DNA of 64,000 nucleotides from Candidatus Heimdallarchaeota archaeon (GTDB lineage: Archaea; Asgardarchaeota; Heimdallarchaeia; Heimdallarchaeales; Heimdallarchaeaceae), in NCBI GenBank assembly GCA_030603365.1, contig JAUVXV010000008.1, positions 32,001-96,000 on the forward strand, in the 5' to 3' direction. The notes beneath the pieces were generated by a model. That model was given only the letters and a program-made list of their open reading frames with translations, searched no databases and was not told the origin of the DNA. How positions within the stretch are numbered: the stretch's first letter is position 1; every line of letters starts with the position of its first letter. Below, one piece after another: positions 1 through 64,000 of this stretch. Made by a program: the position numbers and the translations under genes.

Positions 1-364
1 CTTGATACAGCTGAGTTCCAATTCCTTGTTTTTGATATTCTTGAAGTATATAGAATGCATACATTTCACAATCATAGGATTGCTCTTTGTGAAAAACTTC
101 TCCCCCTGCAACGAAACCTACAATTTTACTATTTTCATTTTCTGCAACAATTATTTTTCTATTTGGATAATCAGCTGAATCCCCTTCAAAACCTTTCCAA
201 TTTTTTTTCAAATGTTCGATTCTGCTTTCTGGTGTTCGAGACCTTATGTAATCATCTGGAAAGATGCCAGTATAGGTTGTTAACCAAGAATGATATTGAA
301 CATATGCTATTCCTTCTACATCAGAACGTTTTGCTTGTCTAATGATAATTTTATTCTCTGTCAA
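1..364 (-). CDS. GNAT N-acetyltransferase, partial (runs off window start); not in ORF track
   Basis: Manual translation from TTG at 364, overlapping the upstream TGA: MTENKIIIRQAKRSDVEGIAYVQYHSWLTTYTGIFP...IVGFV...CEMYAFYILQEYQKQGIGTQLY, containing GNAT motif A (QxxGIG). Confidence 0.85.
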   Translation of the reverse strand, partial: MTENKIIIRQAKRSDVEGIAYVQYHSWLTTYTGIFPDDYIRSRTPESRIEHLKKNWKGFEGDSADYPNRKIIVAENENSKIVGFVAGGEVFHKEQSYDCEMYAFYILQEYQKQGIGTQLYQ

Positions 365-870
365 CTTTCCTTTCTCCAGACTATTTCAACTAAATCTAAT
401 CCTTCTTTATAATCAACTTTTTCTTTTCTAATCTTAAAATCATGCTTTTGATAAAAACCCAGAGGACTAGGGTATATAGACCCATCCTCTCTCGTGTAAC
501 CATCTTTTGGTGTACACCAGCCATGAAGCTTATCATACAGCTGTTTGGCTTTGTTTACAAGGACAGTGCCTATACCTTTTTGTTGAAAACCTCTTTGTAT
601 AACCATCGAAAACCATGGGACTAATTTCTCTTTCTTACTTTGTCTGATAATCATTAGACCAACAAGTTTAGAACCTTCAGAAGTTATATTTCTTGCAGTA
701 ATGATTTTGATCTTATCATCTATATTTAGTAATCGTCTTTTAGCATATTCAATTGTTACTCTGTCTAAAATAGTTGGATATTCTGAATTGAACATATTCT
801 GATATACAGTACAGTCTTCCTCATCAATATTAGTATAGTCCTCAACTGAATAGGCAATTCTTTCATCCAT
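361..870 (-). CDS. GNAT N-acetyltransferase
   Basis: FQQKGIGTVLV acetyl-CoA motif and GFYQKHDF C-terminal motif. Confidence 0.8.
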   Translation of the reverse strand: MDERIAYSVEDYTNIDEEDCTVYQNMFNSEYPTILDRVTIEYAKRRLLNIDDKIKIITARNITSEGSKLVGLMIIRQSKKEKLVPWFSMVIQRGFQQKGIGTVLVNKAKQLYDKLHGWCTPKDGYTREDGSIYPSPLGFYQKHDFKIRKEKVDYKEGLDLVEIVWRKES

Positions 871-947
871 CTAGTATACTATTCATTCCAGAGATTTAAG
901 ACTTATTGAAAAACTTATATCCTTACTAGCAAGTTTTTAAGGTTATT

Positions 948-2114
948 TTGGTTTTTAGAGATATGGATTATGATGTAGTCATTGCAGGAGGAGGTGTAGC
1001 AGGTTCTACAGCAGCTCGATTTTTAGCTGAATCTGGATTCAAGACGCTTTTTGTTGAAAGACACAAAACACCTAGAAATAAACCATGTTCAGGGATTCAA
1101 TTTGGATACTTTGAAAAAATCCTAGGTGTTAAAATTCCAAGAGAACGTTTGTGTAATATTGAACTTAAAAAAATTAAGATGTATCTACCAGATGGCAGTT
1201 CATTTGGTTCTCATTTCAAAATGTTCAATTTTATGAGAAAACCTTTCGATGATTGGTTAAATATTATAGCCCAGGATGCTGGTGCTGAATTTATTGATGA
1301 GTGTGTCTGCCAAAGTGTTGAAGAAAAAGATGGTTACAATAAAGTTACACTAGTGAAAACTAAAGAAAAAGAAACTGTTAATCTTACAGCAAAATATGTC
1401 ATAGATGCTTCAGGTCTTCGACCAAAGCTACGTAACCAAATTCGTCCTCAAGATTTCTCTTCCGACTTTCAGGGAGCAACATTGAATTACTACATTGATG
1501 GAGAAGCAGATTTAGACCCGGAAACTCTGTATCAATTCTGGAATATGGACTGGAACAATGCAATGTTTGCTTGGATCTATATTAAAACCTTAGATGATGG
1601 AAAAGACTATTGGGTTGTTGGTACAGGATACAATAATGATGATATAACAAAAAGACAAGAATTATTCTATACTGCAATGAAAGAAAAATTCAATATCACT
1701 GGTGAAATTGTTAAACGTGAGGGATATAAAACCTCAATGAATATGTATTCTAAGGACCGTGTATGGCTTGGGCAAAACAGGATTTTGATGGTTGGAGATG
1801 CAGCTGGTTTAGTTGATATGGTTAGAGGAGTAGGTATGGATGCAGCTGCTCTTTCAGGTCGGTTAGCTGCTAAAGCAATAATGAAGGCAGAGAAGAAAAA
1901 TTCTGAAGTATTGAAAGTTTATTCCAAATTCATGAAACGAGTAACTTCTCAAACAATCCGAAATCAGCAGAGAGAAATAAATATTTTCAAGACAAATGAA
2001 GAATTGCACACCTACATGAAGAAAAGTATGGTGAAAATGGGAATCAAGATGATACTACAGTCTAATCTCAATAAAATTCGTTCTCCAGAAAAACAAGTTT
2101 TACTCCCACAATAG
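948..2114 (+). CDS. Geranylgeranyl reductase-family FAD-dependent oxidoreductase
   Basis: DVVIAGGGVAG Rossmann motif, PRNKPCSG, VIDASG, LMVGDAAG. Confidence 0.85.
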   Translation: MVFRDMDYDVVIAGGGVAGSTAARFLAESGFKTLFVERHKTPRNKPCSGIQFGYFEKILGVKIPRERLCNIELKKIKMYLPDGSSFGSHFKMFNFMRKPFDDWLNIIAQDAGAEFIDECVCQSVEEKDGYNKVTLVKTKEKETVNLTAKYVIDASGLRPKLRNQIRPQDFSSDFQGATLNYYIDGEADLDPETLYQFWNMDWNNAMFAWIYIKTLDDGKDYWVVGTGYNNDDITKRQELFYTAMKEKFNITGEIVKREGYKTSMNMYSKDRVWLGQNRILMVGDAAGLVDMVRGVGMDAAALSGRLAAKAIMKAEKKNSEVLKVYSKFMKRVTSQTIRNQQREINIFKTNEELHTYMKKSMVKMGIKMILQSNLNKIRSPEKQVLLPQ

Positions 2115-2398
2115 TTTCTGTTTTCTCCATTTTAGATTTTTCAATATCACAACTTGTGTTCACAATATGTGAGCAAGTTACTTTTAAATAAGGACCTATG
2201 TTAGGACAGGTGCAAAAAATGCGAAAACCAACAAAAATAACTGAAAAAATCAAACAAGACTTAAAGAAGGAGAGACGAAATGCAATTAACTCTCTAATTA
2301 TGCTCAAAGGATCTCTCTTCTAACCTTTTATTTTATTCTTCTGTCTATGTAAAACTTAAAAGTAAGTCACTCTTTCTTTTACTGTATAAGGTGATTAT

Positions 2399-2935
2399 TT
2401 GGCTAGTCGAAAAACACATCTTTTTGGTGGCACTCTTTTTTGGGGCCTTGCAATAGGCATTTTCTATGCTCTTGATCTAAAAACCAGCTTTATTGATTTA
2501 GGTTTGTCAGGTACTATACCTGATTTAGAATTTCATTCTCTATGGATAGTATTATCGTTCATGGCGTGTCATTTTGGAGCACAATTACCTGATTATGATT
2601 TACTTTGGGATAAAATTCTACCTCACAGGAATGTTATAACTCATTCATTCTTCTTACCCTTAGTAATCTCAATTCCAATATTTTTTGTTCAAGAATCAAC
2701 ACAATTTCTTGTTCCAATTTACGCATTTTATCATATAGGACATGCATCGCATCTTTTCTTAGATTTAAAACCAAAAGATTGGAAAGGAACTGCTCTTGTA
2801 CATATTTTCTGGGCAAATGATAATGGAAGAAAAACTATGCCACCAAAAGTATCTAGATTATTTTTACTAATCAATGGTTTAATAGTTTTGTCAGCAGGTA
2901 TTATACTTCTATACTTCTTCCAACTGTGGATTTAG
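2399..2935 (+). CDS. YdjM-like membrane metal-dependent hydrolase
   Basis: N-terminal TH, LPDYD, HRNVITHS, SHLFLD motifs; hydrophobic segments. Confidence 0.75.
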   Translation: MASRKTHLFGGTLFWGLAIGIFYALDLKTSFIDLGLSGTIPDLEFHSLWIVLSFMACHFGAQLPDYDLLWDKILPHRNVITHSFFLPLVISIPIFFVQESTQFLVPIYAFYHIGHASHLFLDLKPKDWKGTALVHIFWANDNGRKTMPPKVSRLFLLINGLIVLSAGIILLYFFQLWI

Positions 2936-2983
2936 CAAACTTCTTCTTTTTTACTTTTTCTTTCTCAAATCAGTAGAAACAAA

Positions 2984-5284
2984 CTAGATTTTCTTCATTT
3001 CTTTCTCCTTAATTACAGCTAAACAGCTGTAGTAAAATCGATCAGTTTTATTAGAGTTCAAATATGTTTCAATTACCCTAGAAGCACTAAAACTTTGAGA
3101 TTTAATTAATGATCTGAGCATGATATCTGGAATCTTTCCATAAGTATCTTTTAACAAAGCCCACAAGAAAGTTGTATTCCTAGGAGAGGAGGAAATAAGT
3201 CGTAAAATCAATCTATTTACTTCAGTTTCATCCTTACTAGAAACTAGCTCTTTTATTAGAAGAAAACCCCAATAAAGTTTCTTCAGCTCTTCGTATTTCT
3301 CTACTAGTTCACTTGACCCTATTTTATAAATCATCAAACTTGCTGTAGTATCAGTTATAGATGTGGGGGCAGTATCAACCATTTTGAAGGGTGCAGACAA
3401 CACTTTCCAGTCAGGTTTGATTTCCCAAGGATATTTTACACCTATTTTCAAAAGTTGTTCTTGAATGAATAAGGAAATAGATTCTCTTTCTCCTAATTCT
3501 AAAGTCTGTGATTGTTTTAATAGTTGCTTCTTCAATTTATCTGAAACAAGATTAGTGCAAGCTAGATGTCTCTTTTCTGATGGACTTAGACTATCCATAA
3601 CCCATCTTATCATTACTCTATCCCATGTTTCTACTCTCTTTATTTGAGTGAAAACGGGTATACAACTCAACCAAAACCGTTTTTCAGAGGTAGAATCCAT
3701 ATAAAACTGCAATTTTCTACTGTTTTCAAGAGCTTTTGATCCTTTCAGAGTTCGGATTATATCCTCTGTTAAGAAATCAAATGCATTAAGATGCAATGTC
3801 AGTAACAGAGCTATTTCTTTAGGATCAACATTTGACCTTATTCTTTGTAGAACGTAATTACTGAAATTTTTTGATTCTTGCTTGTCGATTAGATTTTCTA
3901 TGTAATTTGGTATCCAAGTACTGATTTTCTGCTGCTTTAGTTTTCGAAGCAATTTCTTCTTTTTAGAATCAAAAACTATCATTGAGACTAAATAAGAATC
4001 TAAGTTTTTTAGTGAAGAAAGTTTTTCTGCTGAACTATATTCTCGAATTAATTCTTTCCAATTTACTTTAGGTAGAAAGGGATACTGAGCTATCTGATTA
4101 AGTTCATTCATCACGAAAAACTTGAGCATATTATTCTTAACTGCTGTTTTTGTAATATGATGGTTTTCTATCTTCTCTTCTACTAAAGTTTTCATCTTTC
4201 CTTTTAGAACATCTACTAGAATCAAATTATACATGAAAGAAAATTCTTCTTTGTTTTTCAACCATAAGGGAATTAACATATCCCATTTCCAGATAGTTAC
4301 AGGAAGAGTCAGAGGTAAATCTGTTAAGAACGCATCCCCTTCATCAAATAATATCTTAGTATTTCCATGCTTTAGAATTTGAATGTCCTTCTTTTTATTG
4401 AAGTACATATAGTAGAAGACATTCTTATTGAAAGAGATACTTTCAACTGTTTTTTCTTCATCATCTAATTGGATTTTGAATGGATTGTCTGTTTTAGGAT
4501 CATAGATGAACTTCTTTATGTTCTTTATTGAACAGTTGTAATTTGTATTAGATTGATTGAATTTCTCAATCATCTCCATTCTCATCTCAGCTGATAGTTC
4601 GGTGACTTCTCCTTTCTTCTTATGTTTGGGAGCTTTTCTATAAACGGTTGATCCTTCTGATACAAGCTTGTATAAAGTTAGCTTATTCCCAATTAGCTTA
4701 TTTAGATAAAGTGTCTCATTTACTAAGCTGCTATACCATTTAGAATTCATACTTGAAGCCTGGAGTAGAGAATGGTCTATAACTGAAACATATTCATTGT
4801 TTTCAAGATTTATTCCATTTATCTTGTAAATTTGACCATAGTATTTTCCAGAACCATAAGAAGATCGTCCTATACCTTGGATTTCTAAAGGAAGAAGCTC
4901 TAAAATATCTGTTTGCTTAATATTGATTGGTTTTAATAAATCACTCTTCTCTCTTCTGTTAAAGTCATTATGTTTGACAAACTTCGATTTGATAGTTATT
5001 ATAGTCTGATGGAGCATACTTGTTATTAAGGCCAATTCTTCTCTTTCCAATCTAGACCATTCTTTTTTGTTTTCTTTTATCAGGTCTAACAAGCCGTTGG
5101 TTTTTTCAGTTAAATACTTAAGATTTAGTTTTTCTATTTTTTCAAGGAAATCAGTCAATGCCTTAAGATCTGCCTTTTCTAAAGAATCGGCTCCTACTAG
5201 AATAATTTTCATAATTATATTTTCCAAAGGAGAAAATAGATCTTCAATCTGAAGTGTTTCTTGTGCTGTTATTGTCAGTTCCAT
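2984..5284 (-). CDS. Large hypothetical protein, last gene of MoxR/vWA cluster
   Basis: 766-aa ORF 1 nt downstream of the previous gene; no recognisable family motif. Confidence 0.7.
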   Translation of the reverse strand: MELTITAQETLQIEDLFSPLENIIMKIILVGADSLEKADLKALTDFLEKIEKLNLKYLTEKTNGLLDLIKENKKEWSRLEREELALITSMLHQTIITIKSKFVKHNDFNRREKSDLLKPINIKQTDILELLPLEIQGIGRSSYGSGKYYGQIYKINGINLENNEYVSVIDHSLLQASSMNSKWYSSLVNETLYLNKLIGNKLTLYKLVSEGSTVYRKAPKHKKKGEVTELSAEMRMEMIEKFNQSNTNYNCSIKNIKKFIYDPKTDNPFKIQLDDEEKTVESISFNKNVFYYMYFNKKKDIQILKHGNTKILFDEGDAFLTDLPLTLPVTIWKWDMLIPLWLKNKEEFSFMYNLILVDVLKGKMKTLVEEKIENHHITKTAVKNNMLKFFVMNELNQIAQYPFLPKVNWKELIREYSSAEKLSSLKNLDSYLVSMIVFDSKKKKLLRKLKQQKISTWIPNYIENLIDKQESKNFSNYVLQRIRSNVDPKEIALLLTLHLNAFDFLTEDIIRTLKGSKALENSRKLQFYMDSTSEKRFWLSCIPVFTQIKRVETWDRVMIRWVMDSLSPSEKRHLACTNLVSDKLKKQLLKQSQTLELGERESISLFIQEQLLKIGVKYPWEIKPDWKVLSAPFKMVDTAPTSITDTTASLMIYKIGSSELVEKYEELKKLYWGFLLIKELVSSKDETEVNRLILRLISSSPRNTTFLWALLKDTYGKIPDIMLRSLIKSQSFSASRVIETYLNSNKTDRFYYSCLAVIKEKEMKKI

Positions 5285-5285
5285 T

Positions 5286-6554
5286 TTATCTACTCCTAAA
5301 TTTCATTTGATTTAAGGAGAAATCACATGCTTCTATTATTCTATAATCTGAGAGCATAACACCTAAAGGCCAGATCCCACTGATAGGCCAAAATGACATA
5401 TTTCCATCAGAAGCGATTCTTGCTTGTCCGAAAATCCAAGGTGGAAAGGTTTCAGAACTAATCAAATCCTTAAAAGTCTCAATAGTGTAATGATTTCTTC
5501 CCTTATCAGATATAGTTACATCCATGGAATTGTAGTTCTTGTCATATACTTTGAAGGAGTAAGTTCTTTCTATATCATCATGTTTCATCTCTGAGAACCG
5601 TTTGATTTTAAATAACCCAAACAGCTGGGGGAAGAGGGAGAGACCTTCTGATTCTATATTATGAATATGTTCCTGGACTTCTATCCAATCATCGTATTTG
5701 ATTGTTTTAAATTTGCTAGAGATCCAAGGAAGAGCTTTGTATCTGAAAAGTTTAAGATACTTTCCAAGAGATAGTTTTGATGGATAAGCTTGGGTTATTT
5801 TTGCATTCCAGATTTGAAACGAAGCACTAGTAAATTCGTTCATTGAGATGTCAGAGTTTGTATTAATGTTGAGAATGGTTTCAATATTTCTCAGCTCACT
5901 GTTTGCTGAGGAAGATGATGATCTTCGACTTCGTCTATACCTATTTCTGTCCATATATTTCATTGCAGTCAAAGGTCTAGCATTTGTTGCAGCAATAATT
6001 TGTCTATTACTCAAATCATAGAGATAAGCTGTAACTCCTACAAAACCAGATTCTGTCATCCACCCACTAACTCCCAAGGTTTGAGCTATAATCTTCTTGT
6101 ATTCTTTCTTTTCATCTTGAGTGCCAGTAAGAAGTTTTATCAAGCGAGGAGACAGTTGCTTACCATTTTTGTAGTCTCTAATTGTTTTACAAGTTATAGC
6201 TATTCTAGATAAGATAGAAGTTATTCTGCTAAAATTAAATGTCGGATCTTTGTTGAGATAAAGTTCCATAATCTTTTTGAGCGATTGTATATCGCGTTCA
6301 AGTCTTGCTACTTTTGTCGTATGAGCAGTTATAATCAAAGCCTGTAATTCATCTAGGTTCTCTTTTGATATTCTTTGCACACCGTTCAAAAAAACTTTAC
6401 TAAACCAATCATTGATTTTGTTCAAAGCTGTTTCTATATTTTCAGGTAATTCAACAGGTTGAATTATTTCTTCCTCAGTCTCTTCAAGAATCGAGAGATC
6501 CAATTCGGGGAGACTATTTTCTTCTTTTACTTGTATATTCTGTTCAGTGTTCAT
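5286..6554 (-). CDS. Hypothetical protein resembling the non-SWIM part of YehQ-type proteins
   Basis: 422 aa; LGVSGWMTESGFVGVTAYLYD segment; lies right after the vWA gene, where yehQ lies in yehLMPQ. Confidence 0.5.
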   Translation of the reverse strand: MNTEQNIQVKEENSLPELDLSILEETEEEIIQPVELPENIETALNKINDWFSKVFLNGVQRISKENLDELQALIITAHTTKVARLERDIQSLKKIMELYLNKDPTFNFSRITSILSRIAITCKTIRDYKNGKQLSPRLIKLLTGTQDEKKEYKKIIAQTLGVSGWMTESGFVGVTAYLYDLSNRQIIAATNARPLTAMKYMDRNRYRRSRRSSSSSANSELRNIETILNINTNSDISMNEFTSASFQIWNAKITQAYPSKLSLGKYLKLFRYKALPWISSKFKTIKYDDWIEVQEHIHNIESEGLSLFPQLFGLFKIKRFSEMKHDDIERTYSFKVYDKNYNSMDVTISDKGRNHYTIETFKDLISSETFPPWIFGQARIASDGNMSFWPISGIWPLGVMLSDYRIIEACDFSLNQMKFRSR

Positions 6555-6557
6555 CTT

Positions 6558-7928
6558 TTATCGCCCCATATTTTCAGCTACCCATTCTGCTAGTTCTTTA
6601 GGTGAACTTACAGCTACCTTCATTCCAGCTTCTTCGACTTGTCGTGCTAACTCACGATCATAGTTTGCAATGTATTCATAGTCCAATGCAGCTAGACCAA
6701 TCATCTTTGTACCTGAAGCTTGTAATTCTCTAACTGTCTGAATTAGTCTGTTTTTATTTCCTCCTTCATAGAAGTCAGTTAGTAAGATGAACAATGTTCT
6801 TTCAGGAGTTTCTACTTTTTTCGCGGAATATTCAACTGCTTTTGCTATATCCGTACCTCCACCCAGTTGAACTCTCATCAAGACCTCTACAATATCCTCA
6901 ATTTGATTTGACAAATCAACAACTCTTGTATCAAATACAACTAGAGACACATCGACATTTGGTAAAGCAGCAAAAATACCTGCCATTACAGATGAATAAA
7001 TCACAGAACTTGTCATACTTCCAGACTGATCAATCACTAGAATAATGTGATATCTGAGTTTATTCCTTCTCTCCCAGAAGAATACTCTTTCAACAATAAG
7101 CTTATCCAGTTCTTTATCATAATTCTTAAGATTGTAGCTAATGGTTCTTTTCCAGTCTGTAGAACTAAATCTTTTGTGTGGAGAGTGCTCATTTCTATGA
7201 ATTTGACCTAGAAGAGCAGGTTGAACTTCTAAGAATATTTTTTCAGCAATCTGATCTGATATTTTTCGAATGATTTTTTTAGCTTTTTCAAGTACATCTG
7301 GTTTCATTAGATTCTTAAATTCAAGTATAGCCTTAAGCAAATCAAAATCAGGTTCAATCTGATCTAATATATCTGGATCAACAACAAGTTGTGAAAGTTT
7401 GTATCTATGAATTGCATCATTTTGTAATATCTTAGTAGCAGCTTCGGGAAATAGTTCCTTTGCATTATTAATCCAACTGGGTATTGACAAACCACTTGAT
7501 GATCTTCCAGCTGATTTAGGACCAGTATTTGGATCATCTCTCATTTCGTATTCCCTTTGATAAAGGAAGGATAAAGTAGAATCCATTTGCTTCAAAGCTT
7601 CTATTCCAGCTTTACTATCAGACCCTCCTGTACCTCTTCTTCCTTTTGGTCCAGGTTGTTTCATTCCTTTATTTCTTGTATTGGAAGGTTGTGGAACTGG
7701 TTTTCTTTGACCTTGAGCTGACTGCTTTGGTTTGGTTTTATTCATATCTTGTCCAGGAGCTTGATGTTCTCTTTTTTGGTCTGTCATCTTCTCTCTTGGA
7801 CCAAGTAGAGATTCTTCTCTTTGCTTATCTTCAAAATCAAGTTGTTTGTAACTATATTTTCCTAAAACCAATCGCCATCTATTCATATCATTTTTCAACA
7901 TTTCTTCTAATTCATTCTCAGATATCAT
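6558..7928 (-). CDS. vWA (CoxE/YehP-like) domain protein
   Basis: RWRLVLG N-terminal motif, MIDAS DQSGSM, LGGGTDI, LLTDFYEG; start placed at the ATGA overlap at 7928. Confidence 0.9.
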   Translation of the reverse strand: MISENELEEMLKNDMNRWRLVLGKYSYKQLDFEDKQREESLLGPREKMTDQKREHQAPGQDMNKTKPKQSAQGQRKPVPQPSNTRNKGMKQPGPKGRRGTGGSDSKAGIEALKQMDSTLSFLYQREYEMRDDPNTGPKSAGRSSSGLSIPSWINNAKELFPEAATKILQNDAIHRYKLSQLVVDPDILDQIEPDFDLLKAILEFKNLMKPDVLEKAKKIIRKISDQIAEKIFLEVQPALLGQIHRNEHSPHKRFSSTDWKRTISYNLKNYDKELDKLIVERVFFWERRNKLRYHIILVIDQSGSMTSSVIYSSVMAGIFAALPNVDVSLVVFDTRVVDLSNQIEDIVEVLMRVQLGGGTDIAKAVEYSAKKVETPERTLFILLTDFYEGGNKNRLIQTVRELQASGTKMIGLAALDYEYIANYDRELARQVEEAGMKVAVSSPKELAEWVAENMGR

Positions 7929-10321
7929 AAGCCCCACTCTCCAAATTTTTCTTCTACAACTTGATCTGCAAACTCTAGAATATTAGCAAGTTTCTCACTT
8001 ATTTCAATACTTTCAATTTCCGCCATATCGCGCTTCTTAGCAACATTGGAAGCAATTATATCAATCTCCTTTGGAGAGAATAACGAAAACGACCTTCTCA
8101 GTATAGGTAGTACAATCAAGAAGTCTTTTTCAGGTAACAAACAAATCATATCATCTATTGTATTTAAGAACGATTTCCGTAAAATCATTATTTCTCTACA
8201 AACTGTAAACAATCCATAGAGATAATTTCCTCCATCAACAGCTGATCCTCCAAGTGTATAACCGTTTATTTCTCGAGATAAAGTCGCGGTGTCCATAACT
8301 TTGAATGAATAAAGGACACCTGCTAATGCTCCTCTAACTGCATAATTTCCTTTTGAATCTTTGACCGCAGATTGTATTTGTGAAACATATAGATCTTTAT
8401 CTATTGGCAAATCTGTGAATGATAAAACGAAATTAGTTAGAGCTTTTATCTTCTCAATTATTATCTCTTCTTCCTCTTCAGAAACTGTGAGAATGCTTGG
8501 TATAAGAAAAGCTGCTCTGATGTAAGCCCTATGTATTAGTTTGAGTAATGGTTTGTATCCTTCAGTAAGAAGGGATTCTTGAAAATTGTAGAGTGAAACT
8601 AGTTGGTATAAAGCTTGAACTAAACTCTTGAAATTCCTATCTTTATCAATGGTGTCTATGAGTTTGTCTCCTAATTCATTCAACAGTTCTATTAACCCCA
8701 TTTGGGCTGCATTCAACAGAAGTTCACTAGCTACACTTGATTCAGTGGTGGAAGCAAATTTCTCTTTTAGTAGTGTTAAACATGCATTTCGAACAGTGTT
8801 TCCTAAGCTTATTAATTGAATAAGTTTCAATTCTACATTTCTATTGTATGCTACATTCCATTGTTCTGCCAGTAAGTGCATATCTTCTTTCTTGACGAGA
8901 TTAGGACCTTTGACCATTTCTGCAAAACCAGATTCTAAAAACACATTCTGATGTAAAAATTGGGATTTCTGCTTCATACTACTTTTTTGGTAAAGATTGA
9001 CTCTCAACAGCTTTGTAGTTGCTACGAGATTGATTCTTAATTTCTTAGCTTGATACTGAAAATCAGCAAGAAGTGGTGTTGTAGATAAACTTGGGTCAAT
9101 CTCTCCAAATTCATTTCCTATAAAAATTTCATCCATTGCACGGTAAATAGCTTGTCCATAAATCTCATCATCTCCTTTAATATAGACAGTTTTAACAGCA
9201 TCAGCTAAATCATAGTATCCTGTATTGACTTTACCTCTGAATTTCCCAAGATTTTTTGCTACTCTAATGGCATGAATCCCATCAGCAACACTAACAACAG
9301 AACCAAATTCTCTAGCTTGATTCTTTACTTCTAATGCAAGCTCCAGATTTACTTTATCTAAATATTTTGTAGATTTTAATTTGATATTATTCCATATTTT
9401 ATCATAATATCTAGGTGCTGGATTACCTGAAGAATATCCTCTAGAGAGAGCTATTTGATCATAAGTATAAGGTACTGTGATGAAAACATTATCACCTTTT
9501 TTGATAGCTTGTTTCTTGCCTTTGATGAAAGGAAGAACTACAGAATGAAAGGCACCTGAAATTACTAGTAACTTACCTTTTCTATTTCCCTCAGGTAGCA
9601 AATTATATGCTCTACTTATTCTAAATTTCATATATGCTTCTCTTATCAGAGCTCCTTCAGCTTCAAGAAATTCCTCAGAGAGAGATTGACGTGCAACTAA
9701 ACCAAAAGCTAAAATTTTCCTCACGAAATCCTCAGGTTCCATTGAGAAATTAGTTTCAAACATTAATTCCCAGACTTCATGAAAGTTTCTACATCTTAGT
9801 TTCTGAGCGAGTTTAGTACCATATGCATTAAATTCGAATAATTTCTCTTCAGGATAGAATAAGGAGACTGGTGATTTTTTGAATCTATAAGGTATTAAAT
9901 TCCTTAATGGTAAATCAATAAATTCCACTTCAATATTTCTATCCTTAGCAATTTTCAATGCTCTATATTCAGGTGAATATGAAACCATTGGATGATAGCC
10001 TTCAAATCTTACAGGAATACTCTCATCAGGAGATAAGATCCCATTTAATTCAAACGTATTTTTCTTATCTACGAAAAATGAATGTAAAGCAACTGGTGGT
10101 TTTGTTTGATCAGAATACAGAATATCTAAGTTTGTTTCAGCTCCAGTTGGAAGCTCAATCAGTAGTTTAGTCGGTTTATACTTTTCTATTATCTTATCTA
10201 GATAAAAAGAGCAAGCAACTGAATGATGACGTATTGGAAAATACATTATTTCATCATTCATTATTTTCTCTACTTTATCCTTCACACCCTCCATCGTATC
10301 TATAGAGTTAGAATCATTCAT
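7925..10321 (-). CDS. DUF5682 / YehM-like protein
   Basis: PIRHHSVAC, LLIELP, YSPEY, FIDLP, RE..M, GAFH, GYSSG motifs. Confidence 0.85.
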   Translation of the reverse strand: MNDSNSIDTMEGVKDKVEKIMNDEIMYFPIRHHSVACSFYLDKIIEKYKPTKLLIELPTGAETNLDILYSDQTKPPVALHSFFVDKKNTFELNGILSPDESIPVRFEGYHPMVSYSPEYRALKIAKDRNIEVEFIDLPLRNLIPYRFKKSPVSLFYPEEKLFEFNAYGTKLAQKLRCRNFHEVWELMFETNFSMEPEDFVRKILAFGLVARQSLSEEFLEAEGALIREAYMKFRISRAYNLLPEGNRKGKLLVISGAFHSVVLPFIKGKKQAIKKGDNVFITVPYTYDQIALSRGYSSGNPAPRYYDKIWNNIKLKSTKYLDKVNLELALEVKNQAREFGSVVSVADGIHAIRVAKNLGKFRGKVNTGYYDLADAVKTVYIKGDDEIYGQAIYRAMDEIFIGNEFGEIDPSLSTTPLLADFQYQAKKLRINLVATTKLLRVNLYQKSSMKQKSQFLHQNVFLESGFAEMVKGPNLVKKEDMHLLAEQWNVAYNRNVELKLIQLISLGNTVRNACLTLLKEKFASTTESSVASELLLNAAQMGLIELLNELGDKLIDTIDKDRNFKSLVQALYQLVSLYNFQESLLTEGYKPLLKLIHRAYIRAAFLIPSILTVSEEEEEIIIEKIKALTNFVLSFTDLPIDKDLYVSQIQSAVKDSKGNYAVRGALAGVLYSFKVMDTATLSREINGYTLGGSAVDGGNYLYGLFTVCREIMILRKSFLNTIDDMICLLPEKDFLIVLPILRRSFSLFSPKEIDIIASNVAKKRDMAEIESIEISEKLANILEFADQVVEEKFGEWGL

Positions 10322-10326
10322 CTACA

Positions 10327-11451
10327 TCACGAGAAGTATTTCTTCGAATTGTAGTACTGATCCCAAAGTTTGTTTTCGCTACCTCTTCGTTTAACAACAA
10401 GATCCCAGTATTGATTTAGTTTCTGAACATCTTCGATATTGTCTTTGATTACCGCTCCTTTAATATTAAGAGCTAAGTGTTCAGGTTTAACAATGCTATC
10501 TTGGTAGTACTTCGCATATAAGCCAGAGTTATAAGCTACTGAAACTGCTTCTGCAGTAGACATAACAGTGGATGGAATGTTTACTTTGATACCATCAGTG
10601 GTTTCTCCTTGTCGCAACTCATGGAAAGTTGTCACAAGTAATTCATAGATATCATGCGAAAAGTCAACTTTGACCTTATCTTGACCTAATAGATTCTTTG
10701 TCTGACTTTCAACGACCTCTATTTCCTCTTCTACACTTCCTATGGGAGCTACAGTTTCAAAATTAAATCTTCTTTTCAAAGCTGAACTCATTTCGTTGAC
10801 TCCCTTATCTCTAGTGTTAGCTGTTCCAATAATATTGAAACCTTTATTTGCTAGAAGAACCTCTTTTTCTCCCAATTCGGGAACAAGTAAGATTTTATCT
10901 GACAGAATACTAATGAGTGTATCTTGAATTTCTCTAGGACATCTGGTCACCTCTTCAAATCTAGTGATAACTCCTTCCTTCATCCCTACATAAACAGGAC
11001 CAGGAACAAGTGCTTTGTTTGAAGGACCTTCTGCCAAAAGTAGTGCATAATTCCAAGAATACTTTATCTGATCCTCTGTAACTCCAGCTGTTCCTTGAAT
11101 ACCATTCAGTGAGTTATTAGATATTCCAGCTGCGAGGTGTTCTGATAACCAGCTTTTAGCTGTGCCAGGTTCTCCAATCAAAAGTAAACCTCTATCTGAA
11201 GCGAGTGTTATAATGCTTCTTTGAACAAGAACATTATCTCCGTAAAACTTCCGAGAGATTTTGATTTTTTTAGTTTTATCTTTTACTTTATACTCATAGG
11301 TTTCATCAGATCCTAGAATAAATGTTTCAACCATTCTAGGACTTAAGTACCAGTTGTCTGGTTTTTCGTAAGTGTCATTCTGTTTTAAAGCTTCAATTTC
11401 CTCCCTGTTTCTTATTTCTGCTGGTTCACGAATTATCTTTTTTTTCGACAT
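10327..11451 (-). CDS. MoxR-family AAA+ ATPase, YehL subfamily
   Basis: GEPGTAKSWLSEHL Walker A, RFEEVTRC, TANTRDKGVNEMSSALKRRFNF, STAEAV. Confidence 0.92.
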   Translation of the reverse strand: MSKKKIIREPAEIRNREEIEALKQNDTYEKPDNWYLSPRMVETFILGSDETYEYKVKDKTKKIKISRKFYGDNVLVQRSIITLASDRGLLLIGEPGTAKSWLSEHLAAGISNNSLNGIQGTAGVTEDQIKYSWNYALLLAEGPSNKALVPGPVYVGMKEGVITRFEEVTRCPREIQDTLISILSDKILLVPELGEKEVLLANKGFNIIGTANTRDKGVNEMSSALKRRFNFETVAPIGSVEEEIEVVESQTKNLLGQDKVKVDFSHDIYELLVTTFHELRQGETTDGIKVNIPSTVMSTAEAVSVAYNSGLYAKYYQDSIVKPEHLALNIKGAVIKDNIEDVQKLNQYWDLVVKRRGSENKLWDQYYNSKKYFS

Positions 11452-11580
11452 AGTGAATCATACAATAACATATAGTTCAGTATATAAACCACAATATTAC
11501 AGAAAGCATTCTAATCGAAAATTTCGCCTTATTAAGTGAATTATTTATATAGTGAAAACTCTCTAATATTTATTTGAGAG

Positions 11581-12600
11581 TTACTTTTTCATCTTGATTT
11601 TTTCATAGTTTGATTCCAATGCTTTCAAAAAATCACCTGGCATTTCAAGTAGCTTCTTAGGATCTAGTACTACTAGTTGAATTTGATATCTTCTATTCAA
11701 TCTATCTCTATGAATAATTGTCCAAGTAACAGGCTTTTCTAGTTCTTTTTCGAACTGTTTTTCTGTTTTTTCAATTGCTTTCACACATTCGCTATGACTA
11801 TCATCTGAGTGAGTTGCCCATTTGAGTGGGTAGGAGTATTCTGTTTCTCCAACTCTTCGACCATAAAGTATAATCTCTTTTATGTCACCTTTTTCATCTG
11901 GTGCTTCTACAACAGCTATACTTTCTATTTCTAATTCTCTCAATCTACTATTAGGGATAACAGAAGTTGATTCATCTGGTTGGAGGATGGTAATATAATT
12001 TATGGAAATTGTTTGAATTACACCTTCAACATTGATATCTGGGATGATAATATAGTCACCCACATTATGATGCTTACTGAAAACCATGTAAAGACCAGAT
12101 ATAAGGTCACCAACTGATCTAGCAGCAGCAATACCAAAAGCTGCACCTACAGTTGCTGCTACTCCTATTATTGAACCAGTAAAAGGTTCAAATTTGCTAA
12201 TATATGCTACCAGAAAAATCGGTAAAACAAGTGCTCTTAGCAGAACATGTAAAGTGTTGTGAATGTCAGGTGAAATTCTTTTTCTAATCGCATGTAAGAT
12301 CACATTAGCAACCCATAAAATCACTATTACACTGAAAGTATAGATAAAGAAATCATCTACATATTCGTTTAACAAACCATCAAAAGTGGCATAAGCTGGA
12401 GCTTCAGCCTTCAGTGTTTCATTACTAAAATACCACTCTTCGTTAAGTTTCATCCTATCATTATAAGCAATCTCAATTAGATTATCGTCTGAAACTTTTG
12501 CAGTTATGTAGATAGCTAATATAGAAATGAATAATATTGCTAAAATTCCAAAGAAAAAATATTTTCTTCTATTAGTTTTCATGTGATCTTTGAATTTCAT
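11581..12600 (-). CDS. MscS small-conductance mechanosensitive channel
   Basis: TM helices then GDLISGL...VGDYI...EGVIQTI...IPNS; start moved to the ATG at 12600 to avoid overlap. Confidence 0.8.
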   Translation of the reverse strand: MKFKDHMKTNRRKYFFFGILAILFISILAIYITAKVSDDNLIEIAYNDRMKLNEEWYFSNETLKAEAPAYATFDGLLNEYVDDFFIYTFSVIVILWVANVILHAIRKRISPDIHNTLHVLLRALVLPIFLVAYISKFEPFTGSIIGVAATVGAAFGIAAARSVGDLISGLYMVFSKHHNVGDYIIIPDINVEGVIQTISINYITILQPDESTSVIPNSRLRELEIESIAVVEAPDEKGDIKEIILYGRRVGETEYSYPLKWATHSDDSHSECVKAIEKTEKQFEKELEKPVTWTIIHRDRLNRRYQIQLVVLDPKKLLEMPGDFLKALESNYEKIKMKK

Positions 12601-12656
12601 TTCATTCACTTTGCTAGAGGAAGAATGAAGGTTTTTAAGATTTGTCCTTAATATTG

Positions 12657-13568
12657 CTATTTTTTCTTGAACCACGGAATTATCATTGATACTTCCTTTT
12701 GATATTTTGAATAGTCCGGATAATGTTTTTTCAGCCTTTTTTCTATCATGGGAATACTTACAAAAGTAAATAAAATTATCATAGCAACAGGACCTGCAAA
12801 AGCCCACCAGTAAGATGTATCAGCTGCTAAAGCAAAGAAATACAATCCCCACCAGAAACTAATCTCCCCAAAGTAGTTGGGATGTCGGGATAAATTCCAA
12901 AGCCCGGTTTTCAGTAGTTCACCTGGTTGTTTCTTCTTATTGAAAGCATGTAATTGTTCATCCGCAAGTGTTTCGAAAAATATTGCTACTATAGTAAGGA
13001 TAATACCTATAATGTAAAATATATTATTTGATGCTATTGGAGTAGTAAATGCAGGTAGAAGTGATATACAACCTAGATAAACTATGATTGTAGGCATTAG
13101 CTGTAAACCAGTTATATTTATGAACCAGAATAATTTAGGCTTTTCTTCTCTGAATTGAGTATATCTCCAGTCTTCATGTTTTATCCCTTGCCATCCTCTT
13201 ACCCAATTATAGGTCAACCTTAAGCCCCACATACCTACTATAATAAGAATGATGAAATGAGTAGCTTCAAAACCAGATTCTAGTGCCCCTACAATGAACC
13301 AGTATATGGCAATTATAATTGGAATTACACTCCAATAAGGATCATATAAACTTGTATTTTGAATTATAATACTGATAAAGTATACAACTAATGTAGCTAT
13401 AATATCTGTTACTAGGATTAAGAGAAGAGGGTGCAAATAGTCGTAGAGAAAATAGCCAACAATAACAGCGATACCAATAGCTAGAATGTAAGAAAATGTA
13501 CATATAATAAGGGAGATCATTCTTTTTTTTCGTCTAGATTCATTTTCATCATTCATAATGAAATTCAA
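12657..13568 (-). CDS. DUF1295 steroid-5-alpha-reductase-like membrane protein
   Basis: YDPYWS, WGLRL, EDWRY, ETLADEQL, GLWNLSRHPNYFGE. Confidence 0.9.
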   Translation of the reverse strand: MNFIMNDENESRRKKRMISLIICTFSYILAIGIAVIVGYFLYDYLHPLLLILVTDIIATLVVYFISIIIQNTSLYDPYWSVIPIIIAIYWFIVGALESGFEATHFIILIIVGMWGLRLTYNWVRGWQGIKHEDWRYTQFREEKPKLFWFINITGLQLMPTIIVYLGCISLLPAFTTPIASNNIFYIIGIILTIVAIFFETLADEQLHAFNKKKQPGELLKTGLWNLSRHPNYFGEISFWWGLYFFALAADTSYWWAFAGPVAMIILFTFVSIPMIEKRLKKHYPDYSKYQKEVSMIIPWFKKK

Positions 13569-13603
13569 AGAAAATCACTTCAATATAATTCTTTCTAAGG
13601 TGT

Positions 13604-14011
13604 TTAACTAAAGAATTGTATTCCATTAGGACTTTCTTTGAAGAATTTTAAGCTGTTTAGACTATTTTCTTCATCTTGAGTACAGAAAATAAGAGTATTT
13701 GGCTTATTGATGCTATCTAGATATACCTCCTCTGTTAGGATGGTAAGAGTGTCATCTACATATAGATACAGCTTAAAAGGTAGCATCCTCTCTTCAGATT
13801 CTTTTTCGTATGGCATAGTAAAATCAATTTCTCTCTTAATGGCGTCTACAAATTCATTAAAAGACATGATTTCGAAATTAAAATCAGTGTAGCTTAAAGA
13901 ACCATAAACCCAAGTATTATTTAGAAAAGCAGCAAAGAAACGTACAATCCTAGATTCAGTGAAGTTGTCTAAGATTTTGTCTTTGTCCATAGGGAAACTT
14001 GATTTTGTCAT
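13604..14011 (-). CDS. Hypothetical protein
   Basis: 135-aa ORF co-oriented with neighbours. Confidence 0.55.
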   Translation of the reverse strand: MTKSSFPMDKDKILDNFTESRIVRFFAAFLNNTWVYGSLSYTDFNFEIMSFNEFVDAIKREIDFTMPYEKESEERMLPFKLYLYVDDTLTILTEEVYLDSINKPNTLIFCTQDEENSLNSLKFFKESPNGIQFFS

Positions 14012-14106
14012 TATTTAAACTATATCGTGAAATCTCATTAGAGAGATATTTTCGTGATCATTTTCAGATAGTGAAGTATTTAATCAGGATATTAAACTGC
14101 GAGTTA

Positions 14107-14346
14107 ATGGTTGAAGATATTACTGTTGCAGTTGGAAAAAAACGGAATAAGAATTATATTGAGATCGTAATTCGTCAGTATAAACCTATTCTATTCGGCA
14201 TCCTTTCATGTGTTTGTTTAGTTTTAGCAGCATTAGAAATTGTAGCAGGAATCTTCTTCATCTTCTCTCTAACATTCCTTTTACTTACAATAGTTACAAT
14301 TGTCACAGGTCAACAGAGAAACACCAGAAAAATACGACTAGAATGA
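14107..14346 (+). CDS. Small two-TM membrane protein
   Basis: ATG at 14107; two hydrophobic stretches with basic flanks. Confidence 0.5.
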   Translation: MVEDITVAVGKKRNKNYIEIVIRQYKPILFGILSCVCLVLAALEIVAGIFFIFSLTFLLLTIVTIVTGQQRNTRKIRLE

Positions 14347-14462
14347 TTTTTTATTTAGTGACGATTTAACATACTACTTTGCATGAAGAACAACGCTTTT
14401 AATTATAAAATTGATAAATTTAAGGTTAGAAAGCAATCTAATGCTAGTTGGCATGGGGAAAA

Positions 14463-14612
14463 ATGAAGTGTCCAAATTGTGGTCGTTACGTAGACCAAAT
14501 TAGTCGAGAGAAATACTTTTGCAAGAGATGTAGTTTACTCTATTATTTTCTCTTTCCTAACCAACCACCAAGAGTTTACAAAATGAGTAGTGAATCTGTT
14601 GCTCTAGCTTAA
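14463..14612 (+). CDS. 49-aa CPxCG zinc-ribbon microprotein; not in ORF track
   Basis: MKCPNCGRYVDQISREKYFCKRCSLLYYFLFPNQPPRVYKMSSESVALA; two CxxC pairs; GGGG upstream of ATG. Confidence 0.7.
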   Translation: MKCPNCGRYVDQISREKYFCKRCSLLYYFLFPNQPPRVYKMSSESVALA

Positions 14613-14625
14613 AATTGTTAATATT

Positions 14626-15066
14626 TTACTCTTCAAGCTTTGAAACATCAATTCCTGCCTGTTTAAGATGATGAATGTCATGCCACCAAATTGAGAAGAA
14701 CCCTAGAAATTCTTTATTTTCTTGAGGATATTTTTCTACTATTTCTTGATAGACATCAATCAATTTCTTTCTCAGCTTCTGGAATTTGATATTAACTTCT
14801 TCATAACCTAAATCCTTGTTATCCTCAAAGAATTGCTGATTTTTTGTTTCTCCATCTTCTTCGTAAAATGCATAAAACGCTTTTTGTTTTCTCATTTCAT
14901 CAGCAAACTGGATAAATTCATCATCCCAACCAGATAAATGAATAAGAAGCTCTCTCTTTGTCCAACCATTTGGAAGTACAGTATCAACAGTAAGATCATT
15001 TAGCACATCGGTTGTAATTTTGAGTTTGGCTATCCATCTTTTAGCTATGTCTATAACATTGTCCAT
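14626..15066 (-). CDS. DinB/YfiT-superfamily (ClbS/DfsB-like) protein
   Basis: WTKRELLIHLSGWD and C-terminal HDIHH metal-binding histidines. Confidence 0.7.
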   Translation of the reverse strand: MDNVIDIAKRWIAKLKITTDVLNDLTVDTVLPNGWTKRELLIHLSGWDDEFIQFADEMRKQKAFYAFYEEDGETKNQQFFEDNKDLGYEEVNIKFQKLRKKLIDVYQEIVEKYPQENKEFLGFFSIWWHDIHHLKQAGIDVSKLEE

Positions 15067-15175
15067 ATGCGAAATTATTTTACACATTTATGACTGTATG
15101 CAAAAATGTATGTCAGCTGTTTTACTTTTGTTTATATACGATTCTGCACATTATATTGATAAGAGACTGACTTTA

Positions 15176-15556
15176 ATGCCTAGAAGACTGACTCACATTG
15201 TAGGAGGTTTAGTATTTTCCCTACCAATTGTAGGAGTATCTTATTGGGGATTCTCTGAAAATTTTGATTATTTGCAATTAACGTTAGTTTTAGCAATTTC
15301 TGTTGTTTGTATTTTTATAGGTTCAATCCTTCCTGATCTGATTGAAAGACCAACTAATCCTGATCACAGGAAATTTTTTCACTCTTGGTTTATGTTATCA
15401 GCTTTTTTCATAGTATCTTTTGTGATGTGTTTTGTTGTTGTTCCAGCATATGATCAGAAAGTCTTTATTTATCTGATTTTCGCGTTTCTGTTAGGTTACT
15501 TAAGTCATCTCCTTCTTGATGCAACAACAAAAAAAGGATTGAAAGGAAAAGGTTAA
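15176..15556 (+). CDS. YdjM-like membrane metal-dependent hydrolase
   Basis: TH, GSILPDLIE, HRKFFHS, GYLSHLLLDA; start at ATG 15176. Confidence 0.8.
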   Translation: MPRRLTHIVGGLVFSLPIVGVSYWGFSENFDYLQLTLVLAISVVCIFIGSILPDLIERPTNPDHRKFFHSWFMLSAFFIVSFVMCFVVVPAYDQKVFIYLIFAFLLGYLSHLLLDATTKKGLKGKG

Positions 15557-15718
15557 TTTTCCTAAAGAGGAAAAACAGCATTGGATGAGAATCTCATCAC
15601 TATTCCTCAGCTTTAGAAATGTTTTATCAAAATTTCCATTGAACTATTTACAAAGGTTTCACTTTTTTTCTGTGTGGTTTTAAAGTAATCAAATGATTTA
15701 ATCTATTAGTGATACCAA

Positions 15719-16000
15719 TTGGTAAAGGTAATTCTCTTATTCGAATCTACATGTTCAAAGTGTGGTGCTAAAGCCAAGTTCTGTTGTTCTAAATGTAGTA
15801 GGCCTCTTTGTGGTAGATGTTTAACAAAGGAAAAAAGAGACCTAATGTCAAATATAATTATTCCAGCTGGTATGTGTAAAGATTGCTCTATCCAGAGAAT
15901 AGAAGAATATAATGAGGGTTCTTTTAATACACTTTCAGAGGCGATTACTATTTACGTTCCTGACCCATTGAATGATAGAAAGATTATTGACAATAGCTGA
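15719..16000 (+). CDS. Small Cys-rich zinc-finger protein
   Basis: CSKC, CCSKC, LCGRC, MCKDC. Confidence 0.65.
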   Translation: MVKVILLFESTCSKCGAKAKFCCSKCSRPLCGRCLTKEKRDLMSNIIIPAGMCKDCSIQRIEEYNEGSFNTLSEAITIYVPDPLNDRKIIDNS

Positions 16001-16055
16001 ACTTCTGAGAAAAAAGGTAATATAAGGCTTCTTTCTATACTACCAAGAATAGTCG

Positions 16056-17477
16056 ATGAATGCAAATACTGTGGAGAAACAAGTTCGAAAGAACATTTTG
16101 AAAAATCCGCTAATGTGGAAATTTAAATTTTACGGATTTTTTAAGAATTTAAGATTCTTTGAACCCTTTCTAATTATCATGCTCTACGACTATCTCGCTA
16201 AATCGTATCTAGATAATATCCAATTTCTTACAGGATTTTATCAGATTGGTCTGAAAACAACCTTTTCTTCTCCCTTGGGATCTCAATTCATTTTATTTCA
16301 AATTGGTTTGATTTTTTTGGTTCAAGAAGTGATTACTTATTCTCTAGAAATACCTTCTGGGATTCTAGCAGATAAATTTGGTAAAAAGAATGAGTTGCTC
16401 TTCTGTTTTATTTTCTACATTGTTTCCTTTGTACTCTTTTTTATCGGATTAAGTTTACCAGTTAATTTCTTCTTTGTAATATTCCTAGCTGCTGGAATGT
16501 ATGGCTTAGGGGAAGCATTTCGATCTGGAACACACAAAGCAATGATACTAACATGGATGGATAAAAAAGGCTATCAAAAGCATAAAACATTTGTTTATGG
16601 AAGAACAAGATCCTGGTCATTAATTGGATCTACTTTAAATGGGGTTTTAGCCATCTTATTCATCCTATTTGTTCCAGAAGCACAATGGGTATTTATCATA
16701 GCTATTATTCCATACATTATTGATTTTATTCTAATTGCATCATATCCTTCTTATATGAACGACCATGTTCCTACTGAAACTACATTCCTAAAAGAAATTG
16801 GTAAGGGGTTCAAAGGGATGATTGTAGCATTTAAAGATAGAAAATTACGGAAGGGAATTTTCTCATCTTCTAGCTACGATGCAGTATACAAAAGTCTGAA
16901 GGATTATATTCAACCAATAATTAAAGTCTATATACTCCTAGTAATCATTAACATTGGTTTTGCTCCTTCAAATATTAACCTAAGTGAAGACAATTTTATC
17001 AAAGTTATACTTGGAGTGATGTATTCTATATTCTATCTGATTTCATCTTTTTCATCTAGAAATGCATATAAGGTTAAAGCTTGGTTGAAAAATACAAAAA
17101 ATGCGATGGATATCTTGTTTTATTTATTTGCAGCTGTTCTACTATTAAATGCAATTTTCATTTGGGTAAATCTTCCTCTGGTTGTTATCTTCTTATATCT
17201 TCTAATATACATTTTTGAAAACATAAGAAGGCCACTAAGTGTTGATTATTTAGGAGAAACTATCAAGAAAGACCAGCGAACAACAATGTTAAGTGTGGAA
17301 GCACAAATTAAGTCTATCTTGGTTTTTATCTTTGCACCACTATTCGGCCTAATCGCTGATTTCTCAATTCCAGCACTATTTCTTGGTATTTCTATTCTTA
17401 TGGTACTTTACAATTTCTTCTTCCTTCAGGGAGATGGAAAAGCTCTTAAGAAAAAGACTGAAAAGGAAAAAACTTAG
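16056..17477 (+). CDS. MFS transporter
   Basis: EIPSGILADKFGKK motif A, GEAFRSGT, many TM segments. Confidence 0.9.
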   Translation: MNANTVEKQVRKNILKNPLMWKFKFYGFFKNLRFFEPFLIIMLYDYLAKSYLDNIQFLTGFYQIGLKTTFSSPLGSQFILFQIGLIFLVQEVITYSLEIPSGILADKFGKKNELLFCFIFYIVSFVLFFIGLSLPVNFFFVIFLAAGMYGLGEAFRSGTHKAMILTWMDKKGYQKHKTFVYGRTRSWSLIGSTLNGVLAILFILFVPEAQWVFIIAIIPYIIDFILIASYPSYMNDHVPTETTFLKEIGKGFKGMIVAFKDRKLRKGIFSSSSYDAVYKSLKDYIQPIIKVYILLVIINIGFAPSNINLSEDNFIKVILGVMYSIFYLISSFSSRNAYKVKAWLKNTKNAMDILFYLFAAVLLLNAIFIWVNLPLVVIFLYLLIYIFENIRRPLSVDYLGETIKKDQRTTMLSVEAQIKSILVFIFAPLFGLIADFSIPALFLGISILMVLYNFFFLQGDGKALKKKTEKEKT

Positions 17478-17786
17478 TTTGAAGATGAACAATTATTACA
17501 TAATTAGGGGGTTCTTTGAGCTTACCTATCATCCATAACCAACGTTTTCTATCTAAGAAGAATGCTACTAATGTGATAACCTCTTGGGGTATTCCTCCAG
17601 CTCAATCTAGATATACGAAAACTGCAGTTATACCTAATACTCCAGAAGTAAATTCCACCAATATTCTTAACTAACTTTCATGCTAAGATGAGAGATAAGA
17701 TTACTTTTTAGTTGAAAGATAAAGATTATATATTTCTTCAAAACACCCTATTAATCAGAAGGATTCAAGCACTAAGGTGAATATTT

Positions 17787-18302
17787 GTGAAAGAAACTCT
17801 AATTGTATATGGGACAAGATATGGTGCAACAACCGAAGCATGTGCTGTTATTCAAAAAATCCTTGAAAAGGAATATGATCAGCATGTTGAAATCTGGGAT
17901 TTGGAAAACTGGCATGCATGTCCTGATTTAAATGATTTTGACAATGTGATAATAGCTAGTGGAATCAAATACGGTGAATGGACAGAGAATTCTAGAAAAT
18001 ACTTGAGTAATGATTTTGGTAGTAAGAAGGTTGCAGTTTTCATCTCATCCATCTATGCTGGTGAAGATGAGCATTACGAACACGCTTATGAAAAATTTCT
18101 AGTAGATGTGCTAGAAGAACATCCTAACTTAAAACCCGTCGCTAAAGCAGCTTTTGGTGGTCGTATTCCAAAAGAACAACTTCCAAACATAGCTCCAGAA
18201 AGAATATTAATCAGATTACCTGAACATCAATATGATAATAGAAACTGGGATCTTATTGAAGAGTGGGCACATCAAGTAGGAAAACTCTTCAAAGAAGATT
18301 AG
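17787..18302 (+). CDS. Flavodoxin-domain (HemG-like) protein
   Basis: IVYGTRYGAT FMN loop, AFGG, DNRNWDLIEEWA. Confidence 0.85.
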   Translation: MKETLIVYGTRYGATTEACAVIQKILEKEYDQHVEIWDLENWHACPDLNDFDNVIIASGIKYGEWTENSRKYLSNDFGSKKVAVFISSIYAGEDEHYEHAYEKFLVDVLEEHPNLKPVAKAAFGGRIPKEQLPNIAPERILIRLPEHQYDNRNWDLIEEWAHQVGKLFKED

Positions 18303-18321
18303 TTGAAGAGTATCATTACGT

Positions 18322-18840
18322 CTATGCTCTCAGCAATTCTATTTTTTCAAATTCATTGTTTGTTATATACATACGTATACCTTCACAGGTATCTAGAGGA
18401 TCTCCCCATTTCTCATATTCTTCTTGAGGAAAACAGCCTATTGTAGTTATTTCTAACCACCCTCCATGACCAACTACTAATGCTGATTCACCTTCAGAGA
18501 TTAGGTTTGCAATGTCTTTCACAAACAAAACCATTTTAGTTGCATATTCAGCTGTTTTACATCCTTTTCTTATAGCATCTCTATATTGAACAAAATCCAT
18601 CCCCCAAGTAACCTCATCTTCTATTTCTGGAAGTGCCTTACTTATTTCGTCTACTATCTTATCTACCGCATAGCCCATTGCAACAGCTGTTTCTACTGCT
18701 CGGGGTGCATTACTTGATAAAACCAAATTAAATTCGCCTAATGTATCTCCTACTTTTCTTGCTTTCATCACACCTTCTTGTGTTAGATGAGGAGAAGGTC
18801 TAATTCTAATCGAATGTCTTCTAAACTCAATTATTTTCAT
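18322..18840 (-). CDS. Histidine phosphatase superfamily protein
   Basis: RRHS, LTQEG, SSxxxRAVETA, LVVGHGG. Confidence 0.85.
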   Translation of the reverse strand: MKIIEFRRHSIRIRPSPHLTQEGVMKARKVGDTLGEFNLVLSSNAPRAVETAVAMGYAVDKIVDEISKALPEIEDEVTWGMDFVQYRDAIRKGCKTAEYATKMVLFVKDIANLISEGESALVVGHGGWLEITTIGCFPQEEYEKWGDPLDTCEGIRMYITNNEFEKIELLRA

Positions 18841-18928
18841 GAGTATATAGTTCTTTTATCTAATAAAATACTTTGTGAGAAGAAGATAACTAGAAAAGCG
18901 TTAAAGCAAAATTGTTATTAAGAAAGAA

Positions 18929-20347
18929 ATGAATTCCTTCTTGAATAAAATGAGTTTCTATAAATCTAAGATTTTTATCATATCTTCAGCACTTATTATT
19001 GCTGCTGCTATCATTATTCCTACTGTTATTTTAACAACAGAGAAAGACACTTTTCCCCCTGTAATAGAGATACTTAATCCTGAAAGAGACGAGATTTTAT
19101 CTGGTACAGTAACAATAGAATGTAATGCTTCTGACACAGGCCCGACTACAACCAGTATTGATACTATAGAACTTTGGTTCAATGGAGTAATCGTATCTAC
19201 TTCCCTTCAATATCAGTTGGATACAACTGCTTATCCTGATGGACCTTATACAATCAAAGCAATCGCATATGATTTAGTTGGTTTATCAGCAATGGTAGAA
19301 GTCAATGTTGTTATTGATAATTTTCTTAATTCTGCACCAACTGATTATTTTAAACTTCTGAACTACAATGTTAAAGAGAGTGGAACAGAGATTGAATGGA
19401 AGGAAATCGTAAAAGATGAGAATGCGGACATTATAATCTTCGTAGAAACAGGTACTTGGAATGAAAATGGAAATTACAAGTTAGGCAGATTACTCACTCA
19501 ATTTAATGGTTATTTCTATGATGAGGCTCCTTATGAAGGTTATACGGCACAAGGAGATATTTTTATTACAAGTGGTGAAGCGATTTTTAGTAGATATCCT
19601 ATTTTAGAGTTCCATCAATTAGGTATACTTACTTTAGATGATAATACTTCTTATGATGTAACTCATGATTTCATCCATGCAGTACTAAACATTACTAACA
19701 CCGAAGTACATATTATTGGTTGCCATTTAAAAGCACTAGAAGGAGCAGTAAATGAACAAAGAAGAGAATGGGAACAAGAAGGCATCATTAACTATATGGA
19801 TGATTTAGGAGATGTTCCTATAATTTATGCGGGAGATTTTAACTCCTTATCACCAGTTGATATTGATGATTTAGCAGGTTTGCCTGGAGCAGATTTCGGA
19901 TATGGTCCAGTAACAATGCTACTTGATCCTGAAGATCTTATCTATGGAAACTATTCTTCCAAAGTTCACAATTTTACTGATGTTTTCCGCGTACTGAACC
20001 CTGATGACCCAGGATATACCATGAATGTTCCAACAATTCTTTCAAGAATTGATTTCATTTTTGTAAACCAACACTTTGAAAACGCTTTCGTAAGCAGTTC
20101 TGTGGGAAGTAACTCAGGGTTTGATGACATTGGTTCTGATCACTACTCAGTTGAAGCGATATTTCAAATAGCAAATATTTCAGCTTCTGTGCTTCCTCAA
20201 TTGAATATTCAGAATGAAGAAACAAAAATCTTCCAACCAGTTAGTGGTTTAGTGATACAAAAAACACCAGAAATACATGTTATGTCTTTCACAATACACC
20301 CTCTTACTTCATTAGAAAAGGGTTTAAAATGGTTATTTAAGAGCTGA
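18929..20347 (+). CDS. Membrane-anchored Ig-like domain plus endonuclease/exonuclease/phosphatase (EEP) protein
   Basis: N-terminal TM; Ig-like DTTAYPDGPYTIKAIAYD; EEP motifs NYNV, FVE, GDFNS, RIDFIF, SDH. Confidence 0.85.
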   Translation: MNSFLNKMSFYKSKIFIISSALIIAAAIIIPTVILTTEKDTFPPVIEILNPERDEILSGTVTIECNASDTGPTTTSIDTIELWFNGVIVSTSLQYQLDTTAYPDGPYTIKAIAYDLVGLSAMVEVNVVIDNFLNSAPTDYFKLLNYNVKESGTEIEWKEIVKDENADIIIFVETGTWNENGNYKLGRLLTQFNGYFYDEAPYEGYTAQGDIFITSGEAIFSRYPILEFHQLGILTLDDNTSYDVTHDFIHAVLNITNTEVHIIGCHLKALEGAVNEQRREWEQEGIINYMDDLGDVPIIYAGDFNSLSPVDIDDLAGLPGADFGYGPVTMLLDPEDLIYGNYSSKVHNFTDVFRVLNPDDPGYTMNVPTILSRIDFIFVNQHFENAFVSSSVGSNSGFDDIGSDHYSVEAIFQIANISASVLPQLNIQNEETKIFQPVSGLVIQKTPEIHVMSFTIHPLTSLEKGLKWLFKS

Positions 20348-20423
20348 AAGACATTAAATTTTCTTTTTTTTTACATAACATCTTTATAGTTGATTGCTAG
20401 TTTTACTAGTTGGGAAACTGTTT

Positions 20424-21089
20424 ATGTCCTCTGAAGAAAAGCCCAAACAGGATATTGCAGAAACAATCTTATATTGTTCAACATTAATCAGTGACACCTT
20501 AATTCGAATGGCAGATCTCACCACATTAACACTTTTGTATCATCCTGGAATTGAAGAAAGGGTTGAAAAAATGGAGCATTTATATCAAAATGTTGTTAAT
20601 TTTGTTGATGATATTACTACAACAATTTATCAGCCAATTGATAGATTTGTAATTTCAATTAACCAATATGATCCTATTTTCACCCATCTTAAACATGTAG
20701 CTAAGCTAATGGCAGAATTGATTTCATTACTATCTCAAGAGCATATAAAAATGCAATTACAGACTCTAGAATATTATTATAATTTGAATAAATCAATTCT
20801 AGAGTGTATAAATGTTTTCAGTCACATTATTCACGCTAGTTTATCCACGATTGAAGCTTTTGAAAAATCAATAATTACGAATATTGAAATTGGAGCTCAT
20901 CAGCTTTATAGAATGATACTGCAAGAACTGCCATCAGAAAAAACAGACTGGAAACAGATTTTCATATTCTATCTAATTGCAGAAAAAATGAATTCAATTG
21001 TATTTCACTGTAGTGAGGCATGTAAGAAAGTCTATGCTGTAAGATTTGCCACAATTGGGATAAAGAAGAATGATCCGAGCCCTAAATAG
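20424..21089 (+). CDS. Helical protein, possibly PhoU/DUF47-like
   Basis: All-helical two-repeat pattern with PIDR in the first half; weak similarity only. Confidence 0.4.
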   Translation: MSSEEKPKQDIAETILYCSTLISDTLIRMADLTTLTLLYHPGIEERVEKMEHLYQNVVNFVDDITTTIYQPIDRFVISINQYDPIFTHLKHVAKLMAELISLLSQEHIKMQLQTLEYYYNLNKSILECINVFSHIIHASLSTIEAFEKSIITNIEIGAHQLYRMILQELPSEKTDWKQIFIFYLIAEKMNSIVFHCSEACKKVYAVRFATIGIKKNDPSPK

Positions 21090-21149
21090 AATTTTTAACA
21101 AATAGTAATAATTTTTTATACCGAGTTCTTATTTTGAATTGAGGAACAT

Positions 21150-21911
21150 ATGAAATCTTCATTCTTTGAGGTTGCACCTGATCTCCTGATAGTTGATAAT
21201 CAACCTATTCTTTTTCTAAAGGATATTAACGCGGTTGTTATTGCTGACTTGCATTTAGGTGTTGAAGCAATTATGCAAGAAGATGGTTCTTTTGTTCCAC
21301 ACAATCTTACATCACAGATTACTGAAAAAGTTGCAAGATATCTCAAGGATTTGAAACCCGAAGTTCTAGTTCTCAATGGTGATGTGAAGCACAGTTTTCA
21401 AGAACCTACTAAGATTGAAAATAGGGATGTGAAAAAATTCCTTCGTGAAGTAAGTTCCCTAGTTCCTGTTATTCATATAATGAAAGGCAATCATGACACT
21501 TTTCTTTCATGGGCACTCAAAAATTTCGAAAATGTTACTCTCCATAATTCATTATCTATTGGTAAATATCATTTTACTCATGGAGATAAAGAATTGGATA
21601 TTGAAATTCTAAAGGACATCGAGTATATTATAATTGGTCATTTGCACCCAGTTTTTGAATCAAAGGTTGATGGATTACAGAAAGTAAGATCTCCCACATT
21701 TCTAATGGGTCCTCTAAATGAAGGTTCTCAGAGTTTATTAGTACTACCTGCTTTTACTGAATATTCTTCTGGTTGCCCTATACATCCAGATTCTCAAGGT
21801 CACTATATTGTTCCAATTCTGAAAAATAAGGCAGATATCCAGAATTTTGAACTATATGTACTCGGAGAAAGAGAAACTTTTCATTTTCCAGAACTTAAGC
21901 TGTGGATGTAG
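21150..21911 (+). CDS. Calcineurin-like metallophosphoesterase (archaeal ICC/SbcD-related)
   Basis: ADLHLG, NGDVKH, GNHD, HGD, GHLHP, LPAF. Confidence 0.9.
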   Translation: MKSSFFEVAPDLLIVDNQPILFLKDINAVVIADLHLGVEAIMQEDGSFVPHNLTSQITEKVARYLKDLKPEVLVLNGDVKHSFQEPTKIENRDVKKFLREVSSLVPVIHIMKGNHDTFLSWALKNFENVTLHNSLSIGKYHFTHGDKELDIEILKDIEYIIIGHLHPVFESKVDGLQKVRSPTFLMGPLNEGSQSLLVLPAFTEYSSGCPIHPDSQGHYIVPILKNKADIQNFELYVLGERETFHFPELKLWM

Positions 21912-21993
21912 TTGAATACATGAAATTTAGCCAAAATTAATAAGTCTTGACTATATTATCATACCTAGTTAAAATCTATGATAGCTGAGTTCT

Positions 21994-22278
21994 ATGAGTA
22001 GAAAAGAATCTTTTCGTCCTACAATCTGTATGTTTCCATGCCCAGTATGTGCAATAGACACTGACATAGATATTTTTGAAGAATCGACTCGATCTACATT
22101 TTACTGTAGAAGTTGTGGAAGGGTGTATATCTGTAAACTACCTTTGGGTTCAATTCAAGTAGGAGATGATATTCGATATATTTGCCCGATTGACCATACA
22201 GAACTTGAAGAATCCCCTTTCAGAGCAAGAGAAATTGAATTACTTATCGAAAAGGCTAAAGAGGGGACAGATTCATAA
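21994..22278 (+). CDS. Small Cys-rich zinc-ribbon protein
   Basis: CPVC, CRSCG, CPIDH. Confidence 0.6.
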   Translation: MSRKESFRPTICMFPCPVCAIDTDIDIFEESTRSTFYCRSCGRVYICKLPLGSIQVGDDIRYICPIDHTELEESPFRAREIELLIEKAKEGTDS

Positions 22279-22291
22279 TTTCTTGATAAAA

Positions 22292-23263
22292 ATGAATCAT
22301 AAGAAAAAGGTTCATTCTAGAGTAAACCCTATTGATATTGAAAAAGTATCTTCCATCGATGAATTAATTGACCAATTTGATCAATCTGGTGTATTTGGTC
22401 CGGGCAGAATTGCAAAAGCTGTTAATATTTATTCTAGTATGATTGAAGAAGGTGCTACTGTATTCTTAGGTGTTGCAGGAGCTTTAGTTCCTGGTGGTAT
22501 GAGAAAGGTACTTACAGATATGATCCGAAATGACATGGTTCATGTAATAGTATCTACAGGGGCAAATGTAACTCATGACATAATTGAAGCATTTGGTGGT
22601 CAGCACATTAAACAGGTTTCTTATCATTCAGATGCTGAATTGAGAGAGAAATCTATTGATAGGATTTATGATGCTTTTGTTGAAGACGACTCTTTCATGA
22701 AACTTGAAGATCATATTCAACCAATATACAAAGAAATTTGGGAGAAACATAAAGATAGTACAAATACACTTGCTATATCAACAAGTGACTTACTTAAATT
22801 TATAGGAGAAAAGATAGAAGATCCGAATTCTTTTGTTCGAGCTGCTTATGAAAAAAACATCCCAATTTTCGTCCCAGCGTTAAGTGACAGTGTTTTAGGT
22901 CTACAATTATGGCTCTTTTCACAAATGAATAGAACATTAATTGATGCTATGGGAGATTTAGGAAAAATACAAAGCTTAGCAGGAGATGCTGATAAAACTG
23001 GGGCATTTTTCCTTGGTGGAGGAGTTCCAAAGAATTATATTTTTCAATCAAAACTTATGTCTCCAAAATCTTTTGATTATGCAATTCAAATTACAATGGA
23101 CAGAGTAGAAACAGGAGGTCTTTCTGGGGCGTCTTTGGAAGAATCCATTTCCTGGGGAAAAACATCTTCTAAGAGTAAAATGGTTACAGTTGTTGCAGAT
23201 ATTACCATAGTTTTACCATTGATTTATGCCGGTGTATTAGCTCGAATTAAACAGGTTGACTAG
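22292..23263 (+). CDS. dys: Deoxyhypusine synthase
   Basis: GALVPGGMR, STGANVTHD, DRIYD, PALSDS, GGGVPKN, GGLSGASLEESISWGK with catalytic Lys; start at ATG 22292. Confidence 0.93.
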   Translation: MNHKKKVHSRVNPIDIEKVSSIDELIDQFDQSGVFGPGRIAKAVNIYSSMIEEGATVFLGVAGALVPGGMRKVLTDMIRNDMVHVIVSTGANVTHDIIEAFGGQHIKQVSYHSDAELREKSIDRIYDAFVEDDSFMKLEDHIQPIYKEIWEKHKDSTNTLAISTSDLLKFIGEKIEDPNSFVRAAYEKNIPIFVPALSDSVLGLQLWLFSQMNRTLIDAMGDLGKIQSLAGDADKTGAFFLGGGVPKNYIFQSKLMSPKSFDYAIQITMDRVETGGLSGASLEESISWGKTSSKSKMVTVVADITIVLPLIYAGVLARIKQVD

Positions 23264-23308
23264 TACAAGGACAAAATTATTAATTGAACCTCCTTTCTAT
23301 ATTTATAG

Positions 23309-24112
23309 ATGAGTGAGAATCATATGCAAATCTTTGTTTCCATACCTGATTTAATCTCAAATCTCACACCGGAAAACTACAAAATTTTAGATTTGAGAGA
23401 GATTCAAAGATTTGAAAAAGGTCATATTAAAGGTTCAATTCATATTGATAATAATTTTTTCACTCTACAAAATGAAGATGGCATAAATATCATTCCTGAT
23501 AAAGAAGTTTTGACAGATTATCTTCAAGAAAAAGGTATTAATTGTAACGATAAAATAATTTTAGTAGACGATGTTTTTAACCTCAATTGCTCTCTAGCAG
23601 CTTGGACTCTTCATTATTTTGGTTTTAAGAATGTTATTCTTTTAGATGGTGCTTTCTCAAAATGGGAGAAGCAAATCAATGAATTAACTACAGAAATAAT
23701 AGAATTTCCTAGAGGTGATATAATTTTAGAAGAGCGTAATGCAGATATTTTGATTTCCAAGGATGAAATCTTGATGAATATCCATTCCGATGATTTCCTT
23801 TTTGTAGACAATAGATCTGAATATGCTCTTCTACTTGACCAACAAGGTGGGAATATACCAGGTGCGATTCATCTTTGGTATCTTGAGGTATTCGAAGAAT
23901 ATCCAGATTACTTTGTTCTGAAAGAAAAAGATTCAATTATTGAAGAATTGAATGTCAGAAATATATCGAAAAACAAAAGTATTATCGTGTACTGCGAATC
24001 AGCTCCACAATCTGCATTAATCTATTTAGTACTCAAAGAATTAGGATATCCAGATGTTCGTCTCTATCTTGCAGGATATGACGAATGGAGGCTATCTAAT
24101 TCATTTATCTGA
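23309..24112 (+). CDS. Tandem-domain rhodanese/sulfurtransferase
   Basis: GHIKGS, LLDG, NIPGAIH, IIVYC, LYLAGYDEW. Confidence 0.88.
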   Translation: MSENHMQIFVSIPDLISNLTPENYKILDLREIQRFEKGHIKGSIHIDNNFFTLQNEDGINIIPDKEVLTDYLQEKGINCNDKIILVDDVFNLNCSLAAWTLHYFGFKNVILLDGAFSKWEKQINELTTEIIEFPRGDIILEERNADILISKDEILMNIHSDDFLFVDNRSEYALLLDQQGGNIPGAIHLWYLEVFEEYPDYFVLKEKDSIIEELNVRNISKNKSIIVYCESAPQSALIYLVLKELGYPDVRLYLAGYDEWRLSNSFI

Positions 24113-24113
24113 T

Positions 24114-25946
24114 CTAAATATCAGAACTTGTAACCAACTTAGATGCGATTAAAGAGTAATCAACACCATACAATTTAGCTACTTCTTGATTAATTTTATT
24201 TTTTATTTCTTTTACTTCATAATCTTGTTTTTTTGAGTTTTTAATTTTATGAAGAATTTCTTTTACTAAGTAAATTAAAATGTCTTTTTCTTCAGTTCCA
24301 GGTATTGGTATTTTTTTTAGAGGATCACTAAAGAATTCTAACATTTTACCTTTTCTTTTCCCTGCTTCTGAATACCAAAAATTCATTAAGTCACTATTTA
24401 AAATTCCAAGTAGAAAATAAAAATCCTCTTCCAATTTCGGGATTATTACATAGATATCAGTAGCTCCAAAGGAACCGTTTTCATCAATACCAAATCGAGG
24501 ATGAATGCTTCTATATGGAACCATAATTTTCGTTTGATGATTCATAAAGATTTTAAGATTTCTGTAAACACTGAAATCAAACCATCTTATCTTATTTGAT
24601 TTAATTAACCTTTGTCGATCTGGACCCTGTTCCAACTTCCTTTTATTTTGTTCTAGATATTGTCTAATGTTTGGAAAATTCTCTAAATCATCTATTTTTG
24701 AGGGAAGTATAGCAATTTTCAGATTTTCATTATTCACAATCCATTCTCTGACATCTTTATTCGTTAAAAAAGGAACCAGAGCTTCTTTTTCCAGAGATAG
24801 TCTTTCAGAATTGGATTTGGTCATAACAAATATTTCCTTTACTCCTGGTGAAAGCCCTTGAGAGACTTGCGCTAATTGTTCTAGTTTGATACATTTACCT
24901 TTGTCCTCAATTTGCTTTAGTAATTTCAAATGAGGCGATAGTACCCATTTTTCCTTTCCAAGATTAGCTTGATCTATCTCAAAAAAGAGTTTGTCTATCG
25001 TAGATTTTCTTCTTTTGTGATTTTCCAAAATAGTTTTAGGGATATTCTTTACGACCTTGACATTTCTTGTCGGAAAACACTTTTGAATTGTTGTTATACA
25101 AGTTGATACATTAAGCCACTTTCCATTGTCTTTGAAGATATTTAGATTACTCAAATCCAAGAATTCCAAAATTTGATTTTTTACAATTTGTTCTCTTAAA
25201 ATATCACCATACTTATTCTCTACCCAATAATTCGGAATAATAAAAGATAGTAATCCATCATTTGAAAGATAATTTAATGATTGTAGAATAAAGTAATAAT
25301 AAATGTCAGAGGAAGATCTGAAGAATTGTTTCCATGTTTTAGACTGTTTTAAGTATTTGAACAACAGATTTGCATTCTTATCTAAAAGTTCCATCTTCTT
25401 TAAATTGTAATATGGAGGATTTCCAATAATAACATCAAAAGAATTTCTGGGATGAAAAGTTTTTTTCCAGTCTAATGGGTTAAGTTGCTGAGCCTCTTCT
25501 GAAGGAAGCACTTGAAATGAATCGTTGTTGACGATGCTGTTACCCACATACATATTTGCAAAAGAATTACTACTAAGCATTGGAAAGAAAAAAGAAATCC
25601 GTTCCTTACACTCGTCAAGAACATCAGGTTTGAGCTCTATCCCATAGATGTTTGATTCAGAAAAATTCTTGAAAAAAGTATTCTTTTCATCTTGTTTGAT
25701 ATCTTTGAATTTCTTTAACTCATTCCAAACTCTTTTTAAAATGCCAATAACAAAATTCCCAGTTCCTAGAGAAGGATCACAAAAGTATAATTCTCCTAAA
25801 GATTTCTGAAAGTAATTATAAGTGTTAGTTATTAGTTTATTTTCCTCAGTTAAATAATTGAAAACACGTTCAATCATGAAGTCCACTACAAAAGATGGAG
25901 TGTAAAATGAACCAGTTCTTTTCTTATTCCCTTGGTGTTCAATCAT
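24114..25946 (-). CDS. N6-adenine DNA methyltransferase (TaqI/Eco57I-like) with C-terminal target-recognition domain
   Basis: GSFYTP, DPSLGTGNF motif I, YGIE, FDVIIGNPPY motif IV, FLLGILNS. Confidence 0.9.
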   Translation of the reverse strand: MIEHQGNKKRTGSFYTPSFVVDFMIERVFNYLTEENKLITNTYNYFQKSLGELYFCDPSLGTGNFVIGILKRVWNELKKFKDIKQDEKNTFFKNFSESNIYGIELKPDVLDECKERISFFFPMLSSNSFANMYVGNSIVNNDSFQVLPSEEAQQLNPLDWKKTFHPRNSFDVIIGNPPYYNLKKMELLDKNANLLFKYLKQSKTWKQFFRSSSDIYYYFILQSLNYLSNDGLLSFIIPNYWVENKYGDILREQIVKNQILEFLDLSNLNIFKDNGKWLNVSTCITTIQKCFPTRNVKVVKNIPKTILENHKRRKSTIDKLFFEIDQANLGKEKWVLSPHLKLLKQIEDKGKCIKLEQLAQVSQGLSPGVKEIFVMTKSNSERLSLEKEALVPFLTNKDVREWIVNNENLKIAILPSKIDDLENFPNIRQYLEQNKRKLEQGPDRQRLIKSNKIRWFDFSVYRNLKIFMNHQTKIMVPYRSIHPRFGIDENGSFGATDIYVIIPKLEEDFYFLLGILNSDLMNFWYSEAGKRKGKMLEFFSDPLKKIPIPGTEEKDILIYLVKEILHKIKNSKKQDYEVKEIKNKINQEVAKLYGVDYSLIASKLVTSSDI

Positions 25947-26201
25947 TTAGCTGCATGAACACAATTTCTTGACAAATATAAAAGTATCTACAAGTTAAGT
26001 AAAGATTCTCCCTCCCATATCCGGTGTATGAAGCTTTGCCACGAAGATGGAATAGCCTTGTCAAAGGAATTATTGTCTGAAGTAATTTAAGAATGGCTGA
26101 AAAAATTGCAGTTAGGTTGCATGTCAAGAATTTTCCTTTGGGTTTTTATACTTTTACAACTATTGGGTAAAATTTAACAATATCTATGAAAAAGATAAGC
26201 T

Positions 26202-27905
26202 GTGCCCGAATTAAGAGTGCTTGAAAAGGTAAAAAAAAGATTTGTTGACAACAAGTATGACATCTTCCTACAGATAGCTATCGTAGTATCCTTATTTGTC
26301 ATCTCGATGTTGATCAGATCAAACTTAAGAGAATGGATTTATGCAAATTATGACTTATCTGTGAATGTTATAAATGCTCTTCATTATACTTATCTTAATC
26401 CAGAAGCTTATACTTGGGAAATATTCCCTGATGCTCAAACTTACTATGTAGAGTATCTTGATGCTTTCAAATTTGAGCAATGGAATCCTTATAACTTAGA
26501 CAGAGGAAGACCTCTATCTGGTTATGTATATGGACCTATTTTTGTATATGGTTTAACATTAATGTCATATTTAGTAGGGATCTTCTTTCCAGGGCTTTCT
26601 GCTTCACAAAAAATCTGGTTATCAGTTCAAATTTCTCCTTTAATTTTTGATTCAATTACAACAGTTTTCATCTATTGTATATTACTCAAAAAGAGGAAGG
26701 AAGGAAAAAGAAGTAAGATAAATATGATTTATTCGTATATAGCAGCTATTATTTTCATCTTTATGCCTCTAGTTCTTTTTTACAATGACACATTATATCT
26801 GAACACATATATGTTCACAACATTTACAGTAATTTCTCTTTATTTCCTAAGTAGAGATAAACATAAACAATCAGCAATGTTTTTGGCCATAGCTATATTG
26901 ACCAAACTAAACGCTCTATTTATTGCGCCATTCTGGTTGGTATACGTAGCTAGAAACAATTTAAAGAAAGGAATAGAATTTCTTTTAGTTCTAGTAAGTG
27001 CCTATCTTATTTTCTCTTTACCTTGGATTATTTTATCTCCCAAGATGTATTTCTACCAACAGTTTTGGCCAGGAAAAACGGGAAACACTCACTTTGGAAT
27101 AGAGGATTTGTATGTACTCTGGTCTACAACTCCTTTCCATGCTTTTCTATATTGGGCACAAGAAACAGGATCAACATTCTGGTCAGATGCTGCGGTTTTT
27201 TATAGAGACTTGAATGCCATCTATTTACCTTTATTGATTTTTGTCGCAATCTGCTGTTTAGTTGCTTTGTTAAGCGGAAAAAATATGAAGCAAAATCGTA
27301 GTACTTTCTTTTCCTATACCGCTATGTTTACCATTGGAAGTCATATTTTCTTATCTCGAGGAAATTACAAATACTATGACCCATTTTTCATACCCTTTGT
27401 GGTTATTGCCATAGCTTCTTGGGCACAAGATTTAGATAGGAAATTATCAAAAACAACAAAAATAGTTTTGAGTATTCCTTCATCTATAGGAAAATATAAG
27501 GAAGATGAAACGAAAAAACCGAGCAACAAAGCTATTTCAAAAATAAAAAATATATTAAGTACTATTGACGAGAACAAGAAATTCCAAATTACAATGAAAA
27601 TTCTAGCTTTTCTTATCTTCTGTGGAGTAATATCATGGATTTTTATTTTGAATTACTGGATCATTCTTAGAGTCAAATGGTTACATATGTTTTACACTTT
27701 TCTACTAGCAGTTACGATGATTGCAACTTTTGATTTCAAAACTCATATAACTTTAGTAGACAAAAGAAATTACAAAGATTTGTGGGAATTTATCAAATAC
27801 GAATATCAGAATTTTGTTCAATGGATAAAAACATTCAGTAGGAAAATAAAAACATTAGGAAAAAGAAAAGAGGCAAGTAGCATTAATGGAGAGAAGCTTT
27901 CCTAA
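26202..27905 (+). CDS. Multi-TM GT-C fold glycosyltransferase (GT87/PIG-M-like)
   Basis: Luminal D..YY, NPY...YVYGP loop, LAIAILTK, about 12 TM helices. Confidence 0.6.
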   Translation: MPELRVLEKVKKRFVDNKYDIFLQIAIVVSLFVISMLIRSNLREWIYANYDLSVNVINALHYTYLNPEAYTWEIFPDAQTYYVEYLDAFKFEQWNPYNLDRGRPLSGYVYGPIFVYGLTLMSYLVGIFFPGLSASQKIWLSVQISPLIFDSITTVFIYCILLKKRKEGKRSKINMIYSYIAAIIFIFMPLVLFYNDTLYLNTYMFTTFTVISLYFLSRDKHKQSAMFLAIAILTKLNALFIAPFWLVYVARNNLKKGIEFLLVLVSAYLIFSLPWIILSPKMYFYQQFWPGKTGNTHFGIEDLYVLWSTTPFHAFLYWAQETGSTFWSDAAVFYRDLNAIYLPLLIFVAICCLVALLSGKNMKQNRSTFFSYTAMFTIGSHIFLSRGNYKYYDPFFIPFVVIAIASWAQDLDRKLSKTTKIVLSIPSSIGKYKEDETKKPSNKAISKIKNILSTIDENKKFQITMKILAFLIFCGVISWIFILNYWIILRVKWLHMFYTFLLAVTMIATFDFKTHITLVDKRNYKDLWEFIKYEYQNFVQWIKTFSRKIKTLGKRKEASSINGEKLS

Positions 27906-28863
27906 CTAATCGTTGCCATTTTTCGTCAATCTCATCCTGTATTTCTATCATCTTCTTCTTCCATTCAGGTTTAAACAGATGTCTAAACCGTCCTTGTGGT
28001 TTTAAGAAATCTTCAATTGGAAGTTTTTTCTCAGGATTTTTAGCTAATCTAGCTGAAATACCTGTTAAGATCCACTCATCTTTGTAAGTATGGAAAAGTG
28101 GGAAAAAGCAAGTTTTTACTGCAAGTTTGGATATTTCTATAGATTGATCTGGGGCATATCTATGTCCAAGATTGCATGAAGAATCAACTAACATAAATGC
28201 TGGTCCATCATGTTTAAGTCCAGCCTGAACTTTTGCCATTAAATCTCTTGGATAGGCAGGACTAGCTGTAAAAGTAGGGATATCATGTGCAGCCATTATT
28301 TCAGCTAAGGGTTTTTGCCACTCTATTTTTCCAGGAATTTCAGTTCCTGGTGGACTTGTTGTAGTAGCAGCACCTTGAGGAGTACCTCCAGAACGTTGGA
28401 TTCCAGTATTCATATAAGCTCCATTTGAGTAACATACGTAAAGGAAGTCATGACCCCGTTCTATGGCCCCAGAGAGGCTTTGAAGACCAATATCATATGT
28501 TCCACCATCCCCTGCAAACACAATCATATTTACTTCTCGTTCTCTCATAATTCCTTTTCTTTGCATAGCTTTCATAGCTTCAATTGCTCCTGAAGCTGTT
28601 GCGGCTGCATTCTCAAAGGCATTATGTAACCATGGTGCATCCCAGGCTGTATATGGATATATTGTTGTTGCTACTTCTAAGCAACCTGTTGCATTTACCA
28701 ACATGAATGGGTCACCCAATGCTTTTGCAGCAAGAGTTACTTGCCTTGCCATGATACCAGCTCCACATCCTGCACATAATCTGTGTCCTGAAGTTAATAC
28801 TTCGCCTAGTTTAGACCAATCTTGAAGGTCTTTTACAGAAACTTTAGGTAATTGTATTGTCAT
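27883..28863 (-). CDS. porB: Pyruvate/2-oxoacid:ferredoxin oxidoreductase beta subunit
   Basis: GHRLCAGCG, ATGCLEV, GDGGTYDIG TPP motif, YMNTGIQRS. Confidence 0.93.
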   Translation of the reverse strand: MTIQLPKVSVKDLQDWSKLGEVLTSGHRLCAGCGAGIMARQVTLAAKALGDPFMLVNATGCLEVATTIYPYTAWDAPWLHNAFENAAATASGAIEAMKAMQRKGIMREREVNMIVFAGDGGTYDIGLQSLSGAIERGHDFLYVCYSNGAYMNTGIQRSGGTPQGAATTTSPPGTEIPGKIEWQKPLAEIMAAHDIPTFTASPAYPRDLMAKVQAGLKHDGPAFMLVDSSCNLGHRYAPDQSIEISKLAVKTCFFPLFHTYKDEWILTGISARLAKNPEKKLPIEDFLKPQGRFRHLFKPEWKKKMIEIQDEIDEKWQRLVRKASLH

Positions 28864-28873
28864 CTTCTTCTCC

Positions 28874-30061
28874 TCACTTCCTATATCCCACCCAATCTGT
28901 CGTTGTAGTCATCCCAATATCATGATAGTCTTTTGTTTTCTCAAATATTTCTTCTATCTCAGGTAGTGTTAGCACTCTTCCTCCTAAACCATTGATATAT
29001 CCATGCAAAGAAGGAACGTTTTCTTTACCATAAAGTGCTGATGCTAGGTCAGTTTGCACTATGGTTCCAGGAGAACCAAAAGTTGCAGACCTATCTAGAA
29101 TGCTTACTGCTTTTATTCCACTCAAAGCTTCATGAATATCCAAGGATGGAAAAGGTCTGTAAAGTCTAATTTTCAAAGCCCCTACTTTTTCTCCTTTTTC
29201 TCTTAATCTATCCACTACTGCTTTAGCATTACCTGCTGTTGCTCCATAAGAGACAAAAGCGTATTCAGCATCTTCTAGTTTATATTCTTCTATAACTTCC
29301 ATCTTTCGTCCTGACATCTCTGAAAATTCAGCCATAACATCTTTAGTTACTTGATATGCTCTTTGTATAGCTTCTTCTTGTTGTCTTTTGATTTCCATGT
29401 AGTAATCCTGTAAAACTAATGATCCGAAGGTCATTTTATCGTCTGGATTAAATCGGTATTTTAATGACCTGGATTCAGGCAAAAAGTCTTCAACTTGTTG
29501 TTTACTTAAGGTTTCAACTCTTTCAAGAGCATGGGTTACAATAAAACCTTCAATTCCAAACATTGCAGGTAGCATTACATCTGGATGTTCAGCTATTTTG
29601 AAAGATAATATTGTCTCATCGTATGCTTCTTGTGCTGATTCTCCGAATAACGACACCCAAGATGCATCCCTGCAAACCAGCTGATCTGTACATTCTCCAT
29701 GGATATTGATTGGTGCTGAAAAAGCTCTATTTGCAACTGCCAATACAATAGGACATCTCATTCCTGATGCAACATATAGAATTTCATACATCAATGCCAA
29801 ACCTGCACTAGCTGTTGCAGTAAAGACTCTAGCACCTGTTAATGATGCCCCCACACATGCAGACATTGCACTATGTTCAGATTCAACAGAGATAAAACTA
29901 GTATCAACTTCACCATTATTTACAAAGTCACTATATCTTTCAACAATGATTGTTTGTGGTGTAATCGGATAGGCCGCTACAACATCTGGGTTAACAAGTT
30001 TTGCTGCATTTGCAACTGCTTCATCTCCAGTCATACCTTTAACTTCTCTTATTCCACTCAT
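28874..30061 (-). CDS. porA: Pyruvate/2-oxoacid:ferredoxin oxidoreductase alpha subunit
   Basis: AAYPITPQT, VESEHSAMS, TATASAGL, RPFP, GLGGR. Confidence 0.93.
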   Translation of the reverse strand: MSGIREVKGMTGDEAVANAAKLVNPDVVAAYPITPQTIIVERYSDFVNNGEVDTSFISVESEHSAMSACVGASLTGARVFTATASAGLALMYEILYVASGMRCPIVLAVANRAFSAPINIHGECTDQLVCRDASWVSLFGESAQEAYDETILSFKIAEHPDVMLPAMFGIEGFIVTHALERVETLSKQQVEDFLPESRSLKYRFNPDDKMTFGSLVLQDYYMEIKRQQEEAIQRAYQVTKDVMAEFSEMSGRKMEVIEEYKLEDAEYAFVSYGATAGNAKAVVDRLREKGEKVGALKIRLYRPFPSLDIHEALSGIKAVSILDRSATFGSPGTIVQTDLASALYGKENVPSLHGYINGLGGRVLTLPEIEEIFEKTKDYHDIGMTTTTDWVGYRK

Positions 30062-30378
30062 CTTGTAACCCTCCTTATTTCAATTGCATCAACAGGACAA
30101 TTTTTCGCACAAATCCCACAACCTTTGCAGAATTGAGTATCACATTCAGCTTTCATTTCATCGTCCATAATAATAGCAGAATCAGGACAGTAGTAGAAGC
30201 AATTCATACAGCTGATACACTTCTCTTTATCTATTATAGCCTTAAATGCACTCCAGTCCCCTGTTTTATATGCATAAGCTGAGTGGTAGGGCACAATTCC
30301 ACCTTCAGGTAGTTTAGATGCACCCCATTTTTCTTTTACCCATCTTTCAAATTCATCTGGTGCTTCTTTTACCATCAT
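30058..30378 (-). CDS. porD: Oxidoreductase delta subunit, 2x[4Fe-4S]
   Basis: KTGDW, CISCMNCFYYCP, CKGCGICAKNCP. Confidence 0.92.
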   Translation of the reverse strand: MMVKEAPDEFERWVKEKWGASKLPEGGIVPYHSAYAYKTGDWSAFKAIIDKEKCISCMNCFYYCPDSAIIMDDEMKAECDTQFCKGCGICAKNCPVDAIEIRRVTR

Positions 30379-30932
30379 TCAACCTCTCCGAACGCTCTAT
30401 TAATCGCAACTTCATTCTTTTCTCCCAATACCCCTCTAAAACGATTAAGAGTAACTTTGACTAAGCTTTCAAGTTTAACAATATTGGTTACTTTGATTAG
30501 TGCTCCAAGCATTACCAGATTTGGAACATTTCTCCCAATTTCCTCTGTAGCAATTTTTGATCCATTAACCTTGTAAATATTTGCATGAACTCCTTCGAAA
30601 AATTTCACTAGATTATCCTTCATGCCATCATAATTTACTACAATTGTTCCTCCATCTTTCAATCCTTTTGCTACAGGAACATCATCAAGTAAAGTTGGGT
30701 CTATAACTACCACAATATGTGGTTCATAAACCTCAGTTTTTTCTGTGAAAGGTTCAGGAGATATTCGAGCATATGAGGTAACAGGTGCTCCTGCTCTTTC
30801 TGGACCAAAATTGGGAAATGCATGGACATATTGTCCTTCTAAAATAGCTGCTTCAGCCAATAATCTCGACGCGGTAACTGCCCCTTGACCACCTCTACCG
30901 TTTATTCTTATATCAGTGATTTCAGCCACCAT
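30375..30932 (-). CDS. porC: Oxidoreductase gamma subunit
   Basis: GRGGQGAVT, FGPERAGAPV, PNLVMLGA. Confidence 0.92.
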   Translation of the reverse strand: MVAEITDIRINGRGGQGAVTASRLLAEAAILEGQYVHAFPNFGPERAGAPVTSYARISPEPFTEKTEVYEPHIVVVIDPTLLDDVPVAKGLKDGGTIVVNYDGMKDNLVKFFEGVHANIYKVNGSKIATEEIGRNVPNLVMLGALIKVTNIVKLESLVKVTLNRFRGVLGEKNEVAINRAFGEVE

Positions 30933-31123
30933 AATCACCTTGATTTGTCATTATTAACCCACTGTACTGGACGGAAAACACGCATAAATTAAAGTTTATG
31001 ATGTAACCCCAATGCTATATGAGATAAAGTTACTATGTATGAGACAGTTATTTAAAACCTCTTTTCATTTATTGAGAAATAACAAAATACAAAATTTAGA
31101 ACACTGAAGGTTGAGATAGAAAA

Positions 31124-31675
31124 TTACTTTTCTGCTTCAATAGATTTATCTATCATCATATCTGTCAGGTGGAAGTATATTTCTGTTATGTTTGTTCCTT
31201 CCTTAGCAGATACTTCGTAGTATGGTAATTCTTCTAATTTGTAAAGTTCTCTCTTCTTTTCAGCATAAGCTAAAGCTTGTTCTTGAGTCACCCTTCTTTC
31301 TTCAGAAATATCAGCTTTATTACCGATTAGAATTGCAGGAATTATTTCTTCACAATTGGAATAAACTTCTTCAAACCATTTATCTAGATTTTCGAAAGAT
31401 TCTTCATCTGCTATGTCATAGACTACTAGAACTCCATAGCTTCCTTTGTAATATAGGGGGCGTACATAGGAAAAACGATCGTGACTACCTGTATCCCAAG
31501 TTTGTAATTTAACTTGTTTCCCCTGGACTTCTATATCTTTAACTGAAAACTCCACTCCGATAGTTGGTAAATATCTTTCTCTAAAAGTACCAGTTGCAAA
31601 TCTCAATGTAATTGAGGTTTTACCTACACCTGGTGAACCAACTATAATTGTTTTAAATAGATAGTCAAACAGCAA
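31124..31675 (-). CDS. Rab-like small GTPase (eukaryotic signature protein)
   Basis: DYLFK, G1 GSPGVGKT, PTIGVEF, KLQTWDT, YYKGS, VVYDI, G4 NKAD, G5 SAK. Confidence 0.92.
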   Translation of the reverse strand: MLFDYLFKTIIVGSPGVGKTSITLRFATGTFRERYLPTIGVEFSVKDIEVQGKQVKLQTWDTGSHDRFSYVRPLYYKGSYGVLVVYDIADEESFENLDKWFEEVYSNCEEIIPAILIGNKADISEERRVTQEQALAYAEKKRELYKLEELPYYEVSAKEGTNITEIYFHLTDMMIDKSIEAEK

Positions 31676-31785
31676 TGCTATTCACTAATTCTAATCCCCT
31701 AAATTCTTTCTTAAAGTTATTGAAAGTTGTAGCTAACCTTTTCAAGACGAAAGTTATATAATCTCTTGAATTCAGATATTATATT

Positions 31786-32346
31786 GTGAAATTTCTTGTA
31801 ATTTTTGGTCCTCCAGCTACTGGAAAAATGACTGTTGGTCAAGAACTCTCTAAAATCACATCATTGAAACTTCTTCATAATCACCTGACTATTGAACTGC
31901 TCTTGAATTTTTTTGATTATGGAACTCCTAAATTTGTTTTGCTGAATAACGAATTTAGGCAAAGAATCATGGAAGAATCAGCTTCAAGTGATCTTCCAGG
32001 GCTAATTTTCACTTTTGTTTGGGGATTGAATGTAGCAAAGGATAGAGAGTACATAGACCAAATGAGTGAAATATTTAGCAGAAATGGTGGAACAACATAT
32101 TATGTTGAGTTATATTGTGAATTGGATGAGAGGTTAAAAAGAAATAGAGGAGATTCAAGACTTGCTGAAAAACCATCAAAGAGGGATCATGATTTATCAG
32201 AAAAAAGACTTCTAGAAATTGAAAAGACCTATACTATGAATACTAATGGTGAGTTTTTTTACAAAGAAAACTATATCAAAATTGATAACACCAAACTTAG
32301 CGCTAAGGAAGTAGCAGAAAAAATAAAGGAAGAATTTGGGATATGA
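31786..32346 (+). CDS. P-loop kinase (shikimate/nucleotide-kinase-like)
   Basis: GPPATGKMTVG, HNHLTIE, ERLKRN...RL..KPSKRD. Confidence 0.8.
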   Translation: MKFLVIFGPPATGKMTVGQELSKITSLKLLHNHLTIELLLNFFDYGTPKFVLLNNEFRQRIMEESASSDLPGLIFTFVWGLNVAKDREYIDQMSEIFSRNGGTTYYVELYCELDERLKRNRGDSRLAEKPSKRDHDLSEKRLLEIEKTYTMNTNGEFFYKENYIKIDNTKLSAKEVAEKIKEEFGI

Positions 32347-33156
32347 TTAAAACGTTTCCTCATTTTCATAATAAGGAATAATTTTTCCACTAATGAATTC
32401 GAAAAGAATTGGATCTCCCGTTAATTCTGGCTTACCTTTTACATTTATCACTCTTACTTCAGTTATTGGTCTATCTGCTTTAGTCTTAGATTTAGATACA
32501 CGTATGGTAACGTCACAGTTGTGCTCTATTGCTCTAACTAACAGAGGGTCATGAGCATCATGGTGAAGAATGAATACAGTAACCGAACCTTCAATTTTGT
32601 TTGCTGCTAATCTGTTTTGCAAGAAGGAGAATAGTATCTTTTTACTTTCATCAGATGCATATATTATTGAAGAAAGTGAAACTACAATCCCTCTCTTCAA
32701 TACTTTCTGATTTTGAACATGTAGAAAAGATCTTCTAATTGTTTCATTAATCTCTCTTGGCTGACTCAGATTATGAACAGCATTTTCGTGAGTTGTTTTA
32801 ACGTCTGTATAACCAAAAGGGTTACTAAAAGCATCAATAAACTTTAGTCTTCCTGTTGCTTCAAGCATCTCAGGATTAACACCTATACCGTTCATTACTT
32901 CGTTATAGTAGCTATATGGATGTTCTGTGGAAAAGATATATCCATATTCTCCGGATCTTAATCCCTCTGCTAGAAACTGTAAAACGAAAGGATCTGCTTC
33001 TGCGCCTATTTCATCTTCAATTAAAACATTAGATCCCGCTGGAACCCCTCCTCCAAGTATTTCATCTAAAGTTGGTATTCCAAATGTAAAAAGTTTCTTT
33101 TCTACTGAATCAGAATTTGTTGAAAACATAGGATTCATCTCATATATTCTAATCAA
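32347..33156 (-). CDS. KaiC/RAD55-like RecA-fold protein with degenerate Walker motifs
   Basis: FGIPTLDEILGGGVPAGSNVLI, QFLAEGL..GE, FIDAF; P-loop reads EDEIGAEAD. Confidence 0.8.
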   Translation of the reverse strand: MIRIYEMNPMFSTNSDSVEKKLFTFGIPTLDEILGGGVPAGSNVLIEDEIGAEADPFVLQFLAEGLRSGEYGYIFSTEHPYSYYNEVMNGIGVNPEMLEATGRLKFIDAFSNPFGYTDVKTTHENAVHNLSQPREINETIRRSFLHVQNQKVLKRGIVVSLSSIIYASDESKKILFSFLQNRLAANKIEGSVTVFILHHDAHDPLLVRAIEHNCDVTIRVSKSKTKADRPITEVRVINVKGKPELTGDPILFEFISGKIIPYYENEETF

Positions 33157-33201
33157 ATCTTTGGGTTTTCGAATATTAAAATATAGTGCTAGCTATCAAC
33201 C

Positions 33202-33531
33202 TTAGTTAAGTTTCTTGGTTAGTTTCTTTCTTAGTTTGTCATCCAATTGGTTAGGAGTCATGTAATCATATTGATTGTATTGTACTTTATTTTTGAATTT
33301 TGGATTAGCTTTTTGAAGAGATTTAATTGGTCTAAGACATTGTCCATTATCACCCATCTTTCTTTCTCTACATTCAGCATAAATACACATAGAACCTAGA
33401 CATTCCACATCGTCCATAGTACAGTTGAAAGACTTTTTCCCATTATTATTAACGATTCTAAGCATTCTTTTGCTACAGAAAAAAGATTTACAAGTTAGCT
33501 TGCATTCTTGATCATTTGAACTGGCTGTCAT
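33202..33531 (-). CDS. Cys-rich hypothetical protein
   Basis: Eight Cys: CKLTCKSFFC...C.....ECLGSMCIYAEC........QC. Confidence 0.7.
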   Translation of the reverse strand: MTASSNDQECKLTCKSFFCSKRMLRIVNNNGKKSFNCTMDDVECLGSMCIYAECRERKMGDNGQCLRPIKSLQKANPKFKNKVQYNQYDYMTPNQLDDKLRKKLTKKLN

Positions 33532-33747
33532 AGAAAAATACTTGCTATAATTCCAGCTATGAGTCCACTAAATAATCCTCGAAGTGTCTTAAGATCGCCT
33601 AGAATTCTTTTTCCATCGATGAAATTATTGTAAGCATCAACAGGATATCCCCCCACCAAAAATTGCTGGAGCTGCATTAGAAACAAATATTGGGAGGGCA
33701 AAAAGGATAGCTAAATCTACATAACATGAAGCCCATAATTTTCACAT
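33528..33747 (-). pseudogene. carS: Disrupted, truncated CDP-archaeol synthase relic; not in ORF track
   Basis: Manual translation LPIFVSNAAPAIFGG[frameshift in G6]GYPVDAYNNFIDGKRILGDLKTLRGLFSGLIAGIIASIFL* matches the CarS N-terminal motif; C-terminal half absent. Confidence 0.8.
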
Positions 33748-33866
33748 CAAGTAAACAACATTTGTTAAAAATCACTCTATTTAAAATATGCGAAGAAGGA
33801 TAAGTCGTAGATTCTTAAATTAAAATAACAAAAAGATTAATTGTAAGTACCACTATTTCTTTATGA

Positions 33867-34919
33867 ATGTATGATTTAGCTTTCATTTATTCCGATATTT
33901 TCAAAAAACATGCGATGGACAGAGCTCATCCTGAATCGCCTCTTCGTTTAGATGAAATAATGAAAGCAGTAAATGAAATTCAGAGCGAAAAAAAATACAA
34001 TATTGCTACGTTATTACCAGAAATAATAGATGAAGAATATCTTCTATCTGTTCATGTTACTGATTACATAGACAAAATAAGAGCAATTTCTAAAGGTGGA
34101 GGAGGGATGATCACCATTGATACAACTCTCAATGAACATACATTCTTCATAGCCAAGTATGCTGCAGGAGCAACCAAACAGGCTGCTCAATTAGTAGATG
34201 AAAATAAAGCAAGAAAAAGTTTTGCTGTTGTAAGACCTCCAGGACATCATGCAGAGAGTACTTCAGCTGGAGGATTTTGTTATTTTAACAATATAGCTAT
34301 AGCAGCTGAATGGTTAGTTCAATATAAAGGATATAACAAAGTTGCAATTATAGATATTGATCATCATTTCGGAAATGGCACATCCCACATTTTTTATCAT
34401 AGAAAAGATGTTTTTTATCTCTCTATACACGCTCATCCTAGATATTCATATCCAGGTTCAGGTTATTCAAATGAGATAGGGGTTGTTGACGCTAAAGGAT
34501 ATAATGTGAATGTAACTCTTTTACCGGGTATCAATGGCTATGATTGGTTGCATTCACTAAAATTCTCTTTGAACATAGTGAAACAATATCAACCAGAGAT
34601 AATACTAGTTTCAGTAGGATTTGATTCATTAGCTGGTGATCCCGTTGGTATCATGAATGTGGAACCTAATGCATTCTATGGTGCAGGATTTCTCTTAAAT
34701 CAATTCGCTGAAGAGATCTGTGAAGGGAAAATCGTCTGTACTTTAGAGGGAGGATACAAAAGAGATCAACTTAAAGCTGTGAGTAAGAAGTTCATTTTAG
34801 GACTGCTTGGGAACAAACCAGACTTTATCCATCAATTGGAAAGAAGCAAAGTTACTGAACATACTGCTAAAATGTTGAACCAAGTTAAGAGAGAGCATCA
34901 GAACTATTGGCGATTTTAA
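33867..34919 (+). CDS. Histone deacetylase / acetoin-utilisation family protein
   Basis: HPESPLRL, RPPGHHA, GFCYFNN, DIDHHFGNGT, YPGSG, GFD..AGDP, LEGGY. Confidence 0.95.
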   Translation: MYDLAFIYSDIFKKHAMDRAHPESPLRLDEIMKAVNEIQSEKKYNIATLLPEIIDEEYLLSVHVTDYIDKIRAISKGGGGMITIDTTLNEHTFFIAKYAAGATKQAAQLVDENKARKSFAVVRPPGHHAESTSAGGFCYFNNIAIAAEWLVQYKGYNKVAIIDIDHHFGNGTSHIFYHRKDVFYLSIHAHPRYSYPGSGYSNEIGVVDAKGYNVNVTLLPGINGYDWLHSLKFSLNIVKQYQPEIILVSVGFDSLAGDPVGIMNVEPNAFYGAGFLLNQFAEEICEGKIVCTLEGGYKRDQLKAVSKKFILGLLGNKPDFIHQLERSKVTEHTAKMLNQVKREHQNYWRF

Positions 34920-34975
34920 CAAAATTAATAAAAAAAGGCAATAATTTTTTAAATAGCTAGTTTATTTCGATTCCT

Positions 34976-36376
34976 ATGTCTGAAGTTTTTGAAGAAGAGG
35001 TTGAATTAGAAACTAAAACATCTAAACTCAACGTTTTCAAATGGTCAATGTACGATTTAGCAAACACAATTTATTCTATGATAATTGTTAGTTTGATTAT
35101 CAATCGTTATGTGTTAGTAATAGGACAAGTAGAACATGGGATGGAATATGGTGAAGCTAGCTTCATTTTTGGAATAGTAGCAGCTGCTATGCAAGTAATC
35201 ACTGCAATTGGTATGCCTATAATGGGAGCTTTAAGTGATACTACAGGTAGAAGAAAACCATTTGTTCTTGTTTTAACAGGTGTAATACTACTATTCTCTA
35301 GTCTTCTCGGTTTATTCCACAATATTTCAATAGTATTGATTCTTTATGTAATTGCCAATATTGCATATCAATGGAGTCTTGCGTTTTATGATGCAATGTT
35401 ACCTTTTATAGCTAACCCAAAAGATGTCGGGAAAGTTGGAGGATTTGGTGTAGCTTTTGGTTACTTAGGAACAATAATCTCATTGTTGGTTATGTTTCCA
35501 TTAATAATGTATTATGGTGATGTTATTAGTAAAGATCCAAATGATATTGTAGCTAATCTATCATATGGTTATACAGGTGAATGGTGGGTTTTTGTTATCC
35601 CGATGGCACTTTTTGCTGTATTTGGAATTCCTTTGATTTTCGTTAAAGAAAGACAAAAAAAGAAAAAGATGTCAGAACAGAAAGATATACTTAAAAAGAC
35701 CTTTAGACAGCTTGGCAGGACTTTTAAAGAAATAAGAAAACATCGTCAGATGTTTATCTTTGTGATAGCATACTTCTTTATTGCAGATGTAGCAAACGTT
35801 ATTGTAGCTTATATGACTCCTTTAGTGACTGATGCACTTCAAATTGAAGGTGCGGGTATTTCAAAAGACCTTTTTGCAATAATTTTCATAATTATTGCGA
35901 CTGTAGCAGCTGTAGCTTTCACATACTTCATTGGTAGATTTGCAGAAAAATATGGTGCTAAAAACGCTTTCTTCCTTGTTGGAGGATTATGGGCTCTTGC
36001 TTTGCTTTTAGGAATATTAGGAATATTTGTATGGGCACCCATAACAATTGGATTTAATTTTCCATTTATCATGATGATTTTAATGGGATGTTCAGCTGGT
36101 GTAGCTTTAGGAGGTACCTGGACAGCTCAAAGAGTTATGGTTATGGAATTAGCTCCCAAAGAGAAATTCGGAGAGTACTTTGGATTCTCAAAGCTAAGTG
36201 GGAAGGTTTCTTCAGCATTAGGACCTATTATCTTTGGAGCAATTTTACTAGCTCTTGATCCAATAATCAGTTTCAAAGCATATGGAGTAGCCATGGCTGT
36301 TGTTGGTGGAATAATGGCAATAGGTTTAGTAATTATGGCTTTTGTCCGTCCTGAAAAATCAGCAAGAAACTACTAA
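34976..36376 (+). CDS. MFS transporter, UMF1/Atg22-like
   Basis: WSMYDLAN, GALSD..GRRK, FYDAML, GYLG, GEYFG...GK.S..LGP. Confidence 0.85.
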   Translation: MSEVFEEEVELETKTSKLNVFKWSMYDLANTIYSMIIVSLIINRYVLVIGQVEHGMEYGEASFIFGIVAAAMQVITAIGMPIMGALSDTTGRRKPFVLVLTGVILLFSSLLGLFHNISIVLILYVIANIAYQWSLAFYDAMLPFIANPKDVGKVGGFGVAFGYLGTIISLLVMFPLIMYYGDVISKDPNDIVANLSYGYTGEWWVFVIPMALFAVFGIPLIFVKERQKKKKMSEQKDILKKTFRQLGRTFKEIRKHRQMFIFVIAYFFIADVANVIVAYMTPLVTDALQIEGAGISKDLFAIIFIIIATVAAVAFTYFIGRFAEKYGAKNAFFLVGGLWALALLLGILGIFVWAPITIGFNFPFIMMILMGCSAGVALGGTWTAQRVMVMELAPKEKFGEYFGFSKLSGKVSSALGPIIFGAILLALDPIISFKAYGVAMAVVGGIMAIGLVIMAFVRPEKSARNY

Positions 36377-36790
36377 TCTTTTCTTTTCTAATAAAAATAG
36401 CAAGGAAAGGATTATTTTTCCTCTTCCTTTTTTTTTGTCCATTTTGATTATTTCTAACTAAACCTGCATAGAGTATTATTGAAGCTACTGTAACGATTAA
36501 AAATAAACAGAAAAAGAATGAGAACAGAACGAGTTTCGAGTTATGATGTTTTTTCTTTTTTTTCTCAGTTAATTGGACCAAAAGCGACAGTATCCACTAA
36601 TAGTGTATAACAATTTATTTTATTTTGTCGCTCATTCTTCAACATCAATACTCAAGACAGAATTCCTCTCAGAAGTCTTAAAAGGTTGTCGATGAATTAG
36701 AATCAGACTATTATAGAGAGATAATTGTTTGTTCTTTTCTCTATATTACATACAATAACAGTTTTAATTTCTCTCTCTTTAGTGTAAATA

Positions 36791-37684
36791 ATGTCAGAAG
36801 AAGACAAAGTTCCCAAAACAGCTCTAAATCTAATGTTGGAATTAATTGTGGGTAGGAAAAAAGAACTCAAATTGATGATTAGAGCAGTTGAAAAAGGTTT
36901 ACCAATCATTATTGAAGGACCAGTGGGGACAGGAAAAACAGAAATGGCTAAAGCATTAGCCAGCAGTCTCGACAAACTATTCGTCCGAGTTGATGGGGAT
37001 GATAGTCTTACATCCATTAAACTGAAAGGTTGGTATGACCCTCCTCTTGTTATAGAAAAAGGTTTTTCTAGAGAAACTTTCATTCCAGGCCCATTAACCC
37101 AGGCAATGGAAGAAGGAGGGATTTTCTTCTATAATGAAGTTAATAGAGCCCCCTCAGAAACAATTAATGCAGTGTTAACAGCTCTAGATGAGAATCTTAT
37201 TACTATTCCACAGTTAGGAGAGATAAAAGCCAAAAAAGGTTTCATTTCAATTTTCACTTATAATCCACAAGATACTGTTGCTACCAATCCTTTGCCCAAA
37301 GCATTCTATGATAGATGTGTATGGATCAATGTTACTCATCAAACTTTAGAGGAAATGCTACAGATTGTTAAATTAAGAACAAATTCAGAAGATTCACTTC
37401 TTAATCAAATCTCTTGCGAAATTGTTGAAGCTACATTGAATCATCCTGAACTTGAATATGGTTCAACAGTAAGAGGAGCTATTCAATTAGTAAGTCTTTT
37501 ACTAGGAGAAGAGAAACTAGAGGAAGAAATCCTGATTACCTATGTAATTTCAGTTCATTCGAGAAAAATACGGTGTAAAACAACAAGTCGAAAAACAGAG
37601 GAAGAAATAATCATTGAAATCGTTTCAAAGATATTGTCAAAGTATGATGATAACGATAGAATTTCACGAAAAAAAGAGAATTAG
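36791..37684 (+). CDS. MoxR/CoxD-like AAA+ ATPase
   Basis: EGPVGTGKT, PGPLTQAM, NEVNRA, TYNP, FYDR. Confidence 0.88.
   Translation: MSEEDKVPKTALNLMLELIVGRKKELKLMIRAVEKGLPIIIEGPVGTGKTEMAKALASSLDKLFVRVDGDDSLTSIKLKGWYDPPLVIEKGFSRETFIPGPLTQAMEEGGIFFYNEVNRAPSETINAVLTALDENLITIPQLGEIKAKKGFISIFTYNPQDTVATNPLPKAFYDRCVWINVTHQTLEEMLQIVKLRTNSEDSLLNQISCEIVEATLNHPELEYGSTVRGAIQLVSLLLGEEKLEEEILITYVISVHSRKIRCKTTSRKTEEEIIIEIVSKILSKYDDNDRISRKKEN
37669..37675 (+). other. Candidate -1 frameshift/slippage site A-AAA-AAA
   Basis: CGA AAA AAA GAG AAT TAG at the end of the ATPase; the -1 frame is open from 37660 straight into the vWA ORF. Confidence 0.45.
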
Positions 37685-37752
37685 GTGACCTTATTTCTTC
37701 CATTGTAGGGGATGAACCTTTTCTTACTTTTCCTTCCAAGCATGCAGGCAGA

Positions 37753-38709
37753 ATGCTTCTTAATGAGATATATTTAGAGCTAGGAAGGCAAGTTGAAGAT
37801 ATTACGAGAATTATTGAATTAGCTGAACAAGCCGCAGATGAAGCAAATTTAGAAGGTCTTCAGTTAATTGCAACCAATTATCCCCTAATTGCTGCACAAA
37901 TCCTTAACAAAATAGAATTAACAGAACAAATGCTAGATGATTTAGGTAGTGATGAGCTAATCCAGCTTTATTCTCGAACTAAGAAACATCTTAATTTTGG
38001 AATTCGGAAAAAAATGCTAGATAAATTAATACCATTTATAACAGAAAAGGCTAAATCAATTTTCAGAAGAGGGATATCATCTTCAGTTTCTAGATACATC
38101 AATTATGAACCAGGAGATTCTTGGGAAGTAGAGATGACAATTGAGAAGATGTTAGGTCTAGGAAAAACATCTCCAGATTATGAAAGTATTGTAGTGAAAG
38201 AACCTTCCAAAAGGAAGAAGAGTATTGTAATATGTATCGATAGAAGTATGAGTGTTCTTCAGCTCATCCACCAAATTGTACTCATGGCATCAGTTCTTTC
38301 TCTTTCAGTAAAACGAGATAATTTTGCAATTATTGAATTTGATTCTCAAGCTCATGTTATCAAGAGTATGTCAGAAGGTATCCATCCAGAAGCACTTGTG
38401 GAGCTGATCTTAAACATAGACAGTGGAGGAAAAACAAATCTTGAAGAAGCTTTGAGTTTAGCAACTGAACAATTGAAATTTAGCACTTCTAGAGAAAAAA
38501 TAATCTATCTGATAAGTGATTTGGAAAGAACAGCGGGAAGAAACCCTTTACCCATCATTCAGAGAATACCCGATTTGCGAATAATCTATGTAAAGACCTA
38601 TCGAAGAGTTTCGTTTGTAGATGAGGTAGTAACCCTATCCAATGTTTCTTTTGAAGAGTTGAACCAGAATTCAGATTTGGTGGATATTACAACTAGGTTG
38701 GTTGCTTAG
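37753..38709 (+). CDS. vWA domain protein (frame is open upstream to 37660)
   Basis: MIDAS DRSMSV, FDSQA, GGKTNL..AL, LISD. Confidence 0.85.
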   Translation: MLLNEIYLELGRQVEDITRIIELAEQAADEANLEGLQLIATNYPLIAAQILNKIELTEQMLDDLGSDELIQLYSRTKKHLNFGIRKKMLDKLIPFITEKAKSIFRRGISSSVSRYINYEPGDSWEVEMTIEKMLGLGKTSPDYESIVVKEPSKRKKSIVICIDRSMSVLQLIHQIVLMASVLSLSVKRDNFAIIEFDSQAHVIKSMSEGIHPEALVELILNIDSGGKTNLEEALSLATEQLKFSTSREKIIYLISDLERTAGRNPLPIIQRIPDLRIIYVKTYRRVSFVDEVVTLSNVSFEELNQNSDLVDITTRLVA

Positions 38710-40042
38710 GCTTCTTCTTATTTTGCAGATGAGCTAATATCTGATCAGCCACTATCATCGCAACACCAATTCCATCAAGAATTCCTCCTTCTATTTGAGC
38801 TATATCTCTGTTCATTACATAACTAATAGTAATTTTAGCGTTATATATGTAAGACTCTGTTAAATTCCATTCATCTACAAGAGTTATCAGATATATTATA
38901 GTCGTTTCTTCAGTTGCATTGAAAACTAGTGTTGTTCCATTTAGTACTTCTTCATGTATAAATCTTAATTCAAAGTAACTCTCTTGTTTAGTTTGATTTA
39001 CAAGAGAGAAATACGAACTTAACAGCTGATTATACGTTATATTCCCCGCATAATATACCTGCGTAAGGTTATCAAAATCAGTAAAGAAATTGATGAAGGT
39101 GTTATTATTTGTTAACATAACAGAGGCATTATATTTTATCAAATCCATCGCACTACTAAATTTAACAGTAGTACTTGCGTGGGTTTTACTCTCAATTATC
39201 ACACCAAGCGTTGGATCAAATATCGTCTGCGTACTTCGATATCGAGATGAAACATTATATTTCATCTCCTTGTCATTACCAACTATAGGGCCTAGTAAAA
39301 GACCTACGAAAATGACAAACAAGCCAAGAAGTGTTAAATGTCTTTTTAGCCTCCCCCAGAATGTTTTGAAAACCAAATTGAATCGCTTTTTATCAGGTTT
39401 TTCTTTCTTACTTTTTCTTTTGAAAGCCGGTATAACAAATACAATGAACCAAACAACAAATAGAATTACGTGTAATGTAAATTGAGCGATGTATAGATCA
39501 ATATAATCCCCGTATATTGCTTGACGTTGTTCTTGTGATAAATTGATGAAATAGATTTGCTGTCCTTCACTTAGTGAGTATATCGTCCAATCTGGAATTA
39601 TTCCTACAAGAGTTAATGGGAAGAACAACCAAGATGCATTTTCAAACCTGAGATAGATAGAAAGGTCATAAAGATTAGGATCTACTGGCCAGAAAAGCAA
39701 AAGAGGCCCCCAGCTCAAATCTAGAAATATATGAATTAACCACATTAAAGATACAAGTTTTACAAATCTGACTATTCGTTTAGTAGGGGTATCTATAAGA
39801 TTGACATCTTTATTTACTTTTTCAATAATTAACATACTGAAAATAATAAATGTTGGGATAATCAGACTATGAGTGTAGGAACGATGCGAACCAAAAAACA
39901 AATCGATATCAGGAAACATCGCAAATAAACAGATTACAATATATTCCCATCGGTGTTCTTTGTAGTAATTTTTATTCTCTTTAGATAGAAGCATCCATAC
40001 AATTAAACCTTGTAATGATAAATGTGTAGGAGTATATGTCAT
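38693..40042 (-). CDS. YdjM-like membrane hydrolase with long C-terminal extension
   Basis: TH, FPDIDL, HRSYTHS, HIFLD, LFWP; extra TMs and an extracytoplasmic domain. Confidence 0.75.
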   Translation of the reverse strand: MTYTPTHLSLQGLIVWMLLSKENKNYYKEHRWEYIVICLFAMFPDIDLFFGSHRSYTHSLIIPTFIIFSMLIIEKVNKDVNLIDTPTKRIVRFVKLVSLMWLIHIFLDLSWGPLLLFWPVDPNLYDLSIYLRFENASWLFFPLTLVGIIPDWTIYSLSEGQQIYFINLSQEQRQAIYGDYIDLYIAQFTLHVILFVVWFIVFVIPAFKRKSKKEKPDKKRFNLVFKTFWGRLKRHLTLLGLFVIFVGLLLGPIVGNDKEMKYNVSSRYRSTQTIFDPTLGVIIESKTHASTTVKFSSAMDLIKYNASVMLTNNNTFINFFTDFDNLTQVYYAGNITYNQLLSSYFSLVNQTKQESYFELRFIHEEVLNGTTLVFNATEETTIIYLITLVDEWNLTESYIYNAKITISYVMNRDIAQIEGGILDGIGVAMIVADQILAHLQNKKKPKQPT

Positions 40043-40211
40043 TTAATTCACCAATTTTTCTAATTTATAGATAATCCTTTACTTAATTTAGTTTAGTGGT
40101 TTATATACTAATTAATTCTTATATCTATTGATAAAATATTTAAGACTAATACTAAGTAAGACTTATTACTTTGATTAAAAATGGAAAGTTATAGTGTTAA
40201 GGTAGTGTATT

Positions 40212-43200
40212 ATGGTCATCGATATGCAATCTAGTCCTAGTGAGAGGTTTAGGGAGTTCCTACAAGCCTATCAAGACGAAAACGGAAGACACATCTATAT
40301 TGAACAAGTACAAAAAATGTCTTTAGAAGGACTAACTTCTCTTTATGTTAACTACGATGATTTATTACGTTTTGACCCGGAAATTGCTAGAAATTTGAAA
40401 GAAGATCCTGAAGAGACTATCAAAGCAGGAGATGATGCTCTTATAGATGTTCTAAAAATCGAAGACCCAGTGTATGCATCAAGTGGAGAAGTTTTCCATA
40501 TACGTATTTCAAACATTCCTGATCAAGTAGATTTACGAAGACTAAGATCTGTTCATCTGGGTGAGCTAATCTCTGTTGAAGGAATAATCATACGTCAAAG
40601 TGTTGTCAAACCTTTACTTATCCAGGGTGTTTTTCAATGTGTGCGATGCGGTGAAGTTCATTACATTAATCAAGAAGGTGGATACTACTCAGAGCCTACT
40701 AAATGTGTCAATCCTAACTGTGGAAAAAACGGTCCTTTCTCACTCTTAACAGAGGAATCAACCTATACAGACCTGCAAACGGTTACCGTTCAAGAAAAAC
40801 CAGAAACGCTCCCTCCAGGACAGATACCACGTTCGGTACCCGCTAGACTTGTAGGAGATCTTGTAGATACTGTAAGAGCAGGTGATAGAGCTATTGTTGC
40901 TGGAATTCTGCGAATGAAAGTTAAGGGAAAACAAAGGGGGAAGCTAGCTACTTTTGATCCATGGTTGGATGTGAATTATGTTTCCTCTCGAGAAAAAGAA
41001 TATGAAGATATTGATATAGATCCAGATACTGAACAGGAAATACTAGACATTTCCACCGATATAAACGTTCATAGAAAAATAATCAGATCTGTTGCGCCTT
41101 CAATTTACGGAATGGAAGTTATTAAAGAAGCTTTAATAACAGTGCTTTTTGGAGGAGTTCACAGAGTCGCTCCTGATGGTATGAAACAGAGAGGAGAATC
41201 CAACTTATTAATGATAGGAGACCCTGGAGTAGCTAAATGTGTAAAACCAGGAACAGAAGTTGTTCTAGAGAATGGTGAATTGAGAAAAATTGAGGATATA
41301 GTTGAGGAAAAACTACAATCCAACTCACACAAAGTAGATGATGGCTTTTATGCAACTGGAGAACAACCGATATTGACTATGAATAAGAGTGGTAAAATCG
41401 AAACAGCTAAGTCAAACCTCTTCTGGAAAAGAACTGCTCCCAAGTTAATGTATAAAATCAAAACAGCTTCTGGAAGAGAGATAACAGTTACACCAACTCA
41501 TCCATTTTTTGTTACAGAGAATGGGTATATTCAATCAAAAGAATCCCAGAAAATTAAGGTCGGAGATTTTATTGCTACACCTCGAATCATTACTGTAAAA
41601 GCAAATGAGAACTTAGATATTGATGTAAAAAAGGGACGAACAAGTGCTCAACACATATCTCTTCCAACAGCTGTAACCAAAGAATTAGCTTGTTTCTTAG
41701 GATATATATGTGGAGACGGGTATGTTCAAAAATCAAAATCATCAAGATATACGTGGTTTACTAATACTGATCATATAATCATCAATGATTACATCAAGTG
41801 TCTTACAGGTTCTTTTGGTAATATTAAGTATACAATTCGAGATGGTAGAAAAGGAAAAAGAGCAAAAGATATCTATGTGTCATCCATAGAATTAGGTAGG
41901 TTCTTGGAAAAAGTATCTCCTTCATTTTATGAGGGTGCACTAAATAAAATAATTCCACCAATTATCATGAGGGCTCCAAATTCAGTCATCAAAGAGTTTG
42001 TGAGAGCTTACTTCAATTTAGATAGTACAGTTAGTAAAGAAAGATGCACAATTTCAGCTACTTCTTCAAGTGAAAAACTTCTAAAAGACATGCAATTTCT
42101 ACTAACAAGGTTAGGAATTATTTCTCAAATTGGTTTTACACACTCTAAAAGTCAAACTTCACCAAAAAGGAAATATTATAGATTGAAAATCACTTCATCT
42201 GAACAATTTCAGAGATTTAGAGAAATTATTAGCCTAGACTCGTACAAAGGGGAGAGACTAAAGAAGGAAAAGAAATCAAATACAAATCAAGATATTATAC
42301 CAGGAGTAGGAGAGTTACTTAAGAAGATTCGTAACTCATTGAATTTATATCAAAGACAAATGGGAATTACCAGATCTACATATCAGCACTATGAAAGGGG
42401 AGATAGAAATCCTTCAAGAAAGTCACTGAAAATTATTGTAAACGAGCTGAAAAATCATACGATTTCAGAAGATATTGAAAGATTGGAAAAACTAGTACTA
42501 TCTGATATTTTTTGGGACAGAATTCTAAATATTGAAAAAATCAAACCTGAATTTGAGTGGGTTTATGATTTACAAGTACCAGATACCCACAATTTCATCG
42601 CAAATGGTATTATAATACACAACAGTCAACTCCTGCAATACGTATATAGGCTAGCTCCAAGAGGACTTTTAACTTCTGGTAAAGCAAGTTCAGCCGCAGG
42701 TCTTACAGCTGCTGTGATTCGGGATCCAGAGACAGGAGAGTTTGGTTTAGAAGCTGGTGCTTTGGTACTAGCAGATAGGGGAGTTTGTTTGATCGATGAA
42801 TTTGATAAGATGAATCCAGTAGATAGGTCCTCCATTCATGAGGCGATGGAACAACAATCTTATCATCCAAGTTTTGAAATTTCTCTCTTAAACGGTCAAA
42901 AACGACAAATTGGGAAATTTGTAGATGATCTATTCAATGATAATAATGAAATTAAAATCAAAGGTAAAGACTGTGAAATTCTTTCAGTAGAAAATCTTGG
43001 TTTCAATGTTTTAACTACAGATTTCAAGAAGATTTATGATACAAAAGTAAATCGAGTTAGTCGTCATATGGCTCCTGATAACTTTGTTAAAATTAGTTAC
43101 TCAAACAATTCAGAAATAATAGTAACTCCTGAACACCCGATTTATGTGATTCAAGAGGGGGAGATAATTACTCTCGATGCTGAAACTATAAATGTGGGGA

Positions 43201-44165
43201 TGTATGTTCCAAGTGAATCAAACAATCATTTAGAATTAGAGAAAATAAAAATATGTAATATAGAGATTCTGAAAAATGATGGTGATCTAAAAACTAAATG
43301 GGTTTATGATGTTACAATTGAACCAACAGAGAATTTCATATCTCATGGACTTGTTCTTCACAACACAGTAAGTATAGCCAAAGCTGGTATTGTCGCTACA
43401 CTCAATGCACGTGCGGCTATTATTGCAGCTGCCAATCCTCGTTTTGGTCGTTATGAGGATACTCGTCCCCCCGTAGAAAATATTAACCTTCCATCTACAA
43501 TCTTATCGAGATTTGATTTGATTTTTGTCATAAAAGATGAACCTGATGAAGACATTGATCGCAAGATGGCTAGACACATTTTAGAGCTTAGAAGAGGTCA
43601 TGTACTTGAGGAAGCTGAACCTCCGATATCAATGGATATTTTAAGAAAATACATAAGCTATGCTAAACAACATGTTGAACCCTCTCTTACTGATGAAGCA
43701 ATGGAGAGAATAGAAAAATTTTATCTTGACTTAAGAAAAGAAACTGATGATACAACTGCTATAGCTATTACTCCACGATATCTTGAAGCAATCATTCGTT
43801 TGTCTGAAGCTCAAGCGAGGATGGCTCTGAAAGAAGATGTAACTATAGACCATGTAGAAGCAGCAATAAACCTTCTCAAAACATCTTTGGAGCAAGTTGG
43901 AAAAGACCCTGTAACTGGTCGAGTTGATATAGATTTCATTCTATCTGGAACAACCAAATCTTCAAGATCTAAGATGCAAACAATCATTGACATTATCAAA
44001 GAAGAGTCAAAGCTAGGAAGTTCTGACATCGTATCTGTAAAGAAGGTCAAAGAGCTGGCTAAAGAGCAGAATGTAGAAGAAGACTTTGTTGACAAAGTAA
44101 TTCTTCAGCTTAAAAGTAACGGAGAGATCTATACTCCTCGAGATGGTTTTGTCAAACTAGCCTAA
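40212..44165 (+). CDS. mcm: Replicative helicase MCM containing two inteins (686 aa after splicing)
   Basis: CxxC..C....C zinc finger, GDPGVAK/SQ Walker A, AAGLTA, IDEFDKM, AAANP, SRFDL, C-terminal winged helix. Confidence 0.97.
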   Translation: MVIDMQSSPSERFREFLQAYQDENGRHIYIEQVQKMSLEGLTSLYVNYDDLLRFDPEIARNLKEDPEETIKAGDDALIDVLKIEDPVYASSGEVFHIRISNIPDQVDLRRLRSVHLGELISVEGIIIRQSVVKPLLIQGVFQCVRCGEVHYINQEGGYYSEPTKCVNPNCGKNGPFSLLTEESTYTDLQTVTVQEKPETLPPGQIPRSVPARLVGDLVDTVRAGDRAIVAGILRMKVKGKQRGKLATFDPWLDVNYVSSREKEYEDIDIDPDTEQEILDISTDINVHRKIIRSVAPSIYGMEVIKEALITVLFGGVHRVAPDGMKQRGESNLLMIGDPGVAKCVKPGTEVVLENGELRKIEDIVEEKLQSNSHKVDDGFYATGEQPILTMNKSGKIETAKSNLFWKRTAPKLMYKIKTASGREITVTPTHPFFVTENGYIQSKESQKIKVGDFIATPRIITVKANENLDIDVKKGRTSAQHISLPTAVTKELACFLGYICGDGYVQKSKSSRYTWFTNTDHIIINDYIKCLTGSFGNIKYTIRDGRKGKRAKDIYVSSIELGRFLEKVSPSFYEGALNKIIPPIIMRAPNSVIKEFVRAYFNLDSTVSKERCTISATSSSEKLLKDMQFLLTRLGIISQIGFTHSKSQTSPKRKYYRLKITSSEQFQRFREIISLDSYKGERLKKEKKSNTNQDIIPGVGELLKKIRNSLNLYQRQMGITRSTYQHYERGDRNPSRKSLKIIVNELKNHTISEDIERLEKLVLSDIFWDRILNIEKIKPEFEWVYDLQVPDTHNFIANGIIIHNSQLLQYVYRLAPRGLLTSGKASSAAGLTAAVIRDPETGEFGLEAGALVLADRGVCLIDEFDKMNPVDRSSIHEAMEQQSYHPSFEISLLNGQKRQIGKFVDDLFNDNNEIKIKGKDCEILSVENLGFNVLTTDFKKIYDTKVNRVSRHMAPDNFVKISYSNNSEIIVTPEHPIYVIQEGEIITLDAETINVGMYVPSESNNHLELEKIKICNIEILKNDGDLKTKWVYDVTIEPTENFISHGLVLHNTVSIAKAGIVATLNARAAIIAAANPRFGRYEDTRPPVENINLPSTILSRFDLIFVIKDEPDEDIDRKMARHILELRRGHVLEEAEPPISMDILRKYISYAKQHVEPSLTDEAMERIEKFYLDLRKETDDTTAIAITPRYLEAIIRLSEAQARMALKEDVTIDHVEAAINLLKTSLEQVGKDPVTGRVDIDFILSGTTKSSRSKMQTIIDIIKEESKLGSSDIVSVKKVKELAKEQNVEEDFVDKVILQLKSNGEIYTPRDGFVKLA
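41238..42623 (+). mobile_element. Intein 1 in MCM Walker A (462 aa) with LAGLIDADG endonuclease and HTH insert
   Basis: K/C...TPTHPF...LGYICGDG...VYDLQVPDTHNFIANGIIIHN/S. Confidence 0.93.
42858..43364 (+). mobile_element. Intein 2 in MCM: 169-aa Ser-initiated mini-intein
   Basis: EAMEQQ/SYHP...VTPEHP...VYDVTIEPTENFISHGLVLHN/TVSIAKAG. Confidence 0.92.
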
Positions 44166-44182
44166 TTTAATGTGAATGTACA

Positions 44183-46438
44183 ATGAATATCACAGATCTT
44201 CCAATTCCAGAAATTATAAAGGATAAATTAAAAGAAGATGGAATATTATCTTTGTATCCTCCTCAAACCCAAGCAGTTAAGAAAGGATTATTCAAGGGAA
44301 ACAATCTTGTAGTGGCCATACCCACAGCTTCTGGAAAGACTTTACTCGCCCTTCTAGCTAGTATAAAGAATCTAACAGATACAGGATTAAAAACGCTCTA
44401 TCTTTCTCCCTTAAGAGCACTAGCTTATGAGAAATATATAGAATTCAAAAGTTATCTTGATTTGTTAAATAAGAGAACTATACTGCTCACTGGAGATTAT
44501 GATGCAGAAGATTCAAGTGCAAAGTATGCAGACGTGATAATAGCTACAAATGAAAAAATCGATTCTGCTATAAGACATCAAGCAAGTTGGATTAACAAGA
44601 TTGGGTTAATCATATCTGATGAAGTTCATCTCATCAATGATTCTTCAAGAGGTCCAACGCTTGAAGTAGTTCTTGCGCTTCTTAGGAAAGTAACTAATGC
44701 TCAATTAATTGCTTTAAGTGCAACAATTCGAAATGCAGATCAAATTGCCAGATGGTTAGAAGCTGAATTAGTTTCTAGTGATTGGAGACCTGTTAAATTG
44801 AAAGAAGGAGTACTTTATGATAAAACCATAGTTTACAGGGATGGTTCTGAAATCACAATCCCCTTAAAGCATAAAGATGATTTTAACAATCTTATTAGTT
44901 TCATATTGAGTAAGAAAAATCAAGCTCTTGTATTCGCAACAACTAGAAAAATGGCTGAATCAACAGCAAAGAAATTAGCAACAAGAGTTGTAAAAACTCT
45001 TACAAAAGAAGAGCTAGAGAGATTGAATAATGCATACTCCGAAATCTTAAACACTGGTGAGCAGACCAAACAATCTCGTGGCCTTGCACAACTTGTAAAA
45101 CAAGGAGTGTCATACCACCATGCAGGACTAAACTCTTCTCAAAGAAGGATTATTGAGAGAAACTTTAAGCAAGGTAATATCAAAATATTGAGCAGCACAC
45201 CCACGCTTGCTTCTGGAATCAATTTACCAGCTAGATATGTTATAATTAAAAGTGTTTACCGTTATGATGTTACTTTAGGAAGTTATCCAATTCCTGTGTT
45301 AGAATTTAAACAACAATCTGGAAGAGCTGGTAGACCTCAATATGATAAAGAAGGAGATGCTATAGTTATAGCAAAAAATGAATACGAGGCAACAAATCTT
45401 TACCAAACATATATTACAGCTGATACAGAAGATATAGAATCAAGGATTGCGACCGAACCAGCATTAAGAAAAATCGTTTTGGGGCAGATTGCTACTGAGA
45501 ATACTCAAACTATGGATGAGTTACAAGATTTTATGGGGCAAACCTTCTATGGTTATCAACAAGACACAGCTAGTTTAAGTTCTGTTCTAAAAAAAGTAAT
45601 CAATTTCCTTCGAGAAGAAGGTCTAATAACTCAAGATCCTGATTATCTAATATCGACAAGTTTTGGAAAAAGAGTAAGTCAGTTATATATAGATCCTCTC
45701 GGAGCTATTGTTATTCGAGATGGTTTAGTTAATGCTAATATTAAAGCTAAGAGCTTTCTCAAGGACATCAGTTTTCTTCATCTTGTTTGCTCAACCCCAG
45801 ATGTCAGATATGTAACAATACGCAAGGATGATCAAATCGATATTATTAACTTCATTAGCAATCATGAAGAAGAATTTCTTACAGAACTTCCTGAGTCATC
45901 ATTTGAACTTGAGCTTTTCATGAGTAGAGTGAAAACCGCATTAATATTACAAGATTGGATTAAGGAATTGCCAGAAGAGGTTCTACTTGACCGTTATAAT
46001 ATTGGAAGTGGTGATATTTATATGGTTGTTTCAAATGCAGAATGGTTGCTCTATGCTTCAAGTGAACTTGCAAAATTACTCAATTATAATGAAGTATCCT
46101 CAGTTATTTCGTCACTCCATAATCGTGTCGTTAATGGTATCAAAGAAGAGCTACTAGAACTAGTAAGTATTCCAAACATTGGACGTGTAAGGGCGAGAAC
46201 TCTGTATGAAAAAGGTTTCAAGTCAAGGAAAATCCTAAAGCAGACTGATCCAAAGGAAATCATAAAAATCCCTGGTTTTGGAAAAGAGATAGTCAAAAAC
46301 ATTTTTACTCATTTAATAGGGGAGGATTTCAAGCTTGATCAAATTGGTGAGGATGTTGCTGACAATGCAGAAGAAGAAAACAGATCTTTCACTACTCCTC
46401 AAAAACAATTGGATGATTTTTTTCATGAAGTAAAATAA
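44183..46438 (+). CDS. hel308: Ski2-like SF2 helicase Hel308/Hjm
   Basis: LYPPQ, PTASGKT, DEVH, LSAT, HHAGL, TPTLASGINLP, GRAGRP, HhH IGRVRAR. Confidence 0.93.
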   Translation: MNITDLPIPEIIKDKLKEDGILSLYPPQTQAVKKGLFKGNNLVVAIPTASGKTLLALLASIKNLTDTGLKTLYLSPLRALAYEKYIEFKSYLDLLNKRTILLTGDYDAEDSSAKYADVIIATNEKIDSAIRHQASWINKIGLIISDEVHLINDSSRGPTLEVVLALLRKVTNAQLIALSATIRNADQIARWLEAELVSSDWRPVKLKEGVLYDKTIVYRDGSEITIPLKHKDDFNNLISFILSKKNQALVFATTRKMAESTAKKLATRVVKTLTKEELERLNNAYSEILNTGEQTKQSRGLAQLVKQGVSYHHAGLNSSQRRIIERNFKQGNIKILSSTPTLASGINLPARYVIIKSVYRYDVTLGSYPIPVLEFKQQSGRAGRPQYDKEGDAIVIAKNEYEATNLYQTYITADTEDIESRIATEPALRKIVLGQIATENTQTMDELQDFMGQTFYGYQQDTASLSSVLKKVINFLREEGLITQDPDYLISTSFGKRVSQLYIDPLGAIVIRDGLVNANIKAKSFLKDISFLHLVCSTPDVRYVTIRKDDQIDIINFISNHEEEFLTELPESSFELELFMSRVKTALILQDWIKELPEEVLLDRYNIGSGDIYMVVSNAEWLLYASSELAKLLNYNEVSSVISSLHNRVVNGIKEELLELVSIPNIGRVRARTLYEKGFKSRKILKQTDPKEIIKIPGFGKEIVKNIFTHLIGEDFKLDQIGEDVADNAEEENRSFTTPQKQLDDFFHEVK

Positions 46439-46465
46439 TTTAAAAACCCTAAACTTATTATTTAG

Positions 46466-47035
46466 TTGGTAACCTTGATTGCTGAAGATTTGATAACTAG
46501 TGAACTTGAAAGGATACAATACGATTTTGAGGAATTAGATGTTCCTGTAAAATGCCTTAAAACAGTCGAAGAATTCGATATTGGTAATAGAAAGATTAAA
46601 TTAGTCAAAGGACTCCGAATGAAAATTCCTTTTTGGTTATCAAATCTTTTACAAAAAGAGAAACTAGTTGAACCAGAAGAATCTAATGAATTGGATTTTC
46701 CAGCAATTTACAAATTAGCTCTTAAAGAAGGGGAGAATATTGATTTGCAGAAGATTAATACCTTCTTTTACATTTTAATGAAACAGCTGTTTGAGGAGTA
46801 CTCTAAAAAAGGGAAAAAAGTTCCATATAGACAGAAAGAATCAATTGAGATGAAATTGCGAGAATTAATGACTATGAGACTATCAAAAATAATTAAAATC
46901 GCAGAGAAAGGAAAAAACATCACAGTGAAAACTCGCAACTTTACACCAGAAGAAAAATGGCTTTATGAAACAGTATCAACCTTTATAGAAAAATGGAAAG
47001 ACATGGTTAAAGCCTCAGAAGAGGAAACTGATTAA
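46466..47035 (+). CDS. GINS subunit, Gins23 (Psf2/Psf3-like)
   Basis: IPFWL..LL B-domain first, then RLSKII and NFTPEEKWLY; next to mcm. Confidence 0.75.
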   Translation: MVTLIAEDLITSELERIQYDFEELDVPVKCLKTVEEFDIGNRKIKLVKGLRMKIPFWLSNLLQKEKLVEPEESNELDFPAIYKLALKEGENIDLQKINTFFYILMKQLFEEYSKKGKKVPYRQKESIEMKLRELMTMRLSKIIKIAEKGKNITVKTRNFTPEEKWLYETVSTFIEKWKDMVKASEEETD

Positions 47036-47061
47036 AAAAAACTTATATTCTCATTTGTGTT

Positions 47062-48684
47062 ATGCTTTATGTGCCAAAATATATCTTTATCTGCGGAGCT
47101 TTAATTTCAGGTTTAGGTAAGGGAGTAGTAACTTCATCTATAGGTAGAAATCTCCAAGTAAGAGGAAAGAATGTAAATGTAATAAAAATAGATCCTTATC
47201 TTAATATTGATGCTGGAACTATGAATCCGTTTGAACATGGTGAAACGTTTGTAACTGCAGATGGATTTGAATTGGATTTAGATATGGGGACCTATGAACG
47301 TTTTCTTAATCTGGAAATGAAAGGAGATCAAAATATAACAACTGGACAAGTTTACAATAATGTAATTCAACGAGAGAGAAAAGGAGATTTTCTTGGAAAA
47401 ACAGTTCAGGTTATTCCCCACATAACTGATGAAATAAAACAAAGGATAAAGAATGTGGGAGAAAGGCAGCCAGACCTTGATGTTCTCATAACTGAAGTTG
47501 GAGGAACAATAGGTGATATTGAAAGTCAACCTTTTTTGGAAGCAATTCGACAATTACGACGAGAAATGATTAAAGAAGATTCCTTAGTAGTTTTAGTTAC
47601 TTATATCATGGAACCTCCTAATTTGAAAGAACAAAAAACTAAACCAACCCAACATGCTGTAAGAGAATTACAATCTATGGGCCTTAATCCAGACATCATA
47701 ATTACAAGGGGAGCCCATGATTTAACAGAGAGTGCTAAACAAAAAATCATTATGTTTTGCAATGTTCCAGCAAATGCAGTATTCTCTCTTCCTGACTTAA
47801 ACACAGTTTTGGCAGCACCTAAATATCTTGACAATCAAGGTTTGGGTTCTACATTGAATCTCATGTTAAGACTTGAAGATATAGTAGCAGATTGGACAGA
47901 GGACTCTAGCTTAGTTGATAAATTTACTTCACCAGAAACGACAGTAAAAATAGCTTTAACTGGAAAATATACAGAACTTGTAGATGCATACATAAGTGTA
48001 AAGGAATCTCTAAATCATGCTGCAGCACATAATGATGTTAAACTCATCATTGATTTTGTTTCAACTGAAAAATATGAAGAGAATCCAGATTCAATTAATG
48101 AGCTAGCAAAATATGATGGTATCCTAGTTCCTGGAGGATTTGGATCCAGAGGGTCAGAAGGGAAAATTAAAGCAATCCAATTTGCTAGAGAAAAGAAAAT
48201 ACCATTCTTAGGTATCTGTTATGGTTTTCAATTAGCAGTCATAGAATTTGCTAGAAACGTTTGCGATTTGAAAGACGCTAACACTACAGAAATTAATCCA
48301 GGTACAAACTATCCAGTAATCGATTTTCTTCCAGAACAACGTGAAATTGATCAAAAGGGAGGAACAATGAGATTAGGAAAACATAAAATACTTCTACAGA
48401 AGGGTTCGTTTTTTGAGAAGATATATGGTTCAGATATAATTTATGAACGTCATAGACATAGATATGAAGTTAATCCAGATTTTATTGAAACACTTGTTTC
48501 TAAGGGAATGATATTCTCAGGAAAATCAGAAGATGGTATCAGAATGGAAACTTTAGAACTGAAAGATCACCCATGTTTCATTGCTTCTCAATTCCATCCG
48601 GAATTTCAGTCAAGGCCAGCAAAACCTACCCCTACATACTTTAAATTCATACAAGTTGCAAGTGAAAATAGCAGTAAGTCTTGA
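47062..48684 (+). CDS. pyrG: CTP synthase
   Basis: SGLGKG, KIDPYLN.DAGTMNPFEHGE, KTKPTQ, GICYG, ERHRHRYE, QFHPEF. Confidence 0.97.
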   Translation: MLYVPKYIFICGALISGLGKGVVTSSIGRNLQVRGKNVNVIKIDPYLNIDAGTMNPFEHGETFVTADGFELDLDMGTYERFLNLEMKGDQNITTGQVYNNVIQRERKGDFLGKTVQVIPHITDEIKQRIKNVGERQPDLDVLITEVGGTIGDIESQPFLEAIRQLRREMIKEDSLVVLVTYIMEPPNLKEQKTKPTQHAVRELQSMGLNPDIIITRGAHDLTESAKQKIIMFCNVPANAVFSLPDLNTVLAAPKYLDNQGLGSTLNLMLRLEDIVADWTEDSSLVDKFTSPETTVKIALTGKYTELVDAYISVKESLNHAAAHNDVKLIIDFVSTEKYEENPDSINELAKYDGILVPGGFGSRGSEGKIKAIQFAREKKIPFLGICYGFQLAVIEFARNVCDLKDANTTEINPGTNYPVIDFLPEQREIDQKGGTMRLGKHKILLQKGSFFEKIYGSDIIYERHRHRYEVNPDFIETLVSKGMIFSGKSEDGIRMETLELKDHPCFIASQFHPEFQSRPAKPTPTYFKFIQVASENSSKS

Positions 48685-48745
48685 AATCTCTTTGACTAGT
48701 AGTTTTAATATGAATATCTAGATGATATAATAGTGTGGAATAAAA

Positions 48746-49900
48746 ATGGCAGTTCAAAATAAGATAGATAAAGCCATTGATGATATCTCAAAAAGAATCA
48801 AAACCTATAATGATCATCGAAAACTCTTTCAAGATCTCTTTCGTGAAGTTAAAGATTCACTTAACCCTTCTGAATTTCCCCCAGCATTTGGAATTCAAAC
48901 CTCCGACACTTTGTTTACCATGAAAGTTCCTGAAACAAACATAGAAGGTTTGAAGTTTGCAGGAGTGGATGGAGGAGTTATTCACCGATCTTTAAACTAC
49001 TTCGATATAGCATTGATAAGAGCTGTAGGTGTGCTTTTCTTTCATAGAAAGGAGACAACACCTATCGTTAAGTATTTTCCAGAAGAACAACCTTTTCCTG
49101 ATATTCTAACAAGTATAGAACCTTTATCTCAAAATGAAATTGATAATTTGATTTCTATTTGGAGGATGCAAAAAGAAATCCGATGTGGTATTTCACTAGT
49201 CGAAAAAGATCATCCTGATGTTATTATGTTAGATGGTTCTGTCCTTCCAGTAATTGATTTTAGGCAGGTTAATCAAAGTGAATTTTTACTAAATCAATAC
49301 AAAAAACTTAAAGCTCTATACAGGAGATTATATACGCTTTGTCAGAAGAATAGGACTGCTCTATGTGGAATCGTAAAAGATTCTCGATCTGCAGTTTTAA
49401 CAAGTAAGTTGTCAGGTTTACTTCCACACTTAAGTAAGGTTCCTGAATTTCAGAAGCTGTTAAATATAGACTATAGACCCATAATCAGACAGCTTAGAGA
49501 TACTGATTTACTATATCATGTTTTAGATGTAAATGAGAGAACATTTGAGTTCTTCTTATCAAATTTCAATGATGAATCTGAGAAAGACTTACCAGATTTC
49601 AAGATCCACTGTTTTTATTTGAAAACTGCTGAATTTGATACTCCATTAAGAGTTGAATATCCTCTGTTATTTTCCAGTCAGCATGATCATGCTCAAACTA
49701 TCTCATCGCTTGTAAATGCAGTATCTAAATTTAATCCAGAATATGGGCTACCAAATGTGATTATAGAAGCAGATGCAAGAGCTAGACTGCAAGAAACAGA
49801 TGCAGATATCTTAGTAGATGAAATTGCTGCAAAAATAGGATATACTGGTTTTTCTCTACAAAAAAGAAGAAATAGAAGTCCCTTTCTTTCAGGTGGTTAA
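48746..49900 (+). CDS. nurA: NurA nuclease
   Basis: GVDGG, MLDGS, GIVKD, LRVE, YGLP...EAD; coupled to herA. Confidence 0.88.
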   Translation: MAVQNKIDKAIDDISKRIKTYNDHRKLFQDLFREVKDSLNPSEFPPAFGIQTSDTLFTMKVPETNIEGLKFAGVDGGVIHRSLNYFDIALIRAVGVLFFHRKETTPIVKYFPEEQPFPDILTSIEPLSQNEIDNLISIWRMQKEIRCGISLVEKDHPDVIMLDGSVLPVIDFRQVNQSEFLLNQYKKLKALYRRLYTLCQKNRTALCGIVKDSRSAVLTSKLSGLLPHLSKVPEFQKLLNIDYRPIIRQLRDTDLLYHVLDVNERTFEFFLSNFNDESEKDLPDFKIHCFYLKTAEFDTPLRVEYPLLFSSQHDHAQTISSLVNAVSKFNPEYGLPNVIIEADARARLQETDADILVDEIAAKIGYTGFSLQKRRNRSPFLSGG

Positions 49901-49901
49901 T

Positions 49902-51395
49902 ATGGCAAAAAAAAGTATAGGTACAATTATAGTAAGTGAAGATAATACTCCTAATCCCACTGAATTTAGTTTTGTTTTAACAAAACCAGAGGAGGAATTT
50001 AGGCTTAACAAGGGAATGTATATAGTTGTTCCTACAGACCAAGGAGAGGTAATTGGTACAATTTCTGAACTCTTTAAAACAAATAGATATTTCTCTTCTC
50101 CATCAGCTGTAAGAGCATATGAAACCAGTGGTAAAACCTTAGCTTCGATATTTCCTTCAGACAGATGGGAACACATCATTGCTAAAGCCAAAACACTCGG
50201 AATAATAACAGAAATAGGGATACAGAGATTGTTGTTTCCAGTTTCTCCTGGTGATACTGTTTTTACTCCTGAGAAAAACACCTTAGTGAATTTTCTGGGA
50301 TTAGAAAAAACAAATGGATTAAACATAGGTAAAATTGAACAACATGATCTTGATGTTCATCTTAATCTTACCAGATTATTACAAAAACACGCAGCTATAT
50401 TAGCAATATCTGGAGCAGGAAAATCATATACTGTTTCAGTCCTACTAGAAGAATTATTATCCAGAAAAGCTGAACAAGGTAGAGTTGCAGTCGTTCTTTT
50501 TGATGTTCATGGAGAATATATTGGTTTTGGGGATGGAAAATCTCCATTCTCTAAAGTTGTAAATGTCTTTCCTGGTGCACTAGTTCAATTTGCAACACCA
50601 GCCATTACACCAAGACAATTTGCAGTCTATGAGCCACAAATTACTCCAGCACAATCACGTGAACTGTATCGGACAACTTCAAAATTTTACAAAGAGAAAA
50701 TAAAACAAGGAGAGAGCTATGATATTGCTGATATTATCGCTGAATTAGAAAAGGATGAGCAAATCAATCAGAGAAGTAAGGAAGCCTTAGTAGGATGGTT
50801 GTACAATCTAGAAAGCACAAGATTGTTTGGATCAGCTGAAAATCCTTCATTACAAGAAATCATCCAACCAGGGAAAATAGTAATTTTTGATCTGAGTGAT
50901 TTTACTAGTATTAAACTCAAACAAATGATAGTATATTACATACTCACTAGAATTTTTAATATGAGAAAGAAGTCAGAAATTCCCCCTACTACAATAATTC
51001 TTGAGGAATCTCATCAATTCGCACCTGAAGCAAGACAAGAGTTAGCAATCTCAAAATCCATTGTTGAAACAATCGCTAGAGAGGGCAGAAAATTCTTTAC
51101 TTCATTAGTTCTGGTTAGTCAAAGACCAGTTAAGCTTTCTACTACAGCATTAAGCCAGTGTAACACACATATTATCATGAAAGTTCTCAATCCTTATGAT
51201 TTAGATTTCATCGGTCGTTCTTCTGAAGGAATAGATAGAGCTACATTAAATTCAATTACAACGCTTGGTGTTGGAGAAGCTATTATTGTTGGTAATGCAG
51301 TTAATCATCCTATATTTGTGAAAGTTAGAAAGAGAAAAATAAAAACTTTGGAAACTCAAACATTAGAAGAATCTGCAATAAACTATGAAACATAG
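49902..51395 (+). CDS. herA: HerA helicase/translocase
   Basis: HAS-barrel N-terminus, HAAILAISGAGKSY, FDVHGEY, EESHQFAP, AREGRKF, SQRP. Confidence 0.92.
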   Translation: MAKKSIGTIIVSEDNTPNPTEFSFVLTKPEEEFRLNKGMYIVVPTDQGEVIGTISELFKTNRYFSSPSAVRAYETSGKTLASIFPSDRWEHIIAKAKTLGIITEIGIQRLLFPVSPGDTVFTPEKNTLVNFLGLEKTNGLNIGKIEQHDLDVHLNLTRLLQKHAAILAISGAGKSYTVSVLLEELLSRKAEQGRVAVVLFDVHGEYIGFGDGKSPFSKVVNVFPGALVQFATPAITPRQFAVYEPQITPAQSRELYRTTSKFYKEKIKQGESYDIADIIAELEKDEQINQRSKEALVGWLYNLESTRLFGSAENPSLQEIIQPGKIVIFDLSDFTSIKLKQMIVYYILTRIFNMRKKSEIPPTTIILEESHQFAPEARQELAISKSIVETIAREGRKFFTSLVLVSQRPVKLSTTALSQCNTHIIMKVLNPYDLDFIGRSSEGIDRATLNSITTLGVGEAIIVGNAVNHPIFVKVRKRKIKTLETQTLEESAINYET

Positions 51396-51484
51396 GACAA
51401 TACGTTGAAAGGTAATTAGTCATCACAAGCTTTTTAAATTACTTTCCTTCAGTCCGATTATAATACTAAAAGTTTGTGAATAAC

Positions 51485-51718
51485 ATGAGTAGCATTCCCA
51501 TTAACACTCTAAGAAAAGTAATTGGTCAGTATATAATCATTCGACTTAAAGATAATGTAAAGTATAAAGGAAAACTAGTAAGTTTTGATCAGTATATGAA
51601 TTGTCACCTTAGTGACGCAATAGAGATAATTGCAGGTGAAGAAGTCTCCAGATATGGGAATATCTTCGTTAGAGGAAATAATATTCTTCTAGTTCAATTA
51701 GCAGTAGATGAGCTCTAG
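51485..51718 (+). CDS. Sm/Lsm RNA-binding protein
   Basis: Sm1 YKGKLVSFDQYMNCHL and Sm2 YGNIFVRGNNI. Confidence 0.92.
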   Translation: MSSIPINTLRKVIGQYIIIRLKDNVKYKGKLVSFDQYMNCHLSDAIEIIAGEEVSRYGNIFVRGNNILLVQLAVDEL

Positions 51719-51719
51719 A

Positions 51720-53849
51720 TTATTCATCAATTTCTTCATCTTTTTTTTGTGAAGGCAAGGTTTTCTTCCTTTCACGAGTTACTTTATTATCATAATCTGA
51801 GAGTTCCTTTTCTCTTTCCCTTCTATATTCAACAATTAAACTATCCAAAAAAGTTTCTTTCTTTTCAGTGATTATGGTGTCTATTTCTTCTTGAGCAACT
51901 TCAATGAGTTTGGTCATATCGCTTTCTTTTATGACAGCAATCTCATCAATTCTGATAATTTCTACGTCCCCAGAATTAACTAATGAGAGTTGAGATTCAA
52001 TCAGCTGTTTTTTTGCATTGTATGAGAATTGATCAATATTACCGATTATAGCTTTAATCCTATATGAAAGAAGTTTAGCTGCTGTTTGAGCTCCTCCTCC
52101 AGTTGTATCCAAAATATACACAATATCTCCTGGACCCAAAGTATAATTATCAGCTGTTCGTTCGATTTCCTCTTGAGTGAACTTTCTTATAACTTTGAGA
52201 GGAAACCATCCTCTACCACCGCGTAACCAGGCAACACGTTTCAGCTCATCTATTCTATCAGCTGACCGTTCGATTTCCATTTCTAAATGTTCAATTTGTT
52301 CTTTAAGATGTGAAATCTGATTCTGTTGAATTATGTATGCTTTTTCTCGCTGAATTTGTTCTACGTATTCAGTTCTACCCTCATCTAATCTAAATTGCAT
52401 ACTTTCTGTTTTTTCTTCCAAATTCTTAACTTCAATATAGAGTTCAGTATTTTTGCCTCTTTCCCAGTCTAATTGGTCTCTAATATCATTAATTTGTTTC
52501 TGTAATTGTTCAACGTCTGGAGAAGATATTTTTTCTGCAACCTTTGCTTTCACAATTTTTTTCTCGGGTTGTTTTTCATCAGCTAATGATTGATCTATAA
52601 CTTGAACTGCTTCGATTATTGATTTTCCTTTTACGATATTATCCTTAATTTCATCTCGTAAAGCTTTATCATATATGTCTCGATATTTTCTCTCAATGTT
52701 ATCAAATTCAGATTTAAACTTATTATAGCCTTTATAAGCAGAAGCTAAGGAATCTCGCTGATGAGCATTTCTAATAACAACACCGAGTTGCATTGCTAAT
52801 TTCCTCGCAATCTCATTCTTTTCGGAAACAGTCATCACACTTCTGGGGGTATATAATCGTGCATTCAGTGCTGAAGCAATTTTTTCCACATATCCTGGAT
52901 AAGGGTATACATCAACACAAACGAGAGATGGTTTTCCATATTGAGTGATTTCTCTTATAACTTGACCTCTACTAGCTTCTCTAATACTTTTAATTTTCAG
53001 TATTCTACCATTTAGATCCATAATTGAGAGACCTACTGTTAAACCTGGATCTATGCCAACAATAAGTCTTCTAAGTGATGATTTTAGTTTAACTTGTTGT
53101 GATAGCGGAATGAATTCTACTCTTTCTTTATTTACAGGAAAAATTTGTACTTGACAAAGTTCACCTCTTTGTTTTTTTATTATTTTCGTAATTTTTGCAA
53201 TAGAAGAATATACACTAAAAACCACTTTTTGTGCACCGAATTTACTCCTTGAAACTCTTTTATCAAAATCAAAATGTTGTTCAATTAATAAGTTTTCAAT
53301 CTTTTTCGCTTCTTGATTTACAGCTGTATCCATGGATCGTCCATATCTTTTTTGCGACCAACCACCTGGTCCTTTTGATCTTGATCTAGAAACAACAATT
53401 TTGGTTTCATCCTCAAAAGGTTCTATGATATACCCAAGTTTTCTACTGGAAAGAATTGCACATGCTTCTGCCGCTGCAAGTGGAGATAATTTACCTGATA
53501 CATCCAAACCATTCTGTTTCATTAATCTTGAAAGAGAAGTAAATCCATGAATAGGTGACCCTGTGACTTGAATGAGTTTAGTTGTTGGTAATAATTGGAG
53601 ACATAGATGAGGAATCTGCGAGGGACTTTTCACTAATTCATAGATATTATCACTGGCAATATACATTGCTTGAGAGCTCTTTACAATAGCTATTAATTTC
53701 TGAAGATTCACTTTATCGAATTTCTGGATAACATTCTTGTTGGTTCCATCATAAACACAAACAGCATAATGAGCTCCTCTTGCTGCTGATGTACTAGGAA
53801 GTATATCAACTCCAACAGAAATTATATCTGATTCCGATATTATTATCAC
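51720..53849 (-). CDS. DUF460 protein (RNase H-like domain plus coiled coil)
   Basis: GVDI, LIQVTG, GPGGWSQKRY, IVGIDPG, HQRDSLASA, long heptad region. Confidence 0.88.
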   Translation of the reverse strand: MIIISESDIISVGVDILPSTSAARGAHYAVCVYDGTNKNVIQKFDKVNLQKLIAIVKSSQAMYIASDNIYELVKSPSQIPHLCLQLLPTTKLIQVTGSPIHGFTSLSRLMKQNGLDVSGKLSPLAAAEACAILSSRKLGYIIEPFEDETKIVVSRSRSKGPGGWSQKRYGRSMDTAVNQEAKKIENLLIEQHFDFDKRVSRSKFGAQKVVFSVYSSIAKITKIIKKQRGELCQVQIFPVNKERVEFIPLSQQVKLKSSLRRLIVGIDPGLTVGLSIMDLNGRILKIKSIREASRGQVIREITQYGKPSLVCVDVYPYPGYVEKIASALNARLYTPRSVMTVSEKNEIARKLAMQLGVVIRNAHQRDSLASAYKGYNKFKSEFDNIERKYRDIYDKALRDEIKDNIVKGKSIIEAVQVIDQSLADEKQPEKKIVKAKVAEKISSPDVEQLQKQINDIRDQLDWERGKNTELYIEVKNLEEKTESMQFRLDEGRTEYVEQIQREKAYIIQQNQISHLKEQIEHLEMEIERSADRIDELKRVAWLRGGRGWFPLKVIRKFTQEEIERTADNYTLGPGDIVYILDTTGGGAQTAAKLLSYRIKAIIGNIDQFSYNAKKQLIESQLSLVNSGDVEIIRIDEIAVIKESDMTKLIEVAQEEIDTIITEKKETFLDSLIVEYRREREKELSDYDNKVTRERKKTLPSQKKDEEIDE

Positions 53850-54748
53850 CTCTTTTTCTTACCAATAATGTATTCTATCACAGTTTCAGAATCATCTGTA
53901 CTAACTCCCCATTTCTTACCAAAATAGTCTAAGAAATGGTCAAAATCCCGTCTCAAGAAGTTGTCTGCTTCTGGATGATCTATCTCAACAGCTTGAGGAA
54001 AATCAATTATTATGACCTGTTCATTTCTTTCATCAAACATTATATTGTACTCTGTTAGATCTGCGTGAACTAAGTTGTATTTCTGATAAAGCGTTTTAGC
54101 AAACTCAATTATCTTTTCGAGAACTTTGATTGGTTTTTTTATTTTTCTCACATTAATTAATTCAATACCTTCGATTACATTCATAGCTATGATGTGACGA
54201 TTATGGCCTTTCACATCTGGAATTGGTAAATTCTCATTCTGGAGTTTCTTTAGGATTGTAAATTCTCTCTTTGCTGATGAAGCAGCTGTTGAGAATATGG
54301 AATAATGAAATCTTCCTTCCAAAAAATTTCTTTTTCGTTTAATTTGATGAAAACTTGCTCTACCTGTTCTATTTATTTTGAGCATAATTTCATTATTATC
54401 GAAATCTATTGCATGATAAATGTCACTTTCTTTTCCTACTCCCCTAGAATTGCCAACGCCGTATACTATCTTCTTATTGTAAAGAGTGTTTAAAGCTAGT
54501 GCATCAAATCCAGATAAGGTTAAAGAATAACCTATGAAATAACCTGACCACCTTCGTATTAGTTTTAGTTTATTCAATTTTGATAAAATTAAATCTACAT
54601 CTTTAGCTCTATAACCAGAAAAAGTGACTATTTTGTCAACAGGAGCATATTCACCTTTACGTAAAAGAGTTTCAACCATATTCAATACTCTGAAGTCCAT
54701 ATTTGATAGTTCTTTGAGAACTCTCGCTCCGCGTAAGGTTATAGGCAT
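53846..54748 (-). CDS. rio2: RIO2 atypical Ser/Thr kinase
   Basis: N-terminal wHTH (DFRVL, GY.LT..GFDALAL), GVGKESDIY, HADLTEYNI, IIDFPQ; start moved to ATG 54748. Confidence 0.9.
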   Translation of the reverse strand: MPITLRGARVLKELSNMDFRVLNMVETLLRKGEYAPVDKIVTFSGYRAKDVDLILSKLNKLKLIRRWSGYFIGYSLTLSGFDALALNTLYNKKIVYGVGNSRGVGKESDIYHAIDFDNNEIMLKINRTGRASFHQIKRKRNFLEGRFHYSIFSTAASSAKREFTILKKLQNENLPIPDVKGHNRHIIAMNVIEGIELINVRKIKKPIKVLEKIIEFAKTLYQKYNLVHADLTEYNIMFDERNEQVIIIDFPQAVEIDHPEADNFLRRDFDHFLDYFGKKWGVSTDDSETVIEYIIGKKKR

Positions 54749-54802
54749 CAATATGTTGTAAGAGTAGGACTTAAAATTCTTTTCTTTCATAATGTTATTT
54801 AG

Positions 54803-55348
54803 ATGAATACCAAAAAGTTCGAGGTAGCACGAAGGTACAATGAAACAGCTGATGCTTATGACAAACGATATACAAAAATTCAACATACAAAATTTAGAGA
54901 AGTTTTACCTGAGCTTGATTTTCAAAAACATGAAATAATTGTAGACATTGGAGGAGGGACTGGACTCCTAATTGATTTTTTAAAGGATATTGAACAAAAC
55001 ATAATTGTATGTGATCTCTCTTATGAGATGCTGAAGATAGGAAAGAATAAACATAAGCGATGTCATTTTATTTGTGCTGATAGTGAATCACTTCCTTTAA
55101 GGCAATCATGTTCTCAAAAAACGTTTTACTTCTCTGTATTGCAGAATCTAGAAGAATCAGATCAGACATTAAGAGAAGGTTTCAGAATTCTACAAAATAA
55201 TGGATACATTGTAGTAACTGCATTAACAAAAATCTTTGAAGAAGAAAAATTAAAGCAAATTCTAGAAAAGATTGAATTTAAAATCAAAAAAATATGGGTT
55301 CTCTCAATAGAGGATATAGCCGTTTTAGCGAAAAAAAAGAAGAAATAA
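54803..55348 (+). CDS. Class I SAM-dependent methyltransferase
   Basis: VDIGGGTG, DLSYEML, ADSESLP. Confidence 0.88.
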   Translation: MNTKKFEVARRYNETADAYDKRYTKIQHTKFREVLPELDFQKHEIIVDIGGGTGLLIDFLKDIEQNIIVCDLSYEMLKIGKNKHKRCHFICADSESLPLRQSCSQKTFYFSVLQNLEESDQTLREGFRILQNNGYIVVTALTKIFEEEKLKQILEKIEFKIKKIWVLSIEDIAVLAKKKKK

Positions 55349-55351
55349 AAA

Positions 55352-55633
55352 CTAAAGAATGGTAAGAATAATCTTATTTACTTTAGTCTTACAGACTTTT
55401 CTTACTCCATGAGCCCCAGGTTCATATCTTGATTCAAGTACTCCAGCTCTTTCCAGATATTTAATCTGAGCAGAAGTATTTGCTTCTGTTTGTTTCATTC
55501 TCTTAGCTATACTTGAAATGTCCATTTCTTTATCAAGCAGCAATTTCACGATATTAAACCTTGTAGGAGAAGATAAGGCTTTTGCTAGTGCAATTATTTG
55601 CTTCTCATCGCTTAGTTCTAGTGTTTCAGTCAA
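55352..55633 (-). CDS. ArsR-family HTH regulator
   Basis: KALSSPTRFNIVKLL...S.QIKYLERAG. Confidence 0.85.
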   Translation of the reverse strand: MTETLELSDEKQIIALAKALSSPTRFNIVKLLLDKEMDISSIAKRMKQTEANTSAQIKYLERAGVLESRYEPGAHGVRKVCKTKVNKIILTIL

Positions 55634-55890
55634 TTCAAAACCACCCCATAAATTCAGATTATATTAAAATATCAATTATTTAAATATACTGCTCGGTAAA
55701 CAAAAAAATGAGTAAAAGATTTATAAACCATAAAGGTGTAGGTTATTAATTTTTGATTTAATTTACTATTGCTTATTAATTCAAGTAGTTGTTTTAGCAA
55801 CTGTATAAGAATCTTCCACATTAATAGTTAAATCTAAATACTGATTAAAGTGAATATTACCATACTCTAAGCAAGTAGGATGGAAATCTC

Positions 55891-57003
55891 ATGAGTCTCA
55901 CTATTGATGAAAAAATCACCAAAATTGAAGATGAGATTAGGGAAACCCCTAAAAATAAAGCTACAGAGAAGCATATTGGGGTTTTGAAATCTAAACTTGC
56001 TAAATGGAGAAGGAAAAAACTTGACCAACAGCTTTCATCAAAATCAGGGACAAGTTATGGATTTGATGTTAAAAAGGCTGGTGATGGCTCAGCTGTTCTC
56101 ATAGGTTTCCCCTCAACAGGTAAGTCTACTTTGTTGTCCAATATTACAAGCAAAATATCAAAAATAGGTGCCTACGATTTTACAACTACTACTGCCATTC
56201 CAGGCATAATGGAGCACCGAGGTACTCAAGTACAATTAATAGATCTTCCAGGTATAATTGAGGATGCTAGTAAGGGTAAAGGTAGAGGCAAAGAAATTTT
56301 AGCAGTTGCACGTAGTATAGATTTAATTGTTCTCCTTCTTGAATATAAGTATGCTGAAGAGATTTATTCGAAAATACTTAATGAATTGAGTAAAGTAGCA
56401 ATTCGTCCAGGTCAAACTAAACCTGATATTAAAATTACAAAGAAAGAGAGAGGAGGTATAGCCCTCTCAACTATATCAAAATTAAAACAGATGTCTGAAC
56501 AAACTTTCGTAAATATACTTAGAGAATACAAGGTCATGAATGCTGCAGTTACAGTAAGATGTGATCCTACTATGGATGAATTAATTGACGTACTTGAAGG
56601 AAACAGAGTTTATCCAAAACTTCTAATTGTAATAAATAAAATCGATTTAATTTCTGCTAGACAAATTACACGGTTGAGGAGAAAATTCCCAAATGCAGTT
56701 TTTATTAGTGCTCTCAAGGAAGAAAATCTCGATTTGCTAAAAGACACAATAATTGATGAATTGGAACTTATTCAAGTATATTTAAAGAAACAGAGAGCAA
56801 AGACTGATTATGAAGAACCTTTGATAATCACAAGTGGTTCTACAATTAAGGATGTTTGTAACAAAATCCATAGAAAATTTAAGAAACAATTTCGTTATGC
56901 AGTGGTTTCAGGACCTAGCTCTAAGCATCCAAATCAGAGAGTTGGATTAGATCACACTATCCAAGAAGGCGATGTAATCACAATTATTGTTAAACAATTT
57001 TAA
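55891..57003 (+). CDS. DRG/Rbg1-type OBG-family GTPase with TGS domain
   Basis: KNKATEKHIG.LK, GFPSTGKSTL, YDFTT, DLPGIIE, NKID, QRVGLDH. Confidence 0.93.
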   Translation: MSLTIDEKITKIEDEIRETPKNKATEKHIGVLKSKLAKWRRKKLDQQLSSKSGTSYGFDVKKAGDGSAVLIGFPSTGKSTLLSNITSKISKIGAYDFTTTTAIPGIMEHRGTQVQLIDLPGIIEDASKGKGRGKEILAVARSIDLIVLLLEYKYAEEIYSKILNELSKVAIRPGQTKPDIKITKKERGGIALSTISKLKQMSEQTFVNILREYKVMNAAVTVRCDPTMDELIDVLEGNRVYPKLLIVINKIDLISARQITRLRRKFPNAVFISALKEENLDLLKDTIIDELELIQVYLKKQRAKTDYEEPLIITSGSTIKDVCNKIHRKFKKQFRYAVVSGPSSKHPNQRVGLDHTIQEGDVITIIVKQF

Positions 57004-57015
57004 TTTAAGATATTC

Positions 57016-58575
57016 TTATTTTTGATAAGCTATTTTTCCACCGACTATTGTGTAGTTTATGTCCACATCATGAAATCTTTCAACATCAAGTTCATCTAAA
57101 TTGTGACTGAGTATAACAATATCTGCAAGTTTTCCTTCTTCTATTGATCCTTTTAATCTCTCTTCCCCTGAGACTTTTGCAGGATAAAGAGTATAACATC
57201 TAATAGCTTCTTCGAGCGTTAATCTTAATTTCTTATTTGGATGAAATAATGCTCCTTTCATACCATATAGGGGGCCTAATGGCATTCCATCGCTTCCAAA
57301 AACAATCAGTTGATCATTATCTTGAACCCATCGGAAAGGATTATTGATCATTGTTCGTTCTGTTCCTATTCTTTGCTCATACATCCCATTAACGCCAACC
57401 ATTCCCCATCTCCAAACAAAGTTAGGTTGCATTGAATAAACTAAGCCGTATTCCTTGGATCGTTCTATATCTTCCAATAATAGAAGTTCTGCATGTTCTA
57501 TTCGGTGGAGAGCTTGTCTGCATTCTTCTGGTTTAATATTTTTCATAATTGCTGTTATCAGATTTGATATTGCTTTATCGCCTATTGCATGTGCTGCGAT
57601 TTGAATATTAGCCTTATGCACTTTACTAACCATCTCATCTAATCTTTGCTCATCATAAAGAGCAAATCCTTTTTCACCCTCTAAATCAGAATAATCATCA
57701 AAAAGATAAGCTGTTCTAGAGCTGATAGCTCCATCAGTCATCAGTTTGCATGCGCCTATCCTAAACCATTTATCTCCAAAATCTCTTTGTAATCGTAATT
57801 TTATTGCTTCATCAATCATATCTTCGTAAATAATTCCGTAAATTCTGATCAATAATTCTTTTTTGTCAGAGAGATATTTGTAGGCTGGAAGATTCTCAAA
57901 TGTGATATTATCATGAACAGATGTTATCCCTAAACTTAAACACTCATCCATTCCGAACTTCAATCCTTTTATAAAATCATCAAATTTGGGTCTAATTTCT
58001 GTTTTACCTGAAAGTTCTACATCTCTCAAAGTACCTGTTGGGTTTCCCTGTTCATCAACGTCTACTCCCTTTTGATTAATGTCAAGAGCTAAACGTTGAA
58101 AACCAAGAGTATTTACGGTTTCAAAGTGACCCGAAACATGTCGAAGAATCACCGGATTTTCAGGGCTTACTGGGTCTAAATCTTCAGCTGTAATGTAACG
58201 CTGTTCTGACCAATTGCTTTGATCCCATGACCTTCCAATAATCCACTCACCAGTCTCTTTTTTTTCTACCTCTTGCTGAACAAGATCTATTGCTTCTTGT
58301 AAGCTTTTAGTAGATCCTAAATCCAAGTAAATTTTATTCATTCCATTCCAGGCAATATGTGTATGAGCATCTATAAACCCTGGAATAACAGTTTCATAAT
58401 TCAGATTGATAACCTTAGTTTCTGGACCAATTAGTGTTTCAATTTCTTCATTGCTACCAACTTTTAAAATGGTATCTTGATAAACTGCTATTGCTTCAGC
58501 TCTAGGTTGCTTTTCATTTATTGTCCATACATTTGCTTTTTGAATAATAAAATCTGCAAACAGCTGTTTCGACAT
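57016..58575 (-). CDS. YtcJ-like metal-dependent amidohydrolase
   Basis: PGFIDAHTH, K.MTDG, HAIGD, RIEHAE, GSD, GKLADIV. Confidence 0.92.
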   Translation of the reverse strand: MSKQLFADFIIQKANVWTINEKQPRAEAIAVYQDTILKVGSNEEIETLIGPETKVINLNYETVIPGFIDAHTHIAWNGMNKIYLDLGSTKSLQEAIDLVQQEVEKKETGEWIIGRSWDQSNWSEQRYITAEDLDPVSPENPVILRHVSGHFETVNTLGFQRLALDINQKGVDVDEQGNPTGTLRDVELSGKTEIRPKFDDFIKGLKFGMDECLSLGITSVHDNITFENLPAYKYLSDKKELLIRIYGIIYEDMIDEAIKLRLQRDFGDKWFRIGACKLMTDGAISSRTAYLFDDYSDLEGEKGFALYDEQRLDEMVSKVHKANIQIAAHAIGDKAISNLITAIMKNIKPEECRQALHRIEHAELLLLEDIERSKEYGLVYSMQPNFVWRWGMVGVNGMYEQRIGTERTMINNPFRWVQDNDQLIVFGSDGMPLGPLYGMKGALFHPNKKLRLTLEEAIRCYTLYPAKVSGEERLKGSIEEGKLADIVILSHNLDELDVERFHDVDINYTIVGGKIAYQK

Positions 58576-58677
58576 AAATGCACATATTTCATTGCAGTTT
58601 TAAATTCTACTGTCTAGTGAAAGGTAAAATAGAAAGAAAATAATATATATTGACTATTTCCTTTCATCAAGGGAACA

Positions 58678-59574
58678 ATGACAAAAATTGCTATCATATC
58701 TACCGATAATAGATTTGAAGGAACTGTTCAAGCAATTGACCTTCTTGGAATTAATCCAGTAGAAGGAAAAGAAGTTATTCTAAAACCAAATTTCAATACA
58801 GCTGATCCACCACCTGCTTCCTCATCTGTTGAAACACTAAAATCATTAATTATCAAATTAAAACAAATGGGTGCCAAGTCTATCACTTTAGCTGAGAGAA
58901 GTGGCCCTACTGATACACGTAAGTGTTTTGAACAGAAAGGTATGTTTGAACTTGCAAAGGAATTAGAATTTGAGCTCGTGAACCTAGCAGAACTACCAGT
59001 AGAAGAATTCGTTCTTTTAACTCCTGAAAATAGTTATTGGAATGAAGGGTTTCTATTTCCTAAAATATATCACAATGCTGAATGCATAGTTGAAACTTGT
59101 TGCCTCAAAACACATCAATTTGGTGGTCATTTCACAATGGCACTCAAGAATGCCACAGGTTTGGTACCAAAAAGAAATCTTAATGGTACTGCATATATGC
59201 AAGTTTTGCATAATTCTGAAAACCCAAGAAAGATGATAGCAGATATTAATAGTGTTTTTTCTCCTGATTTGATTGTTCTAGATGGAGTCTCTGCATTTGT
59301 TGATGGAGGTCCAGCTAGAGGAACACAAAAGGAACCTAATATTATGATGGCTGGAACAGATAGAATCGCGATAGATGCAGTTGGTGTAGCTATTTTGAGA
59401 ATGCTAGGAACAACTCCTGAGGTTAGTGAAGGTAAGATATTCGAGCAAGAACAAATAGCCCGAGCAGTTGAACTAGGTATAGGTGTAAGTTCAGCCAAGG
59501 AAATAGAAATATTAACTAATAGTGATCAAGCTAACAATATGGCTGAAAAAATCTATGAACAGCTACTCAAATAG
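58678..59574 (+). CDS. DUF362 domain protein
   Basis: LKPNFN, LKTH, TMALKN..G, DLIVLDG, DRIAIDA. Confidence 0.88.
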   Translation: MTKIAIISTDNRFEGTVQAIDLLGINPVEGKEVILKPNFNTADPPPASSSVETLKSLIIKLKQMGAKSITLAERSGPTDTRKCFEQKGMFELAKELEFELVNLAELPVEEFVLLTPENSYWNEGFLFPKIYHNAECIVETCCLKTHQFGGHFTMALKNATGLVPKRNLNGTAYMQVLHNSENPRKMIADINSVFSPDLIVLDGVSAFVDGGPARGTQKEPNIMMAGTDRIAIDAVGVAILRMLGTTPEVSEGKIFEQEQIARAVELGIGVSSAKEIEILTNSDQANNMAEKIYEQLLK

Positions 59575-59657
59575 AATTAAACATTCATTTATAGTGCTAG
59601 ATATTTTAGCTATCAATGCTAAGATGATAAAGAATCATATACAAAAGTGAAGATATA

Positions 59658-61022
59658 ATGCCGGGAATAGATACCGAACTTGGTCCACCAGCTGAATCAG
59701 CTAATATTATAGATGTTCTCAGAGCTCCAGAAACTAGAGAAGTTCTAGCTTTCCTTCTTTCCCAATTTTTAGCATTTGCAGTTTATATGTCAATACGACA
59801 ACTCTTTCCTTTGTATCTGTTAGAAAAAGAATCATCACATTTTGTAAATTTCTCAAGTTCAACATATATTCAAAACTTAACTCCCTTAAACCTAGAAGAA
59901 TATTCTAGAACTATTGAAATAGCAGTTCTTGCAAAATGGGGGATTATAGCTACAGCATATACATTTGCAGGTTTATTTGGAAGAATTCCAAGTGGATGGC
60001 TTATTGAAAAATTCGGCAGGAAACCAATTATTTTTTCATCATTTGTCTTAATGATTATTTCAGTAGGTTGCTTAGCTTTTACAGAAAATACGGCTCTTTT
60101 AGCATTCCTGTTTATCATACTTAGATTAACAAACAATACTTTTGGATTATCGAGTAGATCACTTCTATCAGATCTTAAAACAAGGTATAAGGGGTTGTAT
60201 AATTCATTAATCTCAAGTTCAGGAAGACTTGGCAATCTTATTGGTACTTTATGTTTAGGATTTGTTCTTAATTTCTTTCCTGGATATGTGATGATACTAT
60301 GTGGTTTAGCTCTTTCGATTGTAGGTTTTGCAGCTTTTCAACTTGTTTTTGTAAAGGGTAAAGCTGAAACCATTCATTTTATACGAAGGGTAGATATTAA
60401 AATGGGTAAGAAAGAAAAATTAGATTTTAAGATATTTACCTCTAAAACGTTCATATTCTTTACTTTAAGTTTCATAATATTTGGTTTGATATCGGGGATT
60501 ACTGATCCAATACTAGCAATTTATGGAAATAAATTAGAACTCTCTGAAAGTACTATCGGGATAATTCTAGGTTTATCCCAACTAAGTTTCATCATCATAT
60601 CACCATTTGTTGGATGGATGATTTCAAGTAAACCAAAAATAACTGATAGTCTTCTTCTAGTATCTACTATTATTCTATTGTGTAACTATTTGTTGATATA
60701 TTTAGTTCCAAATAATACTGCAATCTACACAGTGATTCTCTTTGGAAAAAATATAGGGCATGCATTGTTCTTTCCTGTAGTTTTTACTATACTAACGTAT
60801 GAACTTCCAAAGGCTCATTTCTCTTTAATTTACTCAATTTTAACTACAGGGTTCTTTCTAGGGATTACTGGGACAGCTTATCTCTCAACTTATTTATATC
60901 TAATATCAGAAACATTACCCTGGCTTTTTGCATTTATTTCCACAATTGCATTAGCAATTACGGTTCTAATTTACATACTTGTAAAAAGAACATCAAAAGA
61001 GAAGCAGCAAAATAAATCATAA
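59658..61022 (+). CDS. MFS transporter
   Basis: GWLIEKFGRK motif A; about 12 TM helices. Confidence 0.85.
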   Translation: MPGIDTELGPPAESANIIDVLRAPETREVLAFLLSQFLAFAVYMSIRQLFPLYLLEKESSHFVNFSSSTYIQNLTPLNLEEYSRTIEIAVLAKWGIIATAYTFAGLFGRIPSGWLIEKFGRKPIIFSSFVLMIISVGCLAFTENTALLAFLFIILRLTNNTFGLSSRSLLSDLKTRYKGLYNSLISSSGRLGNLIGTLCLGFVLNFFPGYVMILCGLALSIVGFAAFQLVFVKGKAETIHFIRRVDIKMGKKEKLDFKIFTSKTFIFFTLSFIIFGLISGITDPILAIYGNKLELSESTIGIILGLSQLSFIIISPFVGWMISSKPKITDSLLLVSTIILLCNYLLIYLVPNNTAIYTVILFGKNIGHALFFPVVFTILTYELPKAHFSLIYSILTTGFFLGITGTAYLSTYLYLISETLPWLFAFISTIALAITVLIYILVKRTSKEKQQNKS

Positions 61023-61066
61023 ACTCATGATTTTCTTGATTTTGAGGTGTTTAAATAGCTGAGTTT

Positions 61067-62161
61067 ATGTTAAATAGTGTGTCAATTGAGATAGAAAACT
61101 TGTATAAGGAATACCAGAAAAAAGGGAAGAAAATAGTTGCTTTAAACAATGTTTCATTAAATATTAAAGAGGGAGAATTTATAGGACTGCTAGGACCTAA
61201 TGGAGCAGGAAAAACCACTTTAACAAAGATTCTAACAACTCTTCTTCTTCCTACATCAGGTGAAGCTTATATCAATGATATTTCAATAAAAGAAGACAAA
61301 AAAATTCGGAAGATAGTTGGAGCTGTTTTTGGAGAAACAGGGGGTAGAAGTTTATATTATCGTCTTTCTATTGAAGACAATCTTCTGTTCTATAGTACCC
61401 TTAGTGGTTTGAGTAAGGATGTAGCAAGGAAAAGAATATCTTCATTATTGAATTATTTTGATTTAGAAGATAAAAGAAAAACCTTAGTCATGAAACTTTC
61501 AACAGGAATGAAAGCTAAAGTGCTTTTAATTAGGGCATTAATTCCTTTTCCTAAAATTCTTCTGCTTGATGAACCAACACTAGGATTCGATGCAGAAAGC
61601 TCTGAAAAAGCAAAAGATCTTCTTAATGAATTTAATAGAGAGTTCGGAACCACTATTCTTCTAACAAGCCATAATTTTCCTGAAATTGATGAACTAACCT
61701 CACGTTTGATTCTAATAGACAGTGGAGACATAGTTGAAGATTGTCCTCCTAATATCTTCAAGAAAACAGCTGTTCAAGAATATGTGCACTTAATGTTTTC
61801 CTTACCTCCTCTACCCTCAGATGGATTTGGAATGTCTAAGCTTCCAACAGAAATTTTCAAGAAACTTGTAAAAGATCAAGCAGGAGCTGACATATTATCT
61901 TTGAAAGTGAAGGATAGTTTCAATTTTGTATTTGAAGCAACAATACAACCTATAACATATCCCTTGAATGAAACAATATCTCGTATAACAGTCTTAATTC
62001 TTCGAGCAAGTGGTGAAATCTTCAAAATTGCTCCCTATATGCCAAGTTTAAAAGAATCATTTTTAGCCTTTCTTGCTCTTAATAAGCAAGAATCACTTGA
62101 AAACAAGGAAACCGACTTAAATGAAATATTCACTTTTCCAATCCAAGAGGAGGATGTATAA
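61067..62161 (+). CDS. ABC transporter ATP-binding subunit
   Basis: GPNGAGKTT, LSTGM, LLLDEPT, TSH. Confidence 0.93.
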   Translation: MLNSVSIEIENLYKEYQKKGKKIVALNNVSLNIKEGEFIGLLGPNGAGKTTLTKILTTLLLPTSGEAYINDISIKEDKKIRKIVGAVFGETGGRSLYYRLSIEDNLLFYSTLSGLSKDVARKRISSLLNYFDLEDKRKTLVMKLSTGMKAKVLLIRALIPFPKILLLDEPTLGFDAESSEKAKDLLNEFNREFGTTILLTSHNFPEIDELTSRLILIDSGDIVEDCPPNIFKKTAVQEYVHLMFSLPPLPSDGFGMSKLPTEIFKKLVKDQAGADILSLKVKDSFNFVFEATIQPITYPLNETISRITVLILRASGEIFKIAPYMPSLKESFLAFLALNKQESLENKETDLNEIFTFPIQEEDV

Positions 62162-62175
62162 CTATTACTCATCAA

Positions 62176-63027
62176 TTGGTGGATGTTCTCGAGTCCTTTA
62201 GTTATACTACTAAGAAATCAGCTTTTTACTCTCGAATCAATGTTATTTTTAAATCAAGAATTAAGATGGCTTTAAGCTACAAAAGTAGTTATTTTATGAC
62301 TATTTTTTTGAATCTTGTTACACTAGTAATGTACTTCTTTTTTAGTAAACTCAACCCAGATTTAACTATTTTTGGTATTTCATCAACCTATGTAGAATTT
62401 TGTTTTCTTGGATTGAGCTTACAAATGATAATAGGTACTACACTTTCAACTGTGAGTGCAAGTATCTACAATGAGATAATATCTGGAACCTGGTCTTCTC
62501 TTTTAGTTAATTTCAGTTTCTTTGAATATTCGATAGGAAGTACTCTTGCAGGAGTAACACTATCATCAATTTCAGTTTTCATAGCTTTATTCTTAGCTTT
62601 TCTTTTCATGGGATCATTTTATGTGATTTCTTTACAAGAGGTTTTAATCATCATAATGCTATTTGTTCTTATTTTACTTTCACACATGGTCGTTTCAATG
62701 GTCTTTGCATCATTTACAATATTCTATCAAAAAAACAGTGGATTAATACCACTTCTTTATCAATTATCTAAAACTTTTACAGGTGTAGTTTTTCCAATTG
62801 CTTTGCTTAAAGGATTTCCTATGTTTCTTTCAAGAGTTTTACCTCTAACGTATGGATTGGAAGCATTACAATCTATCGCTTTAAATGACACTTCAAATTG
62901 GAGGTTAATTTTCACCAATAGTGCAATTTTGATCGGTATCACCTTAATCTTAGGTGTATTGTCCTATTTTCTAGTCGTAAAGAGTATTAAAAACTCTAAA
63001 TTGAAAAACAAGGTGGATTGGTACTAA
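62176..63027 (+). CDS. ABC-2 type permease
   Basis: E..SGTW, TGVVFPI..L, LPLTYG; six TMs. Confidence 0.88.
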   Translation: MVDVLESFSYTTKKSAFYSRINVIFKSRIKMALSYKSSYFMTIFLNLVTLVMYFFFSKLNPDLTIFGISSTYVEFCFLGLSLQMIIGTTLSTVSASIYNEIISGTWSSLLVNFSFFEYSIGSTLAGVTLSSISVFIALFLAFLFMGSFYVISLQEVLIIIMLFVLILLSHMVVSMVFASFTIFYQKNSGLIPLLYQLSKTFTGVVFPIALLKGFPMFLSRVLPLTYGLEALQSIALNDTSNWRLIFTNSAILIGITLILGVLSYFLVVKSIKNSKLKNKVDWY

Positions 63028-63911
63028 TTTCAACAAAACGGACTAAAGGAGTAATTGAACAATTTAACCATACAGAAGTATCTCTAAGTTTTCTTAGTGG
63101 TTTTAAAGCAACATTCGCTAGAAACATACGTATCATTTGGCAGTATAAGTTTACACTCCTAATTGGGTTTGTTAATACATTTACTGTTGCTAGCCTATTT
63201 TATTATGTAGCGAATTTAGTTCCCAATCTGCTAATAAGTCAAGATAATTACGTTGTTAGTAGTATACCATTTATTTTTGCAGGAAGCATGCTAGTGGATA
63301 TATCAACACGAATCTTGATGAAATCAATGAATAGTTTCACAAGTGAAATGAGACAAGGAACTTTTGAAACACTTGCAACTCAACCTTTTGGTTTAAAGAA
63401 ATATTTCATTTCAGAGATTACTTTCGAGGTATTGTATAGCTTAATCTTCTCAATTATTTACTATATTCCAGTATTATTTATCTTCCCTATATTCACTGGA
63501 ATATCAGTCAATGTTTACTCAGCACTTTCTTTCCTACTTATCATTGTATTTGTACTCTTATTTTTCTTTTCTCTATCTCTATTAGCAGCCAATATCACTA
63601 TATTGGTAAAGAGAGGAAGAGAGATTTCTATGGTCCTTATAGGAGTTATACACCTTCTAAGCGGAAGTCTCTTTCCTCTCTCGCTATTCCCAGAATGGTT
63701 AAGAATAATAGCATATTTTTCACCAATGACGTTAGCAGTTCAGGCATTTAGATTATGCTTATTTGGAGGAGGAACAATAGGAGATTTCCATGTATGGTTA
63801 TCTTTAATTGTTCTGATAGTTTCATCTCTAATTATCCTTTTACTTTTTAATTTTACGTACAAAAAAATCTATAATCGAATAAGAATGAAGGGGACAATCC
63901 ATGAATTCTGA
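63018..63911 (+). CDS. ABC-2 type permease
   Basis: EMRQGTFE, SGSLFPLSLFPEWL, SPMT. Confidence 0.88.
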   Translation: MVLISTKRTKGVIEQFNHTEVSLSFLSGFKATFARNIRIIWQYKFTLLIGFVNTFTVASLFYYVANLVPNLLISQDNYVVSSIPFIFAGSMLVDISTRILMKSMNSFTSEMRQGTFETLATQPFGLKKYFISEITFEVLYSLIFSIIYYIPVLFIFPIFTGISVNVYSALSFLLIIVFVLLFFFSLSLLAANITILVKRGREISMVLIGVIHLLSGSLFPLSLFPEWLRIIAYFSPMTLAVQAFRLCLFGGGTIGDFHVWLSLIVLIVSSLIILLLFNFTYKKIYNRIRMKGTIHEF

Positions 63912-63930
63912 AAGAGGAAAAATATTTTGT

Positions 63931-64000
63931 TTAATTCAACAATTGAAGGAACTCACCAGTGATTTTTTCGACATCTTTAGCTTGAGTAATTGCTCTACCT
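63931..64000 (-). CDS. C-terminus of an OMP-decarboxylase/hexulose-6-phosphate synthase-fold enzyme (partial)
   Basis: Reads GRAITQAKDVEKITGEFLQLLN*, with the GR phosphate-binding motif; only 22 codons visible. Confidence 0.55.
   Translation of the reverse strand, partial: GRAITQAKDVEKITGEFLQLLN

Follow-up and report, generated by a model that had tools for sequence, protein, structure and literature searches.

Does the decayed gene for CDP-archaeol synthase (CarS) that an earlier note recognised in an apparently intergenic region of a Candidatus Heimdallarchaeota genome indicate that an Asgard lineage is abandoning canonical archaeal phospholipid activation, or has this genome lost one copy among several? 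Had this been the sole CarS gene, the genome would represent an Asgard archaeon unable to make CDP-archaeol, with a direct bearing on the origin of the bacterial-type lipids of eukaryotes; this was not the case here. The locus lies in a 64-kb window (the whole stretch of DNA analyzed), and the entire genome to which it belongs (G000; 3.65 Mb, 17 contigs, 89% complete) was searched. We consider it very probable that window positions 33531-33736, on the minus strand, are the dead remnant of one of three CarS paralogues of this Heimdallarchaeaceae genome (class a), a dispensable copy destroyed chiefly by a deletion of approximately 415 bp. The relic is a genuine, fairly young pseudogene, and the paralogue from which it derives was probably redundant. 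The features are listed in Table 1.

Table 1 Features of the relic and its neighbors in the window, and lipid-pathway genes found in the whole genome
Feature	Position	Strand	Evidence or remark
Cys-rich ORF, 109 aa, intact	33202..33531	-	Full-length orthologues (56-67% identity) in 17 sister genomes, always in this position
TGA ending the relic frame	33528..33530	-	Overlaps the ATG of the next gene at 33529-33531 (ATGA)
carS codons 7-69 (TM1, loop 1 with P.D...DG.R.LGD.KT.G signature, TM2), in two frames	33531..33720	-	PF01864 match; trees
Lesion 3: junction CAAGTATTTTTCT of the ~415-bp deletion	33532..33544	-	Alignments
Lesion 2: G run lengthened by one base, to G6	33649..33654	-	Orthologues GGT GGN GGN; alignments with G016 and G040
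Lesion 1: 2-bp deletion between 33723 and 33722, codons 5/6, outside homopolymer	33721..33723	-	Alignments with G016 and G040
First five codons of the relic (MGFML), including the original ATG	33722..33736	-	Aligns with MGFFLD (G016) and MGFMLH (G040)
TATA-like box ATATTTTAAATA, putative carS promoter	33778..33789	-	~42 nt upstream of the original ATG, in the divergent spacer with the histone-deacetylase-family gene
Histone-deacetylase-family gene (PF00850)	33867-34919	+	
G1P dehydrogenase (G1PDH)	G000		Found; 451 bits, above the equivalog cut-off of 413
DGGGPS-like UbiA	G000		Present, below its cut-offs; MenA-like UbiA also present
CDP-alcohol phosphatidyltransferases	G000		Two present
PlsY (PF02660)	C14:99915-100529, C2:38977-39612, C1:455201-455821		Three homologues, best 180 bits

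Both minus-strand peptides on which the earlier note had based its identification were present, in two different frames, and their likeness to the CarS N-terminus was borne out by a profile match. The 70-residue product, read through the G run, matched the CarS-like family PF01864 with 57.6 bits (E = 2.1e-15, model positions 8-65 of 175), a similarity much too strong to be fortuitous. The relic comprises the first 69 or so of approximately 178 codons, spread over three frames with two interruptions, and encodes only TM1, cytoplasmic loop 1 and TM2, not an uninterrupted five-TM ORF of approximately 170-180 aa. The C-terminal catalytic half was correctly described as missing, approximately 415 bp being absent relative to the sister genome G016. 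We defined the conserved core of CarS as the 27 alignment columns conserved in both single-copy families and class a. All 10 core columns covered by the relic were kept, and all 17 columns past codon 69 were absent (D104, GSF.KRR at 107-113, DQ at 126-127 and H161; G016 numbering). Compared with the CarS protein AF1740 (Jain et al. 2014) and the ApCarS structure 5GUF (Ren et al. 2017), both reviewed together with the five-helix architecture in PMC9385802, the residues of the relic fit TM1, the signature of loop 1 and TM2, but nothing is left of TM3-5 or of the second cytoplasmic loop, which carries D..GSF.KRR, DQ and the conserved His. Because these parts are gone, an active site cannot form, and the relic is unable to make the enzyme.

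Two candidate C-terminal remnants were rejected. The whole-genome PF01864 search gave a match in the window that reached model position 147 by passing through three stops; DNA alignment showed that the extension was the Cys-rich gene in the wrong frame. A split carS with its C-terminal half elsewhere was rejected because the same search returned only the relic and the two genes of classes b and c described below.

The identity of the relic as an orthologue of bona fide CarS followed from synteny and from clustering with intact class-a genes, whose scores against the CarS equivalog model are 152-159 bits (cut-off 148 bits). The same gene order (MFS gene, histone-deacetylase-family gene, carS, Cys-rich ORF, KaiC-like gene, AAA kinase gene, GTPase gene) was found in 15 sister genomes with an intact carS of 175-181 aa, and the relic occupies the carS position. 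In trees, it was placed in the class-a clade (96-99 SH-aLRT), beside G016 and G040. Three other genomes, G003, G006 and G073, showed no trace of carS at the locus, where the spacer between the histone-deacetylase-family gene and the Cys-rich ORF was only approximately 118 nt. In a tree of three flanking proteins, these three genomes formed one clade (support 100), sister to species with intact carS, and G000 grouped with G016 and G040, both of which have an intact gene. Because the clade without carS is separate from G000, and each stands amid intact relatives, class a was lost at least twice. In both G003 and G006, only class b was found genome-wide (genomes 81-88% complete), from which it can be argued that class b alone would suffice.

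The earlier note had allowed that a functional copy might exist elsewhere, and two intact CarS paralogues with predicted function were indeed found in G000. The note had itself named an intact carS elsewhere in the genome as a refutation, and by that standard its lipid-transition reading is refuted. These full-length genes were located at C9:194891-195454 (197 aa, class b) and C4:99236-99766 (186-206 aa, class c). They are divergent paralogues, not identical duplicates of the relic, with which they shared 36-39% peptide identity; an intact class-a copy may also lie in the missing part of the 89%-complete genome. A survey of the genus (25 genomes) and of the class (70) counted up to three CarS genes per genome. 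All copies of the family Heimdallarchaeaceae (f1) formed one group in the trees, in which class a (99 SH-aLRT) separated from classes b and c (97), and the single-copy CarS genes of other families fell outside this group. Because other genera of the family are represented in every class, the three classes stem from a triplication in the family ancestor. CarS triplication at the level of the family Heimdallarchaeaceae, followed by differential and repeated losses, is documented here, and its three paralogue classes offer a clear set for comparing substrate preferences at the bench.

The classes differed in their scores against NCBIfam NF003114, the CarS equivalog model. Class a was the only one of the three above the cut-off (five of five proteins); class b scored 132-144 bits (five of five proteins; 142 in G000), that is, 4-16 bits under the cut-off, and class c scored 124-131 bits (three of three proteins; 124.6 in G000), also below it. 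The copy that was lost, twice, was the most canonical of the three paralogues. As a caution for annotation, curated cut-offs would wrongly score G000 as lacking CarS. The class-b gene on C9 passed the Pfam cut-off (117 vs 22 bits), and class-b proteins kept 24-25 of the 27 core columns, with no loss among the conserved Asp, Lys, Arg, Gln and His residues. Class b also aligned to 5GUF over both loops, and a protein at least 90% identical to it bears the public name CDP-archaeol synthase; the names attached to that protein point to Heimdallarchaeaceae. Unlike the relic, class b has a 4-residue insert that replaces the GGG turn. Class c kept about 22 of the 27 columns (N21 changed to S, D41 in a gap, N165 changed to S). 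The relic belongs to the same Pfam family as classes b and c and shares with them descent from one triplication; unlike the broken relic, both paralogues are intact, and both are under the equivalog cut-off. From the conservation of its core, class b would be the paralogue with which class a was redundant.

Two further observations concern CarS paralogues. The class-c gene of G000 adjoins a gene for a DegV fatty-acid-binding protein and a SatD-family gene (locus L002, G000:C4:97736-101266, at 284-1153 and 1498-2118). In another family of the same class (f5, genus g14), there are two to four CarS-like genes (e.g., G050:C1:4065204-4065827), among which a form of 210-240 aa matched the Pfam model in two separate segments (positions 1-75 and 64-172); this pattern suggests an insertion between the two halves.

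The proposal that this lineage is losing or replacing canonical archaeal phospholipid activation was not borne out: besides the two intact CarS paralogues, G1PDH, a DGGGPS-like UbiA and two CDP-alcohol phosphatidyltransferases are present, so that most of the remaining archaeal route is in place, and a loss of CDP-archaeol synthesis is not supported. Because two intact copies stand elsewhere in the genome, the relic reflects how a redundant paralogue is ordinarily lost, whereas archaeal lipid activation as such has not disappeared. In the genome-wide search for lipid enzymes, CarS, G1PDH, the DGGGPS-like protein and PlsY were recovered, whereas GGGPS, CdsA and PlsC were not. No PlsC was found in G000 with PF01553. 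With PF01148, no CdsA was found in G000 apart from weak matches on the two intact CarS paralogues. Bacterial CdsA is a distant homologue of CarS with the same CTP-transferase chemistry, but the relic has no PF01148 match and no true CdsA was found in the genome. GGGPS was not found in G000 by PF01884, by TIGR01768 or by tblastn with homologues from the same order, and the PF01884 cut-off was passed by none of the 19 genomes of the genus (g1) that were searched. Either GGGPS is very divergent here or the first ether bond is formed in another way. Because this gap extends through the genus irrespective of class-a status, it is uninformative about the relic. A weak PF01884 match to an ORF of approximately 215 aa in sister genomes was rejected as GGGPS; its orthologue in G000, at the end of the window, presumably forms a barrel of the hexulose-phosphate-synthase type, judging from its LQIALD start.

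Among the alternatives to paralogue loss, the one that fares best is a real shift in lipid activation, in which canonical CarS is replaced by divergent paralogues with altered substrates while the lineage rebuilds its membrane lipid pathway. Such a shift seems improbable. It would fit the repeated loss of the sole class above the NF003114 cut-off, the absence of two core residues (N21 and D41) from class c together with its DegV neighbor, and the presence of three PlsY homologues in a genome where GGGPS, CdsA and PlsC went undetected. However, most sister species have kept class a alongside class b, class b retains the conserved core and falls only slightly short of the cut-off, and the G1PDH and DGGGPS-like genes of G000 are intact. 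GGGPS went undetected whatever the status of class a, with no covariation, and PlsY in Asgard archaea has already been reported and does not group with eukaryotes (PMC6431249). We likewise regard it as unlikely that divergent CarS paralogues are taking over head-group activation, possibly with acyl- or G3P-based substrates, in these relatives of eukaryotes.

The lesions were read from the assembled consensus, in pairwise DNA alignments with the intact class-a orthologues of G016 and G040. Two frameshifts and the deletion of approximately 415 bp were found, against intact syntenic orthologues in the 15 sister genomes, in agreement with the view that several independent lesions had accumulated. 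The extra base that had been noted in the G6 run is present (C6 on the forward strand, one base more than in either orthologue), and so is the stop that overlaps the ATG of the next gene. An ATG at 33747 followed by an in-frame TGA, which had been taken for a further lesion, is literally there, but the start of the gene is the ATG at 33736-33734, in a third frame, and the lesion near it is the 2-bp deletion. The large deletion extends from after codon ~69 to the ATG of the Cys-rich ORF, and it takes the catalytic C-terminal two thirds of carS and the spacer. The junction CAAGTATTTTTCT is similar both to codons 66-69 of carS in the relatives and to the leader CAAGTAGTTTT that is conserved immediately before the Cys-rich ATG, a likeness that points to a microhomology-mediated deletion.

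If the lesions were artefacts, an intact class-a carS would stand at the locus, the indels would be consensus errors and the deletion would be a collapse in assembly. One lesion does sit in a homopolymer; the window has just two G/C runs of at least 6, and this C6 run is the first of them to be considered here. The second run is inside an intact ORF of 1317 aa, and the six flanking genes (4,665 nt, with 33 homopolymers of at least 5) were full-length and in frame relative to their orthologues; in contrast to these clean flanks, the relic holds three separate lesions in 206 nt. The 2-bp deletion is outside any homopolymer, and the 415-bp deletion is in the middle of a long contig, with no collapsible repeat longer than approximately 11 nt. 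In addition, a sister clade lacks class-a carS entirely, so the gene is dispensable. Together these points favor real decay over general assembly noise and leave an artefact highly unlikely as the explanation of the locus; the two small indels, taken by themselves, may be consensus or assembly errors or may reflect heterogeneity in the population.

The decay appears to be fairly recent. After correction of the frame, the relic had zero in-frame stops in a genome with 33% GC, and it kept 23 of the 24 residues that are invariant in class a. When the relic, G016 and G040 were compared three ways, the number of unique third-position changes was 12 in the relic vs 13 and 12 in the orthologues, and that of first- and second-position changes was 12 vs 6 and 6, about double, an excess that is not significant on 68 codons. 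The equal third-position and doubled first- and second-position changes, the lack of stops and the conserved residues suggest that the relic was released from constraint fairly recently.

The following course of events would account for these data. In the family ancestor, CarS was triplicated, giving class a on one side and classes b and c on the other. In the species of G000, class a would then have ceased to be needed, most likely owing to class b, in which the conserved CarS core is almost complete. The main event would have been the deletion of approximately 415 bp between short similar sequences, which would have removed TM3-5, loop 2 and the promoter spacer of the neighboring gene, and two small frameshifts would have occurred alongside it. 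Prokaryotic pseudogenes of redundant paralogues are cleared through deletional bias. The relic resembles such ordinary pseudogenes in its frameshifts and in its deletion between short similar sequences, and their end state is seen in the sister clade, where class-a carS has been deleted completely. It differs from them in that the promoter of a neighbor was deleted as well, and the remnant may therefore be kept as a regulatory region.

From the ATG at 33736-33734, a ribosome would hit the TAA at 33677-33679 after 19 codons. The 19-codon ORF ends in a stop/start overlap (TAATG, 33675-33679), and the 49-codon ORF after it ends in another (ATGA, 33528-33531); this chain of overlaps may be due to chance or may be a route for reinitiation. 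Continued protein coding by the relic, as a micropeptide with one TM (49 codons from the ATG at 33677) or through rescue by programmed frameshifting, has the two overlaps and the well-preserved residues in its favor, but it is scarcely credible, given that no catalytic half to be rescued exists anywhere in the genome, that two shifts of different sign would be required, that a word-limited search of 5.8 billion clusters found no CarS N-terminal proteins 38-123 aa long, and that recency accounts for the preservation. Within the sensitivity of that word-based search, the same result leaves a recurrent truncated form of CarS unsupported. An Rfam scan of positions 33100-33950 gave no match at E ≤ 1, so that the relic contains no RNA element of a known family.

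The neighbor of the relic is the Cys-rich ORF, which is directly downstream of class-a carS throughout the genus. Its product has eight invariant Cys residues (C-x3-C-x4-C-x17-C-x6-C-x4-C-x4-C-x11-C), all kept in G000, and a basic LDDK.RKKL tail. It had no Pfam match, and a protein search of the Atlas gave only hypothetical archaeal clusters. A scan for genome contigs with this ORF returned one locus only, the same as that of G073.

In intact loci, a spacer of approximately 85 nt separates carS from the Cys-rich ORF and bears its own TATA-like box approximately 45-50 nt before the ATG. In sister genomes with an intact class-a carS, the box ATATTTTAAATA precedes the gene with the same spacing, and it is identical in G040; its position and conservation are consistent with a promoter role. 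In G000, the deletion took the TATA-bearing spacer of the Cys-rich ORF and left the TATA-like box of carS, so that the relic now abuts the Cys-rich ORF. The deletion in G003, G006 and G073 was the opposite: the carS promoter and gene were lost and the Cys-rich spacer was kept. Both independent deletions thus left exactly one TATA-bearing spacer before the Cys-rich ORF. Because the deletion in G000 took the Cys-rich promoter but left that of carS, the relic may have been captured as the promoter and leader (approximately 200 nt) of the Cys-rich gene; from the arrangement of the sequence, we put the chances of this at about even. Alternatively, an internal AT-rich element, ATTATTTA, at about -45 from the Cys-rich ATG, could serve as the promoter, or the relic may persist simply through its youth.

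The next gene of the locus, the KaiC-like ATPase gene (window 32350-33138, minus strand), was 83-92% identical across the genus. It also showed weaker matches to the eukaryotic Elongator families Elp4 (PAXNEB, above the cut-off) and Elp6.

What the first reader, a model, noticed from the sequence alone, without database searches (positions are those of the whole stretch)
36791..38709. Candidate programmed -1 frameshift joining a MoxR/CoxD-like AAA+ ATPase to its vWA partner
Seen: the ATPase ends CGA AAA AAA GAG AAT TAG, so an A-AAA-AAA heptamer (37669-37675) sits two sense codons before its stop. The vWA ORF is in the -1 frame. That frame opens after a TAG at 37657-37659 and runs KKRELGDLISSIVGDEPFLTFPSKHAGR into the annotated Met at 37753 with no ATG/GTG/TTG, so the 68-nt gap looks coding. 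A possible stem-loop follows (TTCTTCC..GGGGATGAA, about 37695-37716). Known: frameshifted chlD/cobalt-chelatase genes make both a short AAA+ subunit and a long AAA+-vWA subunit from one gene. Inference: this locus could make a 297-aa ATPase plus a roughly 639-aa ATPase-vWA fusion at a set ratio, extending that recoding logic to a MoxR system in a probable Asgard archaeon. Alternative: GGTGA at 37684-37688 is an SD-like motif 4 nt before an in-frame ATT (37693), so a non-canonical start is also possible.
Basis: partly seen in the sequence, partly recalled or inferred. Interest (0 to 1): 0.8.

Follow-up and report, generated by a model that had tools for sequence, protein, structure and literature searches.

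The report
Conserved frameshift joining ATPase and vWA
In this Heimdall-group Asgard archaeon an AAA+ ATPase gene and the vWA gene behind it are very probably one recoded gene: some ribosomes slip back one base on a strictly conserved A-run in front of a conserved, kink-turn-shaped RNA hairpin, which would give both the ATPase alone and an ATPase-vWA fusion. No RNA or protein data confirm this yet.

Summary
The ATPase ORF (36791-37684) ends ...CGA AAA AAA GAG AAT TAG. The vWA ORF is in the -1 frame, which is open from 37660.

- All 50 unfused orthologous loci (Heimdallarchaeia genomes plus metagenome contigs) have an in-phase A_AAA_AAN heptamer.
- In 47 of 50 the 0-frame stop follows within 0-2 codons.
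- The vWA frame is always -1. Seven loci have no ATG within 120 codons of the slip site, and one has no ATG, GTG or TTG.
- Synonymous-site conservation across the whole gene peaks at the heptamer.
- A 3' hairpin lies 6-8 nt downstream.
- The predicted fusions (626-657 aa; 639 aa here) match natural in-frame fusions (613-638 aa).
- One relative encodes a separate short ATPase next to a fused ATPase-vWA gene.

In the window's family the hairpin has a 2x5 internal loop (GA / RAUGA) that fits the k-turn consensus.

The proteins are NorQ/NorD-like (MoxR class), not ChlD. The published precedent for this logic is the frameshifted chlD gene. I found no paper on this case. This scan has reported the same system before, in other Asgard genomes. 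Everything here is inferred from sequence.

The parts
36791..37684 (+). 0-frame ORF: AAA+ ATPase of the AAA_5/MoxR class, 297 aa (the short product). Walker A GPVGTGKT is at 36917-36940. The Walker B-like motif is IFFYNE.
   Evidence: AAA_5, 76.7 bits; best single-domain PDB match is NorQ, 47 bits.
37669..37675 (+). Slippery heptamer A_AAA_AAA (X_XXY_YYZ phase), the proposed site of tandem -1 slippage.
   Evidence: Invariant in 23 of 23 genus loci. In phase in 50 of 50 unfused orthologous loci. Synonymous-site conservation peaks here.
37676..37683 (+). 8-nt spacer between the heptamer and the hairpin. It holds the first two bases of the 0-frame stop codon TAG (37682-84).
   Evidence: spacers of 6-8 nt in all k-turn-type loci.
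37684..37718 (+). 3' hairpin with a k-turn-type internal loop. NC helix: GGU 37684-86 with ACC 37716-18. Non-bulged GA: 37687-88. C helix: CCUUAU 37689-94 with GUAGGG 37705-10. Loop: 37695-37704. 3-nt bulge: GAU 37711-13. Bulged-strand GA: 37714-15.
   Evidence: 95.8% of cells paired, against 25-60% when slid; 3 pairs changed on both sides; a model built from the genus finds the site in g10, g12, L028 and L025; pattern in 29 of 29 loci of this type. The consensus is taken from PMC5061560 and PMC4382518.
37675..37752 (+). The -1-frame linker (RELGDLISSIVGDEPFLTFPSKHAGR). It has no start codon of its own and is translated only by ribosomes that have shifted. It is predicted to be disordered in the protein.
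   Evidence: amino acids are conserved with synonymous changes in the -1 frame, while the 0 frame is full of stops; pLDDT 47-59 for residues 1-30.
37753..38709 (+). The vWA part as annotated (318 aa from the ATG): a helical N-domain plus a vWA domain with an intact MIDAS motif (DxSxS at 38239-38253, plus T259 and D287 in P0002 numbering). With the linker and the ATPase it forms the predicted 639-aa long product.
   Evidence: invariant D194, S196, S198, D287; AF2 pLDDT 90; top structural matches are the NorD vWA domain in NorQD complexes.

Best explanation
The two ORFs are one recoded gene. Most ribosomes read the 0 frame and stop at TAG 37682-84, which gives a 297-aa AAA+ ATPase. A fraction slips back one base on A_AAA_AAA (37669-75) and reads on in the -1 frame through a 26-codon linker into the vWA domain. 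That gives a 639-aa ATPase-linker-vWA protein (...ISRKK|RELGD...).

The slip is promoted by a hairpin that starts 8 nt downstream. In this family the hairpin carries a k-turn-type internal loop. By analogy with NorQ6-NorD1, CbbQ6-CbbO1 and ChlI/ChlD, the long form would tether one vWA/MIDAS adaptor to a ring built mostly of short subunits, and the slip rate would set the ratio of the two.

Shown by sequence comparison: the heptamer, the phase, the lack of a start codon, the coding linker, the hairpin, and the fused homologues. Inferred: that the shift is ribosomal, its efficiency, the ring make-up, k-turn folding, and any role for L7Ae. The cellular substrate is unknown.
For: (1) 'RGA AAA AAA GA' is invariant in 23 of 23 genus loci at 66-84% protein identity.

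(2) All 50 unfused orthologous loci have an in-phase heptamer and the vWA ORF in the -1 frame. They cover genera g1, g10, g11 and g12, a second family (g14), and 5 metagenome contigs. The heptamers are A_AAA_AAA in 42, A_AAA_AAC in 7 and A_AAA_AAU in 1.

(3) The 0-frame stop follows within 0-2 codons in 47 of 50 loci.

(4) Seven loci have no ATG within 120 codons after the slip site, and L052 has no ATG, GTG or TTG. Three genus orthologues lack the 'annotated' Met.

(5) Synonymous-site conservation over the 696-column codon alignment is highest at the slip site: 0.86 against a mean of 0.55 (sd 0.08).

(6) A 3' hairpin lies 6-8 nt downstream. In the window's family and two metagenome lineages the C-helix takes many different sequences (for example CCUUAC/GUAGGG, CUCUAUC/GAUAGAG, CUCCUCUUC/GAAGAGGAG, CUUUAUAG/CUAUAAAG). 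In g14 it is a conserved GCGGGA..UCCCGC hairpin.

(7) The predicted fusions of 626-657 aa align end to end with natural in-frame fusions of 613-638 aa. The natural fusion in G025 reads PKKR where the shifted product reads RKKR.

(8) G025 encodes a 277-aa ATPase (52% identical) next to a 638-aa ATPase-vWA fusion, which are the two predicted products as separate genes.

(9) Precedent: fs-chlD genes use poly-A -1 frameshifting, and A_AAA_AAA gave 10% in E. coli (PMC3711429).
Against: - No transcript, ribosome-profiling or protein data exist for any of these uncultured organisms.
- The window's own hairpin is thermodynamically weak: -12 kcal/mol, z = -0.86 against shuffles.
- The k-turn nucleotides also encode the conserved residues G-D and D/N-E/D-P, so RNA and protein constraints are entangled.
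- The related genomes are not independent samples.
- Three loci with A10-A11 runs lack a hairpin (L029, L058, L059) and may use another mechanism.
- Transcriptional slippage would give the same protein.
Confidence: 0.85

Rival explanations
1. Transcriptional slippage. RNA polymerase adds one A in the A7 run, and the A8 mRNAs encode the same 639-aa fusion in frame.
For: The slip site is a homopolymeric A-run. Loci without a hairpin have long runs: A10 in L029 and L058, A11 in L059. In fs-chlD reporters efficiency rose with the number of As (PMC3711429). The protein product would be identical.
Against: Eight of 50 loci have only A6, as A_AAA_AAC or A_AAA_AAU. That is a good ribosomal heptamer but short for polymerase slippage. 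The run keeps the X_XXY_YYZ phase in 50 of 50 loci, which polymerase slippage does not need. A conserved hairpin 6-8 nt downstream is the hallmark of ribosomal -1 frameshifting.
Confidence: 0.07
2. Two separate genes. The vWA protein is started independently or by termination-reinitiation, for example from the SD-like GGTGA (37684-88) with a non-canonical start such as ATT 37693, or from ATG 37753.
For: GGTGA matches the archaeal anti-SD and is conserved within the family. An ATG at 37753 is present in most genus orthologues (column 27). Gene callers annotate 314-331-aa vWA proteins.
Against: - ATT 37693 occurs in 2 of 19 orthologues.
- The Met is replaced by Leu in L012, L013 and L015.
- Seven loci have no ATG for 120 codons, and L052 has no canonical start at all.
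- The linker upstream of the Met is under purifying selection in the -1 frame.
- GGTGA is absent from g14, where the heptamer, phase and hairpin persist.
- This reading does not explain the invariant in-phase heptamer or the fused homologues.
Confidence: 0.04
3. A broken gene or an assembly error: an originally fused gene with a 1-nt deletion in a homopolymer.
For: Homopolymer runs are prone to indels, and natural in-frame fusions exist.
Against: The same frame break at the same heptamer occurs in 50 independent assemblies from at least six genera. Both halves are under purifying selection, and neither frame carries other disruptions.
Confidence: 0.01

Closest known systems
Frameshifted chlD (fs-chlD) genes of Mg/Co chelatases (Antonov et al. 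2013, PMC3711429; Kuznetsov et al. 2022, PMC9227772)
   Same: One gene gives a short AAA+ subunit and a long AAA+-linker-vWA subunit by a -1 frameshift on a poly-A heptamer near the end of the AAA+ module. Annotators split it into two adjacent genes. In-frame fused homologues exist. Archaeal examples exist (Methanococcales).
   Different: The AAA+ family differs. Here it is AAA_5/MoxR class: the Pfam Mg_chelatase score is 16 bits, below its 20.3-bit cut-off, and TIGR02031 scores 25.9 against a cut-off of 499.55. No CobN/ChlH was found in the 89%-complete genome. The lineage is Asgard. There is a conserved 3' hairpin with a k-turn-type loop, which the parts of those papers that I read do not describe.
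NorQ-NorD, and the related CbbQ-CbbO and RavA-ViaA MoxR AAA+/vWA pairs
   Same: An AAA_5/AAA_3 ATPase sits next to a vWA protein with an intact MIDAS motif. The best single-domain PDB sequence match of the ATPase is NorQ. The best structural matches of the vWA model are the NorD vWA domains in NorQD complexes 9qhe, 9qhd, 9qh8 and 9qh6. The chain counts of those entries fit six NorQ chains to one NorD.
   Different: Those pairs are separate genes with their own starts, and no recoding is known for them. The window has no nor, cbb or other client genes; the neighbours are an HDAC-like protein, an MFS/Atg22-like protein, a YdjM-like protein and MCM. Sequence identity is low (17% over the vWA domain). 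The Walker B motif is N-E, not D-E.
Kink-turns bound by L7Ae-family proteins (Kt-7, box C/D k-turns; SECIS elements with SBP2 in Sec recoding)
   Same: A 3-nt bulge is followed by tandem G.A/A.G pairs between a Watson-Crick C helix and an NC helix. The window reads GGG-GAU-GA-ACC / GGU-GA-CCU, against GGC-GAA-GA-ACC / GGG-GA-GCC in Kt-7. The 3b.3n pair is A-U or G.U, a class that does not fold in Mg2+ alone but folds with L7Ae (PMC4382518). SECIS elements show that a k-turn-type element can act in recoding.
   Different: The element lies inside a coding region, 8 nt after a slippery heptamer. I found no report of a natural k-turn as a -1 frameshift stimulator. Folding and L7Ae binding are untested, and coding constraints overlap the motif.
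Midasin/Rea1 (eukaryotic AAA_5 ring with a C-terminal MIDAS domain)
   Same: AAA_5 modules are joined to a single tethered MIDAS/vWA domain. The ATPase matches midasin AAA modules (133 bits in total), and the Rea1 MIDAS domain is among the fold matches (rank 23).
   Different: Each midasin module scores only 30-37 bits, below NorQ's 47 bits, so no special kinship is shown. Midasin is one 4,700-4,900-aa chain with six fused modules.

Membership tests
-1 programmed ribosomal frameshift cassette | A slippery heptamer X_XXY_YYZ in the phase of the upstream frame | tested here: met
   A_AAA_AAA at 37669-75 is in phase. An in-phase A_AAA_AAN is present in 50 of 50 unfused orthologous loci.
-1 programmed ribosomal frameshift cassette | The downstream ORF is in the -1 frame, open across the slip site, with no conserved start codon of its own | tested here: met
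   The ATG is absent for 120 codons in 7 loci. Three genus orthologues lack the Met.
-1 programmed ribosomal frameshift cassette | A 3' stimulatory RNA structure about 5-9 nt after the heptamer, supported by covariation | tested here: met
   The spacer is 6-8 nt. 95.8% of cells are paired, against 25-60% when slid. The C helix differs between lineages. The window's own hairpin is weak in energy (z = -0.86).
-1 programmed ribosomal frameshift cassette | A trans-frame protein is detected, and it depends on the heptamer | not testable with these tools
   The organisms are uncultured and no proteome or reporter data are available.
fs-chlD / ChlD-BchD chelatase medium subunit | An AAA+ module of the ChlI/ChlD (Mg_chelatase) family | tested here: not met
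   PF01078 scores 16 bits against a 20.3-bit cut-off. TIGR02031 scores 25.9 against 499.55. AAA_5 scores 76.7 bits.
fs-chlD / ChlD-BchD chelatase medium subunit | A large CobN/ChlH subunit in the genome | tested here: not met
   PF02514 was not found in the own genome, which is 89% complete. The control genomes gave matches.
MoxR-class AAA+ / vWA pair (NorQD-like) | An AAA_5/AAA_3 ATPase with a Walker A motif | tested here: met
   (GPVGTGKT). The Walker B acidic pair is N-E.
MoxR-class AAA+ / vWA pair (NorQD-like) | An adjacent vWA partner with a MIDAS motif (DxSxS...T...D) | tested here: met
   D194, S196, S198 and D287 are invariant and T259 is nearly invariant in 55 sequences. The fold is closest to the NorD vWA domain.
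MoxR-class AAA+ / vWA pair (NorQD-like) | A client operon, such as norCB for NorQD or rubisco for CbbQO | tested here: not met
   The neighbours are an HDAC-like protein, an MFS/Atg22-like protein, a YdjM-like protein and MCM. Neighbours differ in L025-L029.
Kink-turn RNA motif | A 3-nt bulge followed by tandem G.A/A.G pairs, flanked by a Watson-Crick C helix and an NC helix | tested here: met
   The sequence pattern is present in 29 of 29 loci of family f1 plus L025 and L028, and in 0 of 20 g14-type loci. The consensus comes from PMC5061560 and PMC4382518.
Kink-turn RNA motif | A kinked 3D fold, with or without L7Ae binding | not testable with these tools
   This needs FRET, EMSA or a structure. 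Two L7Ae-family genes are present in the genome.

The most novel reading that the evidence does not exclude
The stimulator is a true k-turn that folds only when L7Ae, a ribosomal and sRNP protein, binds it. This is suggested by its 3b.3n pair (A-U or G.U), a class shown not to fold in Mg2+ alone. The frameshift rate would then be protein-controlled, and the ratio of short ATPase to ATPase-vWA fusion would follow free L7Ae. It would be the first natural k-turn/L7Ae-dependent -1 frameshift and a trans-acting-protein frameshift switch in a cellular archaeal gene. The resulting ring of about five short subunits and one long one, carrying a single tethered MIDAS domain, would have the layout of eukaryotic midasin built from separate subunits.
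Probability: 0.25. Interest if true: 0.88.

Novelty: new variant of a known kind. Interest (0 to 1): 0.72.

Why it matters
Documented programmed frameshifts in cellular archaeal genes are few. From my own knowledge the main cases are Sulfolobus fucA1 and the fs-chlD genes of Methanococcales. This one would be deeply conserved in Heimdallarchaeia, the Asgard group nearest to eukaryotes. It would extend the 'one gene, short AAA+ plus long AAA+-vWA' logic from chelatases to the MoxR/NorQD class.

It has a practical side. Genome annotations split the gene in two and start the vWA protein at arbitrary codons, so the real subunit (about 639 aa) is missing from protein databases.

If the hairpin is a working k-turn, it would be a new class of frameshift stimulator and a possible link between L7Ae levels and recoding. 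The same system has already been reported by this scan in other Asgard genomes, so this window adds a further, well-supported member and not a first sighting.

Tried and rejected
- SD-plus-ATT initiation was rejected, because the ATT and the Met are not conserved and many loci have no start codon.
- ChlD membership was rejected.
- A special kinship with midasin was considered after a total E-value of 1e-37, then dropped. Each module scores 30-37 bits, below NorQ.
- Rfam gives nothing near threshold over 37500-37900.
- The bacterial promoter and terminator scan was uninformative for an archaeon. It found no + strand terminator between the ORFs.
The single-protein scan found only six close loci, but it gave the organism names.
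- A degenerate Walker A is not a general feature of fused forms. It occurs only in the G025 fusion, which has a separate ATPase beside it.
- The predicted fusion protein itself could not be folded, because a -1 joined sequence is not accepted by the structure tool. Only the -1-frame part was modelled.
- Literature searches combining frameshifting with MoxR and von Willebrand, with Asgard and archaea, or with kink-turn and L7Ae found no report of this case.
Full report
**Observation.** The sequence is as described. The 297-aa ORF 36791-37684 ends TCA CGA AAA AAA GAG AAT TAG. The A7 run (37669-75) is in the phase A_AAA_AAA, and the stop is at 37682-84. The next ORF (ATG 37753 to 38709) is in the -1 frame. 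That frame opens after TAG 37657-59 and has no ATG, GTG or TTG before 37753. Pfam gives AAA_5 (76.7 bits) for the first protein and VWA_2/VWA for the second. A7 runs are common and even depleted in this AT-rich window: 59 against 102 +/- 15 in shuffles. The run alone therefore means little, and the case rests on comparison.

**Within the genus.** Twenty-three same-genus genomes hold the orthologue. Matches in the vWA frame reach query residues 1-3, which lie upstream of the Met, and the open frame is 348-352 aa everywhere. In all 23 loci 'RGA AAA AAA GA' is invariant, the 0-frame stop follows 1-2 codons later, and the -1 frame opens 3-6 codons before. The linker KKRxLGDxxSxIVGDEPF is conserved in the -1 frame with synonymous changes, while the 0 frame is full of stops. 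Three orthologues (L012, L013, L015) have Leu where the window has its 'start' Met. In a 19-sequence codon alignment of the conceptually joined gene, pairwise synonymous-codon identity averages 0.55 (window sd 0.08). The highest 9-codon window of the whole 696 columns starts 2 codons before the second Lys codon (0.86), and the next highest is the 5' end of the ATPase gene.

**Beyond the genus.** A search of 400 Asgard genomes found orthologues (E <= 1e-25) in 48. They fall in the window's family f1 (genera g1, g10, g11 and g12, but not g13), in f2 (one genome) and in f5/g14 (20 of 22). None was found in the other families. Relatives of the window are titled Candidatus Heimdallarchaeota. A search of 1.8 billion representative proteins gave only 11 hits at E <= 1e-30. 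They are a mix of 'unfused' vWA proteins of 314-331 aa and fused AAA-vWA proteins of 613-635 aa. I examined the junction in 50 unfused loci: 23 from g1, 4 from g10-g12, 18 from g14 and 5 metagenome contigs.
- Every locus has the vWA frame at -1 and an in-phase heptamer: A_AAA_AAA in 42, A_AAA_AAC in 7 and A_AAA_AAU in 1.
- The 0-frame stop is within 0-2 codons in 47 of 50.
- Seven loci have no ATG in the -1 frame for 120 codons, and L052 has no ATG, GTG or TTG at all.

Eight loci have only six As but keep a canonical heptamer, and the phase never varies. Both points argue for ribosomal slippage over polymerase slippage.

**Fused homologues.** Conceptual -1 products are 626-657 aa (639 aa here: 295 residues plus 344). 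They align over their full length with natural in-frame fusions of 613-638 aa. In genome G025 a 277-aa ATPase (52% identical to the window's, Walker A intact) is followed directly by a 638-aa ATPase-vWA fusion. The fusion is 34% identical to the window's ATPase and 32% to its vWA protein, and its Walker A is degenerate (GRSGSGKR). G025 thus encodes the two predicted products as two genes, the ChlI/ChlD arrangement. At the homologous point the fusion reads CCG AAA AAA CGC (PKKR), and the shifted product reads RKKR.

**RNA structure.** Folding of all genus sequences gives the same two-helix hairpin. For the window it is GGU 37684-86 with ACC 37716-18, and CCUUAU 37689-94 with GUAGGG 37705-10. 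On the 23-sequence alignment 95.8% of cells pair, against 25-60% when partners are slid. Three pairs show changes on both sides, and RNAalifold recovers the structure. The window's hairpin is weak on its own (-12 kcal/mol, z = -0.86). The same layout in L025 (-21.6, z = -3.2) and L028 (-11.8, z = -3.6) is strong.

The C helix differs completely between lineages: CCUUAC/GUAGGG, CUCUAUC/GAUAGAG, CUUAG/CUGAG, CCCU/AGGG, CUCCUCUUC/GAAGAGGAG and CUUUAUAG/CUAUAAAG. The internal loop stays GA on the 5' strand and RAUGA on the 3' strand (29 of 29 loci of this type, spacer 6-8 nt). A covariance model built from the genus alone finds the element at the homologous site in g10 (E = 5e-7), g12 (6e-6), L028 (0.007) and L025 (0.011). 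In the 64-kb window it finds no other match below E = 0.05. The g14 clade and L026/L027 instead have a plain GC-rich hairpin, mostly (G)GCGGGA-N4-6-UCCCGC(C), 6-7 nt after the heptamer. Three loci with A10-A11 runs (L029, L058, L059) have no hairpin.

[quoted passage not shown] The window's loop fits it. The bulged strand is GGG-GAU-GA-ACC and the other strand is GGU-GA-CCU. Kt-7 has GGC-GAA-GA-ACC and GGG-GA-GCC (PMC4382518). The 3b.3n pair here is A-U (G.U in six relatives). That paper classes Watson-Crick and G-U pairs at this position as poor folders in Mg2+ alone that still fold when L7Ae binds. The genome has two L7Ae-family genes. This makes an L7Ae-assisted stimulator plausible, but it is inference only.

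The same bases encode G-D and D/N-E/D-P, so protein constraint cannot be fully separated from RNA constraint. Three points favour an RNA constraint:
- The AF2 model places residues 1-30 of the -1-frame product in a low-confidence, probably disordered linker (pLDDT 47-59, against 90 overall).
- The natural fusions P0010 and P0014 lack this segment.
- The Asp/Asn codon at the bulge is always GAU or AAU, never GAC or AAC.

**What the proteins are.** The ATPase's best single-domain PDB match is NorQ (47 bits). Midasin scores 133 bits only by adding modules of 30-37 bits each. The vWA model's top structural matches are the NorD vWA domains in NorQD complexes, whose chain counts fit six NorQ to one NorD. 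The MIDAS motif is intact. The pair is not ChlD: the Mg_chelatase and TIGR02031 scores are below their cut-offs, and no CobN/ChlH was found in the genome. The neighbours (an HDAC-like protein, an MFS/Atg22-like protein, a YdjM-like protein and an intein-bearing MCM) give no clue to a client, and they differ in other loci.

**Mechanism proposed.** Tandem -1 slippage of the two Lys-tRNAs occurs on A_AAA_AAA, promoted by the hairpin 8 nt downstream and perhaps by the nearby stop. It yields mostly the 297-aa ATPase and a minority of the 639-aa fusion. By analogy with NorQ6-NorD1 and ChlI/ChlD, the long form would join a ring of short subunits and bring one vWA/MIDAS adaptor. A_AAA_AAA gave 10% frameshifting in E. 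coli for an fs-chlD cassette (PMC3711429), the right order for about one long subunit per hexamer. The ring make-up, the efficiency and the client are all inferred.

**Known or new.** The recoding logic is published for chlD (PMC3711429, PMC9227772). My literature searches found nothing on frameshifting in MoxR/vWA pairs, on Asgard cellular frameshifts, or on a natural k-turn as a frameshift stimulator. The notes of this scan show that follow-up agents have already described the same system, including the k-turn, in other Asgard genomes. I reached both readings before opening those notes (note), and the Antonov 2013 reference came from them. I rate it a new variant of a known kind.

**Rivals.** I considered three: transcriptional slippage (0.07), independent or re-initiated translation (0.04), and a broken gene or assembly error (0.01). 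The evidence for and against each is given in the rival explanations.

Noticed in passing
L061 (G000:C14:24500-30000), minus strand; ATPase at L061:2907-3833, vWA at L061:1828-2847: A second, paralogous AAA_5 ATPase/vWA pair in the same genome also has the vWA ORF in the -1 frame. The ATPase ends GA_U_UUU_UUC_UAG. The -1 arrangement holds in six other genomes of the order, but the heptamer is canonical in only some (UUUUUUC, UUUUUUU). Others read UUUUAUA, UUUUCAC or UUUUCUC. Several have a hairpin followed by CUGAUGA, which again looks like a k-turn.
   Followed up: partly
L021 (G025:C74), 1895-3811 and 3820-4653, minus strand: A relative has a two-gene layout: a 277-aa ATPase with an intact Walker A, followed 8 nt later by a 638-aa in-frame ATPase-vWA fusion whose Walker A is degenerate (GRSGSGKR). 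Other natural fusions (P0010, P0014 and further ones) keep an intact Walker A.
   Followed up: yes
L028 (JGI 3300041085 contig), 2072-5983: One metagenome contig carries the frameshift-type pair (A8 run and a k-turn-type hairpin), directly followed by a separate 618-aa fused AAA-vWA paralogue and two Arf/Ras-family GTPase genes.
   Followed up: partly
L029, L058, L059: The three loci without a 3' hairpin have the longest A-runs (A10, A10, A11). In two of them the 0-frame stop is 5 codons away. The mechanism may have changed there, for example to run-length-driven or transcriptional slippage.
   Followed up: no
window 40212-44165 (+): A 1317-aa MCM helicase gene is interrupted by intein sequence (Intein_splicing, LAGLIDADG_3 and HTH_3 domains inside the MCM P-loop region).
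   Followed up: no
window 36791-37684; P0001 residues about 111-118: The Walker B region reads IFFYNEVN (Asn-Glu, not Asp-Glu). The same N-E or Q-E pair occurs in the relatives P0004, P0003 and P0014.
   Followed up: partly
window, whole: A7/T7 runs are under-represented in the window (59 against 102 +/- 15 in dinucleotide-preserving shuffles), which suggests selection against slippery homopolymers in general.
   Followed up: no
window 38693-38709: The 3' end of the vWA ORF overlaps by 17 nt the 3' end of the convergent 449-aa YdjM-like gene (38693-40042, minus strand).
   Followed up: no
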